The notes under the pieces were generated by a model. That model was not told where the DNA came from. It did no database searches and saw only the letters and a list, made by a program, of their open reading frames with translations. The translations under genes were made by a program, and so were the position numbers. Positions 1-64,000 of a stretch of 64,000 nt of DNA are shown piece after piece. This stretch comes from Dehalococcoidia bacterium. GTDB lineage: Bacteria > Chloroflexota > Dehalococcoidia > Lucifugimonadales > Australimonadaceae. The stretch spans positions 948,248 through 1,012,247 of the forward strand of contig OZ241751.1 in NCBI GenBank assembly GCA_965201135.1, read 5' to 3'. The first letter of the stretch is position 1. Every line of letters begins with the position of its first letter.

Positions 1-408
1 GACGGTTTGGCTCAGCGACCGCAAGAAGGCGTGAACGGAGTGCATGGTCTTGATCTCCGCTCTGTCGAACGGCGCAGGGAAGGCGGCGCGCAGCGTTTGC
101 TGCGTATGGCCGTCCGGCAAGTAGTAGAACGTCACCACGTCGATGTCGTTCGGGGCCGCATTTTCCTGGGACTCCTTGTCCTCGACGAAACTGCCGTCGA
201 CCCACTGGAAGCCGCTGACCAGCCCCGCCTGATGCAATTTGGCGCGGTAGTCCAGGAATCCCGTCAGAAGCCGCCGCCGTTCGGGGGAGCCGCCGAACCG
301 GTCGACGACCTCCGTGAGAGAGACGGAGTAGGGCGACCACTCATCCTCGCTTGCGCCGTCCCCGGTGAACGGCGGCAAGAGTCCATACTCGAAATCCGGG
401 ATAGGCAT
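1..408 (-). CDS. Pol-beta-fold nucleotidyltransferase-like protein (DUF6932-like); 5' part only, gene runs off the left edge
   Basis: Absent from the ORF track because it has no stop in the window. ATG at 408-406 is preceded by GGAGGAG (minus strand, ~424-418). Hand translation: MPIPDFEYGLLPPFTGDGASEDEWSPYSVSLTEVVDRFGGSPERRRLLTGFLDYRAKLHQAGLVSGFQWVDGSFVEDKESQENAAPNDIDVVTFYYLPDG... The frame stays open to position 1. It contains a minimal nucleotidyltransferase signature, G-S...D-x-D (DGSF...NDIDVV). Confidence 0.5.
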   Translation of the reverse strand, partial: MPIPDFEYGLLPPFTGDGASEDEWSPYSVSLTEVVDRFGGSPERRRLLTGFLDYRAKLHQAGLVSGFQWVDGSFVEDKESQENAAPNDIDVVTFYYLPDGHTQQTLRAAFPAPFDRAEIKTMHSVHAFLRSLSQTV

Positions 409-519
409 TGCCCGGCTCTCCTCCTAGCGGCTGTGATGAGCGGCGCGCTCGCCCGCGGGCGGGTATGCTACACTCCCAACCCCCAACGGGGCAATGCCCT
501 CTTGACGCGAACGCCCCAC

Positions 520-3500
520 CTACCCTCCCCCCTTGCGCGCGCTCCGCGCCTTCTCGAGGCGCCGCGTCACTAAGTCGCGCACGGCCTCGCATACCCCGTC
601 CCGCTCGCCCTCCGTCAGCCCCAACGCATCGAACACAACCCCGTCTATCGCCCTCCGCTCCGGCGACGGATCCAGAACGTCCCAATCCGTCGAGCGGAAG
701 ATGCTGCGTTCAATTTCCGGCAATTCCGCCAGCAGAACGGGCATAGACTCTATTTCGTAGACTTCCGCCTCCAGAACTCCTGCGCCAAAGTTAGACCGCC
801 CCAACGTGTTCATAAAGAGTTGAAACAGCGATGAATTCATCACGACGCACAACCCCGCAACGTTCTCATCTTGGCATGTCAATTCGTAAAGCGTGTCGCC
901 GCCGAAGACGCTATTGGCGTTCAGGAACGTGCGCGAAGTCTTGTCTACTCTGCGATTGTGCAGCAAATGCGCGGGGCGCCGTTCCCCCAGTCCGTACCAT
1001 AGCCTGCGGGACGCCACGCTGGCGCGCTTGTGAAACCCCTGCGCCTCGCCCCAGCGGATGTAGTCGAGGGCGGCGGTTCCGGCGAGCGCCTCGCGGTCTT
1101 CGTTGCAGAGGAAGAGGCGGCAGGGGAGCGTTTCAGGGTCGACGAGGATGCTGCGCGACTCTTGCGGCGAGGTCATCACCGGGGCGAGGAAGCGCTCCTC
1201 GATGCCGAGGCGGTCGGCGTCGGAGGGGTAGAGATAGAAGAAGTCGTTCGCGCCGGTCTTCACGCCGAATTTGACTTCGGCGGCGTCGCCGAGGCGGACG
1301 AGTTTGCCCGCGCCTTTGCGGAGCACATCGTGGTAGATATCGGGCGCGCGGAGATAGACCGCGCCCCACTTGTCGGCGGGCGAGAGTTGCAAGTCCGTCG
1401 CTTGGGCCTCCAACGGACCGTTGGCAACGGCGATCTCGCGCCGCTTCGCGGAGTCGGCCATCGCTATGTCGAAGGGAGCGCGGAGGGAGACGAACCGCGT
1501 CTCGGCGCCGCTCGCGGGCGGCGTCTTCTGAATGACGCTGATGATCGTGTTAATGTCGGCGGTGGAGAACTGCCGTTCGACGGCGCTTTCGTAGACGGCG
1601 CGGACGGAGGCGTTGGCGAGGAGGTGCGCCTTCAGCGGCTCGCCGTAGGCGACGTCCAGCCATGAGTTGGAGCAGATGAACACGTGCATGCCGCCCGGCG
1701 CGAGCAATTGGAGGGCGCGGAGATAGAAGTAGCAGTAGAGGTCGGAACGCCCTCTCGCGGCGGGCGCGTACAGGCGCTCCAGTTCGCGCTTCGACGCGCC
1801 GATCTCCTCCTGCCGGACGTAGGGCGGATTGGCGACGGCGATATCGAAGCCTCCGCGCTTCGCGAAGACGTCGGCGAACTCGATGCGCCAGTCCACGGAG
1901 CCGGGCGCTCCGCTATCGTCCAGCGCGTCGGCGAGCGCGGCTTTCGCGTTTTCGACGTCGCGTTCGGCGTCCTGCTTGGCCTCGCCGGCGGCGGCGAAGT
2001 GGCGCTCCTTAGCGCGGTCGAGCGCGTCGGCTTTTTCGAGCGCGGCGCGCCGGAACAGGTCGGGGTAGTCCGCCGGGTTGGGGTCCGGGGCGAGGAGGCT
2101 GTCGCCGCAGGCGATCTTGAAGTCGAGGTTGGGGAGCGGCTGCGGCGTTGGGCCTTCGTAATCGACGGCGAGGGAGAGCCAGAGGCGGAGCATAGCGATG
2201 TTGACGGCGAACTCGTCCTTGTCGGCGCCGTGGAGGCAGCGCTCGATGACGCGGCGCTTGAGGTCGTAGAGGTAGTTGGGGCTGGCGCGGAGGGCGTCGG
2301 CGTCGAGCGCGGACGCGAGTTCGACGAGTTCCTGCAGCATGCCGAGGAGGTATGCGCCGGAGCCGCAGGCGGGGTCGACGATGGCGGCGTCGCGGAGCGC
2401 GTCGCGGATCGCCGCTCCCTGCGCCACCGCGCCGGGCGAGAGGACGCGGTCGTCCACGAAGGCGTCGAGGTCGGACGCGCTGAGCGCGGGGATGCGTTGG
2501 CGCAGGAAGCCCTTGAGCGCCTCGCGGCACATAAAGGCGACGACGGGGCGCGGCGTATAGTAGGCGCCGGACGAATGCCGGCCGGTGACGAGTTCCTCGA
2601 ACACCTTGCCCAGCATCTCCGGGTCGACAGCGACCTCGACATCGAACGGCGTGGACTCCATCACGGTGAAGTTGAACTTGCCGAACAACTCCGCGAGGAC
2701 GGGCTCGACGGCGGCGTCGGGAACGGAGACGCCCTCGCGCCTGTCGAGGTCGGTTTTGGCGAAGAGTCCGCCGTTGAGGAAGGGAACGCTTCCGATGAAC
2801 AGGGCGAGCGGCTTGCCCGCCCAGTTGAAGTCTTGCGATTGGGGGTTGTTGAGGCCGGCGAAGAAGAGCGGGCGCAGCCGCTCGCCGTAGAAACCGACGC
2901 TGCCCCGGTTGGCCTGATAGTCCGCCCAGAGCGCGTCGAGGTACTCCTGCCTGCCGCCGAACGTCAGCCATCCCTTGCGGGAGAGGAAGTAGACGAACAT
3001 TAGGCGGTTGAAGAGCGTGAGGACGAACAGGCGCTTCGCGTCGTCCTCGGCCTCGCCGGGGCCGAACCCCTCGACGAGGGCGACGGCGGCGTCGAACAGT
3101 TCGCGGTATTTGCGGAAGAACGCGGCGGTCACGCGCTCGACGTCGAAGGCGGCCTCGACGGCGCCGAACACGTTGCCGTCTTTCCTCCATTCGGAGTAGA
3201 CGTTGGCGATCTGCTGAACGGCGGTGCGGCGGGGCAGGCCGCGCTCGACGACGATGCGGCGGAGCGTTGGGCGCGCCCCTGCGAACGACGGGCGAATGAG
3301 GTGGAGTTGCGGACGGCGCCCCGCCCGCCCCTGCGCCGCGGCGCCGCCGCGTTGCGCTGCGTTCCCGTTGGGTTGCGCTGCGCCGCCGTTGCGTTGCGCT
3401 GCGTTCCCGTTGGGTTGCGCCTCGCCGCCGCCGGCGAACGCGATCAGAAGATTCTCGCCGAGGCTCTCCGCGATGCGCTTGGCGGCTGCGACGGCCTCGG

Positions 3501-3774
3501 CTGCGCGGACGCGGCTCGGCGGCGCCTGGGCCTGGCCAAGGTCGACGTACAGCGCCTGCGCGCCGTCAAGCGACGCGACGCGCCGGGCGTCCGAGGGCAG
3601 CCGCCCGCCGCCAACGCCCTCGAGGCTGACCAGCCCGTCGCGCGGCTCGAAGTCCAGCGCCTCTGCGAAGAGCCGGCGTACCTCGCGCTCGCGGTCGTCC
3701 GGGGACGCGGCTGCGAAGAAGGCGTCGAGGCGCGCGTCAACCTCGCGCGCGTCGTTCGGATCTGCGATGGGCAT
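520..3774 (-). CDS. Large gamma-class N6-adenine DNA methyltransferase (Eco57I/type IIG-like architecture, no nuclease motif seen)
   Basis: 1084-aa ORF. Motif I is VDPACGSGAYLLG and motif IV is ANPPYVRQEE. The C-terminal FGVKTGANDFFY-type region resembles TaqI/Eco57I-like specificity domains. An in-frame 42-nt tandem duplication at ~3350-3430 encodes AQPNGNAAQR(N/G)GGA twice. I saw no PD-(D/E)xK motif in the N-terminus. Confidence 0.8.
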   Translation of the reverse strand: MPIADPNDAREVDARLDAFFAAASPDDREREVRRLFAEALDFEPRDGLVSLEGVGGGRLPSDARRVASLDGAQALYVDLGQAQAPPSRVRAAEAVAAAKRIAESLGENLLIAFAGGGEAQPNGNAAQRNGGAAQPNGNAAQRGGAAAQGRAGRRPQLHLIRPSFAGARPTLRRIVVERGLPRRTAVQQIANVYSEWRKDGNVFGAVEAAFDVERVTAAFFRKYRELFDAAVALVEGFGPGEAEDDAKRLFVLTLFNRLMFVYFLSRKGWLTFGGRQEYLDALWADYQANRGSVGFYGERLRPLFFAGLNNPQSQDFNWAGKPLALFIGSVPFLNGGLFAKTDLDRREGVSVPDAAVEPVLAELFGKFNFTVMESTPFDVEVAVDPEMLGKVFEELVTGRHSSGAYYTPRPVVAFMCREALKGFLRQRIPALSASDLDAFVDDRVLSPGAVAQGAAIRDALRDAAIVDPACGSGAYLLGMLQELVELASALDADALRASPNYLYDLKRRVIERCLHGADKDEFAVNIAMLRLWLSLAVDYEGPTPQPLPNLDFKIACGDSLLAPDPNPADYPDLFRRAALEKADALDRAKERHFAAAGEAKQDAERDVENAKAALADALDDSGAPGSVDWRIEFADVFAKRGGFDIAVANPPYVRQEEIGASKRELERLYAPAARGRSDLYCYFYLRALQLLAPGGMHVFICSNSWLDVAYGEPLKAHLLANASVRAVYESAVERQFSTADINTIISVIQKTPPASGAETRFVSLRAPFDIAMADSAKRREIAVANGPLEAQATDLQLSPADKWGAVYLRAPDIYHDVLRKGAGKLVRLGDAAEVKFGVKTGANDFFYLYPSDADRLGIEERFLAPVMTSPQESRSILVDPETLPCRLFLCNEDREALAGTAALDYIRWGEAQGFHKRASVASRRLWYGLGERRPAHLLHNRRVDKTSRTFLNANSVFGGDTLYELTCQDENVAGLCVVMNSSLFQLFMNTLGRSNFGAGVLEAEVYEIESMPVLLAELPEIERSIFRSTDWDVLDPSPERRAIDGVVFDALGLTEGERDGVCEAVRDLVTRRLEKARSARKGGG

Positions 3775-3842
3775 ATCGAGGCGAAAGCCTAGCGCCGCCG
3801 CGCCCGCGCCGCAACCGCGCCCGGGCTCCGCGCCGGGGGCCC

Positions 3843-4672
3843 GTCATTCCCGCGTAGGCAGGAATGACGATGAGGGGTAGGTTCCCGCTTTCGCAGGAAT
3901 GACGTGGCGCCGGGGAGAACGTGGAGACGGGGGCGCAGCCCCGTCTGCGGCGCTATCGCGCCGAATGGATTCCTGCCTACGCAGGAATGACGATGAGGGG
4001 TAGGTTCCCGCTTTCGCAGGAATGACGTGGAGACGGGGAGAACGTGGAGACGGGGCGCAGCCCCGTCTGCGGCGCTTTCGCGCCGAATGGATTCCTGCCT
4101 ATGCAGGAATGACGATGAGGGGTAGGTTCCCGCTTTCGCGGGAATGACGTGGCGCCGGGGAGAACGTGGAGACGGGGCGCAGCCCCGTCTGTGGCGCTAT
4201 CGCGCCGAATGGATTCCTGCCTATGCAGGAATGACGATGAGGGGTAGGTTCCCGCTTTCGCGGGAATGACGTGGCGCCGGGGAGAACGTGGAGACGGGGC
4301 GCAGCCCCGTCTGTGGCGCTTTCGCGCCGAATGGATTCCTGCCTACGCAGGAATGACGATGAGGGGTAGGTTCCCGCTTTCGCGGGAATGACGATGAGGG
4401 GTAGGTTCCCGCTTTCGCGGGAATGACGTGGCACCGGGGAGAACGTGGAGACGGGGCGCAGCCCCGTCTGCGGCGCTTTCGCGCCGAATGGATTCCTGCC
4501 TACGCAGGAATGACGATGAGGGGTAGGTTCCCGCTTTCGCAGGAATGACGTGGCGCCGGGGAGAACGTGGAGACGGGGCGCAGCCCCGTCTGCGGCGCTT
4601 TCGCGCCGAATGGATTCCTGCCTACGCAGGAATGACGATGAGGGGTAGGTTCCCGCTTTCGCAGGAATGACG
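3843..4672. repeat. Tandem array (~6.7 copies, 122-bp period) of a composite REP-like unit made of three hairpin modules
   Basis: The motif ggattcctgcc recurs at 3967, 4089, 4211, 4333, 4490 and 4612. Spacing is 122 bp, with one 157-bp unit carrying an extra 35-bp module. Each unit has three hairpins: attcctgc-ctac-gcaggaat, ttcccgc-tttc-gcgggaa and gacgggg-cgcag-ccccgtc. There are no unique spacers. Confidence 0.9.
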
Positions 4673-4867
4673 ATGAGAGAAGGAATGGCGATCATAGAGG
4701 GGGGCGCGACGATAACGGGGCGCGGAATGGAGACCAACAAGCGCGAGCGTCGGCGATACGCCCAAGACGGGGCGCTACGCGCCCCGTCTCCCCTAACCCC
4801 CCGGGGCCGCGTCATTCCCGCGGAAGCGGGAATCCGGCGGCGCGCGGGGTTGAACGCGCCTCCGCCG

Positions 4868-4897
4868 TTGACCTTTCGCGCCCGCCTTGCCTAGAAT
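4868..4897 (+). promoter_or_regulatory. Sigma70-like promoter TTGACC-18-TAGAAT upstream of the bifunctional nuclease gene
   Basis: ttgacc at 4868-4873 and tagaat at 4892-4897, followed by AGGAGG at ~4905 and ATG at 4920. Confidence 0.45.
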
Positions 4898-4919
4898 GGA
4901 AGTCAGGAGGTCGCTTGCC

Positions 4920-5606
4920 ATGCAAGAGATGCTCATAGACAGCATTCGGGTCAGCCTGATGAACTACCAGCGCGTGGTGATCCTCAAGGAGCGCCGCGCC
5001 GACCGCTACCTGCCGATCCGCATCGGGTCGCCGGAGGCGGACGCGATCGCGCTGCGCCTGCAGGACGTCGCGGCGGCGCGCCCGCTGACGCACGACCTGC
5101 TGCGCTCCGTCATCACCGCGCTGGGCGCCACCGTGCGCCATGTCGTCGTGACCGACTTGGAGCAGGACACGTTCTTCGCCAAACTCGCGCTCCGCCTAGC
5201 CGACGGCACGGAGGCGGAGATCGACTGCCGCCCCAGCGACGCCATAGCCATCGCGGTTCGGGAAGGGCAGTTGGTCACCGGAAAGGACGGCGAGGAGCGC
5301 TGGTTCTCGTCCCCGCAGGAGGCGGAGGCGTTTCTGAAGAAGGAAGGCTACGAGGAGGCCGAGGCGGGCGACGCGGCCCGATCCAAAGCGCCGATCTATG
5401 TCGAGGAGCAGGTGCTGGAGCGCGCCGGGGTCACTCTGGACGGAGACGTGAAAGACGAGGAGAGCGACGAGGCGCGCCAGCCCCGCCGGAGGCCCCGCTC
5501 CGCGCAGAAGGGCGTGAGCCAGGAGGAGATCGAGAAGATGTCCGCCTTCTCCGATTTCCTGCAAGACCTGCCCGGACTCGAAGACCTCGGCAAGAAGGAA
5601 TCGTAG
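4920..5606 (+). CDS. Bifunctional nuclease family protein (DUF151/BFN) with acidic C-terminal extension
   Basis: In frame with ORF 4887..5606. ATG 4920 has AGGAGG about 9 nt upstream. MQEMLIDSIRVSLMNYQRVVILKE...RPLTHDLL...CRPSDAIAIAV matches the conserved DUF151 core. Confidence 0.8.
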   Translation: MQEMLIDSIRVSLMNYQRVVILKERRADRYLPIRIGSPEADAIALRLQDVAAARPLTHDLLRSVITALGATVRHVVVTDLEQDTFFAKLALRLADGTEAEIDCRPSDAIAIAVREGQLVTGKDGEERWFSSPQEAEAFLKKEGYEEAEAGDAARSKAPIYVEEQVLERAGVTLDGDVKDEESDEARQPRRRPRSAQKGVSQEEIEKMSAFSDFLQDLPGLEDLGKKES

Positions 5607-5660
5607 GAGCCTAGCGCGATTCCACTGCTCCTCACGCCATTGCGCCGGGCGCGCGCCCGA

Positions 5661-5756
5661 CGGGTTTCCGCCTACGAGGGATGGTGGCGAAGGGGTAGGT
5701 CGCGTGCCGCCCAGTTGGGGCGGGGTTCCCGCTTTCGCGGGAATGACGGCATAGGA
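5661..5756. repeat. REP-like hairpin modules (degenerate copies)
   Basis: gggtttccgcctacgaggga... and ggttcccgctttcgcgggaatgacgg are the same modules as in the 3843-4672 array. Confidence 0.7.
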
Positions 5757-5841
5757 GGGAATGGCGCGGCGGATTATGGAAGGCGACAGGTATGCGAAAG
5801 AGGGTGCGCGACAGGGTAGGCGATAGGGTATGCGAAGGGGC

Positions 5842-6702
5842 TTAATTCGGGTCGAAGAACGAGTCGTAGGCGCTGTGCCAGACGTTTACGGCGGCGTCCC
5901 AGATGCTTCCGATGATCGGCCAGTCGCGGGCGACGGGGTTGCCCCACTCCGCGATGAGGAGGTAGCCGTAGATGAAGTTGACGACGATGAGGATGAACGC
6001 GGCGGGAATGATCGTCCAATACCACTTCGCCTTGCCGAAGATGATGAGGTAGAGCACGGTGTAGGCGGGGACGGCGATGTGGAAGCCGATGATCCAGATG
6101 CCCAGCAGCAGCGCCGCCGTGGTGACGAATAGTTGAACCCAGCGAAGAGCGACGACGCTCGGCGCGTCGGTCGTTTCGAGAAAGCCGGTGTCCATAATCT
6201 GCTTCGGCTGCTCGCTCGACGCGGCCTCGCTGGGCACGGCCGCCGCGCGCGGCGGGAATATGGCGCGCCAAACTATGAGCAAGGGGCGCCCTAGGAACCG
6301 GCGCGGCAAGTTCAAGGCGCGATGCTGGAGAACGCCCCGGACCGGACGCCAAAGCAGCTGGAGAACGCGCCGCACCGGACGCCAAAGCAGAGAGAGCGCG
6401 CTTCCGATTGGCGGGAGGACGACGCGCTCAATCCAGTCCAGCGCTCCGAGTATGGTGGCGGCGCGCCACAGCCAAAACGGAGCGCCGAAGAAGATGGCTA
6501 ATCGGGGGAGCAGCCAGCCGGGGTTGCTCCAGTCGAGCCGCCAGGGGAGCCATGCCCAAGCGCCGACGTCTTTGTCAACGGAGTCCCAGTACATATAGAC
6601 GAAGAAAGCCCCCACCGCCAAGAGGAGGATAGCCTCGCCTATGAACTCCATCGAGGCGAAGCGGCTGCGGCGCCGTCCGCCGTTGCCCGCCGGCGCCGCC
6701 AT
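5842..6702 (-). CDS. tctB: Putative TctB-like small membrane subunit of the tripartite tricarboxylate transporter (unusually long, 286 aa)
   Basis: This is the last 861 nt of the 5842..8331 ORF frame. ATG 6702-6700 overlaps the TGA of tctA (TGATG). An alternative start is ATG 6651 (MEFIGEAILLL...). It has several hydrophobic helices and sits in the position expected for TctB. An internal direct repeat reads LLWRPVRRVLQ / LLWRPVRGVLQ. Confidence 0.5.
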   Translation of the reverse strand: MAAPAGNGGRRRSRFASMEFIGEAILLLAVGAFFVYMYWDSVDKDVGAWAWLPWRLDWSNPGWLLPRLAIFFGAPFWLWRAATILGALDWIERVVLPPIGSALSLLWRPVRRVLQLLWRPVRGVLQHRALNLPRRFLGRPLLIVWRAIFPPRAAAVPSEAASSEQPKQIMDTGFLETTDAPSVVALRWVQLFVTTAALLLGIWIIGFHIAVPAYTVLYLIIFGKAKWYWTIIPAAFILIVVNFIYGYLLIAEWGNPVARDWPIIGSIWDAAVNVWHSAYDSFFDPN

Positions 6703-8279
6703 CACTCCAGAACCTCTTGCCGGCCTTCGCCGACGGGCGCGCCCTGGGGCTGGATGCGCGCCGCGCTCCTCTGCACGCGCAACCCGATGAGTCCTCCGAC
6801 GATGACGACTCCTATGATGACGAGGAACTGCCAGCGCTCGAACATTCCCCAACCGTAGGCTTGAGTGGCGATCGACATCCATTTCTCGACGACCTTGCCG
6901 AGCACGACGGCGATGATGATGGGCGGGCGCGGCCAGGCGTAAGCCTTCATAAAGAGGCCGAGCACGCCGAACGCCGCGAAGAGCGCCAGGTCGCCCACGG
7001 ACTGCGACGTTTGGTAGACGCCGATGACGATGACGGCCATGACGAGGGGGAAGAGGATGTTGGGCGGGATGACGGTGACCTTCGCGATGAGCGGGGCGAA
7101 GCGCAGCACGACGGGGACGACGATGATGTTCGCGAGCACGATCGTCCAGACGAGCGCGATGGTGAGGTCGAGGTGCTGGTTCAGCATCGGGGGGCCGGGC
7201 TGAATGCCGACGAGGATGAGCATCGCCAGGATGAGCGCCATGCCCGGGCTGCCAGGTATGGAGAAGAAGAGCGTGGGGACGAGCACGCCGCCGTCTATCG
7301 CGTTGTTGGAGGCTTCCGGCGCGATGACGCCGCGAATGTCGCCGGTGCCGAACGATTCTGTCGCGCCGGGCTCGGTCTGGCGCGCCTGAGCGTAAGCGAT
7401 CCAGTGGGCGGGGACGGCGCCGAGTCCGGGCATCATTCCGACGAAGGCGCCGATGAGCGACGATCTCGTGATGAGCCACTTGTGGCGCATCGCCGCGCGC
7501 ATGCCCTTCTTCACGTCGCTGCCGGAGCCGGAGAGCACCTCGTCCAAGCGCTCGGTCGCTATCGTCGTGTTGCTGACCACGAGGTTGGCGAGTTCGGGTA
7601 TGGCGAAGAGGCCGAGCAGCACCGGCACGAGGGGCAGTTCGTCCCAGAGGTAGGAGATGCCCATATTGGCGCGGACCTCGCCGGTGATGGGAGAGAAGCC
7701 GATGAGGGAGATGGCGAGGCCGAAGCCGGCGGTGAGGAGTCCTTTGGCCATTGCGCCCGAACTGAGGAGGGCGACGGTGCCGATGCCGAGCAGGCCGAGC
7801 AGGAAGAATTCGGCGGCGCCGAAGAGTTTGAGCAACTCGCGGGCGAAGGGAAGCACGGCCATTAGGAGGGCGGCGCCGACGACGCCGCCGATGAGGGAGG
7901 AGACGTAGACGGCGCCGAGCGCCTCGCCGGCGCGCCCTTGCCGCGCCATCGGATAGCCGTCGATGATCGTCGCTTGGGAGCCGCGGGAGCCCGGCACGCC
8001 GATGAGGATGGAGGGTATGGGCTCGGTGGCGTCGTTGGCGGCGGCGTAGAAGACGGCGGCGGGGAGCGCGATGAAGGGGTCGAGTTGCGCGGCGAACGAC
8101 AGGAGGAGAATGAACACGGGGACGCCGCCGGCGATCATCACGCCGTTGAACAGCGCGATGGGGGTGATGATGGCGAACGCCAGCAGCGGCCCCGGGCTGA
8201 AGAGTTGCCTGGCCGCGTCGTCGCTTGCGCCCAGCACGGCTTGGACGCTCTCCAGCAATGACGCGAACGTGTCTCCCAT
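6702..8279 (-). CDS. tctA: Tripartite tricarboxylate transporter large permease TctA
   Basis: 525-aa polytopic ORF. GVIAPEASNNAIDGGVLVPTLFFSIPGSPGMALILAML and the GVPGSRGSQATIIDGYPM blocks are typical of TctA. Confidence 0.9.
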   Translation of the reverse strand: MGDTFASLLESVQAVLGASDDAARQLFSPGPLLAFAIITPIALFNGVMIAGGVPVFILLLSFAAQLDPFIALPAAVFYAAANDATEPIPSILIGVPGSRGSQATIIDGYPMARQGRAGEALGAVYVSSLIGGVVGAALLMAVLPFARELLKLFGAAEFFLLGLLGIGTVALLSSGAMAKGLLTAGFGLAISLIGFSPITGEVRANMGISYLWDELPLVPVLLGLFAIPELANLVVSNTTIATERLDEVLSGSGSDVKKGMRAAMRHKWLITRSSLIGAFVGMMPGLGAVPAHWIAYAQARQTEPGATESFGTGDIRGVIAPEASNNAIDGGVLVPTLFFSIPGSPGMALILAMLILVGIQPGPPMLNQHLDLTIALVWTIVLANIIVVPVVLRFAPLIAKVTVIPPNILFPLVMAVIVIGVYQTSQSVGDLALFAAFGVLGLFMKAYAWPRPPIIIAVVLGKVVEKWMSIATQAYGWGMFERWQFLVIIGVVIVGGLIGLRVQRSAARIQPQGAPVGEGRQEVLE

Positions 8280-8353
8280 CGCGGCGCCTCGTCCTTTCTA
8301 CGGCGCGCTCGGCGGCGGGGCGGAATTCCACCCCGCCGCTCAGACGCTTGAGC

Positions 8354-9610
8354 CTAGTTGACCGTCAGGGAGGCGACGCCGCTGAGGTCGAGCGCGATGG
8401 CGCGCGTCTCCGCGTCGGCGGCGCGGACGACCTCGACGATCTCCAAGATGTCCTCGGCTCTGCCGTAGCCGTAGTCGTCGGTGTAGCCCGCGATGCTGAC
8501 GGCTTCCTTGAATCCCGCGTCGGCCACGATCTGGTCGAAGGCGGACTGCCAGTACTGCCTCACGTCGTCGGGCACGCCGGGCGGGAGGAAGAACACGCGG
8601 GAGATTTCGGTGACGAGCAGGTTGATCTCCAGCGCCGCCGCCTGCGCCTCGTTGAACTCCAGCCCGGGCAGGTCGCGGAACGAGGGCAGTTCGCCCGTGT
8701 AGCCGAGCCGAGCCAGCCAATCCGCGCTGTAGGGCTTCTTCTCATAGAAGAGCGGAACCAGCCGCCCATCCTCGATCCATTCCGGGTAGAGGCGCCCCGC
8801 CGTTCCCGGGCTGCAGCGGTTCGTTCCGGTGACCTCGCCGCGGTCGAAGGCGGCCATGATGTCGGAGGTGCCGCCGTAGCCGTAGAGGAGTTGGAACGGG
8901 CCGCCGTTTTGCGCCAGGAACTCCAGCGCGGGCTCGTTGCCCGCAGCCGCCGAGCCCACTTTGATCGTGATGCCCTTGTCCAGGATGTCTTGCCAGGAGG
9001 TCGCCACGCTTCGGTCGACGCAGAAGCCGTCCTCGTTAATGGCGAACGTGGGGGAGCCGAGGATGTGGATCGCGTCAATGTCGAACTTCGGCACATCGCC
9101 GACCAGCAATTGCCTGGCGAACCATCGAGAGTGCGTCGGGCCGATGGTGAGGCCGTCGGGCTCGGAGTCCAGCACGGCGCGGAGGCCGCGGTACTGTCCG
9201 GCGCCCGGCAGGTTCTGCACGACGAACCGGGTGCTCTCTGGGAAGTACCTCTCCGCCGTGGCTGCGACGATTCTGCTGAAGACGTCGTAGCCGCCGCCCG
9301 GGCTCGCCCCGACCTTGATGCGGATCGTCTTGCCGCCGAAGTACTCGTCGGCGTCGAAGCCTGCGGGCGGAGGCACGGGCGTCGCGGTGGCTCTTGGCCT
9401 GGGGGTCGCGGTGGGGCGGGGCGCGGCGGCGCCGCCGGCGCCGGGCGTCGGCGTGGCCGCGGGCGCAACCGTGGGCGCGGCGGTCGCCGCAGGCGCTTGC
9501 GTCGCCGTGGGCGCTTGCGTCGGCGCGGGGTCGTCGCCTCCGCAGGCGGCGAAAAGCGCCAGCGTCAGGGCGGCTGCGGCGCCGAGGGCGATAATCCGGT
9601 GAAAGCGCAT
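8354..9610 (-). CDS. tctC: TctC/Bug-family periplasmic solute-binding lipoprotein
   Basis: In frame with ORF 8354..9796. ATG 9610 is preceded by AGGAGG. The lipoprotein signal is MRFHRIIALGAAAALTLALFAACGG, followed by a Pro/Thr/Ala linker. GASPGGGYDVFSRIVA...VVQNLPGAGQ resembles the TctC core. Confidence 0.8.
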   Translation of the reverse strand: MRFHRIIALGAAAALTLALFAACGGDDPAPTQAPTATQAPAATAAPTVAPAATPTPGAGGAAAPRPTATPRPRATATPVPPPAGFDADEYFGGKTIRIKVGASPGGGYDVFSRIVAATAERYFPESTRFVVQNLPGAGQYRGLRAVLDSEPDGLTIGPTHSRWFARQLLVGDVPKFDIDAIHILGSPTFAINEDGFCVDRSVATSWQDILDKGITIKVGSAAAGNEPALEFLAQNGGPFQLLYGYGGTSDIMAAFDRGEVTGTNRCSPGTAGRLYPEWIEDGRLVPLFYEKKPYSADWLARLGYTGELPSFRDLPGLEFNEAQAAALEINLLVTEISRVFFLPPGVPDDVRQYWQSAFDQIVADAGFKEAVSIAGYTDDYGYGRAEDILEIVEVVRAADAETRAIALDLSGVASLTVN

Positions 9611-9762
9611 CGGTGTTCCTCCTGTGCGTTGCGCGGCGGCGGCTCCGGTTCGCCGGAATCGCCGCGTGACGGGCTGATGCATGCGTTGGGGCGCACGATA
9701 CCCTTGCGCGGGCGTCAAGTCAATCGCCTGCGTCCGTTGCGCCTGCGCGGCTCTTTCTCGTA

Positions 9763-9896
9763 GAAGGCGGCTCCATTTGGCCCCATTTGGCCCCATTTAC
9801 TCCTAGCGCCGGGTCCGCCGCAGGGCCGGTTTGGGGCTGTTTTAGGGCGGAATTGGGGGCGTTTGGGGCGGAAATGGGGCCAAATAGAGCCGCTTC
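9763..9896. repeat. Palindromic element A built from 10-11 nt phased A/T-tract words (word aaatgggg/ccccattt)
   Basis: The ends gaaggcggctccatttggcccc (9763-9784) and ggggccaaatagagccgcttc (9876-9896) are inverted repeats. The left arm is ccatttgg ccccatttgg ccccattta. The right arm is gtttggggc tgttttagggc ggaattggggg cgtttggggc ggaaatggggc caaat. Confidence 0.8.
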
Positions 9897-10049
9897 CGTC
9901 AAGGGGCGTCCGTCCGTCGTTGGGTTCGAGCGGCCGGGTCATAGAGACAGCGTAGGGGAGAGGAGGCGGGAGGCGCAAGGGGCGTTTGTCGCAGGCGGGG
10001 GATGAGGGCTCGCTTGCGCGAGCGGGGCGGAGGGGGCGCTGCGCAGAGA

Positions 10050-10460
10050 CAAGGGGTAGTTTCTCGCTTTCGCGGGAATGACGCGGCGCCGTGGGGATGA
10101 TGGAGACGGGGCTTGCGCCCCGTCGTGGCGCTGGAGCGCCGAATGGATTCCTGCCTACGCAGGAATGACGGAACGCTACGCGCCCCGTCTGCAGTACCCT
10201 CTCCCGCCGCGTTCGCGGCGTCCTCTCCCTTATAGGAGACCTTTGCATAACCCCCCGCTACAGAGCCGGAGCGTCTCAATTCACTCCTAGCATTAAGAGG
10301 AATTGCGGGCTGCAACTGAGTTATGCAAAGGTCTCTATAGGGAGAGGGGGTTCGGCGCTTGCGTGGCGCCCATTGAGGCGGGATTCCCGCCTACGCAGGA
10401 ATGACGGCAAGAGGCGGTCAATGCGCTAGGTTATGCAAGGTCGCCCGGGAATGACGGTTG
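10050..10460. repeat. Cluster of REP-like hairpin modules hosting a nested MITE
   Basis: tttctcgctttcgcgggaatgacg, gagacggggcttgcgccccgtc, ggattcctgcctacgcaggaatgacg, cgccgcgttcgcggcg and ggattcccgcctacgcaggaatgacg are all present. Confidence 0.8.
10237..10334. mobile_element. MITE-like element, copy 1 (98 bp, perfect 15-bp TIRs agacctttgcataac / gttatgcaaaggtct)
   Basis: The TIRs are at 10237-10251 and 10320-10334. The flanking sequences ttatagg | ... | ctatagg look like a 6-7 bp target duplication inside a REP stem (cctctccc...gagaggggg). Confidence 0.7.
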
Positions 10461-10694
10461 ACAGACCCGCGGCGCGCCTGGGCGGGCGGGGACGGGGCGA
10501 GGCGTCCGCCTTACCCCACCCACCACGCCCCATGCGCGTCGACTCTGTGGATATCGGAGCGCCATAAGCAAGCATCTCCGAACAGACGCGGGGGTTCCCG
10601 CCTATGCGGGATGACAAGCGCCCCCTTAATTCCGCTCGCCTGATAGAATGCCCGCGACCGCCCAACTCTGGCCGCAAGGAAACGCCTCTCCGCA

Positions 10695-12516
<1,822 letters not shown>

Positions 12517-12581
12517 CGCGCGCAGGCGCAGGGAACGGCCAACCCACAATAAGGCTTACGCATCGTAGGAGGCGGAACGTT

Positions 12582-13595
12582 ATGAGCACGCGAGTAGGCA
12601 TCAACGGATTCGGACGCATCGGGCGCCAAGTCCTCCGCGCGACGCTGGAGCGTCACCCGGACGACCTCGAGGTCGTCGCGGTGAACGATCTCGCCGCTCC
12701 CGAGGCGAACGCCCACCTCTTCAAGTACGACACGAACTACGGGCGCTATCCCGGAACGGTGCAGGCCGTGGACGGCGGCATCGAGGTGGACGGGCGCAGC
12801 ATCCGGTCGCTCTCCGAGCGCAACCCCGCCGACCTCCCCTGGGGCGACCTCGGCGTGGACATCGTCATCGAGTCCACCGGCCTCTTCACGCAGCGTGAGA
12901 AGGCCGCCGGGCACATCGAGGCGGGCGCCAAGAAGGTCATTATCTCCGCTCCCGCAAGCGGCGAGGACAAGACGCTCGTGCTCGGCGTCAACGACGGCGA
13001 GTACGAGCCGGACGCGCACCACGTCCTCTCCAACGCCTCCTGCACCACCAACTGCGTCGCACAACTGATCAAGGTGCTCAACGACGAATTCGGCGTCAAG
13101 CACGGCCTAATGACCACCGTTCACGCCTACACCAACGATCAGCAGATCCTCGACCAAGTCCATCCGGATATGCGCCGCGCCCGCGCCGCCGCCCAGAACA
13201 TCATCCCCACCAGCACCGGCGCGGCCAAAGTCGTCGGCGTCGTCATCCCCGAACTCAACGGCAAACTGCACGGAATGGCGCTGCGCGTGCCCGTCCCCAC
13301 TGGCTCCATCACCGACTTCGTCGCCGACGTCGGGCGCGACGTCACGAAGGAGGAAGTGAACGAGGCGTTCCGCAAGGCCGCCGAGGGCCCCCTCAACGGC
13401 ATCCTCGACTACACGGAAGACCCCATCGTGAGCAGCGACATTAGGATGAATCCGGCGAGTTGCATCTTCGACGCCGACGCCACGATGGTGATGGAAGGCA
13501 ATATGGTCAAGGCGCTCGGCTGGTACGACAACGAGTGGGGCTACTCCTGCCGCACGTCCGACCTCGCCGCGATGATCGCGGAGAAAGGCGCCTAG
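12582..13595 (+). CDS. gap: Type I glyceraldehyde-3-phosphate dehydrogenase
   Basis: In frame with ORF 12303..13595. AGGAGG is upstream. Matching blocks: [20 protein letters not shown]...SNASCTTNC...WYDNEWGYS. Confidence 0.97.
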
Positions 13596-13669
13596 CCGCC
13601 GCCGTCCGGGCGGGCGCGGGCTTACGCGACGGAGCGTCCCCGCGCTCGCCGCATCGCGGCCTCTCCGCT

Positions 13670-16600
13670 ATGCCCGCCGACGCCGCTCCTGAATCTCCGC
13701 CGCGCCCGCGCTCCGCCGCCGTCTCCGAGGAGTTGGCTTGGCTGCGCTCGCGCCTCGCCGCCGCGCCTCGCTGGGCCGTCCTCCTCCCGCTCATCCTCGC
13801 CGCCGCCCTCGCCCTCCGGCTGTACGGCCTCGACTGGGACAACGGCAATTTCTACCACCCCGACGAACGATCCTTTCTTCTCCGCGCCGCCTGTATGCAC
13901 AGCGTGCTGACCGAAGCCCCCGGGTGGGACTCATGCCAGTCGCCCGAACTTCCCCCGGACCGGCCGGGCTTCCCCGGTATCGGAACGTTCTTCGATAAAG
14001 ACGCGAGCCCGCTCAACCCCCATTGGTTCCCGCTCGGCAGCGTCCTCATATACCTGCTGGTCGCCGTTCGCTTCCTCTTGGGGCTAGTTATGAACGGCGT
14101 CGGACTCGACGACCTCGCCCTCGCCGGAAGAGCGGTCGCCGCGCTCGTCGACACGGCGACCGTTGCGCTCGTGTTTCTGCTGGGGCGGCGGCTGTTCGGC
14201 GCGGCGACGGGGCTGCTCGCCGCCGCGCTGACCGCGTTCGCAGTGGTCGGCGTCCAACTCGCGCACTTCTACCGCCCTGAGCCGTTCGTGCTGCTCCTCG
14301 CCCCGCTCGCCTTCTGGTGGATGCTCAACGCGCTCGAGCGAAATCGCGCGCGCGACCACATCGCGCTTGGCGTCGTCATCGGCGCGACTTTCGCCGTTAG
14401 AGGAAGCAGCCTGCCGATGCTCGTCCCGGTCGCGCTCGCTTACGCCGCGCTTGCATGGCGGCTCCGCGCCGACGACGAGCCCGCTTCCTCCGCGCTCCCC
14501 CCCATCGCCAAGCCCGCCGCGCTCGCGGCAGGGGCGGCCGCCGTCGCGTTCTTCCTGCTCCAGCCCTACGCCGTGCTCGATCACCGGCAATACGTAGGAG
14601 ACCTCGCGTGGCAAGTCAATATGGTCGGAAACGCGGGCATCGTCCCGTTCACCCTCCAATACGTCGGCGCGCCGCTGACCGGGATATACGAACTGCGCCA
14701 GACCATCGTCTGGGGGCTGGGAGCGCCGCTCGGCGTCGCGGCGTGGGGAGGGCTCGCCCTCAGCCTCGCGGCGGCGTTCCGCCGCCCCCGCGTCGGCGAG
14801 TGGCTGCTGCTGTCGTGGGTCATCGTCTTTCTCATCAGCATCGTCCCCCTGTTCGAAGTGAAGTTTCTGCGCTACGCCGCGCCCATTCTCCCCGTGCTCA
14901 TTTTGCTCGGCAGCCGCTGGATGATCGAGGCGCTCCGGTTCGCCCGGGCGCGCGGCGCGGCGCTCGGATACGCGGCGGGCGCCGTCATCGCGCTCATCCT
15001 CGCCGCGACCGCCTTCTACGCCCTCGCCTTCGTGAACGCCTACCGCCACGACCACCCGGCCGTGCAGGCGTCCGCCTGGATGAACGCGAACGCCCCCGAC
15101 GGCGCCGTCATCCTCACGGACAACCACTGGGACGAAGGATTTCCCAACCTCCGAAGGTTCGCCGTCTCCCGACTGCCGATGTACGAGCGCGACACGCCGG
15201 ACAAGGCGCGCGACGTCGCCGCGCAAGTCGCCGACGCCGACTTCATCATGGCCTACAGCAACCGGCCTTGGGGAAGCATCGCCCGCGTCCCCGACCGCTA
15301 CCCCTACAGCGCCGCCTACTACCGCGCCCTCTTCTCCGGCGAACTCGGCTACGAACTGGCGCAAGGCTTCGCGCGCTACCCCTCCCTCGCGGGCGTCACG
15401 TTCATTCACGACCCCTTCACTAGAGCGGGCGTCCAGCGCCCCGAGACGATCCCGGGCGCGCCGACCGGCCCCCTAACCATCGACCTCGGCTACGCCGACG
15501 AGAACGTCGTCAACTACGACCGCCCCCTCGTTCTCGTATGGCGCAACGCGGAGCGCCTGAGCGCGGAGACGATCAGCGCTCTGATGCTCGCGGCGGACGC
15601 GCCTCCTCCGCCCGAGCGCGCTCTGATGAGCGACGAGCGGCGCGCGCTCCAGCAGTCCGGCGGGACGTGGACGGACATCTTCGACGAGAGCGGCCCGAAC
15701 GCCTGGGCGCCGTGGCTCGTCTGGCTCATCGCCGTCGAGATCATCTTCCTTGCCGCGCTGCCTCTCGCGGCGCGCCTGATGCGCCGCCTGCCCGATATGG
15801 GCGTCGCGCTGGCCAAACCCCTCGGACTTCTCGTCGTCGCGTGGCTCGTCTGGCTAGGCGCGAGCGCGGGCGTGTGGACGTTCTCTCGGGGCAGCGTCGC
15901 GCTCTCCGTCCTCCTCCTCGCCCTCGCGTCCGGCGCCGTCTTGCTCCGCGACAGGTCGCTCGTCGCGCTGGCGAAACGCCGGTGGCGCCGCATCCTGACC
16001 ATCGAGGCGCTCTTCATCGCCGCCTACCTCGCCTTCATGCTCATCCGCGCCGCGAACCCCGACCTCTGGCACCCGTGGCGCGGCGGCGAGAAGCCGATGG
16101 ACCTCGCCTACCTCGCCGCCGTCGTGAAGTCGTCCGCGTTCCCCCCGTTCGATCCGTGGTACGCGGGCGGATTCATCAACTACTACTACTTCGGATTCGT
16201 TCCCGTCGCGGCGCTGATACGGCTCACCGGCATCGTTCCGGAAGTCGCCTACAACCTCGCGCTGCCGCTTCTCTTCGCCCTCGCGTTCACGGGGGCGTTC
16301 AGCGCGGGCTACAACCTCGCCGAGGCGCTGCGCCGCCGCGGCAAACTCGCCGCGCCCGCGTGGAGTTCCGCCGCGGCCGGAGCCGCGGCCGCGCTCCTCG
16401 TGACCACGCTCGCCAACGTGGACGGCGCGGCGCAACTCCTGCAAGGCGCGTGGCGCAGCCTCGTGGGAGAGCATTTCGGGCATTTCGACTTCTGGCGCAG
16501 CAGCCGCGTCCTGTCCCACCCTGGCGAGCATGCCAGCGTGACCGAGTTTCCCTTCTGGACGTTCCTTTTCGGCGACCTCCACGCCCATCTGATCTCGCTG

Positions 16601-18040
16601 CCGTTCCAGACGCTCGCCGTCGGCCTCGCCGCGAACCTCGTCCTCAGCGCGAGGAAGTCGCTCCCGCTGGTCCGCCTGATGCCCGCCATCGCCATGCTGG
16701 GATTCGTCGTCGGATCGTTCGCCGCGATCAACACGTGGGACGTTCCCGTCTACGCCCTCCTGAGCCTGGCGGCGCTGGCGATTGCGCTGCTCGTTCGCGG
16801 CGGCCCGCCGGAGCCGTCGACGGTCGCCAAGGGCTTGCTCGCGCTCGCGCTCTTCTGGGCCGTTCTTTACGCCGCGTGGCTGCCCTTCCATCTCGACTAC
16901 GAGGCGGCAGCGTCCGGCGCGACCGTCAGCCAGTGGCGCACGGCCCTCTGGCGCTACGCCGCCGCGCACGCCCTGCTCCTCTTCGCCGCCGTCTCATGGC
17001 TCGCCGTTGAGGCGAAACGCCTCCTGCTCGACGGAGCGGGTCGCCGCGCGCTGACCGCCGCCGCCGTTCTCCCCGTGATCGCGCTCGCGGCCTTCCTCAG
17101 CGTGGACGCGCTGCGCCAGTGGACCACGGCCGCGCTCCTCGCGACGCTCATCGCCGCCGCGCTCGCCGTCGGCGCCGTCCGCCTCGCCCGCAGGAACGAG
17201 GCCGAATCCCCCCCGAATCTTCTGCTGCTCTCCGCGCTCGTTCTCGCGCTCGGCGTCGGGCTCGGCGTCGAGTTCCTCACGGTCGAAAACGACATAGACC
17301 GGATGAACACGGTGTTCAAACTCTATCTGAACGCATGGGTTCTCTTCGGAATCGTCGGGGGCGTCGGGCTATGGCGCGTCTGGGCGTCGCGGGCGATTTC
17401 GTTCGGAACGCGAGGCGGAAGAATATGGCTCGGCGCGCTCGCCGTTCTCGCGCTGGCGAGCGCCGTCTACCCCGCGCTGGGAACGCGCGCCCGCCTCGCC
17501 GACAGATTCCAGCCGTTCGCCGGCGTCACGCTGGACGGGCGCGCCTACCAGCAATCCGCCGTCTACGGCGACCCCGGCAACCCGGGCGCGGGCGCGCCGG
17601 GCGCCGAGTACGCCCTCAGGCGCGACGCCGAGGCCATCAACTTCATCCGCGCCAACGTCGAAGGCTCGCCCGTCTTCCTCGAAGGCGTGACTCCCGACGC
17701 CTACAGATGGTATCCGCGCGTCCCCAAATACGCCGGCCTGCCCGTCGTCGTCGGCTGGCAGTGGCACCAAATCCAACAGCGCGGAGCAGGCGGAGCCGAG
17801 CCCCAGGCCGTGCGCGACCGAATGGCCGACGTCGCCCTGATGTACGAGACGGAGAGCCCCGCGCTGTTCCTGGACACGGCGCGGAAGTACGGCGTCGAAT
17901 ACGTCTACCTCGGCCCCGCCGAGCGCGTCTACTTCCCCGGCCCCGGCCTCGACAAGTTTGACGCGATGGCCGGCTCCTCGCTGGAGCGAATCTTCACGAA
18001 CGGGGAAGCGTCCGTCTACCGCGTGCTCGGCGGGGAATGA
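13670..18040 (+). CDS. DUF2298 / Chlor_Arch_YYY-domain giant polytopic membrane protein (GT-C/ArnT-like N-terminus)
   Basis: In frame with ORF 13460..18040; start MPADAAPESPP... It has many TM helices and the hallmark AGGFINYYYFGF motif. The N-terminal LRLYGLDWDNGNFYHPDERSF is typical of this family. Confidence 0.85.
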   Translation: MPADAAPESPPRPRSAAVSEELAWLRSRLAAAPRWAVLLPLILAAALALRLYGLDWDNGNFYHPDERSFLLRAACMHSVLTEAPGWDSCQSPELPPDRPGFPGIGTFFDKDASPLNPHWFPLGSVLIYLLVAVRFLLGLVMNGVGLDDLALAGRAVAALVDTATVALVFLLGRRLFGAATGLLAAALTAFAVVGVQLAHFYRPEPFVLLLAPLAFWWMLNALERNRARDHIALGVVIGATFAVRGSSLPMLVPVALAYAALAWRLRADDEPASSALPPIAKPAALAAGAAAVAFFLLQPYAVLDHRQYVGDLAWQVNMVGNAGIVPFTLQYVGAPLTGIYELRQTIVWGLGAPLGVAAWGGLALSLAAAFRRPRVGEWLLLSWVIVFLISIVPLFEVKFLRYAAPILPVLILLGSRWMIEALRFARARGAALGYAAGAVIALILAATAFYALAFVNAYRHDHPAVQASAWMNANAPDGAVILTDNHWDEGFPNLRRFAVSRLPMYERDTPDKARDVAAQVADADFIMAYSNRPWGSIARVPDRYPYSAAYYRALFSGELGYELAQGFARYPSLAGVTFIHDPFTRAGVQRPETIPGAPTGPLTIDLGYADENVVNYDRPLVLVWRNAERLSAETISALMLAADAPPPPERALMSDERRALQQSGGTWTDIFDESGPNAWAPWLVWLIAVEIIFLAALPLAARLMRRLPDMGVALAKPLGLLVVAWLVWLGASAGVWTFSRGSVALSVLLLALASGAVLLRDRSLVALAKRRWRRILTIEALFIAAYLAFMLIRAANPDLWHPWRGGEKPMDLAYLAAVVKSSAFPPFDPWYAGGFINYYYFGFVPVAALIRLTGIVPEVAYNLALPLLFALAFTGAFSAGYNLAEALRRRGKLAAPAWSSAAAGAAAALLVTTLANVDGAAQLLQGAWRSLVGEHFGHFDFWRSSRVLSHPGEHASVTEFPFWTFLFGDLHAHLISLPFQTLAVGLAANLVLSARKSLPLVRLMPAIAMLGFVVGSFAAINTWDVPVYALLSLAALAIALLVRGGPPEPSTVAKGLLALALFWAVLYAAWLPFHLDYEAAASGATVSQWRTALWRYAAAHALLLFAAVSWLAVEAKRLLLDGAGRRALTAAAVLPVIALAAFLSVDALRQWTTAALLATLIAAALAVGAVRLARRNEAESPPNLLLLSALVLALGVGLGVEFLTVENDIDRMNTVFKLYLNAWVLFGIVGGVGLWRVWASRAISFGTRGGRIWLGALAVLALASAVYPALGTRARLADRFQPFAGVTLDGRAYQQSAVYGDPGNPGAGAPGAEYALRRDAEAINFIRANVEGSPVFLEGVTPDAYRWYPRVPKYAGLPVVVGWQWHQIQQRGAGGAEPQAVRDRMADVALMYETESPALFLDTARKYGVEYVYLGPAERVYFPGPGLDKFDAMAGSSLERIFTNGEASVYRVLGGE

Positions 18041-18058
18041 GGGGGCGGCTTCCGGGCA

Positions 18059-18131
18059 GGTTCCCGCGAAAGAGGGAATGACGGCGGCGCAGGAACCAGG
18101 GAGGCGCGTTGCGAGTTATGCAAAGGTCTCT
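18059..18131. repeat. REP hairpin plus solitary MITE end (gagttatgcaaaggtctct)
   Basis: ggttcccgcgaaagagggaatgacgg is followed by gagttatgcaaaggtctct, which matches the right TIR of the MITE at 10320-10334. Confidence 0.6.
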
Positions 18132-18217
18132 GGTTGGGAGCGCGGGCGCGACAGCGGGCGCTTGCCGAACCGCCCGCCTTACGCATAGGCTATGCCTCGC
18201 CGGCGGGAACGGCGCCA

Positions 18218-21160
18218 ATGGCCACTAGCGAACCCGAAATCAACATAGCCCTCGCGGAGACGCTCGACGCGCTTCGCGCCAACTGGCGCGTCAGCGGCGA
18301 GCGGCTGGGGCGGCTGCAGGGCTCGCGCGGCCAGCCCGACATCCTCGTCACCGCGACCGCGTCCGCGCCCGTCGTCATCGAGACGGAGGTCGCCCCCGCC
18401 GCGACGGTCGAGGACGACGCCCGGGACCGGCTCGGCGCCGCGCTTACCGACGGCTCGCTCATCTTCGCCGCCATCGCCGTCCGCGTCCCCCTTAGGTTCC
18501 GCGACCTCGAGGCCGAGGCGCTCCGCGACGCGCTCCGCCAAACCGACGCCGGCCTCGAGTACGCGCTGCTCGCCGGGTCGTCGCGCGGTCAATACGACCG
18601 GTTCCCCGACGCGGGATGGCTCGTCGGCGGCGCGACGGACCTCGCGCGCCTCGCTTATCAGGCGAGCATCCCCTTGCGCGCCATCGAGAACGCCGCCGAC
18701 CGCCTCGAGCAGGGCGTCCGCGCCGCATCGGAGCGGCTGAGCGAAACGATAGAACTCCGCCCCGACGTCGGCCCGTGGATCGCCGAGCGCGTCCATCAGC
18801 AAGACGGCGTCCAGACGCGGCGCATGGCGATGACCATCGTCACCAACGCGCTCGTCTTTCACGCGAACCTCGCGGGCTCCCACGGCGTCAAGCACCTCGA
18901 CGCCTTGCGAAACCCCTCCAGCGGACGGTTCTCCAAAATGGCCGTCCTCGACGAGTGGCGCAATATCCTCTGCGTCAACTATTACCCCATCTTCGACATC
19001 GCGCATCAGATTATGTCGCAACTGCCCGAGGGGTTGGCGTCCGACGTGTTCGGATTGCTCTCGGCCACCGCCATGGGGCTGATAGACGAGGGCGTGACCC
19101 GCTCGCACGACCTCTCCGGCGTCGTCTTTCAGCGGCTCATCGCCGACCGGAAGTTCCTCGCCACCTTCTACACGACGCCGTCCGCCGCCGCTATGCTCGC
19201 CGCGCTCGCTCTTCCCGACCGCGAAGGCGAATCCGCCCCTGGGCAACTCAAGATCGGAGACTTCTCTTGCGGCACCGGCACGCTCCTCTCCGCCGGATAC
19301 CGCAGGCTGGTGGCGCTCCGCGAGTCGCGCGGCGGCAGCGGGGAAGACCTCCACGCCCGGGCGATGGAGGAGGAGGTCGTCGGCGCGGACATTATGCCGA
19401 TGTCCGTTCACCTCACGACGTCGATGCTGGCGTCCGCCTACCCCACGAGGCAATTCGCCAATACGCGAATCTACACGCTTCCTTACGGCAGGCATGGGGA
19501 AACCGACTACGCGCTGGGGTCGCTCGACCTGCTCTCCGAAGACGCGCAAATTCAGCCGTTGTTCCGCACGAGCGCGCCCGTCCGCATCACCGGCACAGGC
19601 GAGGAGCGCGTCGTGGAGAAACTCGACCTCAAGCCGGGCGATTTCGATCTTGTGATTATGAATCCGCCGTTCACCCGCCCCACCAACCACGCGGGCAAGC
19701 GCAAAGAGATTCCCAATCCGGCGTTCGCGGGACTGGGAACGGACAAAGAGGCGCAGCGGGAGATGTCCAACCTCGCAAAGTCGCTGGGGCGCGCCACCTG
19801 CGCCGACGGCAATGCGGGAACCGCCTCCCACTTCATCGCGCTCGCCGACAAGATGGCCGCCGATTCGGGAACCGTCGCGATGGTGCTGCCTCTCGTTTTC
19901 CTGCAAGGCGCGAGTTGGCAAAAAGCCCGCGACCTGTTCCGCGACAACTACCGCGACGTCATCGTCGTTTCCATCGCAGGGGAGAAAGGCGTCGACAAGT
20001 CGTTCTCCGCCGAAACGGATATGGGCGAAGTCTTGGTCGTCGCGCGGAAGCGCGGCGATCAAGCCCCGGGCGAGCGCGGCCTCTTCGTCAACCTCGTCCG
20101 CCGCCCGAGAAACCCGATGGAAGGCGAAGAGATCGCTGAGCAAATCACCCGAATGGCCGCGGCAGGCGGCATCCGGACTCTGGAGGCCGGCCCCGTCGGC
20201 GGCTCCGTGATATTCGTCGGGGAAGAGCAAGTGGACGAAGTCTTGGACTGCCCGCTTGTCAAAGGCGGCCAGTGGCCGGTCGCGGGAATGATCGACCTCG
20301 GACTCGCGCAAAGCGCTTACCAATTGGCGCTCGGCCGCCTCTGGCTGCCCGGACTCTTCGAGCCCGCCGCCTTTCGGTTGCCCATAACCCCTCTCGAAAA
20401 CATCGGCAGACTGGGATTTCTCCACCGCGACATCAACGAAGGCGGAGGGCGCGGCTCTTTTGATATTCGCAGGCCGCCCAGAGCCTCGTCTTCTTACCCC
20501 ACGCTGTGGGGGCATAAGTCGGATCACGAGCGGGCAATGCTGGTGGAGCCGGATTCGGAAGCGCGGGTCAGAGCGGGGAAGGAGCAGCGGGCGAAGGCGA
20601 TATGGGAGACCGCGACGCGGCTTCACCACAACAGAGACTTCGGCTTTAACGCCGGCGCCTTGGCCGCAGCGTTCACCGAGCGCGGGGCGCTCGGCGGCGC
20701 CTCATGGCCAAACATTATCCTCAACCAGCCCGACCGTGAACTGGCGCACATGCTTTGGGCCAACTCCACCCTCGGCTGCTTCATTTACTGGTGGCATTCC
20801 TCCAAGCAGCAGACCGCGCGCGGGCGAATGCCGCGCACGCAAGCCGCAACGATGCCCACTCTCGACGTTGGCGCCCTCAGCGACGATCAGGTCGCGCAGG
20901 CCAACGCCCTCTTCGAAGACCTGAAAGCGAGGCCGATGCGTCCGCTCAACGAGGCTGCGGAGGACGAAGTCCGTCAGGAACTCGACCGCCGCATGCTCGT
21001 GGACATACTCGGCGTTCCTTCCGAGTTGATGCCCAGCATCGATCTGCTGCGCGAGACGCTCTGCGCCGAGCCGTCGGTCCACGGCGACAAAAAGTCGAAA
21101 GCCGCCGCGCCGTTGACGCGAAGACGCGCAAGGTCTGCGGGACGAGCGCGAAGACTGTGA
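18218..21160 (+). CDS. Large nuclease-like/N6-adenine methyltransferase fusion (NPPF type), paralog 1; single-polypeptide type IIG-like or novel
   Basis: In frame with ORF 18134..21160; start MATSEPEINIAL. The N-terminus has a PD...E-x-E variant of the nuclease motif (GQPDILVTATASAPVVIETEV). FYTTPSAAAMLAALAL is motif X-like, DFSCGTGTLLSAG is motif I, and LVIMNPPFTRPT is motif IV. Blocks are homologous to 59776..62553. Confidence 0.75.
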   Translation: MATSEPEINIALAETLDALRANWRVSGERLGRLQGSRGQPDILVTATASAPVVIETEVAPAATVEDDARDRLGAALTDGSLIFAAIAVRVPLRFRDLEAEALRDALRQTDAGLEYALLAGSSRGQYDRFPDAGWLVGGATDLARLAYQASIPLRAIENAADRLEQGVRAASERLSETIELRPDVGPWIAERVHQQDGVQTRRMAMTIVTNALVFHANLAGSHGVKHLDALRNPSSGRFSKMAVLDEWRNILCVNYYPIFDIAHQIMSQLPEGLASDVFGLLSATAMGLIDEGVTRSHDLSGVVFQRLIADRKFLATFYTTPSAAAMLAALALPDREGESAPGQLKIGDFSCGTGTLLSAGYRRLVALRESRGGSGEDLHARAMEEEVVGADIMPMSVHLTTSMLASAYPTRQFANTRIYTLPYGRHGETDYALGSLDLLSEDAQIQPLFRTSAPVRITGTGEERVVEKLDLKPGDFDLVIMNPPFTRPTNHAGKRKEIPNPAFAGLGTDKEAQREMSNLAKSLGRATCADGNAGTASHFIALADKMAADSGTVAMVLPLVFLQGASWQKARDLFRDNYRDVIVVSIAGEKGVDKSFSAETDMGEVLVVARKRGDQAPGERGLFVNLVRRPRNPMEGEEIAEQITRMAAAGGIRTLEAGPVGGSVIFVGEEQVDEVLDCPLVKGGQWPVAGMIDLGLAQSAYQLALGRLWLPGLFEPAAFRLPITPLENIGRLGFLHRDINEGGGRGSFDIRRPPRASSSYPTLWGHKSDHERAMLVEPDSEARVRAGKEQRAKAIWETATRLHHNRDFGFNAGALAAAFTERGALGGASWPNIILNQPDRELAHMLWANSTLGCFIYWWHSSKQQTARGRMPRTQAATMPTLDVGALSDDQVAQANALFEDLKARPMRPLNEAAEDEVRQELDRRMLVDILGVPSELMPSIDLLRETLCAEPSVHGDKKSKAAAPLTRRRARSAGRARRL

Positions 21161-21253
21161 CATTTGCCTCTTGCGTCATCGTCGCGCGTCCGCCTACGCT
21201 TGCGCCATCGTCTCGCCCCGCCCGCAAGCGGGGCGCCTGCAGGAGGAGTCCGT

Positions 21254-21505
21254 ATGCGAATCGGCAACTGGGAAGTCTGGAATGACCGCGCGAGCGAGGG
21301 CCGGTACGAGTTCACCGCGTCCAACGGCGTGACCATCTCCCTCTACGAGCAATTCGACGAGGAATACAGCATCACGGCGGACGGCGCACGTGCTCCAGCG
21401 ACCTCTACGGCCCAACGCATTGGAAGCACGACGACACGGGCGAGCCTGCGCCAGAGGATGAGTTCCTTATGGCGGATGTCTCCGCATCGGAAGAGAATCA
21501 GATGA
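21254..21505 (+). CDS. Hypothetical small protein (83 aa) downstream of the methyltransferase-like gene
   Basis: AGGAGG at 21241-21246, ATG at 21254. The first ~45 codons (MRIGNWEVWNDRASEGRYEFTASNGVTISLYEQFDEEYSITADG) have strongly G/C-biased third positions. After ~21385 the bias moves to another frame. Confidence 0.3.
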   Translation: MRIGNWEVWNDRASEGRYEFTASNGVTISLYEQFDEEYSITADGARAPATSTAQRIGSTTTRASLRQRMSSLWRMSPHRKRIR

Positions 21506-21570
21506 ACGCGGGATGCAAGCGCTATAATCGCCCCCGACGACGGACAACCCTGAGCGGAGAGGCAACGCAG

Positions 21571-22848
21571 ATGCTGTCAGCGCAAGTCAACGAGCAACTC
21601 ACCCGCGTCGGCGCGGGAACCCCGATGGGCGAACTGATGCGCCGCTACTGGCACCCCGTCGCCGCGGCCGCCGAACTCGACGAGCGCCCGACCAAGCCCG
21701 TGAAGATCCTCGGCGAGGAACTCGTCCTCTACCGCGACAAGTCCGGCACGCTCGGCCTCATCGAGCGCTTTTGCCCCCACCGTCGCGTCGACCTCTCCTA
21801 CGGCATACCCGAGGAGAACGGCCTGCGCTGTATGTACCACGGCTGGATGATGGACGAGACCGGCCAGTGCGTCGAGCAGCCGTTCGAGGAGACGGTGCAT
21901 CCGGACGGGCGGTTCAAAGAGAAGGTGAAGGTCGCGGGCTACCCGGTTCAGGAGTTGGGCGGGCTGATCTTCGCGTACCTCGGCCCCGCGCCCGCGCCGC
22001 TGCTGCCGCGCTGGGAGCAACTGACCTACGACAACGCAGTGCGCGACGTCGCCATCACGACGCTCCCCTGCAACTGGCTGCAGGCGCAGGAGAACTCCGT
22101 CGACCCCGTGCACACGGAGTGGCTGCACTTCTACTACGGCAACTACGTGCGCGACGGCGTCGCCGCCGCCCCGGAGAGCCAGCCCAAGACGATCAAGATC
22201 GCGTTCGACGCTTTCGAGCACGGCGTCATCAAGCGCCGCCTGCAACAAGGCTTCCCGGAGGACGGCGAGGACTGGGCGAAGGGGCACCCCATAATGTTCC
22301 CCAACATCCTCTTCGTCGGCGACCAGGTGCGGACGACCACCCAGTGGCGCGTGCCGATGGACGACGAAAACACCTACCACGTCTCCTACTACGTCTACCG
22401 CGCCAAGCCCGGCTGCCCCGTCCCCTATCAGGAGAAAGCCGCCTACAGATACACGCCGCTCTACGAGCCGGACGGCCGCTTCTACACGGGCGTGACGTTC
22501 AACCAGGACTATATGTGCTGGATCACGCAGGGCGCGATCGCCCAACGCGACAAAGAGACGCTGGGGCAGTCCGACGTCGGGCTGATTCTCTTCCGCAAGA
22601 TGCTGCGCCAGCAGATGCAGATCGTTGAGGACGGCGGCGACCCGATCAACACCTTCCGCGACCCGGCGAAGGCGAACTACATCGCGCTGCCGATGGAGAG
22701 CGTGAAGCACGGCATCAAGCCGGACGGACGCTACCGCCCTGGAGAGGGCGGCGAGAGCCCCATCGTGCCGATGATCGAAGAGGTTCTGCGGACGTGGGTC
22801 GCCGAAGAGCCCGCCCACGCCCTCCCGAAGGACTTGCACCTGTTCTAG
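21571..22848 (+). CDS. Rieske [2Fe-2S] aromatic ring-hydroxylating oxygenase, alpha subunit (phthalate/KshA-like class)
   Basis: In frame with ORF 21469..22848. Blocks: NEQLTRVGAGTPMGELMRRYWHPV...CPHRRVDLSYG...LRCMYHGW (C-x-H...C-x-x-H Rieske motif). Confidence 0.85.
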   Translation: MLSAQVNEQLTRVGAGTPMGELMRRYWHPVAAAAELDERPTKPVKILGEELVLYRDKSGTLGLIERFCPHRRVDLSYGIPEENGLRCMYHGWMMDETGQCVEQPFEETVHPDGRFKEKVKVAGYPVQELGGLIFAYLGPAPAPLLPRWEQLTYDNAVRDVAITTLPCNWLQAQENSVDPVHTEWLHFYYGNYVRDGVAAAPESQPKTIKIAFDAFEHGVIKRRLQQGFPEDGEDWAKGHPIMFPNILFVGDQVRTTTQWRVPMDDENTYHVSYYVYRAKPGCPVPYQEKAAYRYTPLYEPDGRFYTGVTFNQDYMCWITQGAIAQRDKETLGQSDVGLILFRKMLRQQMQIVEDGGDPINTFRDPAKANYIALPMESVKHGIKPDGRYRPGEGGESPIVPMIEEVLRTWVAEEPAHALPKDLHLF

Positions 22849-23025
22849 GCCGACGCGCCCGCTCAGACGGATTCCCGCCTACGCGCGAATGACGGTTGTA
22901 GGGGCGGAATGACGGGGTGGGCCTGGGCGGGCTATCATTGCGCCCGCATTGGGGCAGGAGCGCCGCCCGATAAGTCCGATTGCGCCCGATGCGGCGCCGA
23001 CACTGACATCAAGGAGGGACGCGCT

Positions 23026-24027
23026 ATGGCGAACGCGGAGCCGACGCGGCTGGAAGTCTCGGTCGGATACGCCTCGATGACCTACGAGATCGTCAGGCCG
23101 CTGATGGAGGGGCGCGTCAAGATCGAGGGCGTCGAACTCGATCCGGTCGAGGAACTGGGGCCGACGCCGACCGGGGACTCGCGGATGAAGACGGGCGACT
23201 TCGGGCTGTGCGACCTCAACATGGGGTACTGGCTCGCGGCGATAGACCAGGGCTGGGACATCGTGGGGCTGCCGATCTTCGTGAAGCGCAAGAGCGCCCA
23301 TTGGTATATGGTCGTCCGCAACGACCGGGGCATCGGCGGGCCGAAAGACCTCGAGGGCAAGCGCGTCGCCACGCGCTCCTTCCGCTCCGCCATCGTGACG
23401 TGGTGCCGCGGCCTGCTGAAGCATCGCCACGGCGTGGACACGTCAACCTTCCGCTGGCTCGTCACGGACGCGGAGGACTACTTCCCCATCTACGACAAGT
23501 CGGCGAGCGTCGAGGTCGTGCAGGACGGCAAGACGAGCGTGAAGGACCACCTGCAGCGTTTGCTGGACGGCGAGGTGGACGCCTTCCTGGGCGACATCTC
23601 CGACCCGGAACTGTTCGGCTGGGTGGCCAGCGACTCGCGCATCCGGCGCCTCTTCCCCGACTACCAAGAGGAAGACCTGCGCCTGTGGCGCGACGAGAGC
23701 GTCTTCACGCCCGTCCATATGATGGTGATGAGCGGCAAACTCGACCGGGAGCGCCCGGATCTGGCGATGCGCGTCTACGACGCGTTCGAGCGCGCCAAGG
23801 CGCAGGCGTACTACGACCTGCTGCGCGACAGGGGCAGTTTCTCCGTGATCTACCTCCGCGAGTACGTGGAGGAGCAGTTCAAGAAGTGGGGCGACCCGTT
23901 CGTCTACGGAATCGCGGCGAACCGGCGGATGCTCGACTGGTACATAGACATCAGCCGCGAGCAGGGGATTATGGCCAAGCGCTACGCCTTCGACGAGGTC
24001 TTCTCGCCGGGCGTTCTGGGCACGTGA
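23026..24027 (+). CDS. PhtD-like (4,5-dihydroxyphthalate decarboxylase family) periplasmic-binding-fold protein
   Basis: In frame with ORF 22909..24027; AGGAGG upstream. YEIVRPLMEGRVKIEGVELD and PKDLEGKRVATRSF match the DRTRPLxDGxVxIxGVD and ADLKGKRIG blocks of PhtD-type proteins. Confidence 0.6.
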   Translation: MANAEPTRLEVSVGYASMTYEIVRPLMEGRVKIEGVELDPVEELGPTPTGDSRMKTGDFGLCDLNMGYWLAAIDQGWDIVGLPIFVKRKSAHWYMVVRNDRGIGGPKDLEGKRVATRSFRSAIVTWCRGLLKHRHGVDTSTFRWLVTDAEDYFPIYDKSASVEVVQDGKTSVKDHLQRLLDGEVDAFLGDISDPELFGWVASDSRIRRLFPDYQEEDLRLWRDESVFTPVHMMVMSGKLDRERPDLAMRVYDAFERAKAQAYYDLLRDRGSFSVIYLREYVEEQFKKWGDPFVYGIAANRRMLDWYIDISREQGIMAKRYAFDEVFSPGVLGT

Positions 24028-24063
24028 CGGAGGCGCGGGCGGCGATGTGGCGCCGGGGGATCC

Positions 24064-24250
24064 AGGGAGACGGGGCTTGCGCCCCGTCTATGGCGCTGTC
24101 GCGCCGAATGGATTCCTGCCTACGCAGGAATGACGGTCATGAGGGCGCGTTGCGCCCCGACCGCAGTACCCTCACCCGCCGCGTTCGCGGCGTCCTCTCC
24201 CCTTATAGGAGAGGGGGGTACGAGATTCCCGCTTGCGCGAGAATGACGGC
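24064..24250. repeat. REP-like module cluster containing an empty MITE target hairpin
   Basis: Modules present: gagacggggcttgcgccccgtct, ggattcctgcctacgcaggaatgacgg and cgccgcgttcgcggcg. cctctccccttataggagagggggg (24194-24218) is the uninterrupted version of the stem that carries the MITE at 10.2 and 54.8 kb. Confidence 0.75.
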
Positions 24251-24314
24251 GCAAAGGGGGCGCTGCGCGCTTGCGGTATGCCTTGCGCTTTGTGCTATAC
24301 TATGCGGAAGCAAG

Positions 24315-26192
24315 ATGTTCCGCGGTCTCGTATCACGATTTTTGAAGAAGCCTGACGCTTCGGCGGCGAGCGCGTCCTCGCCGCCGTCGTCCGCCGTGCC
24401 CGCCGAACGCGATGGGGGGCGCAGGCTACGATCCCGGACGCCTGAGGGCGGCGGGGCGAGCGCGCCCCAGGTCCGTCGCGCCGCGCCGCTTGCGGCTCCG
24501 TCCGCTCCCGCCAGCGACGGCGAAATACAGGGCGGCCGTTCGCGTCGGCGTCGCGGAGGCAGAGGGCGCGGCGCGTCATCCCCGAGCGCAGCGCCGCAAG
24601 ACGCCCCGACCCGCTCCGACCGCCGAGGCGGGCCCGCGCTCAACGGCGTCGCGTCATCTCCTAACGCAACGAACGCGGCGCCGCAAGACGCCGCGACACG
24701 CTCGCGCTCTCCGAGGGAAGGAGAGAAGCCGGATTCTTGGCGGCGGGAGCGGGACGAGGAGCCTCGCGGAGGGCGGAGCCGCGATGCTCCCGCCGACGGC
24801 GTCGCGGGAAACGCAACCCGCTCTGGGCGGGAGCGGGACGGCGAGCCTCGCGGGGGGCGGAGCCGCGATGCTTCCGCCAACGGCGTCGCGGGAAACGCAA
24901 CGCGCCCTGGGCGGGAGCGGGACGGGGAGCCTCGCGGAGGGCGGAGCCGGGGTGCTTTCGCTAATGACGGGGCGCGAGGCGGCGCGGCGTCCCGGGGCAG
25001 GGACCGCCGTCCGCGAGGAGCGCCGGTCGAGGCGCGGGGGCCGGCGCCGAGGAATCGCTCGTTCGGGTCGGCGCGGGTCTCCGAGCCGATCGCGCTTGCG
25101 CTGGAGGAGATGGGCTACGCGGAGCCGACGCCGATTCAGGAACTGGTGATCGAGCCGCTGATGAGCGGCGCGGACATCGTGGGGCAGGCGCAGACGGGCA
25201 CGGGCAAGACCGCCGGGTTCGGCATTCCCATCGCGGAGCGGACGGACGCGCGCGACCGGTTCGTTCAGGCCATCGTTCTCACGCCGACGCGGGAACTGGC
25301 GCGGCAGGTGGCCGGCGAACTCACGGCGATCTGCAGGCGCACGGGTGCGCGGGTGGCCACGGTCTACGGCGGGGCGGGCATCGGGCCGCAGGCGCGGGCG
25401 CTGGAGGGCGGCGCGCAGATCGTCGTCGGCACGCCCGGGCGCGTCATCGATATGCTCGACCGGGGCTCGCTGCGGCTGGACAGGGCGGGCATCGTCGTGC
25501 TGGACGAGGCGGATCAGATGCTGGACATCGGCTTTCTGCCGGACGTTCGGCGCATTCTCCGCTCCACGCCGCGGTCGCGCCAGACGGCGCTCTTCACCGC
25601 GACCGTGCCGACGATGATTCGCCGCCTTATCTACTCCTACCTTCGGGAGCCGCAATGGTTCCGCGTCGGCGAGGAGTCGGAGCCCGTCGAGCAGGTTACG
25701 CAGCGCTATTGCGAGGTGGCGAGCCGCGACAAACTCTCCGCCTTGCTGAGTCTGCTGGACGCGGACGAGCAGACGCTCGTCTTCCGTCGCACGCAAGGCG
25801 ACGTGGACTGGCTGGTGAGCACGCTGGGGCGGCGCGGCGCGGCGGCGGCGGCGATTCACGGCGGGCTTCCGCAAGGCGCGCGCAACGCGGTGATGCAGCG
25901 GTTCCGCGACGGCGAGATCAAACTGCTCGTGTCCACCAACCTCACCTCGCGCGGGATAGACGTGCCGACGGTGGCCAACGTGATCAACTACGACATCCCG
26001 GAGAGCGTCGAGGAGTACGTGCATCGCATCGGGCGGACGGCGCGAATGGGGCGCGAGGGCTCCGCGCTGACGTTCGTGAGCGAGTGGGACTTGGAGTTCT
26101 TCGACGCGATCAAGGCGCACGTGGGCGACGACCTGCAGCCGCTGGAGTTGGGTCTGTACAAGGCGGCGCGGCGCTCGGAATCCCGGCGATAG
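24315..26192 (+). CDS. DEAD-box ATP-dependent RNA helicase with ~240-aa Arg/Gly-rich N-terminal extension
   Basis: In frame with ORF 23208..26192 (residue 370 = MFRGLVSRF). Helicase motifs: PTPIQ, AQTGTGKT, PTRELA, VLDEADQM, LVSTNLTSRGIDV and HRIGRTAR. An 84-nt tandem repeat has units starting at 24745, 24829 and 24913. Confidence 0.85.
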   Translation: MFRGLVSRFLKKPDASAASASSPPSSAVPAERDGGRRLRSRTPEGGGASAPQVRRAAPLAAPSAPASDGEIQGGRSRRRRGGRGRGASSPSAAPQDAPTRSDRRGGPALNGVASSPNATNAAPQDAATRSRSPREGEKPDSWRRERDEEPRGGRSRDAPADGVAGNATRSGRERDGEPRGGRSRDASANGVAGNATRPGRERDGEPRGGRSRGAFANDGARGGAASRGRDRRPRGAPVEARGPAPRNRSFGSARVSEPIALALEEMGYAEPTPIQELVIEPLMSGADIVGQAQTGTGKTAGFGIPIAERTDARDRFVQAIVLTPTRELARQVAGELTAICRRTGARVATVYGGAGIGPQARALEGGAQIVVGTPGRVIDMLDRGSLRLDRAGIVVLDEADQMLDIGFLPDVRRILRSTPRSRQTALFTATVPTMIRRLIYSYLREPQWFRVGEESEPVEQVTQRYCEVASRDKLSALLSLLDADEQTLVFRRTQGDVDWLVSTLGRRGAAAAAIHGGLPQGARNAVMQRFRDGEIKLLVSTNLTSRGIDVPTVANVINYDIPESVEEYVHRIGRTARMGREGSALTFVSEWDLEFFDAIKAHVGDDLQPLELGLYKAARRSESRR

Positions 26193-26216
26193 CGTTAGCC
26201 CGGAGGGGGAGAGGCG

Positions 26217-27926
26217 ATGCGCGCGACGCGGATGCTCCTACGCACGATTAGAGACGACCCCGCCGAGGCGGAGACGGCCAGCCACCGTCTGATGCTGCGC
26301 GCCGGCATGATGGCGCAAACGGCGGCGGGCGTGTACTCCTACTTGCCGCTGGCGCTGCGCTCCATTCGCAAGATCGAGCGGATCATCCGCGAGGAGATGA
26401 ACGCGGCGGGCGGGCAGGAGTTGCTGATGCCCGTGCTGCAGCCCATCGAGGCGTGGCGGCGGACGGGGCGCGACGCGGCGTTCGGGGCGAATCTCTTCCG
26501 GCTGACGGACAGGCGGGAGCGCGTGATGGCGCTGGCGCCGACGCACGAGGAAGTCGTCACCGCGATAGCGGGCGCGCATATCGAGTCGCACCGCGACCTC
26601 CCGCTGACGCTGTACCAGATTCAGACGAAGTTCCGCGACGAGCCGCGCCCTCGCGCCGGCCTCCTGCGGGGCCGCGAGTTCTCGATGAAGGACGCCTACT
26701 CGTTCGACGCGGGGCCGGAGGGGCTGGACGCGACCTATCAGCGCATGCGGGCCGCCTACCGCAACGTCTTCCGCAGGTGCGGGCTGCCCACTATCGAGGT
26801 CGAGGCGGACAGCGGCGCCATCGGCGGCAAGGACTCGCACGAGTTCATTATGCCCGCGGAGAGCGGCGAGGACGTCGTTCTCCTGTGCGAAGAGTCGGGC
26901 TACGCGGCGAACGCGGAGCGCGCGGCGTCCGTCATCGCGCCCGCGCCGGAGGGCGACCCGCTGCCGATGGAATTCGTGGACACGCCCGGCGTGACCACCA
27001 TCACCGGGCTCGCCGAATTCCTCGGCGTTCCCGCGTCGCAGACGCTCAAGGCCGTCTTCTATCGGGCCGACGGCGAGACCGTCCTGGTGACGATCAGGGG
27101 CGACGTCGAGGTCAACGAGGTGAAGTTGAAGAACCTCCTCGCCTGCGCCGACCTGCGCCTCGCCGTCGCCGAGGAAGCCGCCGCGGCGGGGCTGACGCCG
27201 GGCTCTACCTCGCCCGTCGGGTTGGAGGGAGTTCGCCGGATCGGGGACAACTCCATTCTGCAGGGGACGAACTTCGCGGCGGGCGCCAATCAGCCGGACA
27301 ATCACTACGTGAACGTCAACTATCCGCGCGACTTTCAGGTCGACGAGACGGCGGATGTCGCGGCGGCCCGCGAGGGCGACGGCAGCCCGGACGGCAAGGG
27401 CGTTCTCAAGGCGGCGCGGGGCATCGAGGTGGGGCACGTCTTCAAATTGGGGACGTTCTTCACGGAGACGCTGGGCGTCCACTACCTCGACGAGCGCGGA
27501 GAGCGCCGCCCGGTCGTGATGGGCTGCTACGGCATAGGCGTGACGCGCGTTCTCGCCGCCGCCATCGAGCAGAATCACGATGAGAAGGGGATTGTCTTCC
27601 CCGCGCCCATCGCGCCGTTCTCCGCGCATCTGATCGCGCTGAACGCCTCCGACCCCGAAGTGCGGGCGGCGGCGGACGCGCTGCACGAGGAGTTGGAGGC
27701 GGCGGGCTGCGAGACGCTGTACGACGACCGCGACGAGTCGGCGGGCGTGAAGTTCAACGACGCCGATTTGTTGGGCTTGCCCGTTCGCGTCGTGGTTAGC
27801 CCGCGCAACCTGAAGCAGGGCGTCGTGGAGATCAAGCGCCGCCGCGAGCCCGACGCGATCCACGTACCTCCCGACGGCGTCGCCGCGGCGGTCGCGGACG
27901 CGCTGGCGAAAGACGAGTTGAGGTAG
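26217..27926 (+). CDS. proS: Proline--tRNA ligase (bacterial type with editing insertion)
   Basis: 569 aa. N-terminus MRATRMLLRTIRDDPAEAETASHRLMLRAGMMAQTAAGVYSYLPLALR. FRDEPRPRAGLLRGREFSMKDAYSF is class II motif 2. Confidence 0.95.
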   Translation: MRATRMLLRTIRDDPAEAETASHRLMLRAGMMAQTAAGVYSYLPLALRSIRKIERIIREEMNAAGGQELLMPVLQPIEAWRRTGRDAAFGANLFRLTDRRERVMALAPTHEEVVTAIAGAHIESHRDLPLTLYQIQTKFRDEPRPRAGLLRGREFSMKDAYSFDAGPEGLDATYQRMRAAYRNVFRRCGLPTIEVEADSGAIGGKDSHEFIMPAESGEDVVLLCEESGYAANAERAASVIAPAPEGDPLPMEFVDTPGVTTITGLAEFLGVPASQTLKAVFYRADGETVLVTIRGDVEVNEVKLKNLLACADLRLAVAEEAAAAGLTPGSTSPVGLEGVRRIGDNSILQGTNFAAGANQPDNHYVNVNYPRDFQVDETADVAAAREGDGSPDGKGVLKAARGIEVGHVFKLGTFFTETLGVHYLDERGERRPVVMGCYGIGVTRVLAAAIEQNHDEKGIVFPAPIAPFSAHLIALNASDPEVRAAADALHEELEAAGCETLYDDRDESAGVKFNDADLLGLPVRVVVSPRNLKQGVVEIKRRREPDAIHVPPDGVAAAVADALAKDELR

Positions 27927-27927
27927 G

Positions 27928-30261
27928 CTAGGGCTGCAGGTTCGCCGAGTACGGCAGCGTTTTGATGTAGCGTTCGATATACGCGAAGTCAGGGGCGCCT
28001 TTGCTCGTTGCGGGCAACTTTATCTCCGCTTCCTTCAAGCGGGATTGGCTGCACTTTCGCCCATAGTTGTAGCGATATTGCTCCATATTCAGGATTGTGA
28101 CGAGGAACATCGCGACGTAGTCGTTCATTGGAAATTTCGGCGTCAATTTCTCAACGTGGTCGGACGCGGAGAATGAGAATTTTTGGTAGGCGCAGTAGCC
28201 GACAACGGCGCTGTCCACGGTCAAAACGCCGCCGTCCTCGGTCTTGAAGTCGAAGTACCCAGCGACGCCGTTGTTCGTGGACTGAGTCCTAACGTAGGGA
28301 TATACGCCTCGTCCGTAAGTCTCCAAATCCCGCAAAGGAGTAGTTTTAGTGCCGGAGACTGCGAACAACTCGTCGATCCTAAACCATTCCCAATCTGCGG
28401 GAACGAGCGCAATCTGGTTGCTCTGACTCGCGGCAGGCCGGTCAGACACGCTCGGCAGCATCTCGTCCCCGAAGAGATGGGTTGCATAGTCTCGGAGCGC
28501 GTGGCGGAACAGCGCGTCGGAAACCGTAGAGTAGTCGGTCTCCATATACGCCTCCGCGGCCCATTCGTCGCCGGGGCCTACGCGCTTGTTGACGCTGAAG
28601 CCGGGTTCTTGGGTCCGGTTGATGTAGTTAGCGATCCACTTCGCTTTGACGCCTCTCCATTGGCCGAGTTCGTCCACGCGCCCTTTTCCTTTGCGTTTGA
28701 CGAGCCTGTCGTCCTTGTAAAACCCGAAATACACCTCTTTCGCGTCAGGGTGAGGCTTATGGGCGGTGAAGATCATAATGCACGAAACGACGCCGACGTT
28801 CGAATTAAAAAAGAGTTCGTCAGGCATAGACAAGACGCCTTCGAGCGTGTGCCGCTTCAATATCTCCTGCTGCAGCGACTTTATCTTCGCGTTCGTGGCT
28901 AAGGCGCATTGCATAGGAATAATGGCGACGCATGTCCCTCCTTGTTGGAGGCAATCGAGGTTATTGAGGACGAATTCGAGTTCCTCGACATCGCTGGTTT
29001 TGTCGGCTTTGTACGGCGGATTGAGCAGGCCGACGGTTGGGCCTTTTCCGCGAATTTCATCCATAACGGATTGAGTAAAGCAATCGCCGAGGTAGACGTT
29101 GGTCTTCCCGTCTTGATGAATGTACATATTAGACACTGCAAGAGGATAGATGCCGGATTGTATCTCGACGCCGTACAACTGCGAACTCTTTATTCTGGCC
29201 TCCGCGAATTTGTCCCCTTTGGCGTCCGCAATCATCCGGGCCATTGCGCTGATCAAAAAACCTCCTGTTCCGGCGCAATTGTCATAGACCACGGACTCTT
29301 TGTTCACTTGAGCCAATTCCGCGAAGAAATCCGTAATGTGCGGCGGAGTAAGCACGATGCCCAGCCCTTTGTCGCTGTTCGCGTACCGCAAGAATTCGAC
29401 ATACAACTGCCCGATAATGTCTTGATATTCGTGGTTATGGACAAACGAATTGACTTCTTTGTCTATCTGCCAGATGATGTCCAAGAGTTCTCCGGGCTTG
29501 CTCGTCAAGACGGTTTCGGTCTCGATGAACCCGAATTTCTGGTCGAGCACGCTGAGGCGGTCGCCGGAGATGTTCGCCTCTCTCAATTGCGCGGTCACCG
29601 TGTCGGTCAGCATTTTCGCCAAGTTGGCGGGGTTGGTTTCGGAAGTGTACGCCTTCCTGAAGGAGTCGCGCTCCAGCGCGATCAACGCCGCGCTGATGAG
29701 CAGCGCGCGGTTGCTCTCCGCTATCTTGTCGCCGTGCAGCCTCTTGTTCAGGTCCTGCGTGAAAGACAGCAGCGAATCGTAGTCTTGCTGAACCTTCCCG
29801 GGGTCGTTCAGCCATGCGCTGACGTAATCGGCGACAGGCAAGAGCCTTCCGCCGAACATAGGTCTGGGGCGAAATTCGCCTTGGAGATGCAGGTAGTGGG
29901 TGACTTTCAGGTTCCGCGCCCCGGTTCCGCTTACGCCGATGGCGAGGACGTCGCGCCCGTTGGCCAGGTGCGAGGCGTACAGCAGCGCCCCGTCAACCGC
30001 GAAGTCCGCGTAGCGCGAGCGGTCGGGGCTCTCGTGCTTCTGGGGGTCGGCCTTGCACTCCACGACTATCAGGAAGTCGGGGCGGCTCTTGACCGATATG
30101 ATGAAATCGGGCTGGCCATGCCCCTTGCCTTGCTTCGAGGCTGCGGCGAGCAGTTTTTGGATGCGCGGCAAGTCGGACCGCTGCTCTTCGATGACGATGT
30201 CGTCCGCGTAAGCCTTGAAGTGCTCACGGACGATGTCTTCGGTTTTCCGCTCGTTGACCAT
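27928..30261 (-). CDS. Single-chain R-M-S (type IIG-like) restriction-modification enzyme
   Basis: 777 aa. N-terminal PD-(D/E)xK motif: QPDFIISVKSRPDFLIVVECK. MTase motif I is YDNCAGTGGFLISA and motif IV is LLNPPYKADK. The C-terminal HsdS-like target recognition domain reads WEWFRIDELFAVSGTKTTP...GVAGYFDF. The gene is visibly A/T-richer than its flanks, ~50% GC on sampled lines. Confidence 0.85.
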   Translation of the reverse strand: MVNERKTEDIVREHFKAYADDIVIEEQRSDLPRIQKLLAAASKQGKGHGQPDFIISVKSRPDFLIVVECKADPQKHESPDRSRYADFAVDGALLYASHLANGRDVLAIGVSGTGARNLKVTHYLHLQGEFRPRPMFGGRLLPVADYVSAWLNDPGKVQQDYDSLLSFTQDLNKRLHGDKIAESNRALLISAALIALERDSFRKAYTSETNPANLAKMLTDTVTAQLREANISGDRLSVLDQKFGFIETETVLTSKPGELLDIIWQIDKEVNSFVHNHEYQDIIGQLYVEFLRYANSDKGLGIVLTPPHITDFFAELAQVNKESVVYDNCAGTGGFLISAMARMIADAKGDKFAEARIKSSQLYGVEIQSGIYPLAVSNMYIHQDGKTNVYLGDCFTQSVMDEIRGKGPTVGLLNPPYKADKTSDVEELEFVLNNLDCLQQGGTCVAIIPMQCALATNAKIKSLQQEILKRHTLEGVLSMPDELFFNSNVGVVSCIMIFTAHKPHPDAKEVYFGFYKDDRLVKRKGKGRVDELGQWRGVKAKWIANYINRTQEPGFSVNKRVGPGDEWAAEAYMETDYSTVSDALFRHALRDYATHLFGDEMLPSVSDRPAASQSNQIALVPADWEWFRIDELFAVSGTKTTPLRDLETYGRGVYPYVRTQSTNNGVAGYFDFKTEDGGVLTVDSAVVGYCAYQKFSFSASDHVEKLTPKFPMNDYVAMFLVTILNMEQYRYNYGRKCSQSRLKEAEIKLPATSKGAPDFAYIERYIKTLPYSANLQP

Positions 30262-30520
30262 ACTGGCCTCGTCCTAGGCAAGTCGTCCGGCGCGCCGCTC
30301 CCACCTGATGCGTATTACCTACCATATGAATGGAGCAGAGGTCAAGCGCCGGGCGGCGCAACGCCTCGCGAAGCCCAGGATAGCGCCCCCACGCCCGCGC
30401 CACGTTTGCGCTACCATAGGCGCCCGCCATTCCAACGCCTCGGAGGGAACGAACGCTGATGATCATAGACGCCGCGCGGCCACTACGCCGCCGCGCCGTT
30501 GGTCTATGATGCGGAGGCCG

Positions 30521-31669
30521 ATGAGAGGAGGCGCGTTGTCCGATTCGGCGAAGGAGTCCGTCCGCGCAGGCGGAGCGGGGCGCATCGAGGGATACGACCT
30601 TGCCCGCGCGCTCGCCATTTTCGGGATGGTCGCGGTCAACTTCAAGGTCGTGATGGGCGCGGGCGGTTGGGGGTCCGAGGCGAGGCCAGGCCCGGAATGG
30701 CTGCAATTCCTGACGAGCCTGCTGGAGGGGCGCGCCGCCGCGACGTTCGTCGTTCTGGCGGGCGTAGGCGTGGCGCTGGGGACGCGCCGGGCCGTCGCGT
30801 CGGGCGCTCCGCAGGCGCTCTCCGCCGCGCGCAAGACGCTGTGGAAACGCGCCGCGTTCCTGTTCTTCGGCGGGCTTCTGTTCGCAACGGTCTGGGAGGC
30901 CGACATTCTCCACTTCTACGGCTGGTACATCGGCATTGGCGCGCTGCTCATCGCGTTCCCAAGCAGGGCGCTGCTCGCCGCCGCCGCGCTCTTGATGATT
31001 GCGTTCCCGGCGCTGCTATTGGCGTTCTCCTACGAGGCGGAATGGAACCTAGACACGCTCGCCTACGAGGGGTTTTGGACGCCGGCGGGGCAGGCGCGGC
31101 ATCTGTTCTTCAACGGATTCCACCCCGTCGTTCCGTGGCTCGCCTTCCTCCTGTTCGGAATGTGGCTTGGGAGGCAAGACGTGCTCGACCCCGCAGTGAG
31201 GCGGCACCTGTTCATCGGCGGGGCGGCCGTCGCGCTGACGATTGAAATCGTCTCCGCCGCGCTCGTCGCGCAGTTGACGCGGGGCGCGTCCGCCGAAGAC
31301 GCCGAAGTGGTCGTCGCCTTGCTCGGCTCCGAGGCGCTGCCGCCGATGCCCTTCTATATGCTCGCGGCCGGCGGCACGGCGACGGCGCTCATTATGCTCG
31401 CCGTCGCGTTCGCGCAACGATTCCCCGGCGCGCCGTGGACTCGCGCCCTCGTCGCCGCGGGGCAACTCGCGCTGACCATCTACGTCGCCCACGTGCTGAT
31501 CGGCATGGGCGCGCTGTCCGCCGTCGGACGGCTGGAGAATCAATCGCTTCCGTTCGCGGTCGCGGCGTCGGCTGCGTTCTACGCCTTCGCCGTCGCGTTC
31601 GCAGTCCTGTGGCGCAAGCGGTTCGACCGGGGCCCGCTCGAGTGGGTTATGCGGAAGTGGTCGGGGTAG
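30521..31669 (+). CDS. DUF418/YeiB-like polytopic membrane protein
   Basis: In frame with ORF 30308..31669. RIEGYDLARALAIFGMVAVNF is the usual N-terminal motif and many TM helices follow. The start is uncertain: ATG 30506, ATG 30521 or TTG 30536. Confidence 0.7.
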   Translation: MRGGALSDSAKESVRAGGAGRIEGYDLARALAIFGMVAVNFKVVMGAGGWGSEARPGPEWLQFLTSLLEGRAAATFVVLAGVGVALGTRRAVASGAPQALSAARKTLWKRAAFLFFGGLLFATVWEADILHFYGWYIGIGALLIAFPSRALLAAAALLMIAFPALLLAFSYEAEWNLDTLAYEGFWTPAGQARHLFFNGFHPVVPWLAFLLFGMWLGRQDVLDPAVRRHLFIGGAAVALTIEIVSAALVAQLTRGASAEDAEVVVALLGSEALPPMPFYMLAAGGTATALIMLAVAFAQRFPGAPWTRALVAAGQLALTIYVAHVLIGMGALSAVGRLENQSLPFAVAASAAFYAFAVAFAVLWRKRFDRGPLEWVMRKWSG

Positions 31670-31674
31670 CGGCG

Positions 31675-32034
31675 TTGTCCGATTCGACGAAGGACGCGGT
31701 CCGCGCGTTCGCGCTGGGGTTGCCCGGGGCGTGGGAGGACCACCCGTGGGGCGAGAGCGCGATCAAGGTCGGCAAGAAAGTGTTCGCGTTTCTCGGCGTT
31801 CCGGGCGCGGGATTCGGGATGAGCGTGAAGTTGCCCGATTCCGGCGGCGCCGTCCTCGCGGAGCCGTTTGCGCGCCCTGCGGGGTACGGCCTCGGCAAGA
31901 GCGGGTGGGTCGAGATGACGTTCGGAGCGGACGAGGAGCCGCCGCTCGGCCTGCTGTTGGAGTGCGTGTTGGAGAGTTACCGCGCCGTCGCGCCCAAGGC
32001 GCTCGCGAAAGAGTTGGACGCGCGGAGCGGCTAA
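31675..32034 (+). CDS. MmcQ/YjbR-family protein
   Basis: In frame with ORF 31435..32034. Start is TTG 31675 (or GTG 31657). (M)SDSTKDAVRAFALGLPGAWEDHPWGESAIKVGKKVFAFLG...GWVEM fits the family, and ~119 aa is the typical length. Confidence 0.65.
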   Translation: MSDSTKDAVRAFALGLPGAWEDHPWGESAIKVGKKVFAFLGVPGAGFGMSVKLPDSGGAVLAEPFARPAGYGLGKSGWVEMTFGADEEPPLGLLLECVLESYRAVAPKALAKELDARSG

Positions 32035-32174
32035 GCGGCAGGGGAAGGAGACGGGGCTGCCCCGTCTATGGCGCTTGCGCGCCGACTGAATCCCTGCCCA
32101 ATAGGGCGTCCACTTGTGGGAGCGCGTCTGGGATTCGTTCCCTGCTTCTGATAGGACGCGCCGATTCTTGGGCG

Positions 32175-32432
32175 CTACTCGGCGGACAAGGCGGCGTTGA
32201 GGCGCTTCATCAAGCGAGACTTGCCGCGCGCGGCGGCGTTGCGGTGAAGAGCGCCCTTCGTGACGGCGCGGTCGAGTTTGCTCGCCGCCGCGTGAACAGC
32301 GGCCTCGGCGCCCTCTCCTCCTCCGCGAAGGGCTCGGTCCGCTTTCTTGACCGCCGTGCGCATGCTGGACCGCACGCGCCGATTGACGATGCGGCGCCGC
32401 TCCTGAACTTTCGCTGTCTTTATCGCTGGCAT
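32175..32432 (-). CDS. rpsT: 30S ribosomal protein S20
   Basis: This is the last 85 aa of ORF 32175..32834: MPAIKTAKVQERRRIVNRRVRSSMRTAVKKA...ALHRNAAARGKSRLMKRLNA. Confidence 0.9.
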   Translation of the reverse strand: MPAIKTAKVQERRRIVNRRVRSSMRTAVKKADRALRGGGEGAEAAVHAAASKLDRAVTKGALHRNAAARGKSRLMKRLNAALSAE

Positions 32433-32592
32433 AATGCTCCTTACGCCCGCCTGTCCGTTGGCGTTTGGTGCATTATCGCCTAGTATGGAACTTTTGGCTA
32501 GCCCGCTGCGTCCGGCTTCTCTCGTCGTTTTGGCGAACGAGTACAATGTCCTCCAGTCCATAGGAAGGCGAACAGGCAGGAGCGACGACTGG

Positions 32593-33084
32593 ATGGAGAA
32601 CGACCTCTCGATAGCGCCGACGCCGCCCAGCGACCCTGACGCCGAGGCGCTGATGGCGATGCTGGACGCGGAAGTGTCCGCTCTGTACGACGGAACGACG
32701 GGCACGGGCGCGCTTTCTCCCGAGGAGCGCGCCGCGTTCAACGGCGTGTTTCTCATCGCGCGCAGGAACGGGGCAGCCGTGGCCTGCGGCGCCGTCCGCT
32801 TCCTCGACGAGTCCACGGGCGAGTTGAAGCGCATCTACGTCAAGGCGGAGGAGCGCGGGTCGGGCGCGGCGCAGGCTCTCGTGGGCGAGTTGGAGCGCGT
32901 CGCCGGGGAGCGCGGAGCCTCCCGCGTCGTGCTGGAGACCGGCGACCGGATGGACCGCGCCATCCGCTTCTACGAGGGGCTGGGCTACGTCCGCGTTCCG
33001 CCCTACGCGGAGCACGCCGCAAAGTCTTGGGCGGTCTGCTTCGAGAAGCGCCTCACGGACGCAGGCAAGCCCGCATATGCTTGA
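32593..33084 (+). CDS. GNAT family N-acetyltransferase
   Basis: In frame with ORF 32434..33084. ELKRIYVKAEERGSGAAQALVGELERVAGERGASRVVLETG is acetyl-CoA binding motif A. Confidence 0.8.
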   Translation: MENDLSIAPTPPSDPDAEALMAMLDAEVSALYDGTTGTGALSPEERAAFNGVFLIARRNGAAVACGAVRFLDESTGELKRIYVKAEERGSGAAQALVGELERVAGERGASRVVLETGDRMDRAIRFYEGLGYVRVPPYAEHAAKSWAVCFEKRLTDAGKPAYA

Positions 33085-33544
33085 CGGCGTGACGTTCGAG
33101 GCCGCGTCGTCGGAGCATCCAGACGCCGCCCGGCTTATCGCCGCGATGACTGCGGAAGTCACGTCGCTCTACTCGCCGGAGCAGATCGCGGCGGTGCGTG
33201 AGCGCGAATCTTTGCGCGAGAGTCCGATGGAGTTGCTGCTCGTCCGGCGCGGCGGGCGGCCCGTCGGATGCGGCGGCGTTCAGCGCCTCGACGAGTCAAC
33301 CGCCGAACTCAAGCGGATGTATCTCGTTCCGGATGAGCGCGGCTTCGGCGTCGCCCCGGAACTGACAGGGCGCGTCGAGTCTCTCGCCGATGAGCGGGGC
33401 TTTGAGCGCATCGTTCTCAACACGGGCGCCAGATTGGAGCGCGCCGTCCGCCTCTACGAACGCATGGGCTACGTCCGCGTTCCCGCGCTGCCCGGCTGGG
33501 AAGACCTCGATTTCCTCATTTGGTACGGCAAAACCTTGGGCTAG
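33077..33544 (+). CDS. GNAT family N-acetyltransferase (tandem paralog)
   Basis: 155 aa, overlapping the upstream GNAT by 8 nt. ELKRMYLVPDERGFGVAPELTGRVESLADERGFERIVLNTG parallels the neighbouring gene. Confidence 0.8.
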   Translation: MLDGVTFEAASSEHPDAARLIAAMTAEVTSLYSPEQIAAVRERESLRESPMELLLVRRGGRPVGCGGVQRLDESTAELKRMYLVPDERGFGVAPELTGRVESLADERGFERIVLNTGARLERAVRLYERMGYVRVPALPGWEDLDFLIWYGKTLG

Positions 33545-33568
33545 CCGCCGAACGAGAGCGCCCCCCTG

Positions 33569-33598
33569 TTGCAACCCAACGCGCGGTTGGTGTATCTT
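33569..33598 (+). promoter_or_regulatory. Possible promoter TTGCAA-18-TATCTT (with TG extension) for the bicupin gene
   Basis: ttgcaa at 33569-33574, tg at 33591-33592, tatctt at 33593-33598. This is about 30 nt upstream of ATG 33629. Confidence 0.35.
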
Positions 33599-33628
33599 GC
33601 GCCCAATTTCCGCCCGCGAGGTGAACCT

Positions 33629-34783
33629 ATGGTTATGCAAGGCACCGATATGAAGGTCGCGGAGGCGCCGTCCGGGGAACTCAAGGACTTCCGCATCCCC
33701 GACGCCTACGAGGACTGGCTGGAGAAGGAGAAGGTCCTCGTCCACAAGACGTACTACGTCCCGAGCATGCGCGAGATCGAGGTCGGCCCCTGGGAGCGCA
33801 AGGGCGGCGAGGGCGCCGTCGTCCACATCGACAACGCCCACATGCCGAACGACCTGCACGTGGTGGACATCGCCCCCGGCGGCCGCTCCGAGCCCGAGCG
33901 CCACATGTACGAGATCAACTTCTACGTCGTCTCCGGCAGGGGCGCGACCACCGTCTGGCAGGACGAGAGCGGCAAGCAGACGTTCGAGTGGAAGGCCGGC
34001 AGCCTGTTCACCATTCCGCTCAACGCCTGGTATCAGCACTTCAACGGCTCCGGCGACGAGAAGGTCCGCTACGTCGCCACGACGAACGCCCCGCCGATGA
34101 TGCGCCTCTTCCGCGACGAGGAGTTCATCTTCAACAACGACTTTCAGTTCAAGTCCCGCTACACGGACGACGAGTCGTACTTCAGCGGGAACGGGACGCT
34201 CTACAACAAGCGCATCTGGGAGACGAACTTCATCCCGAACGCCCCGGACATGGCGCTCTACGGCTGGAAGGAGCGCGGCGCCGGGGGCATCAACGCGATG
34301 CTGCAGATGGGGCAGAACGACATGGGCAACCATATCTCCGAGTTCCCCATCGGCACGTACAAGAAGGCGCACCGGCACGGCCCGGGCGCGCACCTCGTCC
34401 TGCTCAGCGGCGACGCGGGCTTCTCCCTGCTGTGGACCAAACCCGACCGCTCCGATATGGTCAAGTGCGACTGGCAGGTCGGCTCCATCGTCATCATCCC
34501 CGGCGACGGCGTGTATCACCAGCACTTCAACTCGGGGACGACGCGCGCCCGCTACATGGCGCTGCGCGGCGGCAACGGCGGCTTCATCGCCCCCAACCAG
34601 AAGGCCACCGCCGACGTCAGCCTCAAGGAGGGCGGCATCCAGGTCGAGTACGAGGACGAAGACCGCGAAATCCACGAGATCTTCGAGGCCGAACTCGCCA
34701 AGAGCGGCGCCCAGTGCAATATGAAGGCGTTCATCCCCTATTGCACCGGCGTGGCGGGCGTGACCGACGCGCGTATGACCTAG
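33629..34783 (+). CDS. Bicupin-domain protein (dioxygenase-like), paralog A
   Basis: In frame with ORF 33569..34783. It has two cupin cores (PERHMYEINFYVVSGRG...WYQHFN and YKKAHRHGPGAHLVLLSG...VYHQHFN) and is clearly paralogous to 56148..57323. Confidence 0.75.
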   Translation: MVMQGTDMKVAEAPSGELKDFRIPDAYEDWLEKEKVLVHKTYYVPSMREIEVGPWERKGGEGAVVHIDNAHMPNDLHVVDIAPGGRSEPERHMYEINFYVVSGRGATTVWQDESGKQTFEWKAGSLFTIPLNAWYQHFNGSGDEKVRYVATTNAPPMMRLFRDEEFIFNNDFQFKSRYTDDESYFSGNGTLYNKRIWETNFIPNAPDMALYGWKERGAGGINAMLQMGQNDMGNHISEFPIGTYKKAHRHGPGAHLVLLSGDAGFSLLWTKPDRSDMVKCDWQVGSIVIIPGDGVYHQHFNSGTTRARYMALRGGNGGFIAPNQKATADVSLKEGGIQVEYEDEDREIHEIFEAELAKSGAQCNMKAFIPYCTGVAGVTDARMT

Positions 34784-34808
34784 CCCGCTCCGCCGCGGCG
34801 CGACGAAC

Positions 34809-34844
34809 GAGAAAGGGGCGGGCGCAACGCGCCCGCCCCTTCTC
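34809..34844. terminator. Strong GC hairpin between convergent genes (bidirectional terminator candidate)
   Basis: gagaaaggggcgggcgc-aac-gcgcccgccccttctc forms a ~16-bp stem with one bulged A. It lies between the bicupin stop (34783) and the hicB stop (34872). Confidence 0.55.
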
Positions 34845-34871
34845 TGATCCGTCCGAAACGGAGCGACGCGC

Positions 34872-35201
34872 CTAGACCTGCGCCGCCGCTTGCTCCACCG
34901 TCTCGGCGAGCCGCGCGTTGAGCGTTTTGCCCTCGGACTTCGCAGCCGCGACCGCAGCCCGGTGCACCCTGGACGGAACCCTCAACGGTATCCTCCCCGA
35001 AAACGGCCTATCCGGGTCTCTTCCGCGCTCCGCGCAGGCGGAGAGGTAATCGTCAATGGAGAACGCGAACTCCGCCTGAAGGCTCTCCACGGAGTCGCCC
35101 TCGAAGGCGATGACGTCGCGCGTGTCCACCACTTCCCCATGGAAGACCCCCGCCGAGCGGTCGAAGGTCACTGCCGCTTTGTAGCCTTTGTACTCCATCA
35201 C
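34872..35201 (-). CDS. hicB: HicB-family antitoxin (type II TA), no cognate HicA seen
   Basis: 109 aa. MEYKGYKAAVTFDRSAGVFHGEVVDTRDVIAFEGDSVESLQAEFAFSIDDYL...FSGRIPLRVPSRVHRAAVAAAKSEGKTLNARLAETV shows the HicB fold plus a C-terminal RHH. Confidence 0.75.
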   Translation of the reverse strand: MMEYKGYKAAVTFDRSAGVFHGEVVDTRDVIAFEGDSVESLQAEFAFSIDDYLSACAERGRDPDRPFSGRIPLRVPSRVHRAAVAAAKSEGKTLNARLAETVEQAAAQV

Positions 35202-35222
35202 GGCGCTGCTCCCGCTTCCATA

Positions 35223-35942
35223 TTACCTCGCCTCCCCTGCCGCCTTCCGCCCGGAGGCGCAGAGGTCGGCGAGGACGCAGGCGCCGCAGCGAGGCTCGCG
35301 CTTGAGGCAAACCGCTTTGGCGTGCGCGTCCAGCAGCGCGTGGTACTCGTTGAACATCGCGGCGTCGCGCGGCAAGTGGCGCTCGAACAGCGACTGATAG
35401 GCGTCGTAGCCGCGCAGCCGATGGCGCGGCAGCATCCGGTCAATAATGCGCTGCGTGTAGACGTCGATCACGAACGACGGCAGCCCGGCGGCGTAGAGCA
35501 CGATGTCGTCCGCCGTCTCCGGCCCGACGCCGTGCACGGCGAGCAACTCCGCCCTGAGCGCGCGGGCGTCCATCCGGCCCATCGCCGCGATGTCGTCGCC
35601 GTAGCGCGCCAGGTAGTCGGCCATCGCCTTCAGTTTGCGCGCCTTCGCGTTGAAGTAGCCGCTGGGGCGCAGGAGTTCCGCCAATTCGGACTCCGGCGCG
35701 GCCCTGAGCGCGGCGGGCGACATCGCCCCGGCGGCCTTGAGGTTCTCTATGGCGCGCGCCGCGTTCGTCCACGCCGTGTTCTGCGTGAGAATCGCGCCGA
35801 CGATCGTCTCGAACGGGCCGTCGCCGGGCCACCAGCCCTGGGGTCCGTGATGGGCGAGCAGCCGCTCGTAGACCTCCTGCAGCAGGCGCGCGATTCGCGG
35901 GGAGCGTCGCATTAGCGGGGCGGAGTCGCGGGGAGGAGCCAT
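35223..35942 (-). CDS. Endonuclease III-related HhH-GPD base-excision glycosylase with C-terminal Cys cluster
   Basis: In frame with ORF 35223..35972 (start M11 or M21). Blocks: FETIVGAILTQNTAWTNA...LLAVHGVGPETADDIVLYA...CLKREPRCGACVLADLC. Confidence 0.8.
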   Translation of the reverse strand: MAPPRDSAPLMRRSPRIARLLQEVYERLLAHHGPQGWWPGDGPFETIVGAILTQNTAWTNAARAIENLKAAGAMSPAALRAAPESELAELLRPSGYFNAKARKLKAMADYLARYGDDIAAMGRMDARALRAELLAVHGVGPETADDIVLYAAGLPSFVIDVYTQRIIDRMLPRHRLRGYDAYQSLFERHLPRDAAMFNEYHALLDAHAKAVCLKREPRCGACVLADLCASGRKAAGEAR

Positions 35943-35998
35943 AGGGGAAGCATAGCGCCCGCCCGCGCCCAACGCCCTCTGCTACACTCCCACGCGCT

Positions 35999-36829
35999 AT
36001 GCAGACCTTCGTCGAGCGTCTGGGCGCCGCCGCCGAGCGCAACCGCAGCCTCCTGTGCGTCGGCCTCGACCCGTGGCCGCCCGCTATGCCCGTCGCCGAC
36101 GTCGCCGTGTTCTGCCGCGCCATCATCGAGGCGACGAGCGACCTCGTGTGCGCGTACAAGCCGCAGTGGGCGTTCTTCGAGGCCGAGGGCGTCCCCGGCG
36201 TCCGCGCCCTCGAGTCGGCGATGCAGGCCGTCCCCCTGGGCGTTCCCGTCATCCTCGACGCCAAGCGCGGCGACTTGGGCAACACGTCCGTCGCCTATGC
36301 CAAAGCCGCGTTCGAGATATGGGGCGCGGACGCCGTGACCGTCAATCCCTACTTGGGGCGCGACTCCATTCAGCCGTTCCTGGACTACGCCGGCAAAGGC
36401 GTGTTCGCGCTCACGCGGACGTCCAACCCCGGCGCCGCGGACTTCCAAGACCTGCGCGTTCGGGGCGCCGACGGCGCGGAGCGTCCGCTCTACGAAGAGG
36501 TCGCGCGTCAGACCGCGGCATGGAGCGCGAGCGGGGCCGTCGGGCTCGTCGCGGGCGCAACCGCCCCGGAGGAACTCGCTCGGGTTCGCGCAATCGCGGG
36601 CGCGGCGCCGATCCTGATCCCGGGCGTAGGCGCGCAAGGCGGCGACCTCGAGATCGCGGTCCGCAACGGCGCCGACGCCAACGGACGCCGCGCCGTCGTC
36701 ACGGCGTCGCGCAGCGTCCTCTACGCCTCGCCGGGCGCGGACTTCGCGGAGGCGGCGCGGGCGGAGGCGGCGCGTCTGCGGGATGCGATCAACGCGGAAC
36801 TGGACCGGATGGGCAAGGCATGGCCGTAG
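35999..36829 (+). CDS. pyrF: Orotidine 5'-phosphate decarboxylase (type 2)
   Basis: 276 aa. Blocks: LLCVGLDPWP...CAYKPQWAFFEA...VILDAKRGDLGNTS. Confidence 0.9.
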   Translation: MQTFVERLGAAAERNRSLLCVGLDPWPPAMPVADVAVFCRAIIEATSDLVCAYKPQWAFFEAEGVPGVRALESAMQAVPLGVPVILDAKRGDLGNTSVAYAKAAFEIWGADAVTVNPYLGRDSIQPFLDYAGKGVFALTRTSNPGAADFQDLRVRGADGAERPLYEEVARQTAAWSASGAVGLVAGATAPEELARVRAIAGAAPILIPGVGAQGGDLEIAVRNGADANGRRAVVTASRSVLYASPGADFAEAARAEAARLRDAINAELDRMGKAWP

Positions 36830-37029
36830 AGTTGCGGCTCGGCGGCCTCGTCACGCTGCGAAAGCGCCACCCTTGCGGCGGCGTCGAGTGGCGCGTCGAG
36901 CGTATCGGCGCGGACGTCGGCATCCGCTGCCTCACCTGCGGACGCTACGCGCTCACGCCTCGCCGCAAACTGGAGCGCGCCGCGAAATCGAGCGCGCCGC
37001 CGGCGTCTCAGCAAACGGCGGGGGGATGA
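36820..37029 (+). CDS. DUF951-family small protein
   Basis: In frame with ORF 36055..37029. ATG 36820 overlaps the pyrF stop. MAVELRLGGLVTLRKRHPCGGVEWRVERIGADVGIRCLTCGRYALTPRRKLERA fits the K-x-HPCG...C-x-x-C pattern. Confidence 0.65.
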   Translation: MAVELRLGGLVTLRKRHPCGGVEWRVERIGADVGIRCLTCGRYALTPRRKLERAAKSSAPPASQQTAGG

Positions 37030-37262
37030 TGGGGGTGCTCGGCGACGGGCGCTTGCACCCAGCGCCCAGCCCTAATGCGAACGCTCCGTGTCGGAGCAGA
37101 GCAGGTAGACCACCAACTCCTCCCTCAACTCCTCCACCGTCTCAAACGTCGTCCATCCTTGCGGCGCTGGTCTCTAGGCGGCCTATCGCTTCGGCCAATT
37201 CCGTCAACGAATTACCTAACATTTGCAATTTCCCGCGCAGACGGGCCCCGCGCCGCCGCCCC

Positions 37263-38462
37263 CTACCTCCGCAGGCGCGAGCCCCCCGTCTCCCGCGCGA
37301 CCGCGACCAGCAGAACCGTCGCGGCCAGCAGCAGCGCCCCCATCGTGAAGAACGCCGTCTGCGGAAACAGGAAGTGATAGAGCGCGGCCAGCAGCGCCGG
37401 CCCCGCGACCGCCCCAACCGACTGCGCCAGCGTCGACAGCCCCATATACAGCCCGCGCTCCTCCCGCCGCGCCAAGTCCATCGCGTACGTCTGCGTCGTC
37501 CCTAGCCCCATCGCCTCGCCCACGCCGATCAGCGCGGCGGCGGCGACCAGCGCCCCGTAGGTCTCGCTAATTCCCAAAGCCGCCGACGCCGCGCCCATCG
37601 TCAGCAGCCCGGGCGCCAGCGACCACTTCCGCCCGAATCGGTCGGCGATAACCCCGTTCGGCAGCGCCCACAGCGTCGTGATGAGCGAGGTCAGGCTGAT
37701 CAGCCCGCCAATCGCCCGCGCGTCTAGTTGCAGCGGCCCCGCCGCGTGCACCGGCACGAGCGTCTGCATAATGCCCGCCGTCCCCATTGCGAACACCGCC
37801 GTCGCCGCCGCAACCGCCGCGAACGTCCGGTCGCGGAACGGCGCCAGCGAGAGGCCGCCCCGCCCCGTCAGCGCCGCGCCGCCCACATCCTGCGGGCGCG
37901 TCTCCTTCACCATCGCAATCACGACGACGACGATCACGGCCTTGCTGATCCCGTTCAGCAGAAAGACGGACTCCAGCCCGAACGCCGCCGCGAACGCGCC
38001 CCCGACCGCCGGGCCCGCCACGAAGCCGACCCGCGTCGCCATGTGCCGCAGCGCCAGCACGCGGCCGCGGCTCGCCGTATGCGTGACGTCGGAGAGCAGC
38101 ACGTTGGAACTCGTCGCCCACATCGCCACGCCGATCTGCCCGATCAACTCCAATACGAGAAACGTTACGTAATCGTCCGCGAAGAACTGCCCGATATTGG
38201 TCGCCCCGCGAACGATGGGCGCCGCGACCACCATCGGCTTCCGCCCCAGCCGCTCCGTGAGGAACCCCGTCACCGGGCCCGTGAACGCGCGCGGCAGCGC
38301 GTTCGCCGCCAGCATCACGCCCACCAGGAAAACGTTGCCCGTGACCGCGAACGCGAACAGCGGGCGCCCCAAGTTCTGCGCGCCCGTCCCGAATCCCCAC
38401 GTGAAGAACGAGAAGAAGATCGGCGCGTGGGCGAGCGCCGCGCCCCGGCGTCCGCTCCGCAT
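37263..38462 (-). CDS. MFS transporter
   Basis: 399 aa, ~12 predicted hydrophobic helices. The GFLTERLGRKPMV loop 2-3 motif and ADRFGRKWSL are present. Confidence 0.85.
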   Translation of the reverse strand: MRSGRRGAALAHAPIFFSFFTWGFGTGAQNLGRPLFAFAVTGNVFLVGVMLAANALPRAFTGPVTGFLTERLGRKPMVVAAPIVRGATNIGQFFADDYVTFLVLELIGQIGVAMWATSSNVLLSDVTHTASRGRVLALRHMATRVGFVAGPAVGGAFAAAFGLESVFLLNGISKAVIVVVVIAMVKETRPQDVGGAALTGRGGLSLAPFRDRTFAAVAAATAVFAMGTAGIMQTLVPVHAAGPLQLDARAIGGLISLTSLITTLWALPNGVIADRFGRKWSLAPGLLTMGAASAALGISETYGALVAAAALIGVGEAMGLGTTQTYAMDLARREERGLYMGLSTLAQSVGAVAGPALLAALYHFLFPQTAFFTMGALLLAATVLLVAVARETGGSRLRR

Positions 38463-38579
38463 ACCCTACGCCCGCTCCGTCGGCAGACCCTCGACGAATT
38501 CGCTAAGCGGACGGCGTTCGGCCACGTCTGACGGCTCCTGCGGAGGCGCTTCCTCCCGCCGCAGTCTAGCAGGAGGCCG

Positions 38580-38765
38580 GTGGAGAATCTCCCCATTCCC
38601 GCTTATGACCCGGACGATAAGCATCACGCGAACCTGGCGCGGCAGTCGCGGCGGGCGCGCGAGCGCGTGGCGGCGCTCATCGCGGAGCGTCGGCAGAGAC
38701 GCCTCAGAATCGCCCGCGACGACGTGCTGCTCGACCCTGCGATGCAGCGATCCTCGCCGCCATAG
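38580..38765 (+). CDS. Hypothetical small protein (61 aa); possibly a gene remnant
   Basis: GTG 38580 with AGGAGG 5 nt upstream. The sequence is (M)ENLPIPAYDPDDKHHANLARQSRRARERVAALIAERRQ... I recognise no family. Confidence 0.25.
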   Translation: MENLPIPAYDPDDKHHANLARQSRRARERVAALIAERRQRRLRIARDDVLLDPAMQRSSPP

Positions 38766-38850
38766 ACCAAGTCGGCGCGGGCGATTCTGCCGGACTATTG
38801 CGCCTGAGGAAGGGTGGGTTATCCCAATCTCTTGAGCGCCTCGACGGGCT

Positions 38851-40129
38851 CTACCCATCCTTGCGCGGCGGCTTCGCCAGCGACACCGCGACCAGCGCGA
38901 CCAGCAGCGCCGCGAGAAAGATGAGAAACGCGAGCGTGTAACTCCCGCGCAGGTCGTAGATCCAACCCGTCAGAACCGCGCCCGTCGCCGCGAACGGCCC
39001 CGAAAGCAACTGCGATAGGCCGCGTATCGCCCCCAAATGCCGCCGCCCGAAGTAGTTGGCGAACAGCACGACCTGCGCCACCGTCCAGCCGCCCGTCCCC
39101 AGCCCGAACACCACCCCGAACGCCGACGCCATCGGAATGTTGTCCGCGAATATCAGCATCGCCATCGCCGCGCACGACAGAACCGTGGCCAGCGCCGCGC
39201 CCCAGCGAACGTGAAACCGGTCCATCAGCGCGCCCCATCCGTAGGCCGACACCGCCGCCGTCCCCATAATGATGAACACGAACGCCCCGGAGAACTCGCG
39301 CGGCGCGCCCCGCGCCTCCACGCTCGGAACGGCGTGCACGTTCACCGCCGTCTGCGCGAAGAACACGATCATCGTCGCCGCCGTCAGCAGCCAAAACGCC
39401 GGCGTCCAGCGCGCCTCCGCAAGCGTGAACGACGCCTCGCCGCCGTCCGCCCGACGCTCCGCTCCGCCGGCGCTTGCGTCCGCCCCGTCCGGCAGCATCC
39501 CGTAGTCCTCCGGCCTCCGCCGGATGAACAGCCATCCGGGAATGACGATCAGCGCGAACGTCATGACGGCCAGCGCGGCGTAGGCGTGCCGCCACGAGTA
39601 CGCGATGATCAGCGGCGTGGCGATCGCCAGCGGAACCACCGCCTGCCCCGCCCGCAGCCCGATGCTGATGAACGAGACGGCGCGCCCCCGCTTGCTTACG
39701 AACCAGTTGCCCACCGCCACCATCGTCCCCAAGTTCACGCCGGTCAGCGCCGCTGTTCGCCCCGCGCCGAACAGCGCCCAGAACTGCCAGACCTCCTGCA
39801 TCAGCGCCAGCCCCGCGAGCGCGCCCGTGATCACCAGCCCCCCGACCGCAATCGCCGTCCGCGCCCCGTATCTGTCGAGTTTGCTTCCGATGACCGCCGC
39901 GCCCCGCGGCCCCGCACAAACTCCCGATGGCGAACGCCGCCGAAATCTCCGCCCGCGTCCACCCCAACTCCTCGCTGATCGGCGTCACGAACACGGACAG
40001 CACGGCGCCGTACATCGGCACCTGCGCGAACGCGATGACCGTCGACGCCGAGACGATGCCCCAGCCGAAAAAGACGCGCTCGAACGGCCAGAACGCAGGC
40101 GGAGCGGGGCGCGGCGACGGTCGCGTCAT
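38851..40129 (-). pseudogene. MFS transporter interrupted by a frameshift near 39895-39905 (or a sequencing error)
   Basis: The N-terminal ~76 aa (MTRPSPRPAPPAFWPFERVFFGWGIVSASTVIAFAQVPMYGAVLSVFVTPISEELGWTRAEISAAFAIGSLCGAAG) lie in the 38819..40129 frame. The sequence continues sensibly as ...AAVIGSKLDRYGARTAIAVGGLVITGALAG... only in the 38851..39834 frame. The switch falls in the G/C run gcggggccgcggggcgcggcgg. Confidence 0.7.
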
Positions 40130-40158
40130 GCGGCGGCTTCGGGCGGACGCGGCGTCGC

Positions 40159-40232
40159 GCCCGCAATTCCTCCTATGCTAGGAGTGAATGGAGGGCGACT
40201 CGGCTCCGTATGAGCGTTACGCAAAGGTCTCT
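40159..40232. mobile_element. Truncated, diverged MITE copy (right half with TIR variant gttacgcaaaggtct)
   Basis: gcccgcaattcctcctatgctaggagtgaatggagggcgactcggctccgtatgagcgttacgcaaaggtctct aligns with the interior and right end of the copy at 54787-54883. Confidence 0.55.
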
Positions 40233-40280
40233 AGCGCCGCCGGAGCGCGTCCGCCGCGTTCGCCATCGCGCCCCCGCCTC

Positions 40281-41495
40281 CTACCGCCCGCGCCCGCGAG
40301 GGCCGGCGGTTGCGAGGTATCCCTCGTAGTTGCGGCGCGTCTCCGAGATATGGTCGCCGCCGAACTTCTCCGTGAACGCCCCGGCGAGCGTGATCAGAAC
40401 CATCGCCTCCGCGATCACGCCGCAAGTGGGAACGAACGTGACGTCGCTGCGCTCGTAGTGCGCCTGATCGAGTTCGCCGGTCGCAAGATCGACCGAGGGC
40501 AGCGGGGTCATCATCGTGGCGATGGGCTTGACGACGGCGCGGACGACGAGAGGCTCGCCGGTGGTCATGCCCCCCTCGAGCCCGCCGGCGTTGTTGGTGC
40601 GGCGCGGCCATGCGCGCTTCCACGAGCCGCCGCCGCCGCGCTCCCACTCCTCGATGGGCTTGATCACGTCGTGAACCCTGGAGCCGCGCAAGTCGGCGAG
40701 CGCGAACCCCTTGCCGATCTCCACGCCTTTGACGGCGTTGACGCTGCCGACGGCGGCCATCAGCCTCGTGCTCAGTTTCGTATCCCACTGAATATGGGAG
40801 CCGAGGCCGATGGGCAGCCCGGTCGCCACGACTTCGACGACGCCTCCGAGGCTGTCGCCGGCCTCTTTCGCCGCGTCTATCTCGCGCACCATCAGCGCGC
40901 CCGCGTCCGGGTCGGCGCAGCGAACGGGGGACTCCTCGGCGGCGGCCCAGTCCACGGGCTCCGGCGGATGCGCCTGAACGCCCCCGATGTTCGTGACGTG
41001 GCTATGCGCCTCGACGCCGAATTCGGCGAGGAAGGCGCGGCAGGCGGCGCCGGCGGCGACGCGGGCGGCGGACTCCCTCGCCGACGAGCGCTCCAGTATG
41101 TTGCGGGCGTCGTCCTGCAGATACTTGCTGACGCCGGGCGTGTCGGCGTGGCCGGGGCGCAGACGGCGGATCGGCGTGACCTCGCCCTCGACGGGCTCTT
41201 TCGCCATCGTATGCGTCCACGGCTTGCCGTCCGGCCCGTTTCCCGTGAAGTGGTCGCGGTTTTCGATGAGCATTGCGATGGGCGCGCCAGTGGTGAAGCC
41301 GTGCCGCACCCCGGACTGCAGGACGGCGTAGTCCGTCTCGATCTGCATGCGCCCGCCGCGCCCATAGCCCATCTGCCGCCGGGCGAGGTCGGCGCGGACG
41401 AACGCCTCGGAGAGGGGAACCCCCGCCGGCAGCCCATCGAGAAGCGCGACGAGTCCGGGGCCGTGGGACTCGCCCGCCGTGAGAAATCGAACCAA
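40281..41495 (-). CDS. aroC: Chorismate synthase
   Basis: 404 aa. Starts (TTG)VRFLTAGESHGPGLVALLDGLPAGV with GGAGG 8 nt upstream. RSSARESAARVAAGA and the other AroC blocks are present. Confidence 0.95.
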   Translation of the reverse strand: MVRFLTAGESHGPGLVALLDGLPAGVPLSEAFVRADLARRQMGYGRGGRMQIETDYAVLQSGVRHGFTTGAPIAMLIENRDHFTGNGPDGKPWTHTMAKEPVEGEVTPIRRLRPGHADTPGVSKYLQDDARNILERSSARESAARVAAGAACRAFLAEFGVEAHSHVTNIGGVQAHPPEPVDWAAAEESPVRCADPDAGALMVREIDAAKEAGDSLGGVVEVVATGLPIGLGSHIQWDTKLSTRLMAAVGSVNAVKGVEIGKGFALADLRGSRVHDVIKPIEEWERGGGGSWKRAWPRRTNNAGGLEGGMTTGEPLVVRAVVKPIATMMTPLPSVDLATGELDQAHYERSDVTFVPTCGVIAEAMVLITLAGAFTEKFGGDHISETRRNYEGYLATAGPRGRGR

Positions 41496-41571
41496 GTCCG
41501 GAACCTCCGCCGGGAATTGGCGTCTATTCTACACGGCGGGGCGCGCCGCCGGGCTACGGGCGCTGGCTTCG

Positions 41572-42033
41572 CTACTCTCGATTCGCTATCCGTTCAGCGA
41601 CCAATTTCGCAACTTCACGCGCCCAACTCCGCCATCGCCTGTCCGTCCGCCTGACTTCGTCGTACTCGTCCGGCGATGGCATCGGCGGCAATTCCGGCGC
41701 ATGCTGAGCCGTGCAGGCTTGTATGCGGTTAGTTGGGTGGTCAGGCGGGTCGCCGCTCAGGAGAACCGGCGCAATTGCGACTGCGTCCCTGTTGAACCAA
41801 GCGAACGTAGATTCCATAATCGCCCACTTGCTCGCCCCGAAATCGTCTGTCCAGACGGGAACGAAACACCGCATAGCCTTCAGGTTCTTCTCTATCTCCT
41901 CTTCCCATTCCGTAAATGGAGCAATGTCTTCCGCAGCGAGGAAGACGACGAGACCCTCAGCCTCTAGGGATTCCTTTAGGTAGGACGCGGCGTCAAGGCC
42001 GGCATCGGCGTAGCTCAGGAATATATCCGCCAT
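41572..42033 (-). CDS. Short stand-alone TIR-domain protein (153 aa)
   Basis: MADIFLSYADAGLDAASYLKESLEAEGLVVFLAAEDI...MRCFVPVWTDDFGASKWAIMESTFAW carries the D-x-F-x-S-Y strand-A motif and the S-x-W-x(3)-E glutamate motif of bacterial TIR domains. The ATG lies 3 nt after the upstream stop. Confidence 0.8.
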   Translation of the reverse strand: MADIFLSYADAGLDAASYLKESLEAEGLVVFLAAEDIAPFTEWEEEIEKNLKAMRCFVPVWTDDFGASKWAIMESTFAWFNRDAVAIAPVLLSGDPPDHPTNRIQACTAQHAPELPPMPSPDEYDEVRRTDRRWRSWAREVAKLVAERIANRE

Positions 42034-42036
42034 CCG

Positions 42037-42573
42037 CTACGCCAAGGCGGGTTCCGGAGCGCCGCTTCCGTTGCGCTGCATCGTCACGGCGTCCCCGTCC
42101 GACCACACCCAATAGCCTTTGGTGGGGCGGAGCGTTCCATGCTGGCCTTTTTGGATCTCCTCCCAGTCGCCGTTGGCGGCTACGTTGGCTACGGGGCGCT
42201 TCAGCGTGTTGGCCACGCGCCAATCCAGCGCCTTGAAGTAAGCGTCGGCGTCTTGCTCCCTCTCTCCGATAACGCCAACCAAATTCCAGCCGTTGACGAT
42301 TCTGACGTGAGCGGATTCGCTCGCCTGAACGCAAAGGCTTTCCTCTCTCGGCGTGTTGACCCAGTACCCGCATCCGCCTGCGATTTCGCCGAGCGTTCCC
42401 GTCCACACGCCGTCCTCGTCTTTGACGGCCGTCGACCAGCCGCCGTCCTGGTAGCGCAACGCAACGGATACGGAGGAACCGCTGAAGACGTCCGCTACTC
42501 CCGGGCGCGCCGGGGTATACGGAAAAGATATGAGGTTCCACCCGGTCGAAAGGCTTATCGCCATTTCTTTCAT
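42037..42573 (-). CDS. Uncharacterised 178-aa protein with two GWNL...GYWV repeats, co-transcribed with the TIR gene
   Basis: In frame with ORF 42037..42651. ATG 42573 has GGAGG 7 nt upstream. Repeat 1 runs GWNLISFP...GCGYWVNT and repeat 2 runs GWNLVGVIG...TKGYWVWSD. I see no signal peptide or TM helix. Confidence 0.65.
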   Translation of the reverse strand: MKEMAISLSTGWNLISFPYTPARPGVADVFSGSSVSVALRYQDGGWSTAVKDEDGVWTGTLGEIAGGCGYWVNTPREESLCVQASESAHVRIVNGWNLVGVIGEREQDADAYFKALDWRVANTLKRPVANVAANGDWEEIQKGQHGTLRPTKGYWVWSDGDAVTMQRNGSGAPEPALA

Positions 42574-42622
42574 TACGAAACCTCCGGGTCGAAGCGCGCC
42601 GGCCCCTCTTCCCCAAGTTTGG

Positions 42623-42651
42623 AATTTAGCCCAATCCGTCCGCCATGTCAA
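42623..42651 (-). promoter_or_regulatory. Near-consensus sigma70-type promoter TTGACA-17-TAAATT driving the TIR cassette
   Basis: On the minus strand, ttgaca is at 42651-42646 and taaatt at 42628-42623, with a 17-nt spacer. The promoter lies between the stop of the dehydrogenase gene (42658) and ATG 42573. Confidence 0.5.
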
Positions 42652-42657
42652 CGCTCC

Positions 42658-43716
42658 CTAAATCAGGCTTCGCCCCTCAAAGCGCTCTCGCCAGCGCGGG
42701 AGAACGTCCTTGTTGAAGACGTGCTCGGGAACTTGCCCCCGCAGCGCGCGCAGGACGTCCTCTGTGCCCCACTCGATGCCGGGGCCGATCCCCGCGCCGT
42801 AGTTGTGCGCCGCGACGTGCGCCGACAGCAAAACGCGCTCGTCCATCTTCCGCAGCGGGCTGTCCATCGGCAGCGGCTCCACCTCGAAAACGTCCAGCCC
42901 CGCGCCCGCTATCGCCTCATTCCGCAGAGCGTCGATCAGGGCGGGCTCGTCGATCACCGGCCCTCGCGCCGTGTTCAGAATGATCGCCGTCGGCTTCATC
43001 ATGGCGAACTCGCGCGCGCCGATCATGCGGCGCGTCTCGGCGGTCAGCGTGACGTGCAGCGTGACGACGTCGGACTCGCGCAGCAGCGTATCGAGGTCGA
43101 CGCGCTCCACGTTGGCGTGAATGAAGCGGTCTACCGGCTGATAGGGGTCGTAGCCGATCATTCGGACGCGCCACGGCGCGAGCATCTGCGCCAGCCGCCC
43201 GCCAATGCGCCCCAGCCCGACGATGCCGATCGTCAGCCCCGGATAGCCGTCCTCGCGCCGTCCGATATGCGTCGCGGTCAACTCCTCCGTCCGCCACGCC
43301 GTCCCGTGCTTGAGCGCCGCGTCGCGCTGCCGCGCCTTCTTCAGGAGCGTCAGCATCTGCTGCATCGTCGTCTCCACGACGCCGCCCCAGTTCGCCTCCG
43401 TCGGCGCGTGCGTTACGACGATGCCCAACTCCGTCGCGGCGTCGACGTCGATCTCGTCGACGCCCACGGTGTACTTCGCCGCGATCCGCAACTGCTCGGA
43501 GGCGAGCATTACGCCCCGGTCTATCCGCCCGCCCTTGATCGACGTTCCGACGAGCGCGTCGGCGCCTGCGGCCAGCGCCGCCAGTTCCTCCGTCGTGTTC
43601 CCCGTCGGGTCGGCCCAAGACGCCTTCCCGAACGAGACCTCGCATCCGGCCTCCGCGAACCGCTTGTGACTCTCCTCGTCGCCCGGGGCGAAAACGACCA
43701 CCTTCGGCGCAGCCAT
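42658..43716 (-). CDS. D-isomer-specific 2-hydroxyacid dehydrogenase (PGDH/GyaR-like)
   Basis: In frame with ORF 42658..43887. Start MAAPKVVVFAP with AGGAGGA upstream. GIVGLGRIGGRLAQML is the NAD-binding motif; the TLHVTLTAETRRMI and NTARGPVIDEPALIDAL blocks are present. Confidence 0.85.
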   Translation of the reverse strand: MAAPKVVVFAPGDEESHKRFAEAGCEVSFGKASWADPTGNTTEELAALAAGADALVGTSIKGGRIDRGVMLASEQLRIAAKYTVGVDEIDVDAATELGIVVTHAPTEANWGGVVETTMQQMLTLLKKARQRDAALKHGTAWRTEELTATHIGRREDGYPGLTIGIVGLGRIGGRLAQMLAPWRVRMIGYDPYQPVDRFIHANVERVDLDTLLRESDVVTLHVTLTAETRRMIGAREFAMMKPTAIILNTARGPVIDEPALIDALRNEAIAGAGLDVFEVEPLPMDSPLRKMDERVLLSAHVAAHNYGAGIGPGIEWGTEDVLRALRGQVPEHVFNKDVLPRWRERFEGRSLI

Positions 43717-43781
43717 GCATCTCCTCCTTGTTGGGACGTTCCCGCAATCTGATGCGCCCGCAATGATGCGGCGCCGGCGGC

Positions 43782-44627
43782 CTAGCCCGGCGTGGGCGTC
43801 AGCGCCAGCAGAACCTCGACGCGCACCTCGTCGCCCACGCTCACCACGCTCCGCGCCGTCGGAACGGGCTCGCCAATGTCGTCCCACGTGAACGACGAGC
43901 GCCCCACTACGTACACCACGTCCCCGTCGTCGCGCGCCTCGACCGCGAACGTCAGCGGAACGTCCATCCCGTTGATGCGGAGCGTTCCCGTCACGTCCGC
44001 CGTCGCCGTCTCGCCGTCCGCGAAGCCGTCCGGCAAGGGCGTGAGGTCGCCGAACGCGACCTCCGCCGCCGGCTGATTTGGGAACATCCGCGAGCGGACG
44101 TATCTGTCGCGGAACGGCTCGTCGCTCGTCATCCCGTGCAGGCCGACCTCAATCAGCGAGTCGCCGCCGTCCAGCCGAACCTCGCCGGAGAGTTCGTCCG
44201 TCCGCATCACGGCCTCGTAGTTCGGCACGGTGACGCGAGCCAACTCCTCATCCACCGAGAACGTCGCCCTGGAGCCTGCCCCGACGACGAACCGGACGCC
44301 GTCCACCTCGCCGGTGGAGCGCGAGAACGGCGCAGGGGTCGCGGGCGAGTCGGTCGGCGGCGGCGGCGTGGTTGGGGTCGGGCGAGCCGCCCCTTGCGCC
44401 GCCGCGGTGGGAGTGTCGTCGGCAGGGAGCGGCGTCGCCGTCGGGCCGCGCGTCGGGGCGGGCTCGCCTGCCGGCGCGGTTGCGGTCGCGGTCGGCGCCG
44501 GCTGCTCGACTCGCGGCGTGTCCGTGGGCGCCGGCGGCGGAGTAGGCGTCGCGTCTCCGCAAGCGGCGAAGACGGCCAGCGCGGCGAGCGCGAACAAAAC
44601 GGCGGGCGCGTTGCGGACGGCGTTCAT
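43782..44627 (-). CDS. YceI-family lipoprotein
   Basis: In frame with ORF 43782..44957. The signal is MNAVRNAPAVLFALAALAVFAACG, followed by a Pro/Thr-rich linker. The YceI-like core is SRATFSVDEEL...SDEPFRDRYVRSRMF...VTGTLRINGMDVPLTF. Confidence 0.7.
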   Translation of the reverse strand: MNAVRNAPAVLFALAALAVFAACGDATPTPPPAPTDTPRVEQPAPTATATAPAGEPAPTRGPTATPLPADDTPTAAAQGAARPTPTTPPPPTDSPATPAPFSRSTGEVDGVRFVVGAGSRATFSVDEELARVTVPNYEAVMRTDELSGEVRLDGGDSLIEVGLHGMTSDEPFRDRYVRSRMFPNQPAAEVAFGDLTPLPDGFADGETATADVTGTLRINGMDVPLTFAVEARDDGDVVYVVGRSSFTWDDIGEPVPTARSVVSVGDEVRVEVLLALTPTPG

Positions 44628-45136
44628 AGCGTAAGCATACCCCAAACGGCGGCGCGCGGCGGCAGTTCCAGCCGCCCGCTCTCCGCATCGCCGACGCCCG
44701 CCAGCGCCGCCCCGACCGCGACGGCGGCGATGAGCGCCGCGAGCGCAACCCAGCGGCGCGACGCGATGGGCGCGAGCAGAGGCGTGAGCAGCGCGACTCC
44801 GCCGAACGCTATCGCCGCGAGAGGAACGGTGAACGAGACCATCCGCGTCAGTTGCGTCTCCGCCGCGAACGCGAGCCCCGTCCACGCGAGGAAGCCCGCC
44901 CCCATCGCGGCGGCCAACAGCAGAGGCGCGTTGGCGCGTCCCCCCAGCGCCCGCCACAGATAGCCGCCCGCGAGCGCCAGAACGAGCGTCCCCGTCGTAA
45001 CGCTCCCCGCGTTGAGCAGCCCGTCGTGAGGCGAGCGCAGCGGCAGCGAGACGAGCGCGGCGGCGACGGCGGCGAGCGCCCCCGCCATGAGCGCGGAGCG
45101 CATCGGGGCGCGGGGCTTGCGGGGCGCGTCGCTCAT
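44624..45136 (-). CDS. Hypothetical membrane protein (4-5 TM helices)
   Basis: 170-aa hydrophobic ORF. Its stop overlaps the YceI start (ATGA), suggesting translational coupling. Confidence 0.55.
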   Translation of the reverse strand: MSDAPRKPRAPMRSALMAGALAAVAAALVSLPLRSPHDGLLNAGSVTTGTLVLALAGGYLWRALGGRANAPLLLAAAMGAGFLAWTGLAFAAETQLTRMVSFTVPLAAIAFGGVALLTPLLAPIASRRWVALAALIAAVAVGAALAGVGDAESGRLELPPRAAVWGMLTL

Positions 45137-45222
45137 AACGCTCCTATGCTACGCCATCCGCCCCTCGCCCGGCGCTCCGCCGGCGGCGTACAATAGGCGC
45201 CGCATGCCGAAGGAGGGACGCG

Positions 45223-46338
45223 ATGGCGGGCATTCTCGACGCGGACACGCACATCACCGAGCCCGAGCGTATGTGGGACTATCTGGAGCCGGAGTGGCGC
45301 CCGCGCCGTCCGGTCGTCGTGAGCGTGCCGGAAGACACGCTCTACGGCCAGGTCGACCATATGTGGCTCATAGACGGGCGCATCGTCCCCAGGCCCGTCG
45401 GACGCGGCGGCGGCACGCTCGCCACGCCCACCGCGCAGACGCGCATGCGCTCCCGCCCCGACATTCCCGCCCGCGAGTTGACCGACCTTCCCATGCGCTT
45501 CGAAGGCATGCGCGCCACGAACGTCGACGCGCACGTCGTCTACCCGACGCTGTTCCTCGCGTTCCTCACGGACGATCCCGCCTACGAGGCCGCGCTCGCC
45601 CGCGCCTACAACCGCTATCTCGCCGACGTCTGGGCCAGGTCGGAAGACCGCGTCCGGTGGGTCGTCGTGCCTCCGCTGCGCGACGTCGACGCGACGATCA
45701 AGGAGTTGCAATTCGGCAAGGCGAACGGCGCTTGCGGCGTCTTCTTCCGCGGCATCGAGAAAGACCGCATGCTCGACGACCCCTACTTCTTTCCGGTCTA
45801 CGAGGAGGCGCAGGCGCTCGACCTCGCGATTTGCGTTCATCAGGGGCAGGGCGCGCCCGCGCTCAACAACCTCGTGGATCCGGCGCGCAGCCATACGTTC
45901 ACGCACGGGCGGCTGCCTCCGCTCGCGGCGTTCCGCAACATTGTCCACAACCGGATTCCCGAGCAGTTCAAGGGACTGCGCTGGGGCTTCATCGAGACCG
46001 GCGCGTCGTGGATTCCGTTCGCGCTCTATCAGTTGACCGGCACGATGAAGGAGCCGCCCGACTTCTTCGGCCCGAGGCTGTTTGACAAGTGCAACATCTG
46101 GGTCTCCTACGAGGTCGGCGAGGACTTGCCGTATCTGATGGACAGGATCGGGGAGGACCACATCGTCGTCGGCACGGACTACGGACACCATACGCCGGGC
46201 TCGACCGACCGGCTGAAGTCGGATCCGTCGGCGCAGACGCATATGGTGGAGGCGCTGCGGTCGCGCTCCGATCTGCCCGCGCGGACGCTGGACAAGATAC
46301 TGAGCGCGAACCCGAACGCGCTCTACGGCGCGTCGTAG
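45223..46338 (+). CDS. Amidohydrolase-2 (ACMSD-like metal-dependent hydrolase/decarboxylase) family protein
   Basis: 371 aa. MAGILDADTHITEP... matches the usual D-x-H-x-H start of the family; VHQGQG...GTDYGHH is present. Confidence 0.75.
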   Translation: MAGILDADTHITEPERMWDYLEPEWRPRRPVVVSVPEDTLYGQVDHMWLIDGRIVPRPVGRGGGTLATPTAQTRMRSRPDIPARELTDLPMRFEGMRATNVDAHVVYPTLFLAFLTDDPAYEAALARAYNRYLADVWARSEDRVRWVVVPPLRDVDATIKELQFGKANGACGVFFRGIEKDRMLDDPYFFPVYEEAQALDLAICVHQGQGAPALNNLVDPARSHTFTHGRLPPLAAFRNIVHNRIPEQFKGLRWGFIETGASWIPFALYQLTGTMKEPPDFFGPRLFDKCNIWVSYEVGEDLPYLMDRIGEDHIVVGTDYGHHTPGSTDRLKSDPSAQTHMVEALRSRSDLPARTLDKILSANPNALYGAS

Positions 46339-46341
46339 CCG

Positions 46342-48621
46342 ATGGCCGACCCCGTCGAGGCGCTCCTGAGCGGGCTGAATCCGCCGCAGCGCGAGGCCGT
46401 CCAATGCGTGGACGGGCCGCTGCTGATCGTCGCGGGGCCCGGCTCCGGCAAGACGCGCGTCATCACGCACCGCATCGCCTACCTCAACCGGCGGGTGGGC
46501 ATCAGCCCGGGGCGGATCGCGGCGGTGACGTTCACGAACCGCGCCGCCCGCGAAATGCGGAGCAGGCTCGGCGCGCTGCTCGGCGAGAGCGCGGGGCGCC
46601 TCGCCGCCGGGACGTTTCACGCGCTCTGCGCCCGCATCCTGCGAAGCGACGGCGACGCCGTCGGCGTCCCGCCCGACTACGTCATTATGGACGACGAAGA
46701 CCAAATGTCGCTCGTGAAGCAGGCGATGGAGCAAACGGGCGTAGACCCCAAGCGCTTCCCCCCGCGCTCCGTCCTCTCCGCGATCGGCAGGGCGAAGTCG
46801 CAGTTGCTGGGGCCGGACGCGCTCGCCGCGAAAGCCGACGGCTACTACGACGAGGTCGTTCACAAGGTGTTCGCGGCGTATCAGGCCGCGCTCGCCCGGA
46901 GCCGCGCCGTCGACTTCGACGACCTCCTCGGCAAAACCGTCGACCTCTTTCGGGGAGACGCGGCCTCGCTCCGCAGGTGGCAAGAGCGGTTCGTTCACTT
47001 TATGGTGGACGAGTTTCAGGACACGAACGTCGCGCAGTACGAGTTGGCGCGCCAACTCGCCGGCGCCTACCGCAACCTCGCCGTCGTGGGCGACCCCGAC
47101 CAGTCCATCTACTCGTGGCGCAACGCCGACATCCGCAACATCCTCTCGTTCCAAAAGGACTACCCGGACGCGCGCGTCGTCCGCCTCTCCCAAAACTACC
47201 GCTCGACGGGAACCATCCTCAACGCGGCGCAGCGCCTGATCCGCGGCAACGCCCAGCGCATCGAGCAAGACCTGTTCACGGAGAACGCCGCCGGCGTCCG
47301 CATCCGCCTCATGGAGGCGTACTCGGAGGAGGAGGAGGCGCAGGACGTCGTCCGCGAGGCGCTCCGCCTAACGAAAGAGGAGGGCGCCGCGCTCCGCGAT
47401 TGCGTCGTCACCTACCGCGTCAACGCGCAGTCTCGCGCCCTAGAGGAGGCGTGCCTGCGCTACGGCCTGCCCTACAAACTCATCGGCGGCGTGCGCTTCT
47501 ATCAGCGGCGCGAGGTGAAAGACCTCATCGCCTACCTCCGCCTGCTGCAAGACCCCTACGACGAGGTCAGCCTGACGCGCGTCGTCAACGTTCCCGCCCG
47601 CGGAGTCGGCAAGCGCACGGTCGACGACCTCGTCGCGTGGGCGCGGTCGCTCGACGTTCCCGCCTACACCGCGCTGCAGTTGCTCGCCGACCAGGCCGAC
47701 TACCCGTCGCCGTTCGACGCGCGGCAACGGCGGAGCCTCACGGTCTTCCTCGCGCTGCTGAACGGGCTGAGCGAGATCAAGCCCACGATGGAGTTGCCCC
47801 AATTCCTCGACGAGACGATGGAGCGCTCCGGCTACCGCCGGTGGCTGCTGGAGTCGGACGACCCGGACGCGGAGGACCGGTTGGAGAACCTGCGCGAGTT
47901 GCGCGGCCTCTGCGCGGAGTTCGCAGACGAGCCCGCGTCCGACGCGCTGCCCCGCCTGCTGGAGCGCGTCGCCCTGGTGAGCGATCAGGACGCCATAGAA
48001 GAGGACGCGGAGCAATACCTCACGCTCATCACGCTGCATCAGATCAAAGGGCTGGAGTACCGCGTCGTGTTCATCACCGGAATGGAGGACGGCCTGCTGC
48101 CGCACAGCCGGTCGCTCGACGACCCGGATCAGTTGGAGGAGGAGCGGCGCATCGCCTACGTCGGAATGACGCGGGCGCGGGAGCGCCTCTATCTCTGCCG
48201 CGCCTTCCGCCGCCGTATATTCGGCGGAATGGGCGCCGGCCTGCCGTCGCGCTTCCTGCGCGACGTCCCCTCCGAACTGACTGAGGCGCCTCGTTCGCGG
48301 ACGGAGCGGTTCGGCGGGGGGCGAGATTCCCGCCTACGCGGGAACGACGACTACTTCGGCGGGGCGGGCGCGCGGGGACGCACGGCGTCCGGACTAGCGG
48401 GCGCCGTCCGCGCCCCGGCGTCACCGAGCAACGGCGCGTCGCCCGCTCCCCCTCCGTTCAGGGCGGGCGACAAGGTCGAGCATCCCTCGTTTGGGCTGGG
48501 CGTCGTCGTCAACTGCGCGCTGCGTCCGGGCGACTACGAGGTCACGGTGGCGTTCGCGGGCAACCAGGGCGTGCGGCGCCTGCTCCACAGTTACGGCAAA
48601 CTCGAGCGGGCGGCGTCGTGA
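46342..48621 (+). CDS. pcrA: UvrD/PcrA-type ATP-dependent DNA helicase
   Basis: 759 aa. Blocks: LNPPQREAVQCVDGPLLIVAGPGSGKTRVITHRIAYL, FMVDEFQDTN, QNYRST, TLHQIKGLEYRVVFITG and YVGMTRARERL, plus a C-terminal Tudor-like FRAGDKVEHPSFGLGVV. The linker contains a REP-derived segment (see findings). Confidence 0.92.
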   Translation: MADPVEALLSGLNPPQREAVQCVDGPLLIVAGPGSGKTRVITHRIAYLNRRVGISPGRIAAVTFTNRAAREMRSRLGALLGESAGRLAAGTFHALCARILRSDGDAVGVPPDYVIMDDEDQMSLVKQAMEQTGVDPKRFPPRSVLSAIGRAKSQLLGPDALAAKADGYYDEVVHKVFAAYQAALARSRAVDFDDLLGKTVDLFRGDAASLRRWQERFVHFMVDEFQDTNVAQYELARQLAGAYRNLAVVGDPDQSIYSWRNADIRNILSFQKDYPDARVVRLSQNYRSTGTILNAAQRLIRGNAQRIEQDLFTENAAGVRIRLMEAYSEEEEAQDVVREALRLTKEEGAALRDCVVTYRVNAQSRALEEACLRYGLPYKLIGGVRFYQRREVKDLIAYLRLLQDPYDEVSLTRVVNVPARGVGKRTVDDLVAWARSLDVPAYTALQLLADQADYPSPFDARQRRSLTVFLALLNGLSEIKPTMELPQFLDETMERSGYRRWLLESDDPDAEDRLENLRELRGLCAEFADEPASDALPRLLERVALVSDQDAIEEDAEQYLTLITLHQIKGLEYRVVFITGMEDGLLPHSRSLDDPDQLEEERRIAYVGMTRARERLYLCRAFRRRIFGGMGAGLPSRFLRDVPSELTEAPRSRTERFGGGRDSRLRGNDDYFGGAGARGRTASGLAGAVRAPASPSNGASPAPPPFRAGDKVEHPSFGLGVVVNCALRPGDYEVTVAFAGNQGVRRLLHSYGKLERAAS

Positions 48622-49337
48622 CGCCGCGCCTCTCCATTGTCGTGCCGGCCTACAACGAGGAAGGGCGCATCGGCCCCACGCTCGAGGAGTATCTCGCGCA
48701 TTTCCGCCTCTCGCACGCGGGCGAGTTCGAGATCATCGTCTCGCTGAACGGCTGCCGCGACGGCACGCGGGGCGTCGTCGAGCGGATGGCGGCGGACGCG
48801 CCGGAGTTGCGATTCGCGGAGTCGGCGGCGCCTCTGGGCAAAGGCGGCGCGATTATGGCCGGCCTCGCCGAAGCGCAAGGCGAAGACCTGCTGTTCGTGG
48901 ACGCCGACAATATGGTGCGCGCGCCCGAGGCCGCGAAACTCGTGGACGCGCTCGCATCCCGCGACATCGCCATCGGCGACAGGTACGGCGCGAAGGGTTC
49001 GGACGCGCGTGAGTCCCCCTTGCGCCGCGCCGTCAGCAAAACGTCGCGGCTTTGGGCGCGGCGCTTCCTGGGGCTGCCCTACTCGGACACGCAGTGCGGC
49101 GCGAAGGCGATGCGCGCCGAGGCGTGGCGCGCCGTCGCCGGGCGGGTCGAGGAGCGCGGCTGGGCGTTCGACCTCGACCTCCTCGCTCAAGCGCGCCGCG
49201 CCGGCTGCTCGGTTGCGAGCGTTCCGGTGGAGTGGCGGCACGTCGAGGAGGGCTCCAAAGTGCGGGCGTGGCGCGACGTCCCCGCGACATTCCTCTCCAC
49301 CTTCGGCATCCGGCGGCGCGCGCGCCGGCGGCGTTAG
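48618..49337 (+). CDS. Family 2 glycosyltransferase (dolichyl/polyprenyl-phosphate glycosyltransferase-like)
   Basis: 239 aa. The GTG start overlaps the pcrA stop. LSIVVPAYNEEGRIGPTL...DADN...YSDTQCGAK are present. Confidence 0.8.
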   Translation: MTPRLSIVVPAYNEEGRIGPTLEEYLAHFRLSHAGEFEIIVSLNGCRDGTRGVVERMAADAPELRFAESAAPLGKGGAIMAGLAEAQGEDLLFVDADNMVRAPEAAKLVDALASRDIAIGDRYGAKGSDARESPLRRAVSKTSRLWARRFLGLPYSDTQCGAKAMRAEAWRAVAGRVEERGWAFDLDLLAQARRAGCSVASVPVEWRHVEEGSKVRAWRDVPATFLSTFGIRRRARRRR

Positions 49338-49340
49338 GCG

Positions 49341-49372
49341 GCGGCGGCGGCGCCAAGCCGCAAGTTTGACGC
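49341..49372. repeat. Left copy of a 32-bp direct repeat (31/32 identical to 51273-51304)
   Basis: gcggcggcggcgccaagccgcAagtttgacgc. On the minus strand it encodes ...RVKLAAWRRRRR, duplicating the C-terminus (CVKLAAWRRRRD*) of the GT2 gene that ends at 51267. Confidence 0.8.
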
Positions 49373-49453
49373 GCGGCGGGGCTAGCGCGGGGCGCGCTCG
49401 GGACGGCTTCCTCGGATTCGCGTTCCTCGCGGCAATGGCCTTAGTCCGCAGGC

Positions 49454-51138
49454 CTACTTTTGGCGGCGGTCGAAGAAGCGCACGCCGCCGTCGTAGATGT
49501 CGGCGAGGATGGGCGACTGCTTGCCCGCCCAGTGGAGCGCAAGGTAGTGCTTGGCCCTGCTGACCGCTATGTAGAGGAGGCGCTGATTGAAAGGCGTGTT
49601 TGCGAAGGCGTCGTTCACCCCCAACACGATGACGGCGTCGTACTCCAAGCCCCGAACATCGGGGATTCGCGCCAAGACCGTGCCTCCAGCGCGATAACGC
49701 TCCTGTCCAAACGGGACGACTTCCCTGACTTCGCGCGCCTCGCAGAAATTCAGAAAGCGGGTCAGGTTGAGGCGGTCGCGGGCGAGGATGGCGACGCTGG
49801 CGTTCGCCAGCCCCGGCCTTGCGCGAAGGCCGGCGAGGTCGTTGACGACCGCTTCGTGCATACCCTCGACGGTCGCGTGCCGGTGGTATTCGAGGCGATG
49901 GCCTTCCCGTTCGTAAGGGATGGGCGCCGGCAGGTTCTTCTCGTACAAGCGCAGCGCCCTATGAACGCTTGCCGCATCGCGTTCGGGTAGGAGCCTTCGG
50001 CGGCGAGCGCCGCGTCGAGGGCCTCGGCGATTTCATCGCGGCTGATGCTGGTTCCGTCGGCGAGCCTCTTGCCTCCGGGCGCGAGCAGACGCCGTTTGCA
50101 ACGAGACTCTATGCGCCTGACCTCGCGCGCGACGCGCCGTTCCAGCAGCCCCGCCATATCCAGAGACCCCTTGAACGATTCGGCGCGCTCGCTAAACCGG
50201 GTCATTTCGCCCCGAGCCAGCAAGTCATTCCATGCATCTCCCCTAATACGGATCGGCGTAGTCCGGAGCGAGCGAATCCATTCGCCTCGAGTGGTTTGCG
50301 TTACCCCTCGCTCTACGCCCAGGGCGGGCAAGAGGTCTGCGGCGTACTCCAAGAACGCCTGGGACGGACCGATGAAGAGCGTGGTTTCCGGGGTAGGCCG
50401 CTCTCTATCGGATAGGTCGTTGAACGGGGACAGCAAGTAGGCGATCCTGTGCAGACCGATCTCGCTCTTGCCGCTGCCCGCCGCGCCCTGCACGATGAGC
50501 GCGCGGTCTTGCGTGTTGGCGATGGCCTCGTACTGGCGAGGCTCGATCGTCTCCACGATAACGGACAACCCCGCATCGCCGCCCGATTCGCTTAGGGCTT
50601 CCGTGAGCGCGTCCGACGACGCTCCCTTCCCTGATCCGCTCGGGATCGCTCGGCGGTAGACGTCGTTCAGCGCAACCAACCGCTGGTTGCGTATTCGCAG
50701 GAACCGCTTGAGGTCCACCCGGACGCGCACGAGCCCGCTAGGGGCGGGGTATTGCGAGTCGTTGGTGTACCAGAGCCGCGCCACGGGCGCAGTCCACGAG
50801 TACACGCCATGCGCCTCAATCGCGGTGGGCCCAATGTAAATGCGCTTGCGCTCGCCGACCTCGCGCGGAGCATCCAGCGCCAGGTAGTCCAATCGCCCGA
50901 AATACGGCTGCTCCAAGGCGGACGCAAAACCAGCGTTGAGTTTTTCGAGTTCCCTGTGGATGGCGTCAGCAGCCAGCTGGTCGGCGGCTGTCACGGGCTG
51001 ATTCGCAGTCCAGTGGAGCAACCTATCCTGCAGATAGCGGACCACGTCGGCGAGTTTCTCCCGCTCCTCGCCAAGGTCTCGGTCGGAGTCGGCCGCGATT
51101 TCGGCGGAGGTCTCCGTCAATGCGTCATCTTGAGTCAT
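49454..51138 (-). pseudogene. HelD/UvrD-like helicase, frameshifted near 49975-49990 and apparently lacking a DExx (Walker B) box
   Basis: ORF 49762..51138 shows HelD-like EQPYFGRLDY and RKRIYIGP, plus Walker A QGAAGSGKSEIGLHRIAYLL. It becomes nonsense after ...AAEGSYPN. The reading continues as ...DAASVHRALRLYEKNLPAPIPYE... in ORF 49454..49948, which ends with helicase motifs V/VI: GLEYDAVIVLGVND...LLYIAVSRAKHYL. Confidence 0.65.
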
Positions 51139-51266
51139 TCAGCAGCCCTCGTTAGCGTTCGGCTGATCATAATTTGAGCATCGCGCGGTTTGCAACCCGA
51201 CCGGACTCCGGCATCCGGCCAGCGGCCAGCGCAACCCGCACAGCGGAGTGCGCGCCGCCCGCGCGG

Positions 51267-51986
51267 TCAATCGCGGCGGCGGCGCCAAGCCGCGAGTTTG
51301 ACGCAGAGGGCGGCGAGCCGCAGCGCCTCCCGCATGCCCGCCTTCGAGAAGCCCGCTTGCCGGTCGTGAAAGACGATGGGCCATTCGTAGACGCTCAGAC
51401 CGCGCCGCGTCGCCAGGGCCTCCAGCAGCCACTTGAACCCCGGCGCGGAGTAGCGCGTGAGCGGCTCCGCCAGCAGTTCGCGGCGGCAGACCGCGTAGCC
51501 CGTCAGGACGTCGTTGGCGGGAAGGGCGAACAGCGTCCGCGCCGCCGCGTTGAGCAGCCTGCTGATCAGGCGCCGCGCGAGGGGCTGCCCCATAAAGGCG
51601 GAGCCCTTGACGTAGCGCGAGCCGATGACCACGTCGTAGCCGTCCGCCGCGCGCGCCAGCATCGCCGGCAGTTCCTCCGGGTCGTGCGAGCGGTCGGCGT
51701 CCATCACCGCGACGAACCGGCCGCGCGCTTGCTCCGCGCCCGCGAACACCGCCCCGGCGAGCCCGCCCTTCGCGGGGCGCTCCACGAGCCGGACGCGCGG
51801 GTCGGCGGCGGCCATCTCCCGAACGGCGTCGGCGGTGCCGTCCGGGCTCGCGTCGTCGATGACGATGACCTCGCTGGGCGCGTCCCATAGGACGTCGAGG
51901 ATGGCGGGCGCGAGCGCCGCGACGTTCTCGCGTTCGTTGTAGGTGGGCAGCAGGACGGAGATCAGCGGTTCGGGCGGAGAGGACAC
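51267..51986 (-). CDS. Family 2 glycosyltransferase (polyprenol-phosphate mannosyltransferase-like)
   Basis: In frame with ORF 51267..52229. The likely start is GTG 51986 (VSSPPEPLISVLLPTYNERENV...VIVIDDASPDGT). The upstream part of the ORF is REP-repeat translation (SFPRRRESRP, RHSRESG). Confidence 0.8.
   Translation of the reverse strand: MSSPPEPLISVLLPTYNERENVAALAPAILDVLWDAPSEVIVIDDASPDGTADAVREMAAADPRVRLVERPAKGGLAGAVFAGAEQARGRFVAVMDADRSHDPEELPAMLARAADGYDVVIGSRYVKGSAFMGQPLARRLISRLLNAAARTLFALPANDVLTGYAVCRRELLAEPLTRYSAPGFKWLLEALATRRGLSVYEWPIVFHDRQAGFSKAGMREALRLAALCVKLAAWRRRRD
51273..51304. repeat. Right copy of the 32-bp direct repeat, inside the 3' end of the GT2 gene
   Basis: gcggcggcggcgccaagccgcGagtttgacgc. 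Confidence 0.8.
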
Positions 51987-52051
51987 GGCGCGTTCCCTAG
52001 CGGAATCGGACGGGCGGCGTAGTATAGAGGATTGCGCGGGAAGGGCGTTTG

Positions 52052-52165
52052 GGGTAGGCGGCCCGCTTTCGCGGGAATGACGTGGCCCTGGGGATCGAAG
52101 GAGACGGGGCGCGTTGCGCCCCGTCCAACAGGGGCGAGATTCCCGCCTACGCGGGAATGACGGCA
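52052..52165. repeat. REP-like hairpin modules
   Basis: ggtaggcggcccgctttcgcgggaatgacg, gagacggggcgcgttgcgccccgtc and gagattcccgcctacgcgggaatgacgg. Confidence 0.8.
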
Positions 52166-52320
52166 AGGGGCGCGGCGTTGGCGGGTAGGCTCGGCGGCGC
52201 GTCGCGCTGGGCTGAGCGGCGTCGCCCAACCGGGGCCGACCCGGCCATGAATTCGATGCGTGGGGGTTGTTCGGCTCCTTTCGGCGGGTGGTTTCGCGCG
52301 CGCTGCGGCGGGTTTCGGCG

Positions 52321-52672
52321 AAAAGCGCTCAAAAGCGCTCATTCGCGCTCACGCCTCTCCTCGGGCGGGGCGGGGGGAACGCTCGATTGGGGTCCAGGAT
52401 AGCAGGGGGCGTAGCGGAACGCAATGGGGTTGTGTCATAATGGCGCGCGAGGCTTGGGGAAGGCGGGGAAACGGGTTGCGTCGGGCGCGCGGATTGCGGC
52501 TTCGCGGGTTGGGTCGAGGGGCGCCGGAGGGGACTGGGAGGCGGTCTGCGCCGTCCGGGGGCAGTGAGCGCTCCGTGAGCACTGAATGAGCGCTTTTTGA
52601 GCGCCGAATGAGCGCTCCGTGAGCACTGAATGAGCACTTTTTAGCGCCAAATGAGCGCCGTTTGAGCGCTGG
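52321..52672. repeat. Palindromic phased-word element C (word gagcgc), arms split by ~210 bp of G-rich sequence
   Basis: The left arm at 52321-52350 is aaaagcgctc aaaagcgctc attcgcgctc. The right arm at 52563-52670 is an 11-nt periodic array: agtgagcgc tccgtgagcac tgaatgagcgc tttttgagcgc cgaatgagcgc tccgtgagcac tgaatgagcac tttttagcgc caaatgagcgc cgtttgagcgc. Confidence 0.7.
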
Positions 52673-52682
52673 GAGTGGGGGG

Positions 52683-52845
52683 CGGGATTCCCGCGTAGGC
52701 GGGAATGACGGGTTATAGGGGGCGGATGACGGCAAGGGGGTAGGTTCCCGCTTTCGCGGGAATGACGCGGGGGCATGGGGATGAGGGAGACGGGGCGGCG
52801 CCCCGTCTGTGGCGTTGCGCGCCCGATTGGATTCCCCGCCCGGGA
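52683..52845. repeat. REP-like hairpin modules
   Basis: cgggattcccgcgtaggcgggaatgacgg, ggtaggttcccgctttcgcgggaatgacg and gagacggggcggcgccccgtct. Confidence 0.8.
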
Positions 52846-52868
52846 GTTGAAGGAGGGCGTCTTGCGCG

Positions 52869-53654
52869 CTATTCGCCGCCGTGCACGGGGAGGACAACGC
52901 CGTTGATGAACGACGCGGCGTCGGAGCAGAGGAAGAGGGCGGCGGAGCCGATGTCGTCGCCGACGCCGACGCGCCCGACGGCGATGCGGTCCGCGGCCTC
53001 CGCCATCTCCGGGCGGACGGTTCCGGCCGGGCGCGGCGTGTCTATGGTTCCGGGCGCGATGCAGTTGACGCGCACTTCCGGCTTCCACTGATGCGCCATA
53101 TGGAAGGTGAGGCTGTGGACGGCGGCTTTCGCGGTTCCGTAAGCGGCGATGTCGGGGGCGTTGGGGCGGCGGTCGAGGCCGGACGTGGAGCCGACGTTGA
53201 CGATCGCGCCCTTGCCCGCCGCCTGCATATGCGGAACGACGGCTTTGGACGCGAGGAAGACGGTTTTGACGTTGCCGACATAGGCGCCGAGGAAATCGTC
53301 GCCGCTCATCTCCAGAAGCGGGGCGCGGGCGTACTGCGGCATATCCGGGTTGCGGCTGTAGGAGCCCCCCGCGACGTTGACGAGCGCGTCGATGCGCCCG
53401 AAGACATCGAGCGTCCGCGCGACCATCGCGTCTATCTCGTCCGGGTCGGCGACGTTGACCTTGACGCCGATGGCGGACGCACCGAGCGATTCGGCCTCGG
53501 CGACGGCCAGGGGAATGCTCTCCTCGGGCACCGACGCGACGACGACGTTCGCCCCGGCCTGCGCGAACGCGCGGACGCAGCCGCGCCCGATGCCTCCGCT
53601 GCCGCCGGTGATGATGACGGTCCGCCCTTCCATTGCGAATCGGGACAAGTCCAT
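52869..53654 (-). CDS. SDR-family oxidoreductase (FabG-like)
   Basis: In frame with ORF 52869..53858. MDLSRFAMEGRTVIITGGSGGIGRG is the TGxxxGxG motif; NVGSTSG...YGTAKAAV carries the Y-x-x-x-K. Confidence 0.85.
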   Translation of the reverse strand: MDLSRFAMEGRTVIITGGSGGIGRGCVRAFAQAGANVVVASVPEESIPLAVAEAESLGASAIGVKVNVADPDEIDAMVARTLDVFGRIDALVNVAGGSYSRNPDMPQYARAPLLEMSGDDFLGAYVGNVKTVFLASKAVVPHMQAAGKGAIVNVGSTSGLDRRPNAPDIAAYGTAKAAVHSLTFHMAHQWKPEVRVNCIAPGTIDTPRPAGTVRPEMAEAADRIAVGRVGVGDDIGSAALFLCSDAASFINGVVLPVHGGE

Positions 53655-54072
53655 TGGCGCGTCTCCTTCCTGCGCCGCAATATAGCACACTGGCGGGCGG
53701 CAGGCCGGGACGGCAGGGCGTATGCCTCCGGGGGCTTGCGCCCTACCTCTCCAATCACACCCCGCGCGCCTCCCGTTATTCTGAGAAGCGGCGAGAGAGG
53801 GCTCTGCGGACGGCGTGGAGAGGTTGGGCACAGGTCTCGAAAAGCCGCTATCCCGCAACCGAAATCGCTACCCTTCGCCGCCCAGACCCCGGACAATTAT
53901 GAGCGTTCGGCGCAAGATGCGTCAACGCGAGGGGCGCCAAGACGCGCAAGGCGCATGTCGCAACGCGCAAGGCGCGCGCCGCAAGATGCGCGGAGAAGAT
54001 GCGCGATTCTAGAGAACGCGCGAGTCGCCGTCCGGCTGAGCGGGACGCCGGACGCTGGGAGGAGCGATGATT

Positions 54073-54282
54073 ATGCAAGTGACGCTTGGCGAAGCGCTGT
54101 CGGCGGGCGCGATGAACGTTACGCCCCGAATCCGCGAGGCGCGGCCCGCCCCCCAGTGGGCGAGCCGGCAGTGCCCCGCCTGCGGCCAGTCCGTCGAACT
54201 GCGCGGCGGGGTGTTCGCCTTCCACAACGCGGGCTCGTTCCCCTGCGACGCCAGCGGCAGCCCGGGCGAAATCGGGGGGTAG
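54073..54282 (+). CDS. Hypothetical small Cys-containing protein (~69 aa)
   Basis: GGGAGGAG at 54057-54064. ATGs at 54067 and 54073 are in frame with ORF 54067..54282. The sequence is MQVTLGEALSAG...QCPACGQSVELRGGVFAFHNAGSFPCD. The assignment is weak. Confidence 0.3.
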   Translation: MQVTLGEALSAGAMNVTPRIREARPAPQWASRQCPACGQSVELRGGVFAFHNAGSFPCDASGSPGEIGG

Positions 54283-54370
54283 GGGCGGGGCGCGAAGCGG
54301 GAGGCCGCTGGGAACGCATAGTCAGGGCCGCCGGGGGCCGGGCCGTCCGGACGCGCTTTGCTATAGGGCT

Positions 54371-54493
54371 GCATCATTTTGCATCATTTTGACTCATTTA
54401 CTCCTGCGCTTCGGCGGGCGGATGAGGCTCCAATGAGGCGTTTTGAGGCTGTTTTGGGGGCTTTTTGAGTCAGGAATGAGGCTGAATGAGGCG
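54371..54493. repeat. Palindromic phased-word element B (word aatgagg/ctcatt)
   Basis: The left arm is gcatcatttt gcatcatttt gactcattta. The centre begins with the same catttactcct 11-mer as element A. The right arm is ggatgaggc tccaatgaggc gttttgaggc tgttttggggg ctttttgagtc aggaatgaggc tgaatgaggc. Confidence 0.75.
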
Positions 54494-54602
54494 CCCCTCT
54501 CGTCACCTCGTCCGCTCCGCCTGCGTCGCCTGCGCGCGGCAGGGTCCATCGTAGGGGATAAGGGGGGCGTCTGCGGAAGGGGCGGTTGTCATGGGGGGGA
54601 TG

Positions 54603-55012
54603 GGGCGGGATTCCCGCCTACGCGGGAATGACGTGGCCCCGGGGAACAAGGAGACAGGGCTAGCGCCCCGTCTATGGCGCTGGGGCGCCGAATGGATTCC
54701 TGCCTACGCAGGAATGACGACCGCTCATCGCGCTCGTCTGCAGTACCCTCTCCCGCCGCGTTCGCGGCGTCCTCTCCCCTTCTAGGAGACCTTTGCATAA
54801 CTCAGTTGCGGCCCGCAATTCCCTTAATGCTGGGAGTGAATTGAGGCGCCCCGGCTCTGTAGTGGGGGGTTATGCAAAGGTCTCTCTAGGGAGAGGGGGA
54901 ATTCGGCGCTTGCGCGCCTCCGACGGATACGAGATTCCCGCCTACGCGGGAATGACGGTCATCATGGGCGCGGCGCTCAATGGGGCGGGGATTCCGCCTA
55001 CGCGGGAATGAC
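54603..55012. repeat. Cluster of REP-like hairpin modules hosting MITE copy 2
   Basis: gggattcccgcctacgcgggaatgacg, gagacagggctagcgccccgtct, ggattcctgcctacgcaggaatgacg, cgccgcgttcgcggcg, gagattcccgcctacgcgggaatgacgg and ggggattccgcctacgcgggaatgacgg. Confidence 0.8.
54787..54883. mobile_element. MITE-like element, copy 2 (97 bp); interior inverted relative to copy 1
   Basis: TIRs are agacctttgcataac (54787-54801) and gttatgcaaaggtct (54869-54883). The flanks are ttctagg | ... | ctctagg. The reverse complement of the interior matches copy 1 with about six differences. Confidence 0.7.
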
Positions 55013-55051
55013 GGCAAGAGGATGCGCGTATGCTGCAATGCGCGGCGGGTA

Positions 55052-55080
55052 TTGACGCGCTCCGTAGCTTCGTTTATCCT
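55052..55080 (+). promoter_or_regulatory. Sigma70-like promoter TTGACG-17-TATCCT for the siderophore-interacting protein gene
   Basis: ttgacg at 55052-55057 and tatcct at 55075-55080. The region is unusually A/T-rich for this sequence. Confidence 0.45.
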
Positions 55081-55090
55081 ATGTAAATAA

Positions 55091-55110
55091 GTTAGGTTAT
55101 CCTAACTATC
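55091..55110 (+). promoter_or_regulatory. DtxR/IdeR-type iron-box-like palindrome overlapping the predicted transcription start
   Basis: The palindrome gttagg-ttat-cctaac is present. ttaggttatcctaactatc matches 14/19 positions of the IdeR/DtxR consensus TTAGGTTAGCCTAACCTAA. It sits 11 nt after the -10 element and 32 nt before ATG 55142. Confidence 0.45.
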
Positions 55111-55141
55111 GCATGCTCAACAGGCCAACAGGAGAGAGCCT

Positions 55142-55975
55142 ATGACCACCGTTATTCCCGCAGCCCCCGCCCCGACCGCGCCCCGCAAGCGCCCGCCGCC
55201 CCGCGTCGTCAAGGTTAGGCGCGTCGTCCGCCTCACGCCGCGAATGACGCGCCTGACGCTAGGCGGCGATCAGATGGCGGGCTTCGAATGCCCCGGCGCG
55301 GCCTCCCACATCCGCGTCTTCCTGCCCGACGCCGAAACGGGCGAACTCGTTTTGCCCGTCCCCGGACCCGACGGCAACGCCTTCCCGGAGGACAGGCCGC
55401 GCCCGCAGAGCCGCGCCTACACGCCGCGCCGCTGGCGCCCGGACGCGATGGAAATCGACGTCGACTTCGCTCTCCACGACCACGGGCCGGGCGCGGCCTG
55501 GGCCGCGAGCGTGAAGGAAGGCGACCTCGCCGTGATCAGCGGGCGAGCCGGCGGCGGGCGCTTCCCCGACCCCGACGCCGACTGGCATCTCGTCGCAGGC
55601 GACGAGTCCGCGCTGCCCGCCGTCGGCACGCTCCTCGAGGCGCTGCCTCCCGGCGCGAAAGCGACGGTTCTCGTCGAGGTGCAGGGCGCCGACGAGGAGC
55701 AGGAGTTGATGTCGGCCGCCGATCTGCAAGCGCGGTGGATTCACCGGCGCGAGGGCGAAACGCCCGGGCACGCCCTCGCCGCCGCGCTCCGCGACGTCGA
55801 ACTGCCCGACGGCGACGGGCGGATATGGGTGAGTTGCGAGGCGTCCGCGATGCGCGAGATCCGGCGGCATTTCCTCGATGAGCGCGGGGTCGACCGCAAG
55901 GCGCTCCGAACGCAGGGCTATTGGAAGGCCGGCGAGTCCAACCATCCTGATCACGATATGGGCGAGGACGCGTAA
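55142..55975 (+). CDS. Siderophore-interacting protein (FAD-binding_9/SIP family ferric-reductase-like)
   Basis: 277 aa. VVRLTPRMTRLTLGG...SRAYTPRRW...HLVAGDESALPAV...YWKAGES are typical SIP blocks. Confidence 0.8.
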   Translation: MTTVIPAAPAPTAPRKRPPPRVVKVRRVVRLTPRMTRLTLGGDQMAGFECPGAASHIRVFLPDAETGELVLPVPGPDGNAFPEDRPRPQSRAYTPRRWRPDAMEIDVDFALHDHGPGAAWAASVKEGDLAVISGRAGGGRFPDPDADWHLVAGDESALPAVGTLLEALPPGAKATVLVEVQGADEEQELMSAADLQARWIHRREGETPGHALAAALRDVELPDGDGRIWVSCEASAMREIRRHFLDERGVDRKALRTQGYWKAGESNHPDHDMGEDA

Positions 55976-56147
55976 CCTCCCTGCGCGCGTCTCGCTCGTG
56001 TTGCGGTAAAGCCTCCGCGCAACTTGCGCGGGGGCTCTTTCGCTATCGCCGTCCTGCGGGCATTGACGCGGGGCGCGCGAGGGCGTACCTTTCGCGCTGA
56101 GCCGCGCGGCGCGCCACGGAAGACGGCGCCCGGCCAGGAGGAACGCG

Positions 56148-57323
56148 ATGACGATGAACTACGACCCGGCTCACGCGCCCGTTTTCGAGCGCGTCGACGC
56201 CTACGACGAGTGGCGGGAGAGCGAGGGCGTCAAACTGCACGGCGGCCTCTACATCCGCGACCTCTACTCGCTGGAACTCGAGCACTGGCCCCGCAAGGGC
56301 TGCGACGGCGCGGTCGTCTACCTCGACGGCGACGAGGACACGGACGAGCACGTGATCGAGATCGGCCCCGCGGGCAAGACGAACCCGGAGCGCTTTATGT
56401 TCAACGAGGTCGCCTACGTCCTCAGCGGGCGCGGCGCGACGTCGGTCTGGTACGACGAGAACCGCAAGCAGACGTTCGAGTGGGCGGAGGGCGCGTACTT
56501 CTCCGTGCCGATGAACGCCTGGCGGCAGCACTTCAACGGGAGCGGCTCGGAGCCGACGCGGATGGTCTCCGTGACCAATCTGCCGGGCATGCTGCGCCGG
56601 TTCATCGCGCCGGAGTTCATCTGGGACAACCCGTTCGTCTTCCCCGACCGGCTGACGTCCGACGAGGGCTGGGCGGCGGGCTCCGGCTCGATGTACAAGG
56701 GGCGCGTGTGGGAGACGAACTTCCTGCCGGACGCGGCGAATATGCCGATGCCGGACTGGCACGAGCGCGGCGCGGGCGGCACGAACATTATGCTCTCGCT
56801 CGCCGACAACACGGTGTCGTCGCATATCTCGGAGTTTCCCGTCGGCACCTACAAGAAGGCGCACCGGCACGGCCCCGGCGCGCATCTGCTCATCACGGGC
56901 GGCGTCGGCTTCGCGCTGGTCTGGAAAGAGGACGACATGTCCGACCTGGTGAAGGCGGACTGGCAGCGGGGCAGCCTCTACCTCCCGACGCAGGACGCGG
57001 AGAACGAGTACTTCCATCAGCACTTCAACGTGGGGACGACGCCGGCGCGCTACATCAATATGAGCCCGTCGAACTCGCGGAAGTACGCGTACCGGCGCGG
57101 CGTGAACGACCCGAAGAAGCAGGGCGAGATTCGCGCGATGGTGAGCATCAAGGAGGGCGGGATCCAGTTGGAGTACGAGGACGAGTCCCCGCGCGTGCAC
57201 CGCATCTTCGAGGAGGAACTCGCCAAGCACGGGCAGGAGTGCCGGATGAGGAACCTCGTCGCGGACTGCACCGGCGTCCCCGGCCCGGAGAACAAGAAGG
57301 GGGAACTCAAGGCTTGGGATTAG
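56148..57323 (+). CDS. Bicupin-domain protein (dioxygenase-like), paralog B
   Basis: 391 aa with AGGAGG upstream. It is collinear with 33629..34783, sharing for example RKQTFEWAEGAYFSVPMNAWRQHFNGSG and SEFPVGTYKKAHRHGPGAHL. Confidence 0.75.
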   Translation: MTMNYDPAHAPVFERVDAYDEWRESEGVKLHGGLYIRDLYSLELEHWPRKGCDGAVVYLDGDEDTDEHVIEIGPAGKTNPERFMFNEVAYVLSGRGATSVWYDENRKQTFEWAEGAYFSVPMNAWRQHFNGSGSEPTRMVSVTNLPGMLRRFIAPEFIWDNPFVFPDRLTSDEGWAAGSGSMYKGRVWETNFLPDAANMPMPDWHERGAGGTNIMLSLADNTVSSHISEFPVGTYKKAHRHGPGAHLLITGGVGFALVWKEDDMSDLVKADWQRGSLYLPTQDAENEYFHQHFNVGTTPARYINMSPSNSRKYAYRRGVNDPKKQGEIRAMVSIKEGGIQLEYEDESPRVHRIFEEELAKHGQECRMRNLVADCTGVPGPENKKGELKAWD

Positions 57324-58348
57324 GGCGAGAGGACGCCGGCCCGCCGCAAGCCGGCCCCGCCGCCGTCGTCGGCGCGACGTCGTGGGGAACGACGCTCGCG
57401 CTCATTATGGCGCGCCGGGGGGCGGACGTCCGCCTGCTGACGCGGACGTCCGCCGAGGCGGAGCGGCTCGCGGCGGACGGCGAGCACGCGGCGCGGCTGC
57501 CCGGCCATCGCTTTCCCCCGTCGCTGCGCGTCGAGGCGGACTGGGGCGCCGGCATGGAGGGCGCGGAGTTCGCGCTGTTCGCCGTCCCCAGCCAGTCGCT
57601 GCGCGAGAACGCCCGCCGCGCCGCCCCCGTCCTTCCGCGCGGCGTCGTGGCCGTTTCGGCGTGCAAGGGCTTGGAGCGCGGAACGTTCCGGCGGATGAGC
57701 GCCGCGCTGGAGGAGGAACTCGCGGACGCCGCGCCGAGGATTTGCGCGCTCTCCGGCCCGAATCTCGCGCATGAGGTTGTCCGAGGGCTGCCCGCGTCGG
57801 CGGTCGTCGCGTCGGCGGACGCAGAGGCGGCGGCGCGGGCGCAGGCGATGCTCAACTCGCCGTCGTTCCGCGTCTACACCAACCGCGATGTGATTGGAAC
57901 CGAACTCGCGGGCGCGCTGAAGAACGTCATCGCCATCGGCGCGGGAGCGTGCGACGCGATGGGGCTGGGCGACAACGCGAAGTCCGCGTTTCTGACGCGG
58001 GGGCTCGCGGAGATTGCGCGGCTGGGCGCCGCGGCGGGCGCGGACGCGGCGACGTTCGCCGGGATCGCGGGATTCGGCGACCTGACGGCGACCTGCTACA
58101 GCGCGCTGAGCCGGAACCGTCGGCTGGGCGCCGCGCTCGGCGAAGGGCTCCCGCTGGCGGACGCGCTCGCCTCGCTGGGCGGGCAGGTCGCGGAGGGCGT
58201 GACGGCGACGCAGGCGGCGCTGGAGATGGCCGCGTCGCTCGGCGTCGAGATGCCGATCGCCGAGGCGACGTCGCGGGCGCTGTTCGAGGGCGAGTCGCCC
58301 CGCGACGCGCTGCGCGACTTGATGACGCGCGCGCCGAGGGAGGAGTAG
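57314..58348 (+). CDS. gpsA: NAD(P)H-dependent glycerol-3-phosphate dehydrogenase
   Basis: In frame with ORF 56024..58348. The likely TTG start at 57314 is uncertain. VVGATSWGTTLA..., SGPNLAHEV, GALKNVIAIGAG and FGDLTATCYSALSRNRRLG are present. Confidence 0.85.
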   Translation: MGLGREDAGPPQAGPAAVVGATSWGTTLALIMARRGADVRLLTRTSAEAERLAADGEHAARLPGHRFPPSLRVEADWGAGMEGAEFALFAVPSQSLRENARRAAPVLPRGVVAVSACKGLERGTFRRMSAALEEELADAAPRICALSGPNLAHEVVRGLPASAVVASADAEAAARAQAMLNSPSFRVYTNRDVIGTELAGALKNVIAIGAGACDAMGLGDNAKSAFLTRGLAEIARLGAAAGADAATFAGIAGFGDLTATCYSALSRNRRLGAALGEGLPLADALASLGGQVAEGVTATQAALEMAASLGVEMPIAEATSRALFEGESPRDALRDLMTRAPREE

Positions 58349-58351
58349 CGC

Positions 58352-59701
58352 GTGGCCGGCGGCGAGAGCGGCGTTGACGATCTCGTCGCGGAGTGGCGCC
58401 GCGCCGCGGGGGCGGACGCCTCCGGCGAGGAGGAACTGCGCGCGCTGACGGCGGAACTCGCGGAGTCCGGCCTCAGCGTCGGCGAGGCGTTTCTGGTCGC
58501 GGTTGGACGGATGGGCGAGCGGAACGCGGCGTCGAGAGAGTTCGCGCGCGGCTACGCGCAGCGCCTTTACGGACGCGACGCGGAGCCGGGCGCCGCGCCG
58601 GGCGCGGCCCCGCAGGACTCGTCCCGGGCAGAGCGGCGCGAATTCGGCGCGGCGTTGCTGTTGGCGGCCGCGGCGGGAGCAATCGTCGCGATTCCCAACG
58701 TGTTCGACCCCATCGGCGACGACGCCTGGTACTACCGCAACGCGGTCGTCGTCATTCTCGGCTTGCTGGCGGGATATTTCGCGTGGAAGCGCGCGCTGAG
58801 GGGAGTCCGGCTGCTATGGCTGGCGGCGCCGTTCGCGGTCGCGCTCGTCTTTGCAAACGCCTATCCGTATTCGTTCGGCGGCAGCGACTCGGGCAACCTC
58901 GCGTTTCTGCACCTGCCGATAGCGCTCTGGGTCGCGGTGGGCGCGGCCTACGCCGGAAGCCGCTGGCGGGAGACCGGGACGCGCATCGCGTTCGTGCGCT
59001 TCTCCGGCGGATGGTTCGTCGCCTACGTTCTCATCGCGCTGGGGGGCGGAGCGCTGGTCGGCGTCACGCAGGGCATGTTCGCGGCGATTGACGTCAACGC
59101 GGAGTACTTCCTCTTCAGTTGGGCCGTGCCGTCGGGAGCGGCGGGGGCGGTTCTGATCACTGCGTGGCTGGTGGAGACGTGGGGGAAGACGATAGAGCAG
59201 GCGGCGCCGATGCTCGCGCGGGTGTTCACGCCGCTCGTCGCGGCGGCGCTGCTCGCTTTCCTCGCGGCGATGGCTTGGACGGGGAGAGGCGTCGGCGCGG
59301 ACAGAGACGTGCTCATCGCCTTCGACTTGCTGCTGGCGCTCGTGCTCGGCCTGCTGATCTACGTCGTGGCGTCACGGGACCCGAACGCGCCGCCGAGCGC
59401 GTTCGACTGGCTGGCGGCGGCGCTCGTGGTCAGCGCGCTCGTGGTGGACGCCGCCGCGCTCGCCGGAATCGCGTCGCGCATCTCCGATTTCGGGTTCAGC
59501 CCCAACAAGACGGCGGCGCTGGGAGAGAACCTCGTCATTCTCGCCAACTTGGGGTGGTCGGCCTGGCTCTACGGGCGGTTCCTGCTGCGGCGGGGCTCGT
59601 TCCGCGCGCTGGAGCGATGGCAAACCGCCTACCTGCCCGTGTACGGCGCGTGGGCGGCGGTGGTGGTCATCGTGTTCCCGCCGCTGTTCGACTACGCGTA
59701 G
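58352..59701 (+). CDS. Hypothetical polytopic membrane protein with ~90-aa soluble N-terminal domain
   Basis: 449-aa ORF with a GTG start. About 9 hydrophobic helices follow residue 95. I recognise no family. Confidence 0.6.
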   Translation: MAGGESGVDDLVAEWRRAAGADASGEEELRALTAELAESGLSVGEAFLVAVGRMGERNAASREFARGYAQRLYGRDAEPGAAPGAAPQDSSRAERREFGAALLLAAAAGAIVAIPNVFDPIGDDAWYYRNAVVVILGLLAGYFAWKRALRGVRLLWLAAPFAVALVFANAYPYSFGGSDSGNLAFLHLPIALWVAVGAAYAGSRWRETGTRIAFVRFSGGWFVAYVLIALGGGALVGVTQGMFAAIDVNAEYFLFSWAVPSGAAGAVLITAWLVETWGKTIEQAAPMLARVFTPLVAAALLAFLAAMAWTGRGVGADRDVLIAFDLLLALVLGLLIYVVASRDPNAPPSAFDWLAAALVVSALVVDAAALAGIASRISDFGFSPNKTAALGENLVILANLGWSAWLYGRFLLRRGSFRALERWQTAYLPVYGAWAAVVVIVFPPLFDYA

Positions 59702-59775
59702 GGCGGGGGGGCGCCCCGACTCTGCTAGAATTCGGCGAATAACGCCCCCGCCCGCAAGATCGGGACGTAGGGAAT

Positions 59776-62553
59776 ATGGCGAGAGAAGGCGACACGGAAG
59801 ACACGCTCACCGGGAAACTGGCGGAATTGTTGCGCGCCGAGGACAAGGCGTTGGCGGACGCCCGAGCGCAGTTTCCGGCGAGGGGCAAGCGCGTGGACGT
59901 CCTTGTCGCTATAGACGGCGTTCGCGTGGCGATAGAGGCGAAATCGGGCTTCGACAAGAAGGCCGCCGCCCTCGATAACGCCGAGGGCCGGCTGCGCGCA
60001 AGGATCGCGGACGTCGCCTTCGGCCTTTGCTATCCCAACGGCGCGACGACGGACTCCCTCGCATCCGAGACGCTGACTTGGGCCGTCTGCGTCGACCCGA
60101 ATTTGCGCGACGGACCCGCGTGGGCCGAGGGCGATTACCGGCAGTTCGCCCGCGAATTGCGCGGCTCTCCGCAGTTGGCCGACAAGACGGACTTGGCCGC
60201 GCGCATCTTGTCGGATTCGTTGGACGAAGCCGTGGGAATGATTCCTCCCGCCGAACGAGTCGGCCTCGCCAAAGTCCTCGACCTTCCGCCGCGAAAAAAC
60301 CGGAAGTCCGGAGAGGCCGAGGACTACGCTCCCGCCGCCAAGCGGGGGTTGCTGGTTCTTGCAACTGCGATGCTGTTTCACAATCGGTTGGACTCGTACC
60401 TTCCGCATCTGGAGCGCCCGCCGGCGGACGCCTGGCCTGACGGCAAGGTTGGGGTTTGGCCTCCGATGCGTCTGTCCGCTTGCGGCGCGTCTTTCACGCC
60501 GCGTTATGCGTTCGACGAGGCTTGGAAGGCGATCCTCGCCGTGGACTACAAGCCTATCTTCGAAGCCGCCCGCGACGCGCTGCGCACGCTTCCCCCAACT
60601 CCCGCCATCTTGTCCGCCATAGCCGCCGCCGTCGAGCGGTGCGCCGAACTGACCACCGGCAGCCGTCACGACCTGGTGGGCCGCATATTTCACCGCGTGT
60701 TGGACACGGCGAGGCACGACGGCTCCTACTACACCTCGACGCCCGCCGCCACGCTCCTTGCGGCGCTCGCCATTCGGGAGCGGGACGTTGCGAAGACGAA
60801 TCCGGCGGACTTGCGGATATGCGACCCCGCCTGCGGCACGGGAACGCTGCTTACGGCGGCCGCGGAGCGGATAAGAGACCTAGCCGGCGCATCCGACGAC
60901 GACTTCAGCCGCGCTATAGTTGAAAAAGTCCTATGGGGATACGACGTCAACCTAACGGCTACGCACATGGCCGCGACGACAATTGGACTGCTCTCCCCAA
61001 GCACGGCGTTTAGAAATATGGAAGTGCACCGTCCGTTGTTTGGAGCGTACAGCGAGGATGAGAATGGAAACCTGCGGCCTGACGAAAATGGTCAAGCCCA
61101 CATAGGCTCGCTGGAGTTCCTAGGCAAGGAGAGGCACACGCGCTTCGCCGACCGCCAAATGACTATGGGAGATATGCGAGAAGAATCGAAGAGGATTCAA
61201 GGCGAGCAGGTCGAGGGCGGCGACATACGCGAGCCCGTTCCTATGGACTTCGTCATAATGAATCCTCCATTCACCCGCGACAGCCTCCGTCACGACCAAT
61301 TCCCTCCTAACGTGGAACGGGCGATTAAGGAGCGCGAGAAACTCGTTCTCGGCAGGCTCGCGCGACGCAAGGCGACTCGGTTGCATTCGTCCGGCGGCGC
61401 TTTCACTGCGCTCGCCGAGCATTTGCTCAAGCCAAACAACGCCGCAATCGCGTTAGTCCTCCCCGCCGTAGTCGCCACTTCGCCTGGGAACTTGGAGATG
61501 CGGGGGCATCTCGCTGAGCGGTTCCATATAGAACTCATCATAGTCTCCCATGACGTTAACCGCCTATGGTTTTCCGAAAACACCAGCATTTCGGAAATGC
61601 TGGTCATAGGGCGCCGGTGGAGCAAAGGAAGAAAGCCGCCCACTCGAGTCGTGAACCTTACGCGAAACCCTGCGACGCCAATTGAGGCGATGCGCTTAGC
61701 CGAGGCCATCAACGGGACATCCGACGCATGGATGAGCCACGTGATTCAAGAAATCCCGTCGGCTCGAATCCTCAAGGGCGATTGGTTCGCAATCAATTTC
61801 CTCGCGCCCCGCTTGGCGGAGAGTTATCGCGCGCTCGTTGGCGGCTCCCTCTTTCCCGTGCAGAGCCTCTCCCAAATCGCGAGCGTAGGCCCCGCCGGAC
61901 AAGGAATTCGCGGCGCCTACGAGCCCACCGACCTTCCTACGAAAGACGGACGCCGCGCCTTGTGGGGACAGGACACCGGCATTCTCCAGACAATGGCGGC
62001 CAAGCCCGACGCGTACATAGAGCCCATGCCCGGCAAACTGAGCCAAGCCGACGCGTACTGGAGCCAGCGAGGCCGGCTATTCATTCCCGCGAAACTCCGC
62101 CTCAACACCGCCCGAGTCGCCGCCGTTTGGTCGGCGCAGCCCGCCGTAGGCTCGCTCTGGATTCCCTGCAGATTAGTCAATTTCGACGAAGAGGCGACGG
62201 AGAAAGCCTTGACCGTCTACTTCAACTCGTCGGTCGGCTTGCTGGCGCTGCTCGGAGGCCGGAGCAACAAGGTCTTGTCCCGCCCCGAATTCTCAATGGA
62301 CGCGCTCAGATCCGTTCCCGTTCCTCACTTCGGCAAGTTAGGGAACGCCGCCCGCGACCGCCTAACGCAAGCCTACGAGTCGCTCTCCGCCACGCCTCTC
62401 CTGCCGCTGCCTCAGATGGACGCCGACCCCGCGCGTCAAGCGCTGGACGACGCGGTGATCCAGGCCATCGGGATAGACGCCGGCTGGGCGGCCGAGATCC
62501 GCCGCGCCTTGTCTGAAGAGCCCTGCGTCACGCAAAAGCGGTACAACCCCTAA
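59776..62553 (+). CDS. Large nuclease-like/N6-adenine methyltransferase fusion (NPPF type), paralog 2
   Basis: 925 aa. The N-terminus has a canonical D...E-A-K motif (KRVDVLVAIDGVRVAIEAKSG). YYTSTPAATLLAALAI is present. Motif I is ICDPACGTGTLLTAAA and motif IV is FVIMNPPFTRDS. A possible extended -10, tgctagaat, lies at 59723-59731. Confidence 0.8.
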   Translation: MAREGDTEDTLTGKLAELLRAEDKALADARAQFPARGKRVDVLVAIDGVRVAIEAKSGFDKKAAALDNAEGRLRARIADVAFGLCYPNGATTDSLASETLTWAVCVDPNLRDGPAWAEGDYRQFARELRGSPQLADKTDLAARILSDSLDEAVGMIPPAERVGLAKVLDLPPRKNRKSGEAEDYAPAAKRGLLVLATAMLFHNRLDSYLPHLERPPADAWPDGKVGVWPPMRLSACGASFTPRYAFDEAWKAILAVDYKPIFEAARDALRTLPPTPAILSAIAAAVERCAELTTGSRHDLVGRIFHRVLDTARHDGSYYTSTPAATLLAALAIRERDVAKTNPADLRICDPACGTGTLLTAAAERIRDLAGASDDDFSRAIVEKVLWGYDVNLTATHMAATTIGLLSPSTAFRNMEVHRPLFGAYSEDENGNLRPDENGQAHIGSLEFLGKERHTRFADRQMTMGDMREESKRIQGEQVEGGDIREPVPMDFVIMNPPFTRDSLRHDQFPPNVERAIKEREKLVLGRLARRKATRLHSSGGAFTALAEHLLKPNNAAIALVLPAVVATSPGNLEMRGHLAERFHIELIIVSHDVNRLWFSENTSISEMLVIGRRWSKGRKPPTRVVNLTRNPATPIEAMRLAEAINGTSDAWMSHVIQEIPSARILKGDWFAINFLAPRLAESYRALVGGSLFPVQSLSQIASVGPAGQGIRGAYEPTDLPTKDGRRALWGQDTGILQTMAAKPDAYIEPMPGKLSQADAYWSQRGRLFIPAKLRLNTARVAAVWSAQPAVGSLWIPCRLVNFDEEATEKALTVYFNSSVGLLALLGGRSNKVLSRPEFSMDALRSVPVPHFGKLGNAARDRLTQAYESLSATPLLPLPQMDADPARQALDDAVIQAIGIDAGWAAEIRRALSEEPCVTQKRYNP

Positions 62554-62685
62554 CGCCCTAGCCATCGCCCGCCCGCGCGACGACGGCGGCGCTTACGTCG
62601 CAGGCGGCGACTCCATCGCAGACCTCGCAAGACCTCCGTCGACCGGGGGCTCCGCGTAGGCGGGGGGCAACGCCTCTTCCTCGCG

Positions 62686-63282
62686 TCAGTCCTGGCGTTG
62701 GGGGAGAATGGGCGCCTCGTACTCGGCGAGCGCCTGCTCGCGCCCTTCGATGTATTCGGAGTCCAGCCACTCGAGGAATTTCGACATGAATTCGGTGGTG
62801 ACGGCGGGATCCACGGCGGGGACATTGAGAATCAACGCGTGCTTGTCCACTTGCAGGTACGACGCCGCTTGGCCGTTCAGCGTCCGTTGCTCGTAATCGT
62901 GGAAGCCTGTCCGCTTGGCGAGCAGTTCGATGAGCGCGTCGCTGAGCGTGCCGTGCTGGACCTTGACGAAATACTGGGTTTGCGCCTCTTTGGGGTTCGC
63001 GGATATTTCCACTTGCCCCAGGTTCGGCAGCGCCCTCGTGACCGTGCCCGACCAGCCGGGGCCGGCCTTGAGCGCCACGATGTCCCAAACCGAGTCCAGT
63101 TTCGTTCGCATCGAGGAGAGGTCGTTGCTGATCCCCTGCAACTGACGGGACAGGTTGGCATCCATCTTGTCCAGCCGCTCTATGAGGCCGCCCTTGAAAC
63201 TGTGCAAGCCGAACCAGATGGTGAGGGCAATCGCCAGAAAGCCTCCGCCCACGACAACCAACGATAGGACGCTCTCGCTCAT
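62686..63282 (-). CDS. Hypothetical membrane-anchored protein (N-terminal TM, coiled-coil segment, ~120-aa C-terminal domain)
   Basis: In frame with ORF 62686..63336. ATG 63282 is preceded by GGAGG. The sequence runs MSESVLSLVVVGGGFLAIALTIWFGL... then LIERLDKMDANLSRQLQGISNDLSSMRTKLDS. I recognise no family. Confidence 0.6.
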   Translation of the reverse strand: MSESVLSLVVVGGGFLAIALTIWFGLHSFKGGLIERLDKMDANLSRQLQGISNDLSSMRTKLDSVWDIVALKAGPGWSGTVTRALPNLGQVEISANPKEAQTQYFVKVQHGTLSDALIELLAKRTGFHDYEQRTLNGQAASYLQVDKHALILNVPAVDPAVTTEFMSKFLEWLDSEYIEGREQALAEYEAPILPQRQD

Positions 63283-63552
63283 CGGCTCGCCTCCGGACGG
63301 CCCGCCCGCTAGAGGGCGCTGACGGGAGTATAGCACGGCGGCGCCGGAGCCGGCGGCGCCGTTAGCATAGCCCTCCGCCCTGCCGCGTAGGCGGGAACCT
63401 ACCCTCGCCCCGCGACTTACGCGGTTGCCGCGCGTTAGGGCGCGGCGGTATGATGGGCCTATGCCGGACTATCCCCGCATCGCGCCCTGCTACGCCGACT
63501 CGCGCGCAGCCGTCGGCCCTCGCGGGCGCGGGCGGTAGGAGGCGGGGGCGCG

Positions 63553-64000
63553 ATGGCGAACGCGGCGGAGGCGCTCCGGCGATACTTGGACGAGTTGCGG
63601 GCGAACATCGCCCAGGGCAACGCGACGGAGCACACGCACCGCCCCGCGCTCAAGACGCTGCTCGAATCGCTCGACGAGAACATCGTCGCCACCAACGAGC
63701 CCGCGCATATCGCCGTCGGCGCGCCCGACTTCGTCGTCTCTCGAACCGGCGGCGCGCGCCTCACCGTCGGCTATGTCGAGGCCAAAGACGTCGGCGTCGA
63801 TCTGAACGCCATCGAAAAAGACGCCGCCCGCGCGCGCCCGACGACGCCGAACGGCGAGCAACTCAAGCGCTACAAGGAGAACCTCCCCAACCTGCTGCTG
63901 ACGAATTACACGGAGTTCCGCTGGTATGTCGACGGCGAGCGGCGCATGACGGCGGTCCTCGCGGAGGCGGACGAGCGGGGTCGGCTCGCGGGGAGCGCGG
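63553..64000 (+). CDS. Type IIG restriction-modification enzyme, N-terminal nuclease domain only (gene runs off the right edge)
   Basis: Not in the ORF track because it has no stop. AGGAGG at 63537-63542, ATG at 63553. I translated all 149 codons without a stop: MANAAEALRRYLDELRANIAQGNATEHTHRPALKTLLESL...GAPDFVVSRTGGARLTVGYVEAKDVGVDL... PD...E-A-K is a nuclease motif, and the ATEHTxR start is typical of Eco57I-like type IIG enzymes. Confidence 0.7.
   Translation, partial: MANAAEALRRYLDELRANIAQGNATEHTHRPALKTLLESLDENIVATNEPAHIAVGAPDFVVSRTGGARLTVGYVEAKDVGVDLNAIEKDAARARPTTPNGEQLKRYKENLPNLLLTNYTEFRWYVDGERRMTAVLAEADERGRLAGSA

Follow-up and report, generated by a model that had tools for sequence, protein, structure and literature searches.

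We propose that a 1.1-kb cassette in the 64,000-nucleotide stretch of DNA analyzed here (the window), from an uncultured Dehalococcoidia bacterium, is a bicistronic toxin-partner module, of the toxin-antitoxin (TA) or abortive-infection type, with an exchangeable effector that is either a TIR protein or a HepT-like RNase. We consider the chance that this explanation is correct to be about even. The partner can be regarded as the constant part, and the effector as the exchangeable one, because members of the partner family are combined with HepT-like toxins elsewhere in Dehalococcoidia. In the proposed mechanism, a minimal TIR enzyme would cleave NAD+ once it has self-associated, leading to cell arrest or death. 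The second component would be a cytoplasmic two-repeat beta protein that originated as the C-terminal domain of secreted surface proteins in this lineage. Expression from one transcript would place this partner in stoichiometric excess over the TIR protein, to which, we infer, it binds directly, controlling oligomerization and keeping the TIR inactive. A trigger, most plausibly a phage protein or stress, would then titrate, displace or destroy the partner and thereby free the TIR.

Results

All of the features described here lie on the minus strand. The partner gene comes first (42037-42573, stop codon included) and encodes a signal-less, all-beta protein of 178 aa, and the effector gene (41572-42033) encodes a minimal TIR protein of 153 aa. 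Direct reading of the sequence places a Shine-Dalgarno GGAGG (42581-42585) 7 nt 5' of the partner ATG, and only the 3-nt spacer CGG (42034-42036) separates the partner stop codon TAG from the TIR ATG, an arrangement that makes termination-reinitiation coupling across the spacer likely. Stop and ATG are likewise 2-3 nt apart in the related loci L001 and L007 and in three of the HepT pairs described below (L090, L093 and L175); the partner-TIR gap is 15-16 nt in L006 and L088. A sigma-70-type promoter-like site, TTGACA-17-TAAATT (42623-42651), abuts the 3' side of the dehydrogenase stop codon and matches the consensus at 10 of 12 positions, with 0.1 such sites expected when the scan is compared with shuffled sequences. 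Moreover, each of the five orthologous loci that we inspected (L001, L006, L007, L086 and L088) has, between the dehydrogenase and partner genes, a TTGAC(A/G) box followed 17-20 nt downstream by TAnnnT. The preliminary description had reported both open reading frames, the GGAGG that precedes the ATG of the longer one by 7 nt, its stop 3 nt before the TIR ATG, and a near-consensus promoter at 42651-42623, all of which we recover. Its view of the cassette as an autonomous, self-promoted two-gene unit is supported, and the two genes are probably coupled in translation.

Two genes flank the cassette. The constant upstream neighbor is a D-2-hydroxyacid dehydrogenase gene (42658-43716; Pfam E 4.7e-52), the start of which was set at MAAPKVVV following its orthologues, and the gene for chorismate synthase, aroC (40281-41495; Pfam E 6e-105), lies 76 nt downstream. 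The dehydrogenase was considered as a member of the system and rejected because a conserved promoter-like site stands between the genes, and because its composition and evolutionary rate are different. A terminator scan reveals no convincing minus-strand terminator after the TIR gene (fold z-score of 0.18 for 41490-41580), so that read-through from the cassette into aroC is possible. No RNA family is recognized by Rfam within 40000-44500.

The partner and TIR genes are kept together in all of the approximately eight versions of the pair that are known, which come from the window and related metagenomic loci (the L001-5 group, L006, L007/8, L086/87 and L088). In every relative, the pair directly follows the same 2-hydroxyacid dehydrogenase gene, although the dehydrogenases themselves are only 86-92% identical; the downstream neighbor is aroC in the window and a TPP enzyme elsewhere. 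Amino acid identity is 55-69% for the cassette genes, and dN is 0.13-0.39 versus 0.04-0.08 for the dehydrogenase, meaning that the cassette genes evolve 3-5 times faster than the gene adjacent to them. In the comparison of L001 with L006, the module is 61% identical and the TIR protein 75%. Values of dN/dS are 0.13-0.30 for the partner, over ~40% amino acid divergence, 0.14-0.24 for the TIR protein and ~0.1 for the dehydrogenase; judging from these ratios, both cassette genes are under purifying selection. Together with the retention of the pair at every orthologous locus, this supports the earlier suggestion of a partner role for the repeat protein, one that is dedicated to the TIR protein. 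In L006, an HNH restriction-type gene (PADLOC E 3e-102) is located directly after the TIR gene. The partner gene of L086 is split into two ORFs on a 7x long-read contig that carries other split genes.

Computed base composition confirms the dip that had been estimated by hand: GC is 0.57-0.63 across 41550-42750 compared to ~0.69-0.72 in the flanks, and GC3 is 0.76 for the module, 0.66 for the TIR gene and 0.90 for the adjacent dehydrogenase gene. The low GC3 of the pair is, however, common to all of the relatives and, taken together with the shared dehydrogenase adjacency, indicates that the pair is an old resident of this locus. The preliminary description had proposed a horizontal insertion into this genome; a recent event of this kind is ruled out by the common synteny and low GC3 in diverged relatives. 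A search for insertion scars (flanking direct or inverted repeats) gave only short, chance-level matches, and the cassette is surrounded by metabolic or housekeeping genes rather than by a defense island. The pair is absent from the GTDB species representatives, including OY282355.1, the aroC of which shares a 90% cluster with that of the window, and the distribution of the TIR pair therefore looks patchy.

The TIR protein matches Pfam TIR_2 (PF13676) over residues 4-106 (58.6 bits, cut-off 28, E 1.1e-15) and has, besides its TIR core (residues ~1-106), a helix at the C-terminus and a conserved proline-rich stretch at 96-124. In a clade profile, S68-K-W70-A-I-M-E74 aligns with SSWCLDE, the SxWCxxE catalytic motif of the plant AtTIR structure 3jrn, and S68-x-W70-x3-E74 can also be aligned to Cat1. 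The predicted catalytic residue Glu-74 is encoded by the GAA codon at 41812-41814. E74, W70, S68 and F5-L6-S7 are unchanged in the six known cluster sequences of the TIR clade (6/6), and the BB-loop region is conserved. Although the AF2 model has low confidence (pLDDT 56), the top 50 PDB matches obtained with it in Foldseek are all TIR domains (TM ~0.5, probability ~1.0), among them RPPT and the NADases SARM1, AbTir and RUN1. The strand and glutamate motifs of NAD+-consuming TIR domains noted in the preliminary description are thus borne out, for the catalytic-type glutamate by the alignment to 3jrn, and the Foldseek comparison that it had proposed points to a flavodoxin-like TIR fold, within the limits of the low-confidence model. 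With its catalytic motif intact, the protein is predicted to be of the NAD-cleaving type. Other library matches are weak: 14.5 bits (E 0.0035) to the PADLOC model of ThsB1, 27.4 bits to the NCBIfam model of Thoeris type III ThcB4 (cut-off 220), and a local match of 21.6 bits to a SAVED-TIR model that covers the TIR part only. The clade comprises just six clusters among 5.8 billion proteins, and a JGI metagenome scan using the TIR profile returned no relatives.

The partner is built from two repeats, residues ~5-84 (GWNLIS ... GYWVN; 42322-42561) and ~88-167 (GWNLVG ... GYWVW; 42073-42312). Comparison of the two halves by BLASTP does not make the duplication visible, only the GWNL motif being aligned (E 0.031), but profile-profile comparison with hhalign proves that the two ~80-aa GWNL...GYWV units described earlier are homologous (probability 96.7%, E 3.4e-10, 68 columns). 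In the AF2 model (pLDDT 90.8), which is all beta, both halves share a beta-beta-alpha-beta pattern. Foldseek, again as had been proposed, finds nothing for this model at E<=1e-3 in the PDB or BFVD (best TM-scores 0.16-0.28); searching the PDB by sequence gives no meaningful match, and Pfam (E<=1), NCBIfam, PADLOC and PHROGs give none. No signal peptide or TM segment is found in either window protein, whereas secreted relatives of the partner have them. For the 178-aa protein, the absence of a signal peptide had already been noted and is confirmed by the Kyte-Doolittle profile, which reaches a maximum of 0.91 in the first 35 residues compared to 2.4-2.9 in the secreted relatives. The ATG start and ribosome binding site of the partner gene are conserved across orthologues.

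Profile searches place the partner in a family of 14,221 cluster representatives at E<=1e-3 for which there is no Pfam model; against an HMM of 176 modules, the window protein itself included, it scores E 4e-49. The usual setting of this domain is the C-terminus of secreted surface proteins of 800-3,400 aa in Dehalococcoidia/SAR202, and these long members carry a signal peptide together with DUF11, Big_13 and BNR domains. Almost all members carry the domain extracytoplasmically, and small secreted versions are present in L032, L045 and L067. The window partner is the module alone, lacking a signal peptide, and belongs to a minority, stand-alone cytoplasmic subgroup. On sequence grounds, it clearly appears to derive from the lineage's own surface-protein domain. 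Some separate ORFs are truncated C-terminal fragments of surface proteins (P0007/P0008 in L009/L010) and have no TIR gene nearby. The preliminary description had held that its view of the pair would fail if the 178-aa protein belonged to a surface family and lacked synteny with TIR genes elsewhere. Membership in a surface family is what we find, but the stand-alone form is syntenic with a TIR gene at every orthologous locus.

We examined the genomic context of six other signal-less, stand-alone modules, and five of these precede a HepT-like RNase gene of the same strand, across a gap of 0-15 nt that is most often 3 nt. The HepT-like proteins, of 114-115 aa, match PF01934 (E 1e-16), and the loci (L019, L089, L090-92, L093 and L175) span at least three neighborhoods: coaX/nnr, aconitase/PolyA_pol, and ABC transporter/MM-CoA mutase. 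This synteny strengthens the idea that the module is the partner of an effector. MntA is absent from the module-HepT loci, and a PIN/PhdYeFM TA system lies directly downstream of HepT in L093. In L094, no effector gene adjoins the stand-alone module, P0072. In P0076, module and HepT are fused into one protein; this is a singleton known from a single contig and may result from misassembly. A tblastn search detects no HepT within the window, and a JGI metagenome scan with the stand-alone partner proteins yields almost exclusively large surface proteins, none of which adjoins HepT or TIR. In an NJ tree, all of the stand-alone cytoplasmic forms, whether TIR-linked, HepT-linked or solo, group together, separate from the modules of surface proteins. 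Since bootstrap support for this single origin is weak (28/100, and 26/100 for the TIR clade plus P0038), we retain it only as the topology of the best tree.

Discussion

Several observations argue for a toxin-partner module. The operon anatomy, in which a promoter-like site and ribosome binding site precede a partner gene that is followed after 3 nt by the effector start, is that commonly seen in type II TA modules. Co-retention of the pair, purifying selection, and evolution faster than that of the housekeeping neighbor all point in the same direction, as do the recurrent adjacency of HepT to stand-alone relatives and the other conflict genes directly downstream in L006 and L093. Further points in favor are the intact catalytic glutamate and TIR-type fold matches of the effector, the grouping of the stand-alone forms in the best tree, the seemingly patchy distribution, and the precedent of partner swapping in TA systems. 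Against such a module, the partner has neither the DNA-binding nor an obviously labile region of classical antitoxins and, at 178 aa, is larger than the toxin; within its one lineage the TIR pair is always found at the same chromosomal site, which is not how mobile TA cassettes behave; and the surroundings are metabolic or housekeeping genes. P0072 lacks an adjoining effector, bootstrap support for a common origin of the stand-alone forms is weak, the module-HepT fusion may be an artifact, the TIR model is of low confidence, and the evidence from gene context comes from six stand-alone relatives. In addition, a TIR protein can be a signal generator instead of a toxin.

The module might instead be the sensor of an abortive-infection system, as a decoy copy of the surface-protein domain. 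It would bind a phage protein, for instance a receptor-binding or structural one, or surface-protein precursors that were not exported, and would thereupon seed the assembly of TIR or HepT, resembling the sensing of the phage portal by SpbK or of the tail tube by DSR2. Derivation of the module from the lineage's own surface proteins would fit such a role, as would the fact that it outpaces the TIR protein in some comparisons, L001 with L006 being one. Activation of TIR effectors by direct binding of a phage protein is, moreover, documented for SpbK/YonE (PMC12847820) and BcTir/Tpr (bioRxiv 10.1101/2023.05.26.542521). We nevertheless consider a sensor unlikely, because relatives of the module are absent from viral contigs in a profile scan and from viral structure and family libraries, and because the gene order and tight coupling are those of an antitoxin-first TA operon, with the HepT of the sister pairs being a classical TA toxin. 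A related and, in our judgment, improbable idea is that the cytoplasmic module is a "guard" decoy of the surface-protein anchoring or assembly domain, so that phage proteins that have evolved to bind this domain, or unexported precursors accumulating upon sabotage of export, would engage it inside the cell and cause the release or assembly of a TIR or HepT suicide effector.

Given that nearly all of the 14,221 members of the family have the domain outside the cytoplasm and that small secreted versions occur, an envelope-related or exported function also has to be weighed, in which TIR or HepT is delivered or anchored via the module and directed against competitors or, because many relatives come from sponge-associated Chloroflexota, a eukaryotic host. 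Some bacterial TIR proteins are known to disturb host signaling, and the module might double as an immunity protein. We find this quite doubtful, however, as a signal peptide and TM segment are lacking in both window proteins, the start codon is conserved in orthologues, secretion-system genes and a separate immunity gene are absent from the neighborhood, and the TA toxins of the HepT family are intracellular. It is very unlikely that the two genes have no functional link, the 178-aa gene being a stranded C-terminal remnant of a surface protein beside an orphan TIR gene. Truncated C-terminal fragments do exist as ORFs, and the partner gene is split in L086, but the latter observation comes from a low-coverage (7x) contig on which other genes are split likewise. 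An unlinked remnant is already disfavored by the low dN/dS of the partner over its large divergence, the conserved ATG, ribosome binding site and promoter boxes, the position of the TIR gene directly after the partner gene in all loci, and the independent recurrence of HepT pairs. Finally, the TIR protein could make a cADPR-type signal for an effector elsewhere in the genome, in Thoeris-like or other signaling, with the module as an accessory. Its weak, sub-threshold similarity to ThsB and ThcB4 is consistent with this scheme, which we regard as highly improbable given that no ThsA-type gene lies near the window pair or its orthologues and that the effector of the sister pairs is an RNase toxin rather than a signal generator.

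If the toxin-partner explanation is correct, the module would represent a new partner family, antitoxin or sensor, that serves both TIR NADases and HepT RNases, effectors of two classes unrelated to each other, and control of HepT toxins would be possible without MntA. It would also provide a first functional handle on a domain family of >14,000 clusters that has no Pfam model or solved fold and that dominates the C-termini of surface proteins in SAR202 and Dehalococcoidia, which are poorly studied and mostly uncultured Chloroflexota. It would be an unusual evolutionary route for an extracellular domain to have been taken into the cytoplasm as part of a conflict module. Were the module a guard, it would amount to bacterial immunity in the style of integrated decoys, arising from a previously unrecognized and structurally novel domain family.

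Comparison with known systems

The earlier statement that the cassette matches no named system holds, in that the partner has no PADLOC match and the TIR protein only weak matches below threshold. ThsA, cyclase, SAVED/STING and pAgo genes are absent near the pair, both in the window flanks and at orthologous loci. Thoeris ThsB and the window protein share a TIR domain with a catalytic glutamate. Thoeris, however, has ThsA, and Pfam searches find no SIR2, SLOG or Macro ThsA-type gene in the window flanks, L001-L008 or L086; this and the ThsB and ThcB4 scores far under the cut-offs rule out Thoeris membership. CBASS/Pycsar is ruled out by the lack of a nearby cyclase and of any SAVED or STING domain fused to the 153-aa TIR protein, and SPARTA/TIR-APAZ by the lack of an APAZ region and a pAgo gene. 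For the partner, a looser likeness can be drawn to WxL (Pfam PF13731), a C-terminal cell-surface domain of Firmicutes that is ~170 aa long, has two W-x-L motifs and is found in many paralogous proteins. The resemblance is one of analogy only, there being no Pfam match to PF13731 at E<=1.

SpbK and the two-gene BcTir/BcTpr operon resemble the window pair in combining a TIR NADase-type effector with a non-enzymatic protein-binding part, but the window partner is unrelated to the SpbK N-domain or the BcTpr TPR, and the window TIR clade is isolated and lacks close relatives. With the HepT/MntA type VII TA system (PMC7641770), the sister pairs share a bona fide HepT-like gene (PF01934) and the antitoxin-first order. 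The window, in contrast, carries TIR in the HepT slot, and its partner, which has no Pfam match, is not an MNT nucleotidyltransferase, so that AMPylation by the partner would be impossible. That TA modules exchange partners is well established (PMC10440598), and the pair can be compared to type II TA systems showing such swapping (Panacea/PanA and NetFlax; PMC10440598). Unlike Panacea/PanA, the window partner is an all-beta, two-repeat, surface-domain-derived protein that lacks an HTH or any other region for binding DNA. The bicistronic layout is nevertheless the same, with a promoter, the partner first and the coupled toxin second; one partner family is combined with unrelated toxins, here a HepT RNase and TIR; and fast evolution and patchy distribution characterize both. 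The pair shows those generic features of type II TA modules that concern gene organization, namely adjacent genes that are predicted to be co-transcribed, conservation as a pair, and partner swapping among relatives.

Organization of the cassette

Reading the minus strand of the window at 41572-42651 bears out the layout proposed in the preliminary description: a promoter-like site, TTGACA-17-TAAATT (42651-42623; 0.1 sites expected from shuffles in our scan), is followed by GGAGG (42585-42581) 7 nt ahead of the ATG of the 178-aa partner ORF (42037-42573), which ends in TAG and is separated by a 3-nt spacer from the ORF of the 153-aa TIR protein (41572-42033). A D-2-hydroxyacid dehydrogenase gene is the upstream neighbor of the pair, and the chorismate synthase gene aroC its downstream neighbor. 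The TIR assignment holds (TIR_2 with a cut-off of 28 bits; score 58.6 bits, E 1.1e-15), as does the GC dip first counted by hand, the computed GC being 0.57-0.63 versus ~0.70 in the flanks. The two halves of the partner match each other in profile-profile comparison (probability 96.7%, E 3.4e-10), confirming an internal duplication that BLASTP barely detects. Moreover, neither protein has a hydrophobic N-terminus, in agreement with the claim that the partner lacks a signal peptide. The exact TIR protein is recorded only from a 1,345-nt contig and the partner and aroC proteins from one of 2.94 Mb, so the TIR gene may be uncalled, or called otherwise, in the public chromosome annotation.

In an alignment built on the clade profile, S68-x-W70-x3-E74 of the TIR protein coincides with the catalytic SxWCxxE of AtTIR from plants (3jrn) and also aligns with Cat1. 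E74 and the BB-loop region (E35 D36 I37 P39 F40 E42 W43 E44) are invariant in the clade, and beyond the TIR core lie a Pro-rich segment that is also conserved (residues 96-124) and a helix at the end of the protein. Although AF2 yields a poor model (pLDDT 56), every Foldseek match to it is a TIR domain, the NADases RUN1, SARM1 and AbTir among them. From these sequence features we infer that the protein is a probable NADase.

Two other repeats are present in the window. The first (3846-4677) is a tandem array of 122-nt period that runs to at least 4.5 copies (96-98% matches); its units hold the short hairpins ATTCCTGCCTACGCAGGAAT and GTTCCCGCTTTCGCGGGAAT, and the array is possibly a structured repeat, REP/MITE-like or of another kind. 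The second (24742-24961) is an 84-nt tandem repeat of 2.6 copies with 91% matches.

The partner is a stand-alone copy of a surface-protein module

The partner has no match in Pfam, NCBIfam, PADLOC or PHROG, and its confident all-beta AF2 model (two of five models reach pLDDT 90.8) finds none in PDB or BFVD at E<=1e-3. An exhaustive profile search matches 14,221 cluster representatives at E<=1e-3, 3,910 of them at E<=1e-10. Across 75 loci from genomes and 80 from marine metagenomes, this module of ~175 aa nearly always forms the very C-terminal end of a large protein with an N-terminal signal peptide (800-2,400 aa, with lengths reaching 3,400 aa among the profile matches), often encoded as several tandem paralogues per genome. 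An Ig-like domain precedes the module, and DUF11, Big_13, BNR and P_proprotein are the Pfam domains that co-occur with it. Small secreted module proteins also exist (L032, L045 and L067), four of them in tandem at L032 7965-10800. The genomes that yielded relatives of the domain are all MAGs of Dehalococcoidia, SAR202 or Chloroflexota, with a similar GC of 0.64-0.70. On the basis of its C-terminal place in large proteins bearing signal peptides, the GWNL..GYWV family is a surface-protein module, probably with a role in anchoring or assembly, and the partner is a signal-less, stand-alone copy of it. An S-layer envelope has been described in cultured Dehalococcoidia of the genus Tepidiforma (PMC10284905).

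In many Dehalococcoidia genomes (L011, L012, L015, L016 and others), the same signal peptide, MAVALSLLIVLP..AQ, and the module at the C-terminus recur in tandem paralogous surface proteins of 900-1,500 aa; these proteins constitute a large uncharacterised surface-protein family. In another Dehalococcoidia MAG, ~7 kb separates a surface-protein module from a weak TIR-like tblastn match (L021 7914-8060; 37% over 49 aa, E 8e-6), which is probably unrelated.

Other stand-alone modules mostly precede HepT-like genes

Further signal-less, stand-alone module proteins of ~200 aa occur among the profile matches. We read the genomic context of six that lack a TIR gene. Five precede a same-strand gene for a HepT-like RNase of 114-115 aa (PF01934, E down to 1e-16), mostly after 3 nt (range 0-15 nt). 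These gene pairs lie at L019 7992-8942 (module protein P0048), L089 5001-5963 (P0038), L090-L092 4001-4942 (P0035), L093 2873-3835 (P0077) and L175 293-1249 (P0118). The sixth, P0072 (L094), is solo. The HepT pairs span at least three unrelated neighborhoods, their GC is below that of their own loci, and the MntA nucleotidyltransferase was not found near any of the five. The stand-alone modules of Dehalococcoidia appear to represent a family of HepT partners that has not been described before. In the HEPN/MNT type VII toxin-antitoxin system, the toxin is HepT (PMC7641770); the module thus sits in the antitoxin position ahead of two unrelated effector types.

In a neighbor-joining tree of 176 modules, the cytoplasmic stand-alone forms all fall in one cluster (bootstrap weak, 28/100) and the TIR-linked clade, itself at 100/100, is sister to the HepT-linked P0038 (bootstrap weak, 26/100). 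P0076 (312 aa, on a single ENA contig of 67 kb) joins the module in-frame to a domain of the HepT-like kind (residues 210-307, E 1.2e-11); as its cluster is a singleton, the fusion could be genuine or an artefact of assembly.

Conservation, selection and age of the pair

Searches of 5.8 billion proteins yield six full-length orthologues of the partner (59-97% identity) and a TIR clade of six clusters altogether (56-100% identity). The TIR gene comes 2-16 nt after the partner gene in every contig read (L001-L008, L086-L088), and the pair lies directly after the orthologous dehydrogenase gene wherever the contig includes upstream sequence; a TPP enzyme, not aroC, is encoded downstream. All known copies of the TIR pair come from a single lineage, in which they occupy the same chromosomal position. 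The intergenic region of all orthologues examined retains a -35 box, TTGAC(A/G), together with a TAnnnT box, and GC3 is 0.66-0.79 in the pair versus 0.90-0.96 in the dehydrogenase gene in all five lineages compared. Since synteny, GC3 and promoter boxes are common to the orthologues, the cassette is autonomous, as had been proposed, and old within the lineage, and a recent insertion between aroC and the dehydrogenase gene is rejected. No close orthologue of the pair was found in any GTDB species representative, OY282355.1 included, which suggests a patchy, accessory distribution.

Pairwise Nei-Gojobori estimates give dN/dS of 0.13-0.30 for the partner gene (dN 0.15-0.39; amino acid identity to the window 55-66%, and up to 75% for L006 versus L088) and 0.14-0.24 for the TIR gene (dN 0.13-0.31; 59-69%, and up to 77% for the same two loci), compared to 0.09-0.15 for the dehydrogenase gene (dN 0.04-0.08; 86-92%). 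Purifying selection therefore acts on both genes, but their rate of evolution is several times that of the housekeeping gene next to them. At synonymous sites, too, the pair (window 41572-42573, L001, L006, L007) has diverged far more than the dehydrogenase gene (window 42658-43716), with dS of 1.0-1.4 versus 0.24 for L001 and L006; allele exchange at a fixed site might explain this excess, or it may stem only from the strong codon bias of the dehydrogenase gene. At L086 7406-7945, on a 7x long-read contig, the partner gene is broken into two ORFs (73 and 89 aa), probably by indel error rather than as a pseudogene because other genes on this contig are also split.

Conflict genes sit immediately downstream of a pair in two relatives, one TIR-linked and one HepT-linked. 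An HNH restriction-endonuclease-type gene (L006 9099-9860; PADLOC PDLC04132, E 3e-102) directly follows the TIR gene, and a PIN/PhdYeFM toxin-antitoxin pair (L093 3844-4505), absent in the orthologous L090-L092, directly follows a module-HepT pair.

Proposed mechanism and comparison with known systems

The reading of the cassette that the sequence comparisons support best is a toxin-partner module whose effector is exchangeable. Partner swapping is well documented for toxin-antitoxin systems (PMC10440598). One transcript would yield partner and effector through coupled termination and reinitiation; the partner would bind the effector and control the self-association required for TIR NADase and HEPN RNase activity, and a trigger would lift this control. 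We tentatively favor neutralization by an antitoxin-like partner over positive control by a sensor, given the HepT precedent and a gene order with the antitoxin first. Against a role of the two proteins in the envelope or in export speaks the lack of signal peptides and of secretion genes, and against coincidental adjacency the selection on the genes and the recurrence of the pairing. Thoeris-like signaling by the TIR protein is likewise disfavored, ThsA being absent.

The defining components of Thoeris, CBASS/Pycsar, SPARTA and HepT/MntA are all absent from the window neighborhood and the orthologous loci, and membership in the first three is rejected on that ground. TIR effectors with dedicated sensors are already known in SpbK (PMC12847820) and BcTir/Tpr (bioRxiv 10.1101/2023.05.26.542521), and as a result the cassette does not represent a new category. 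What appears to be new is the partner domain family, its likely origin from an extracellular module, and its predicted pairing with both HepT and TIR effectors.
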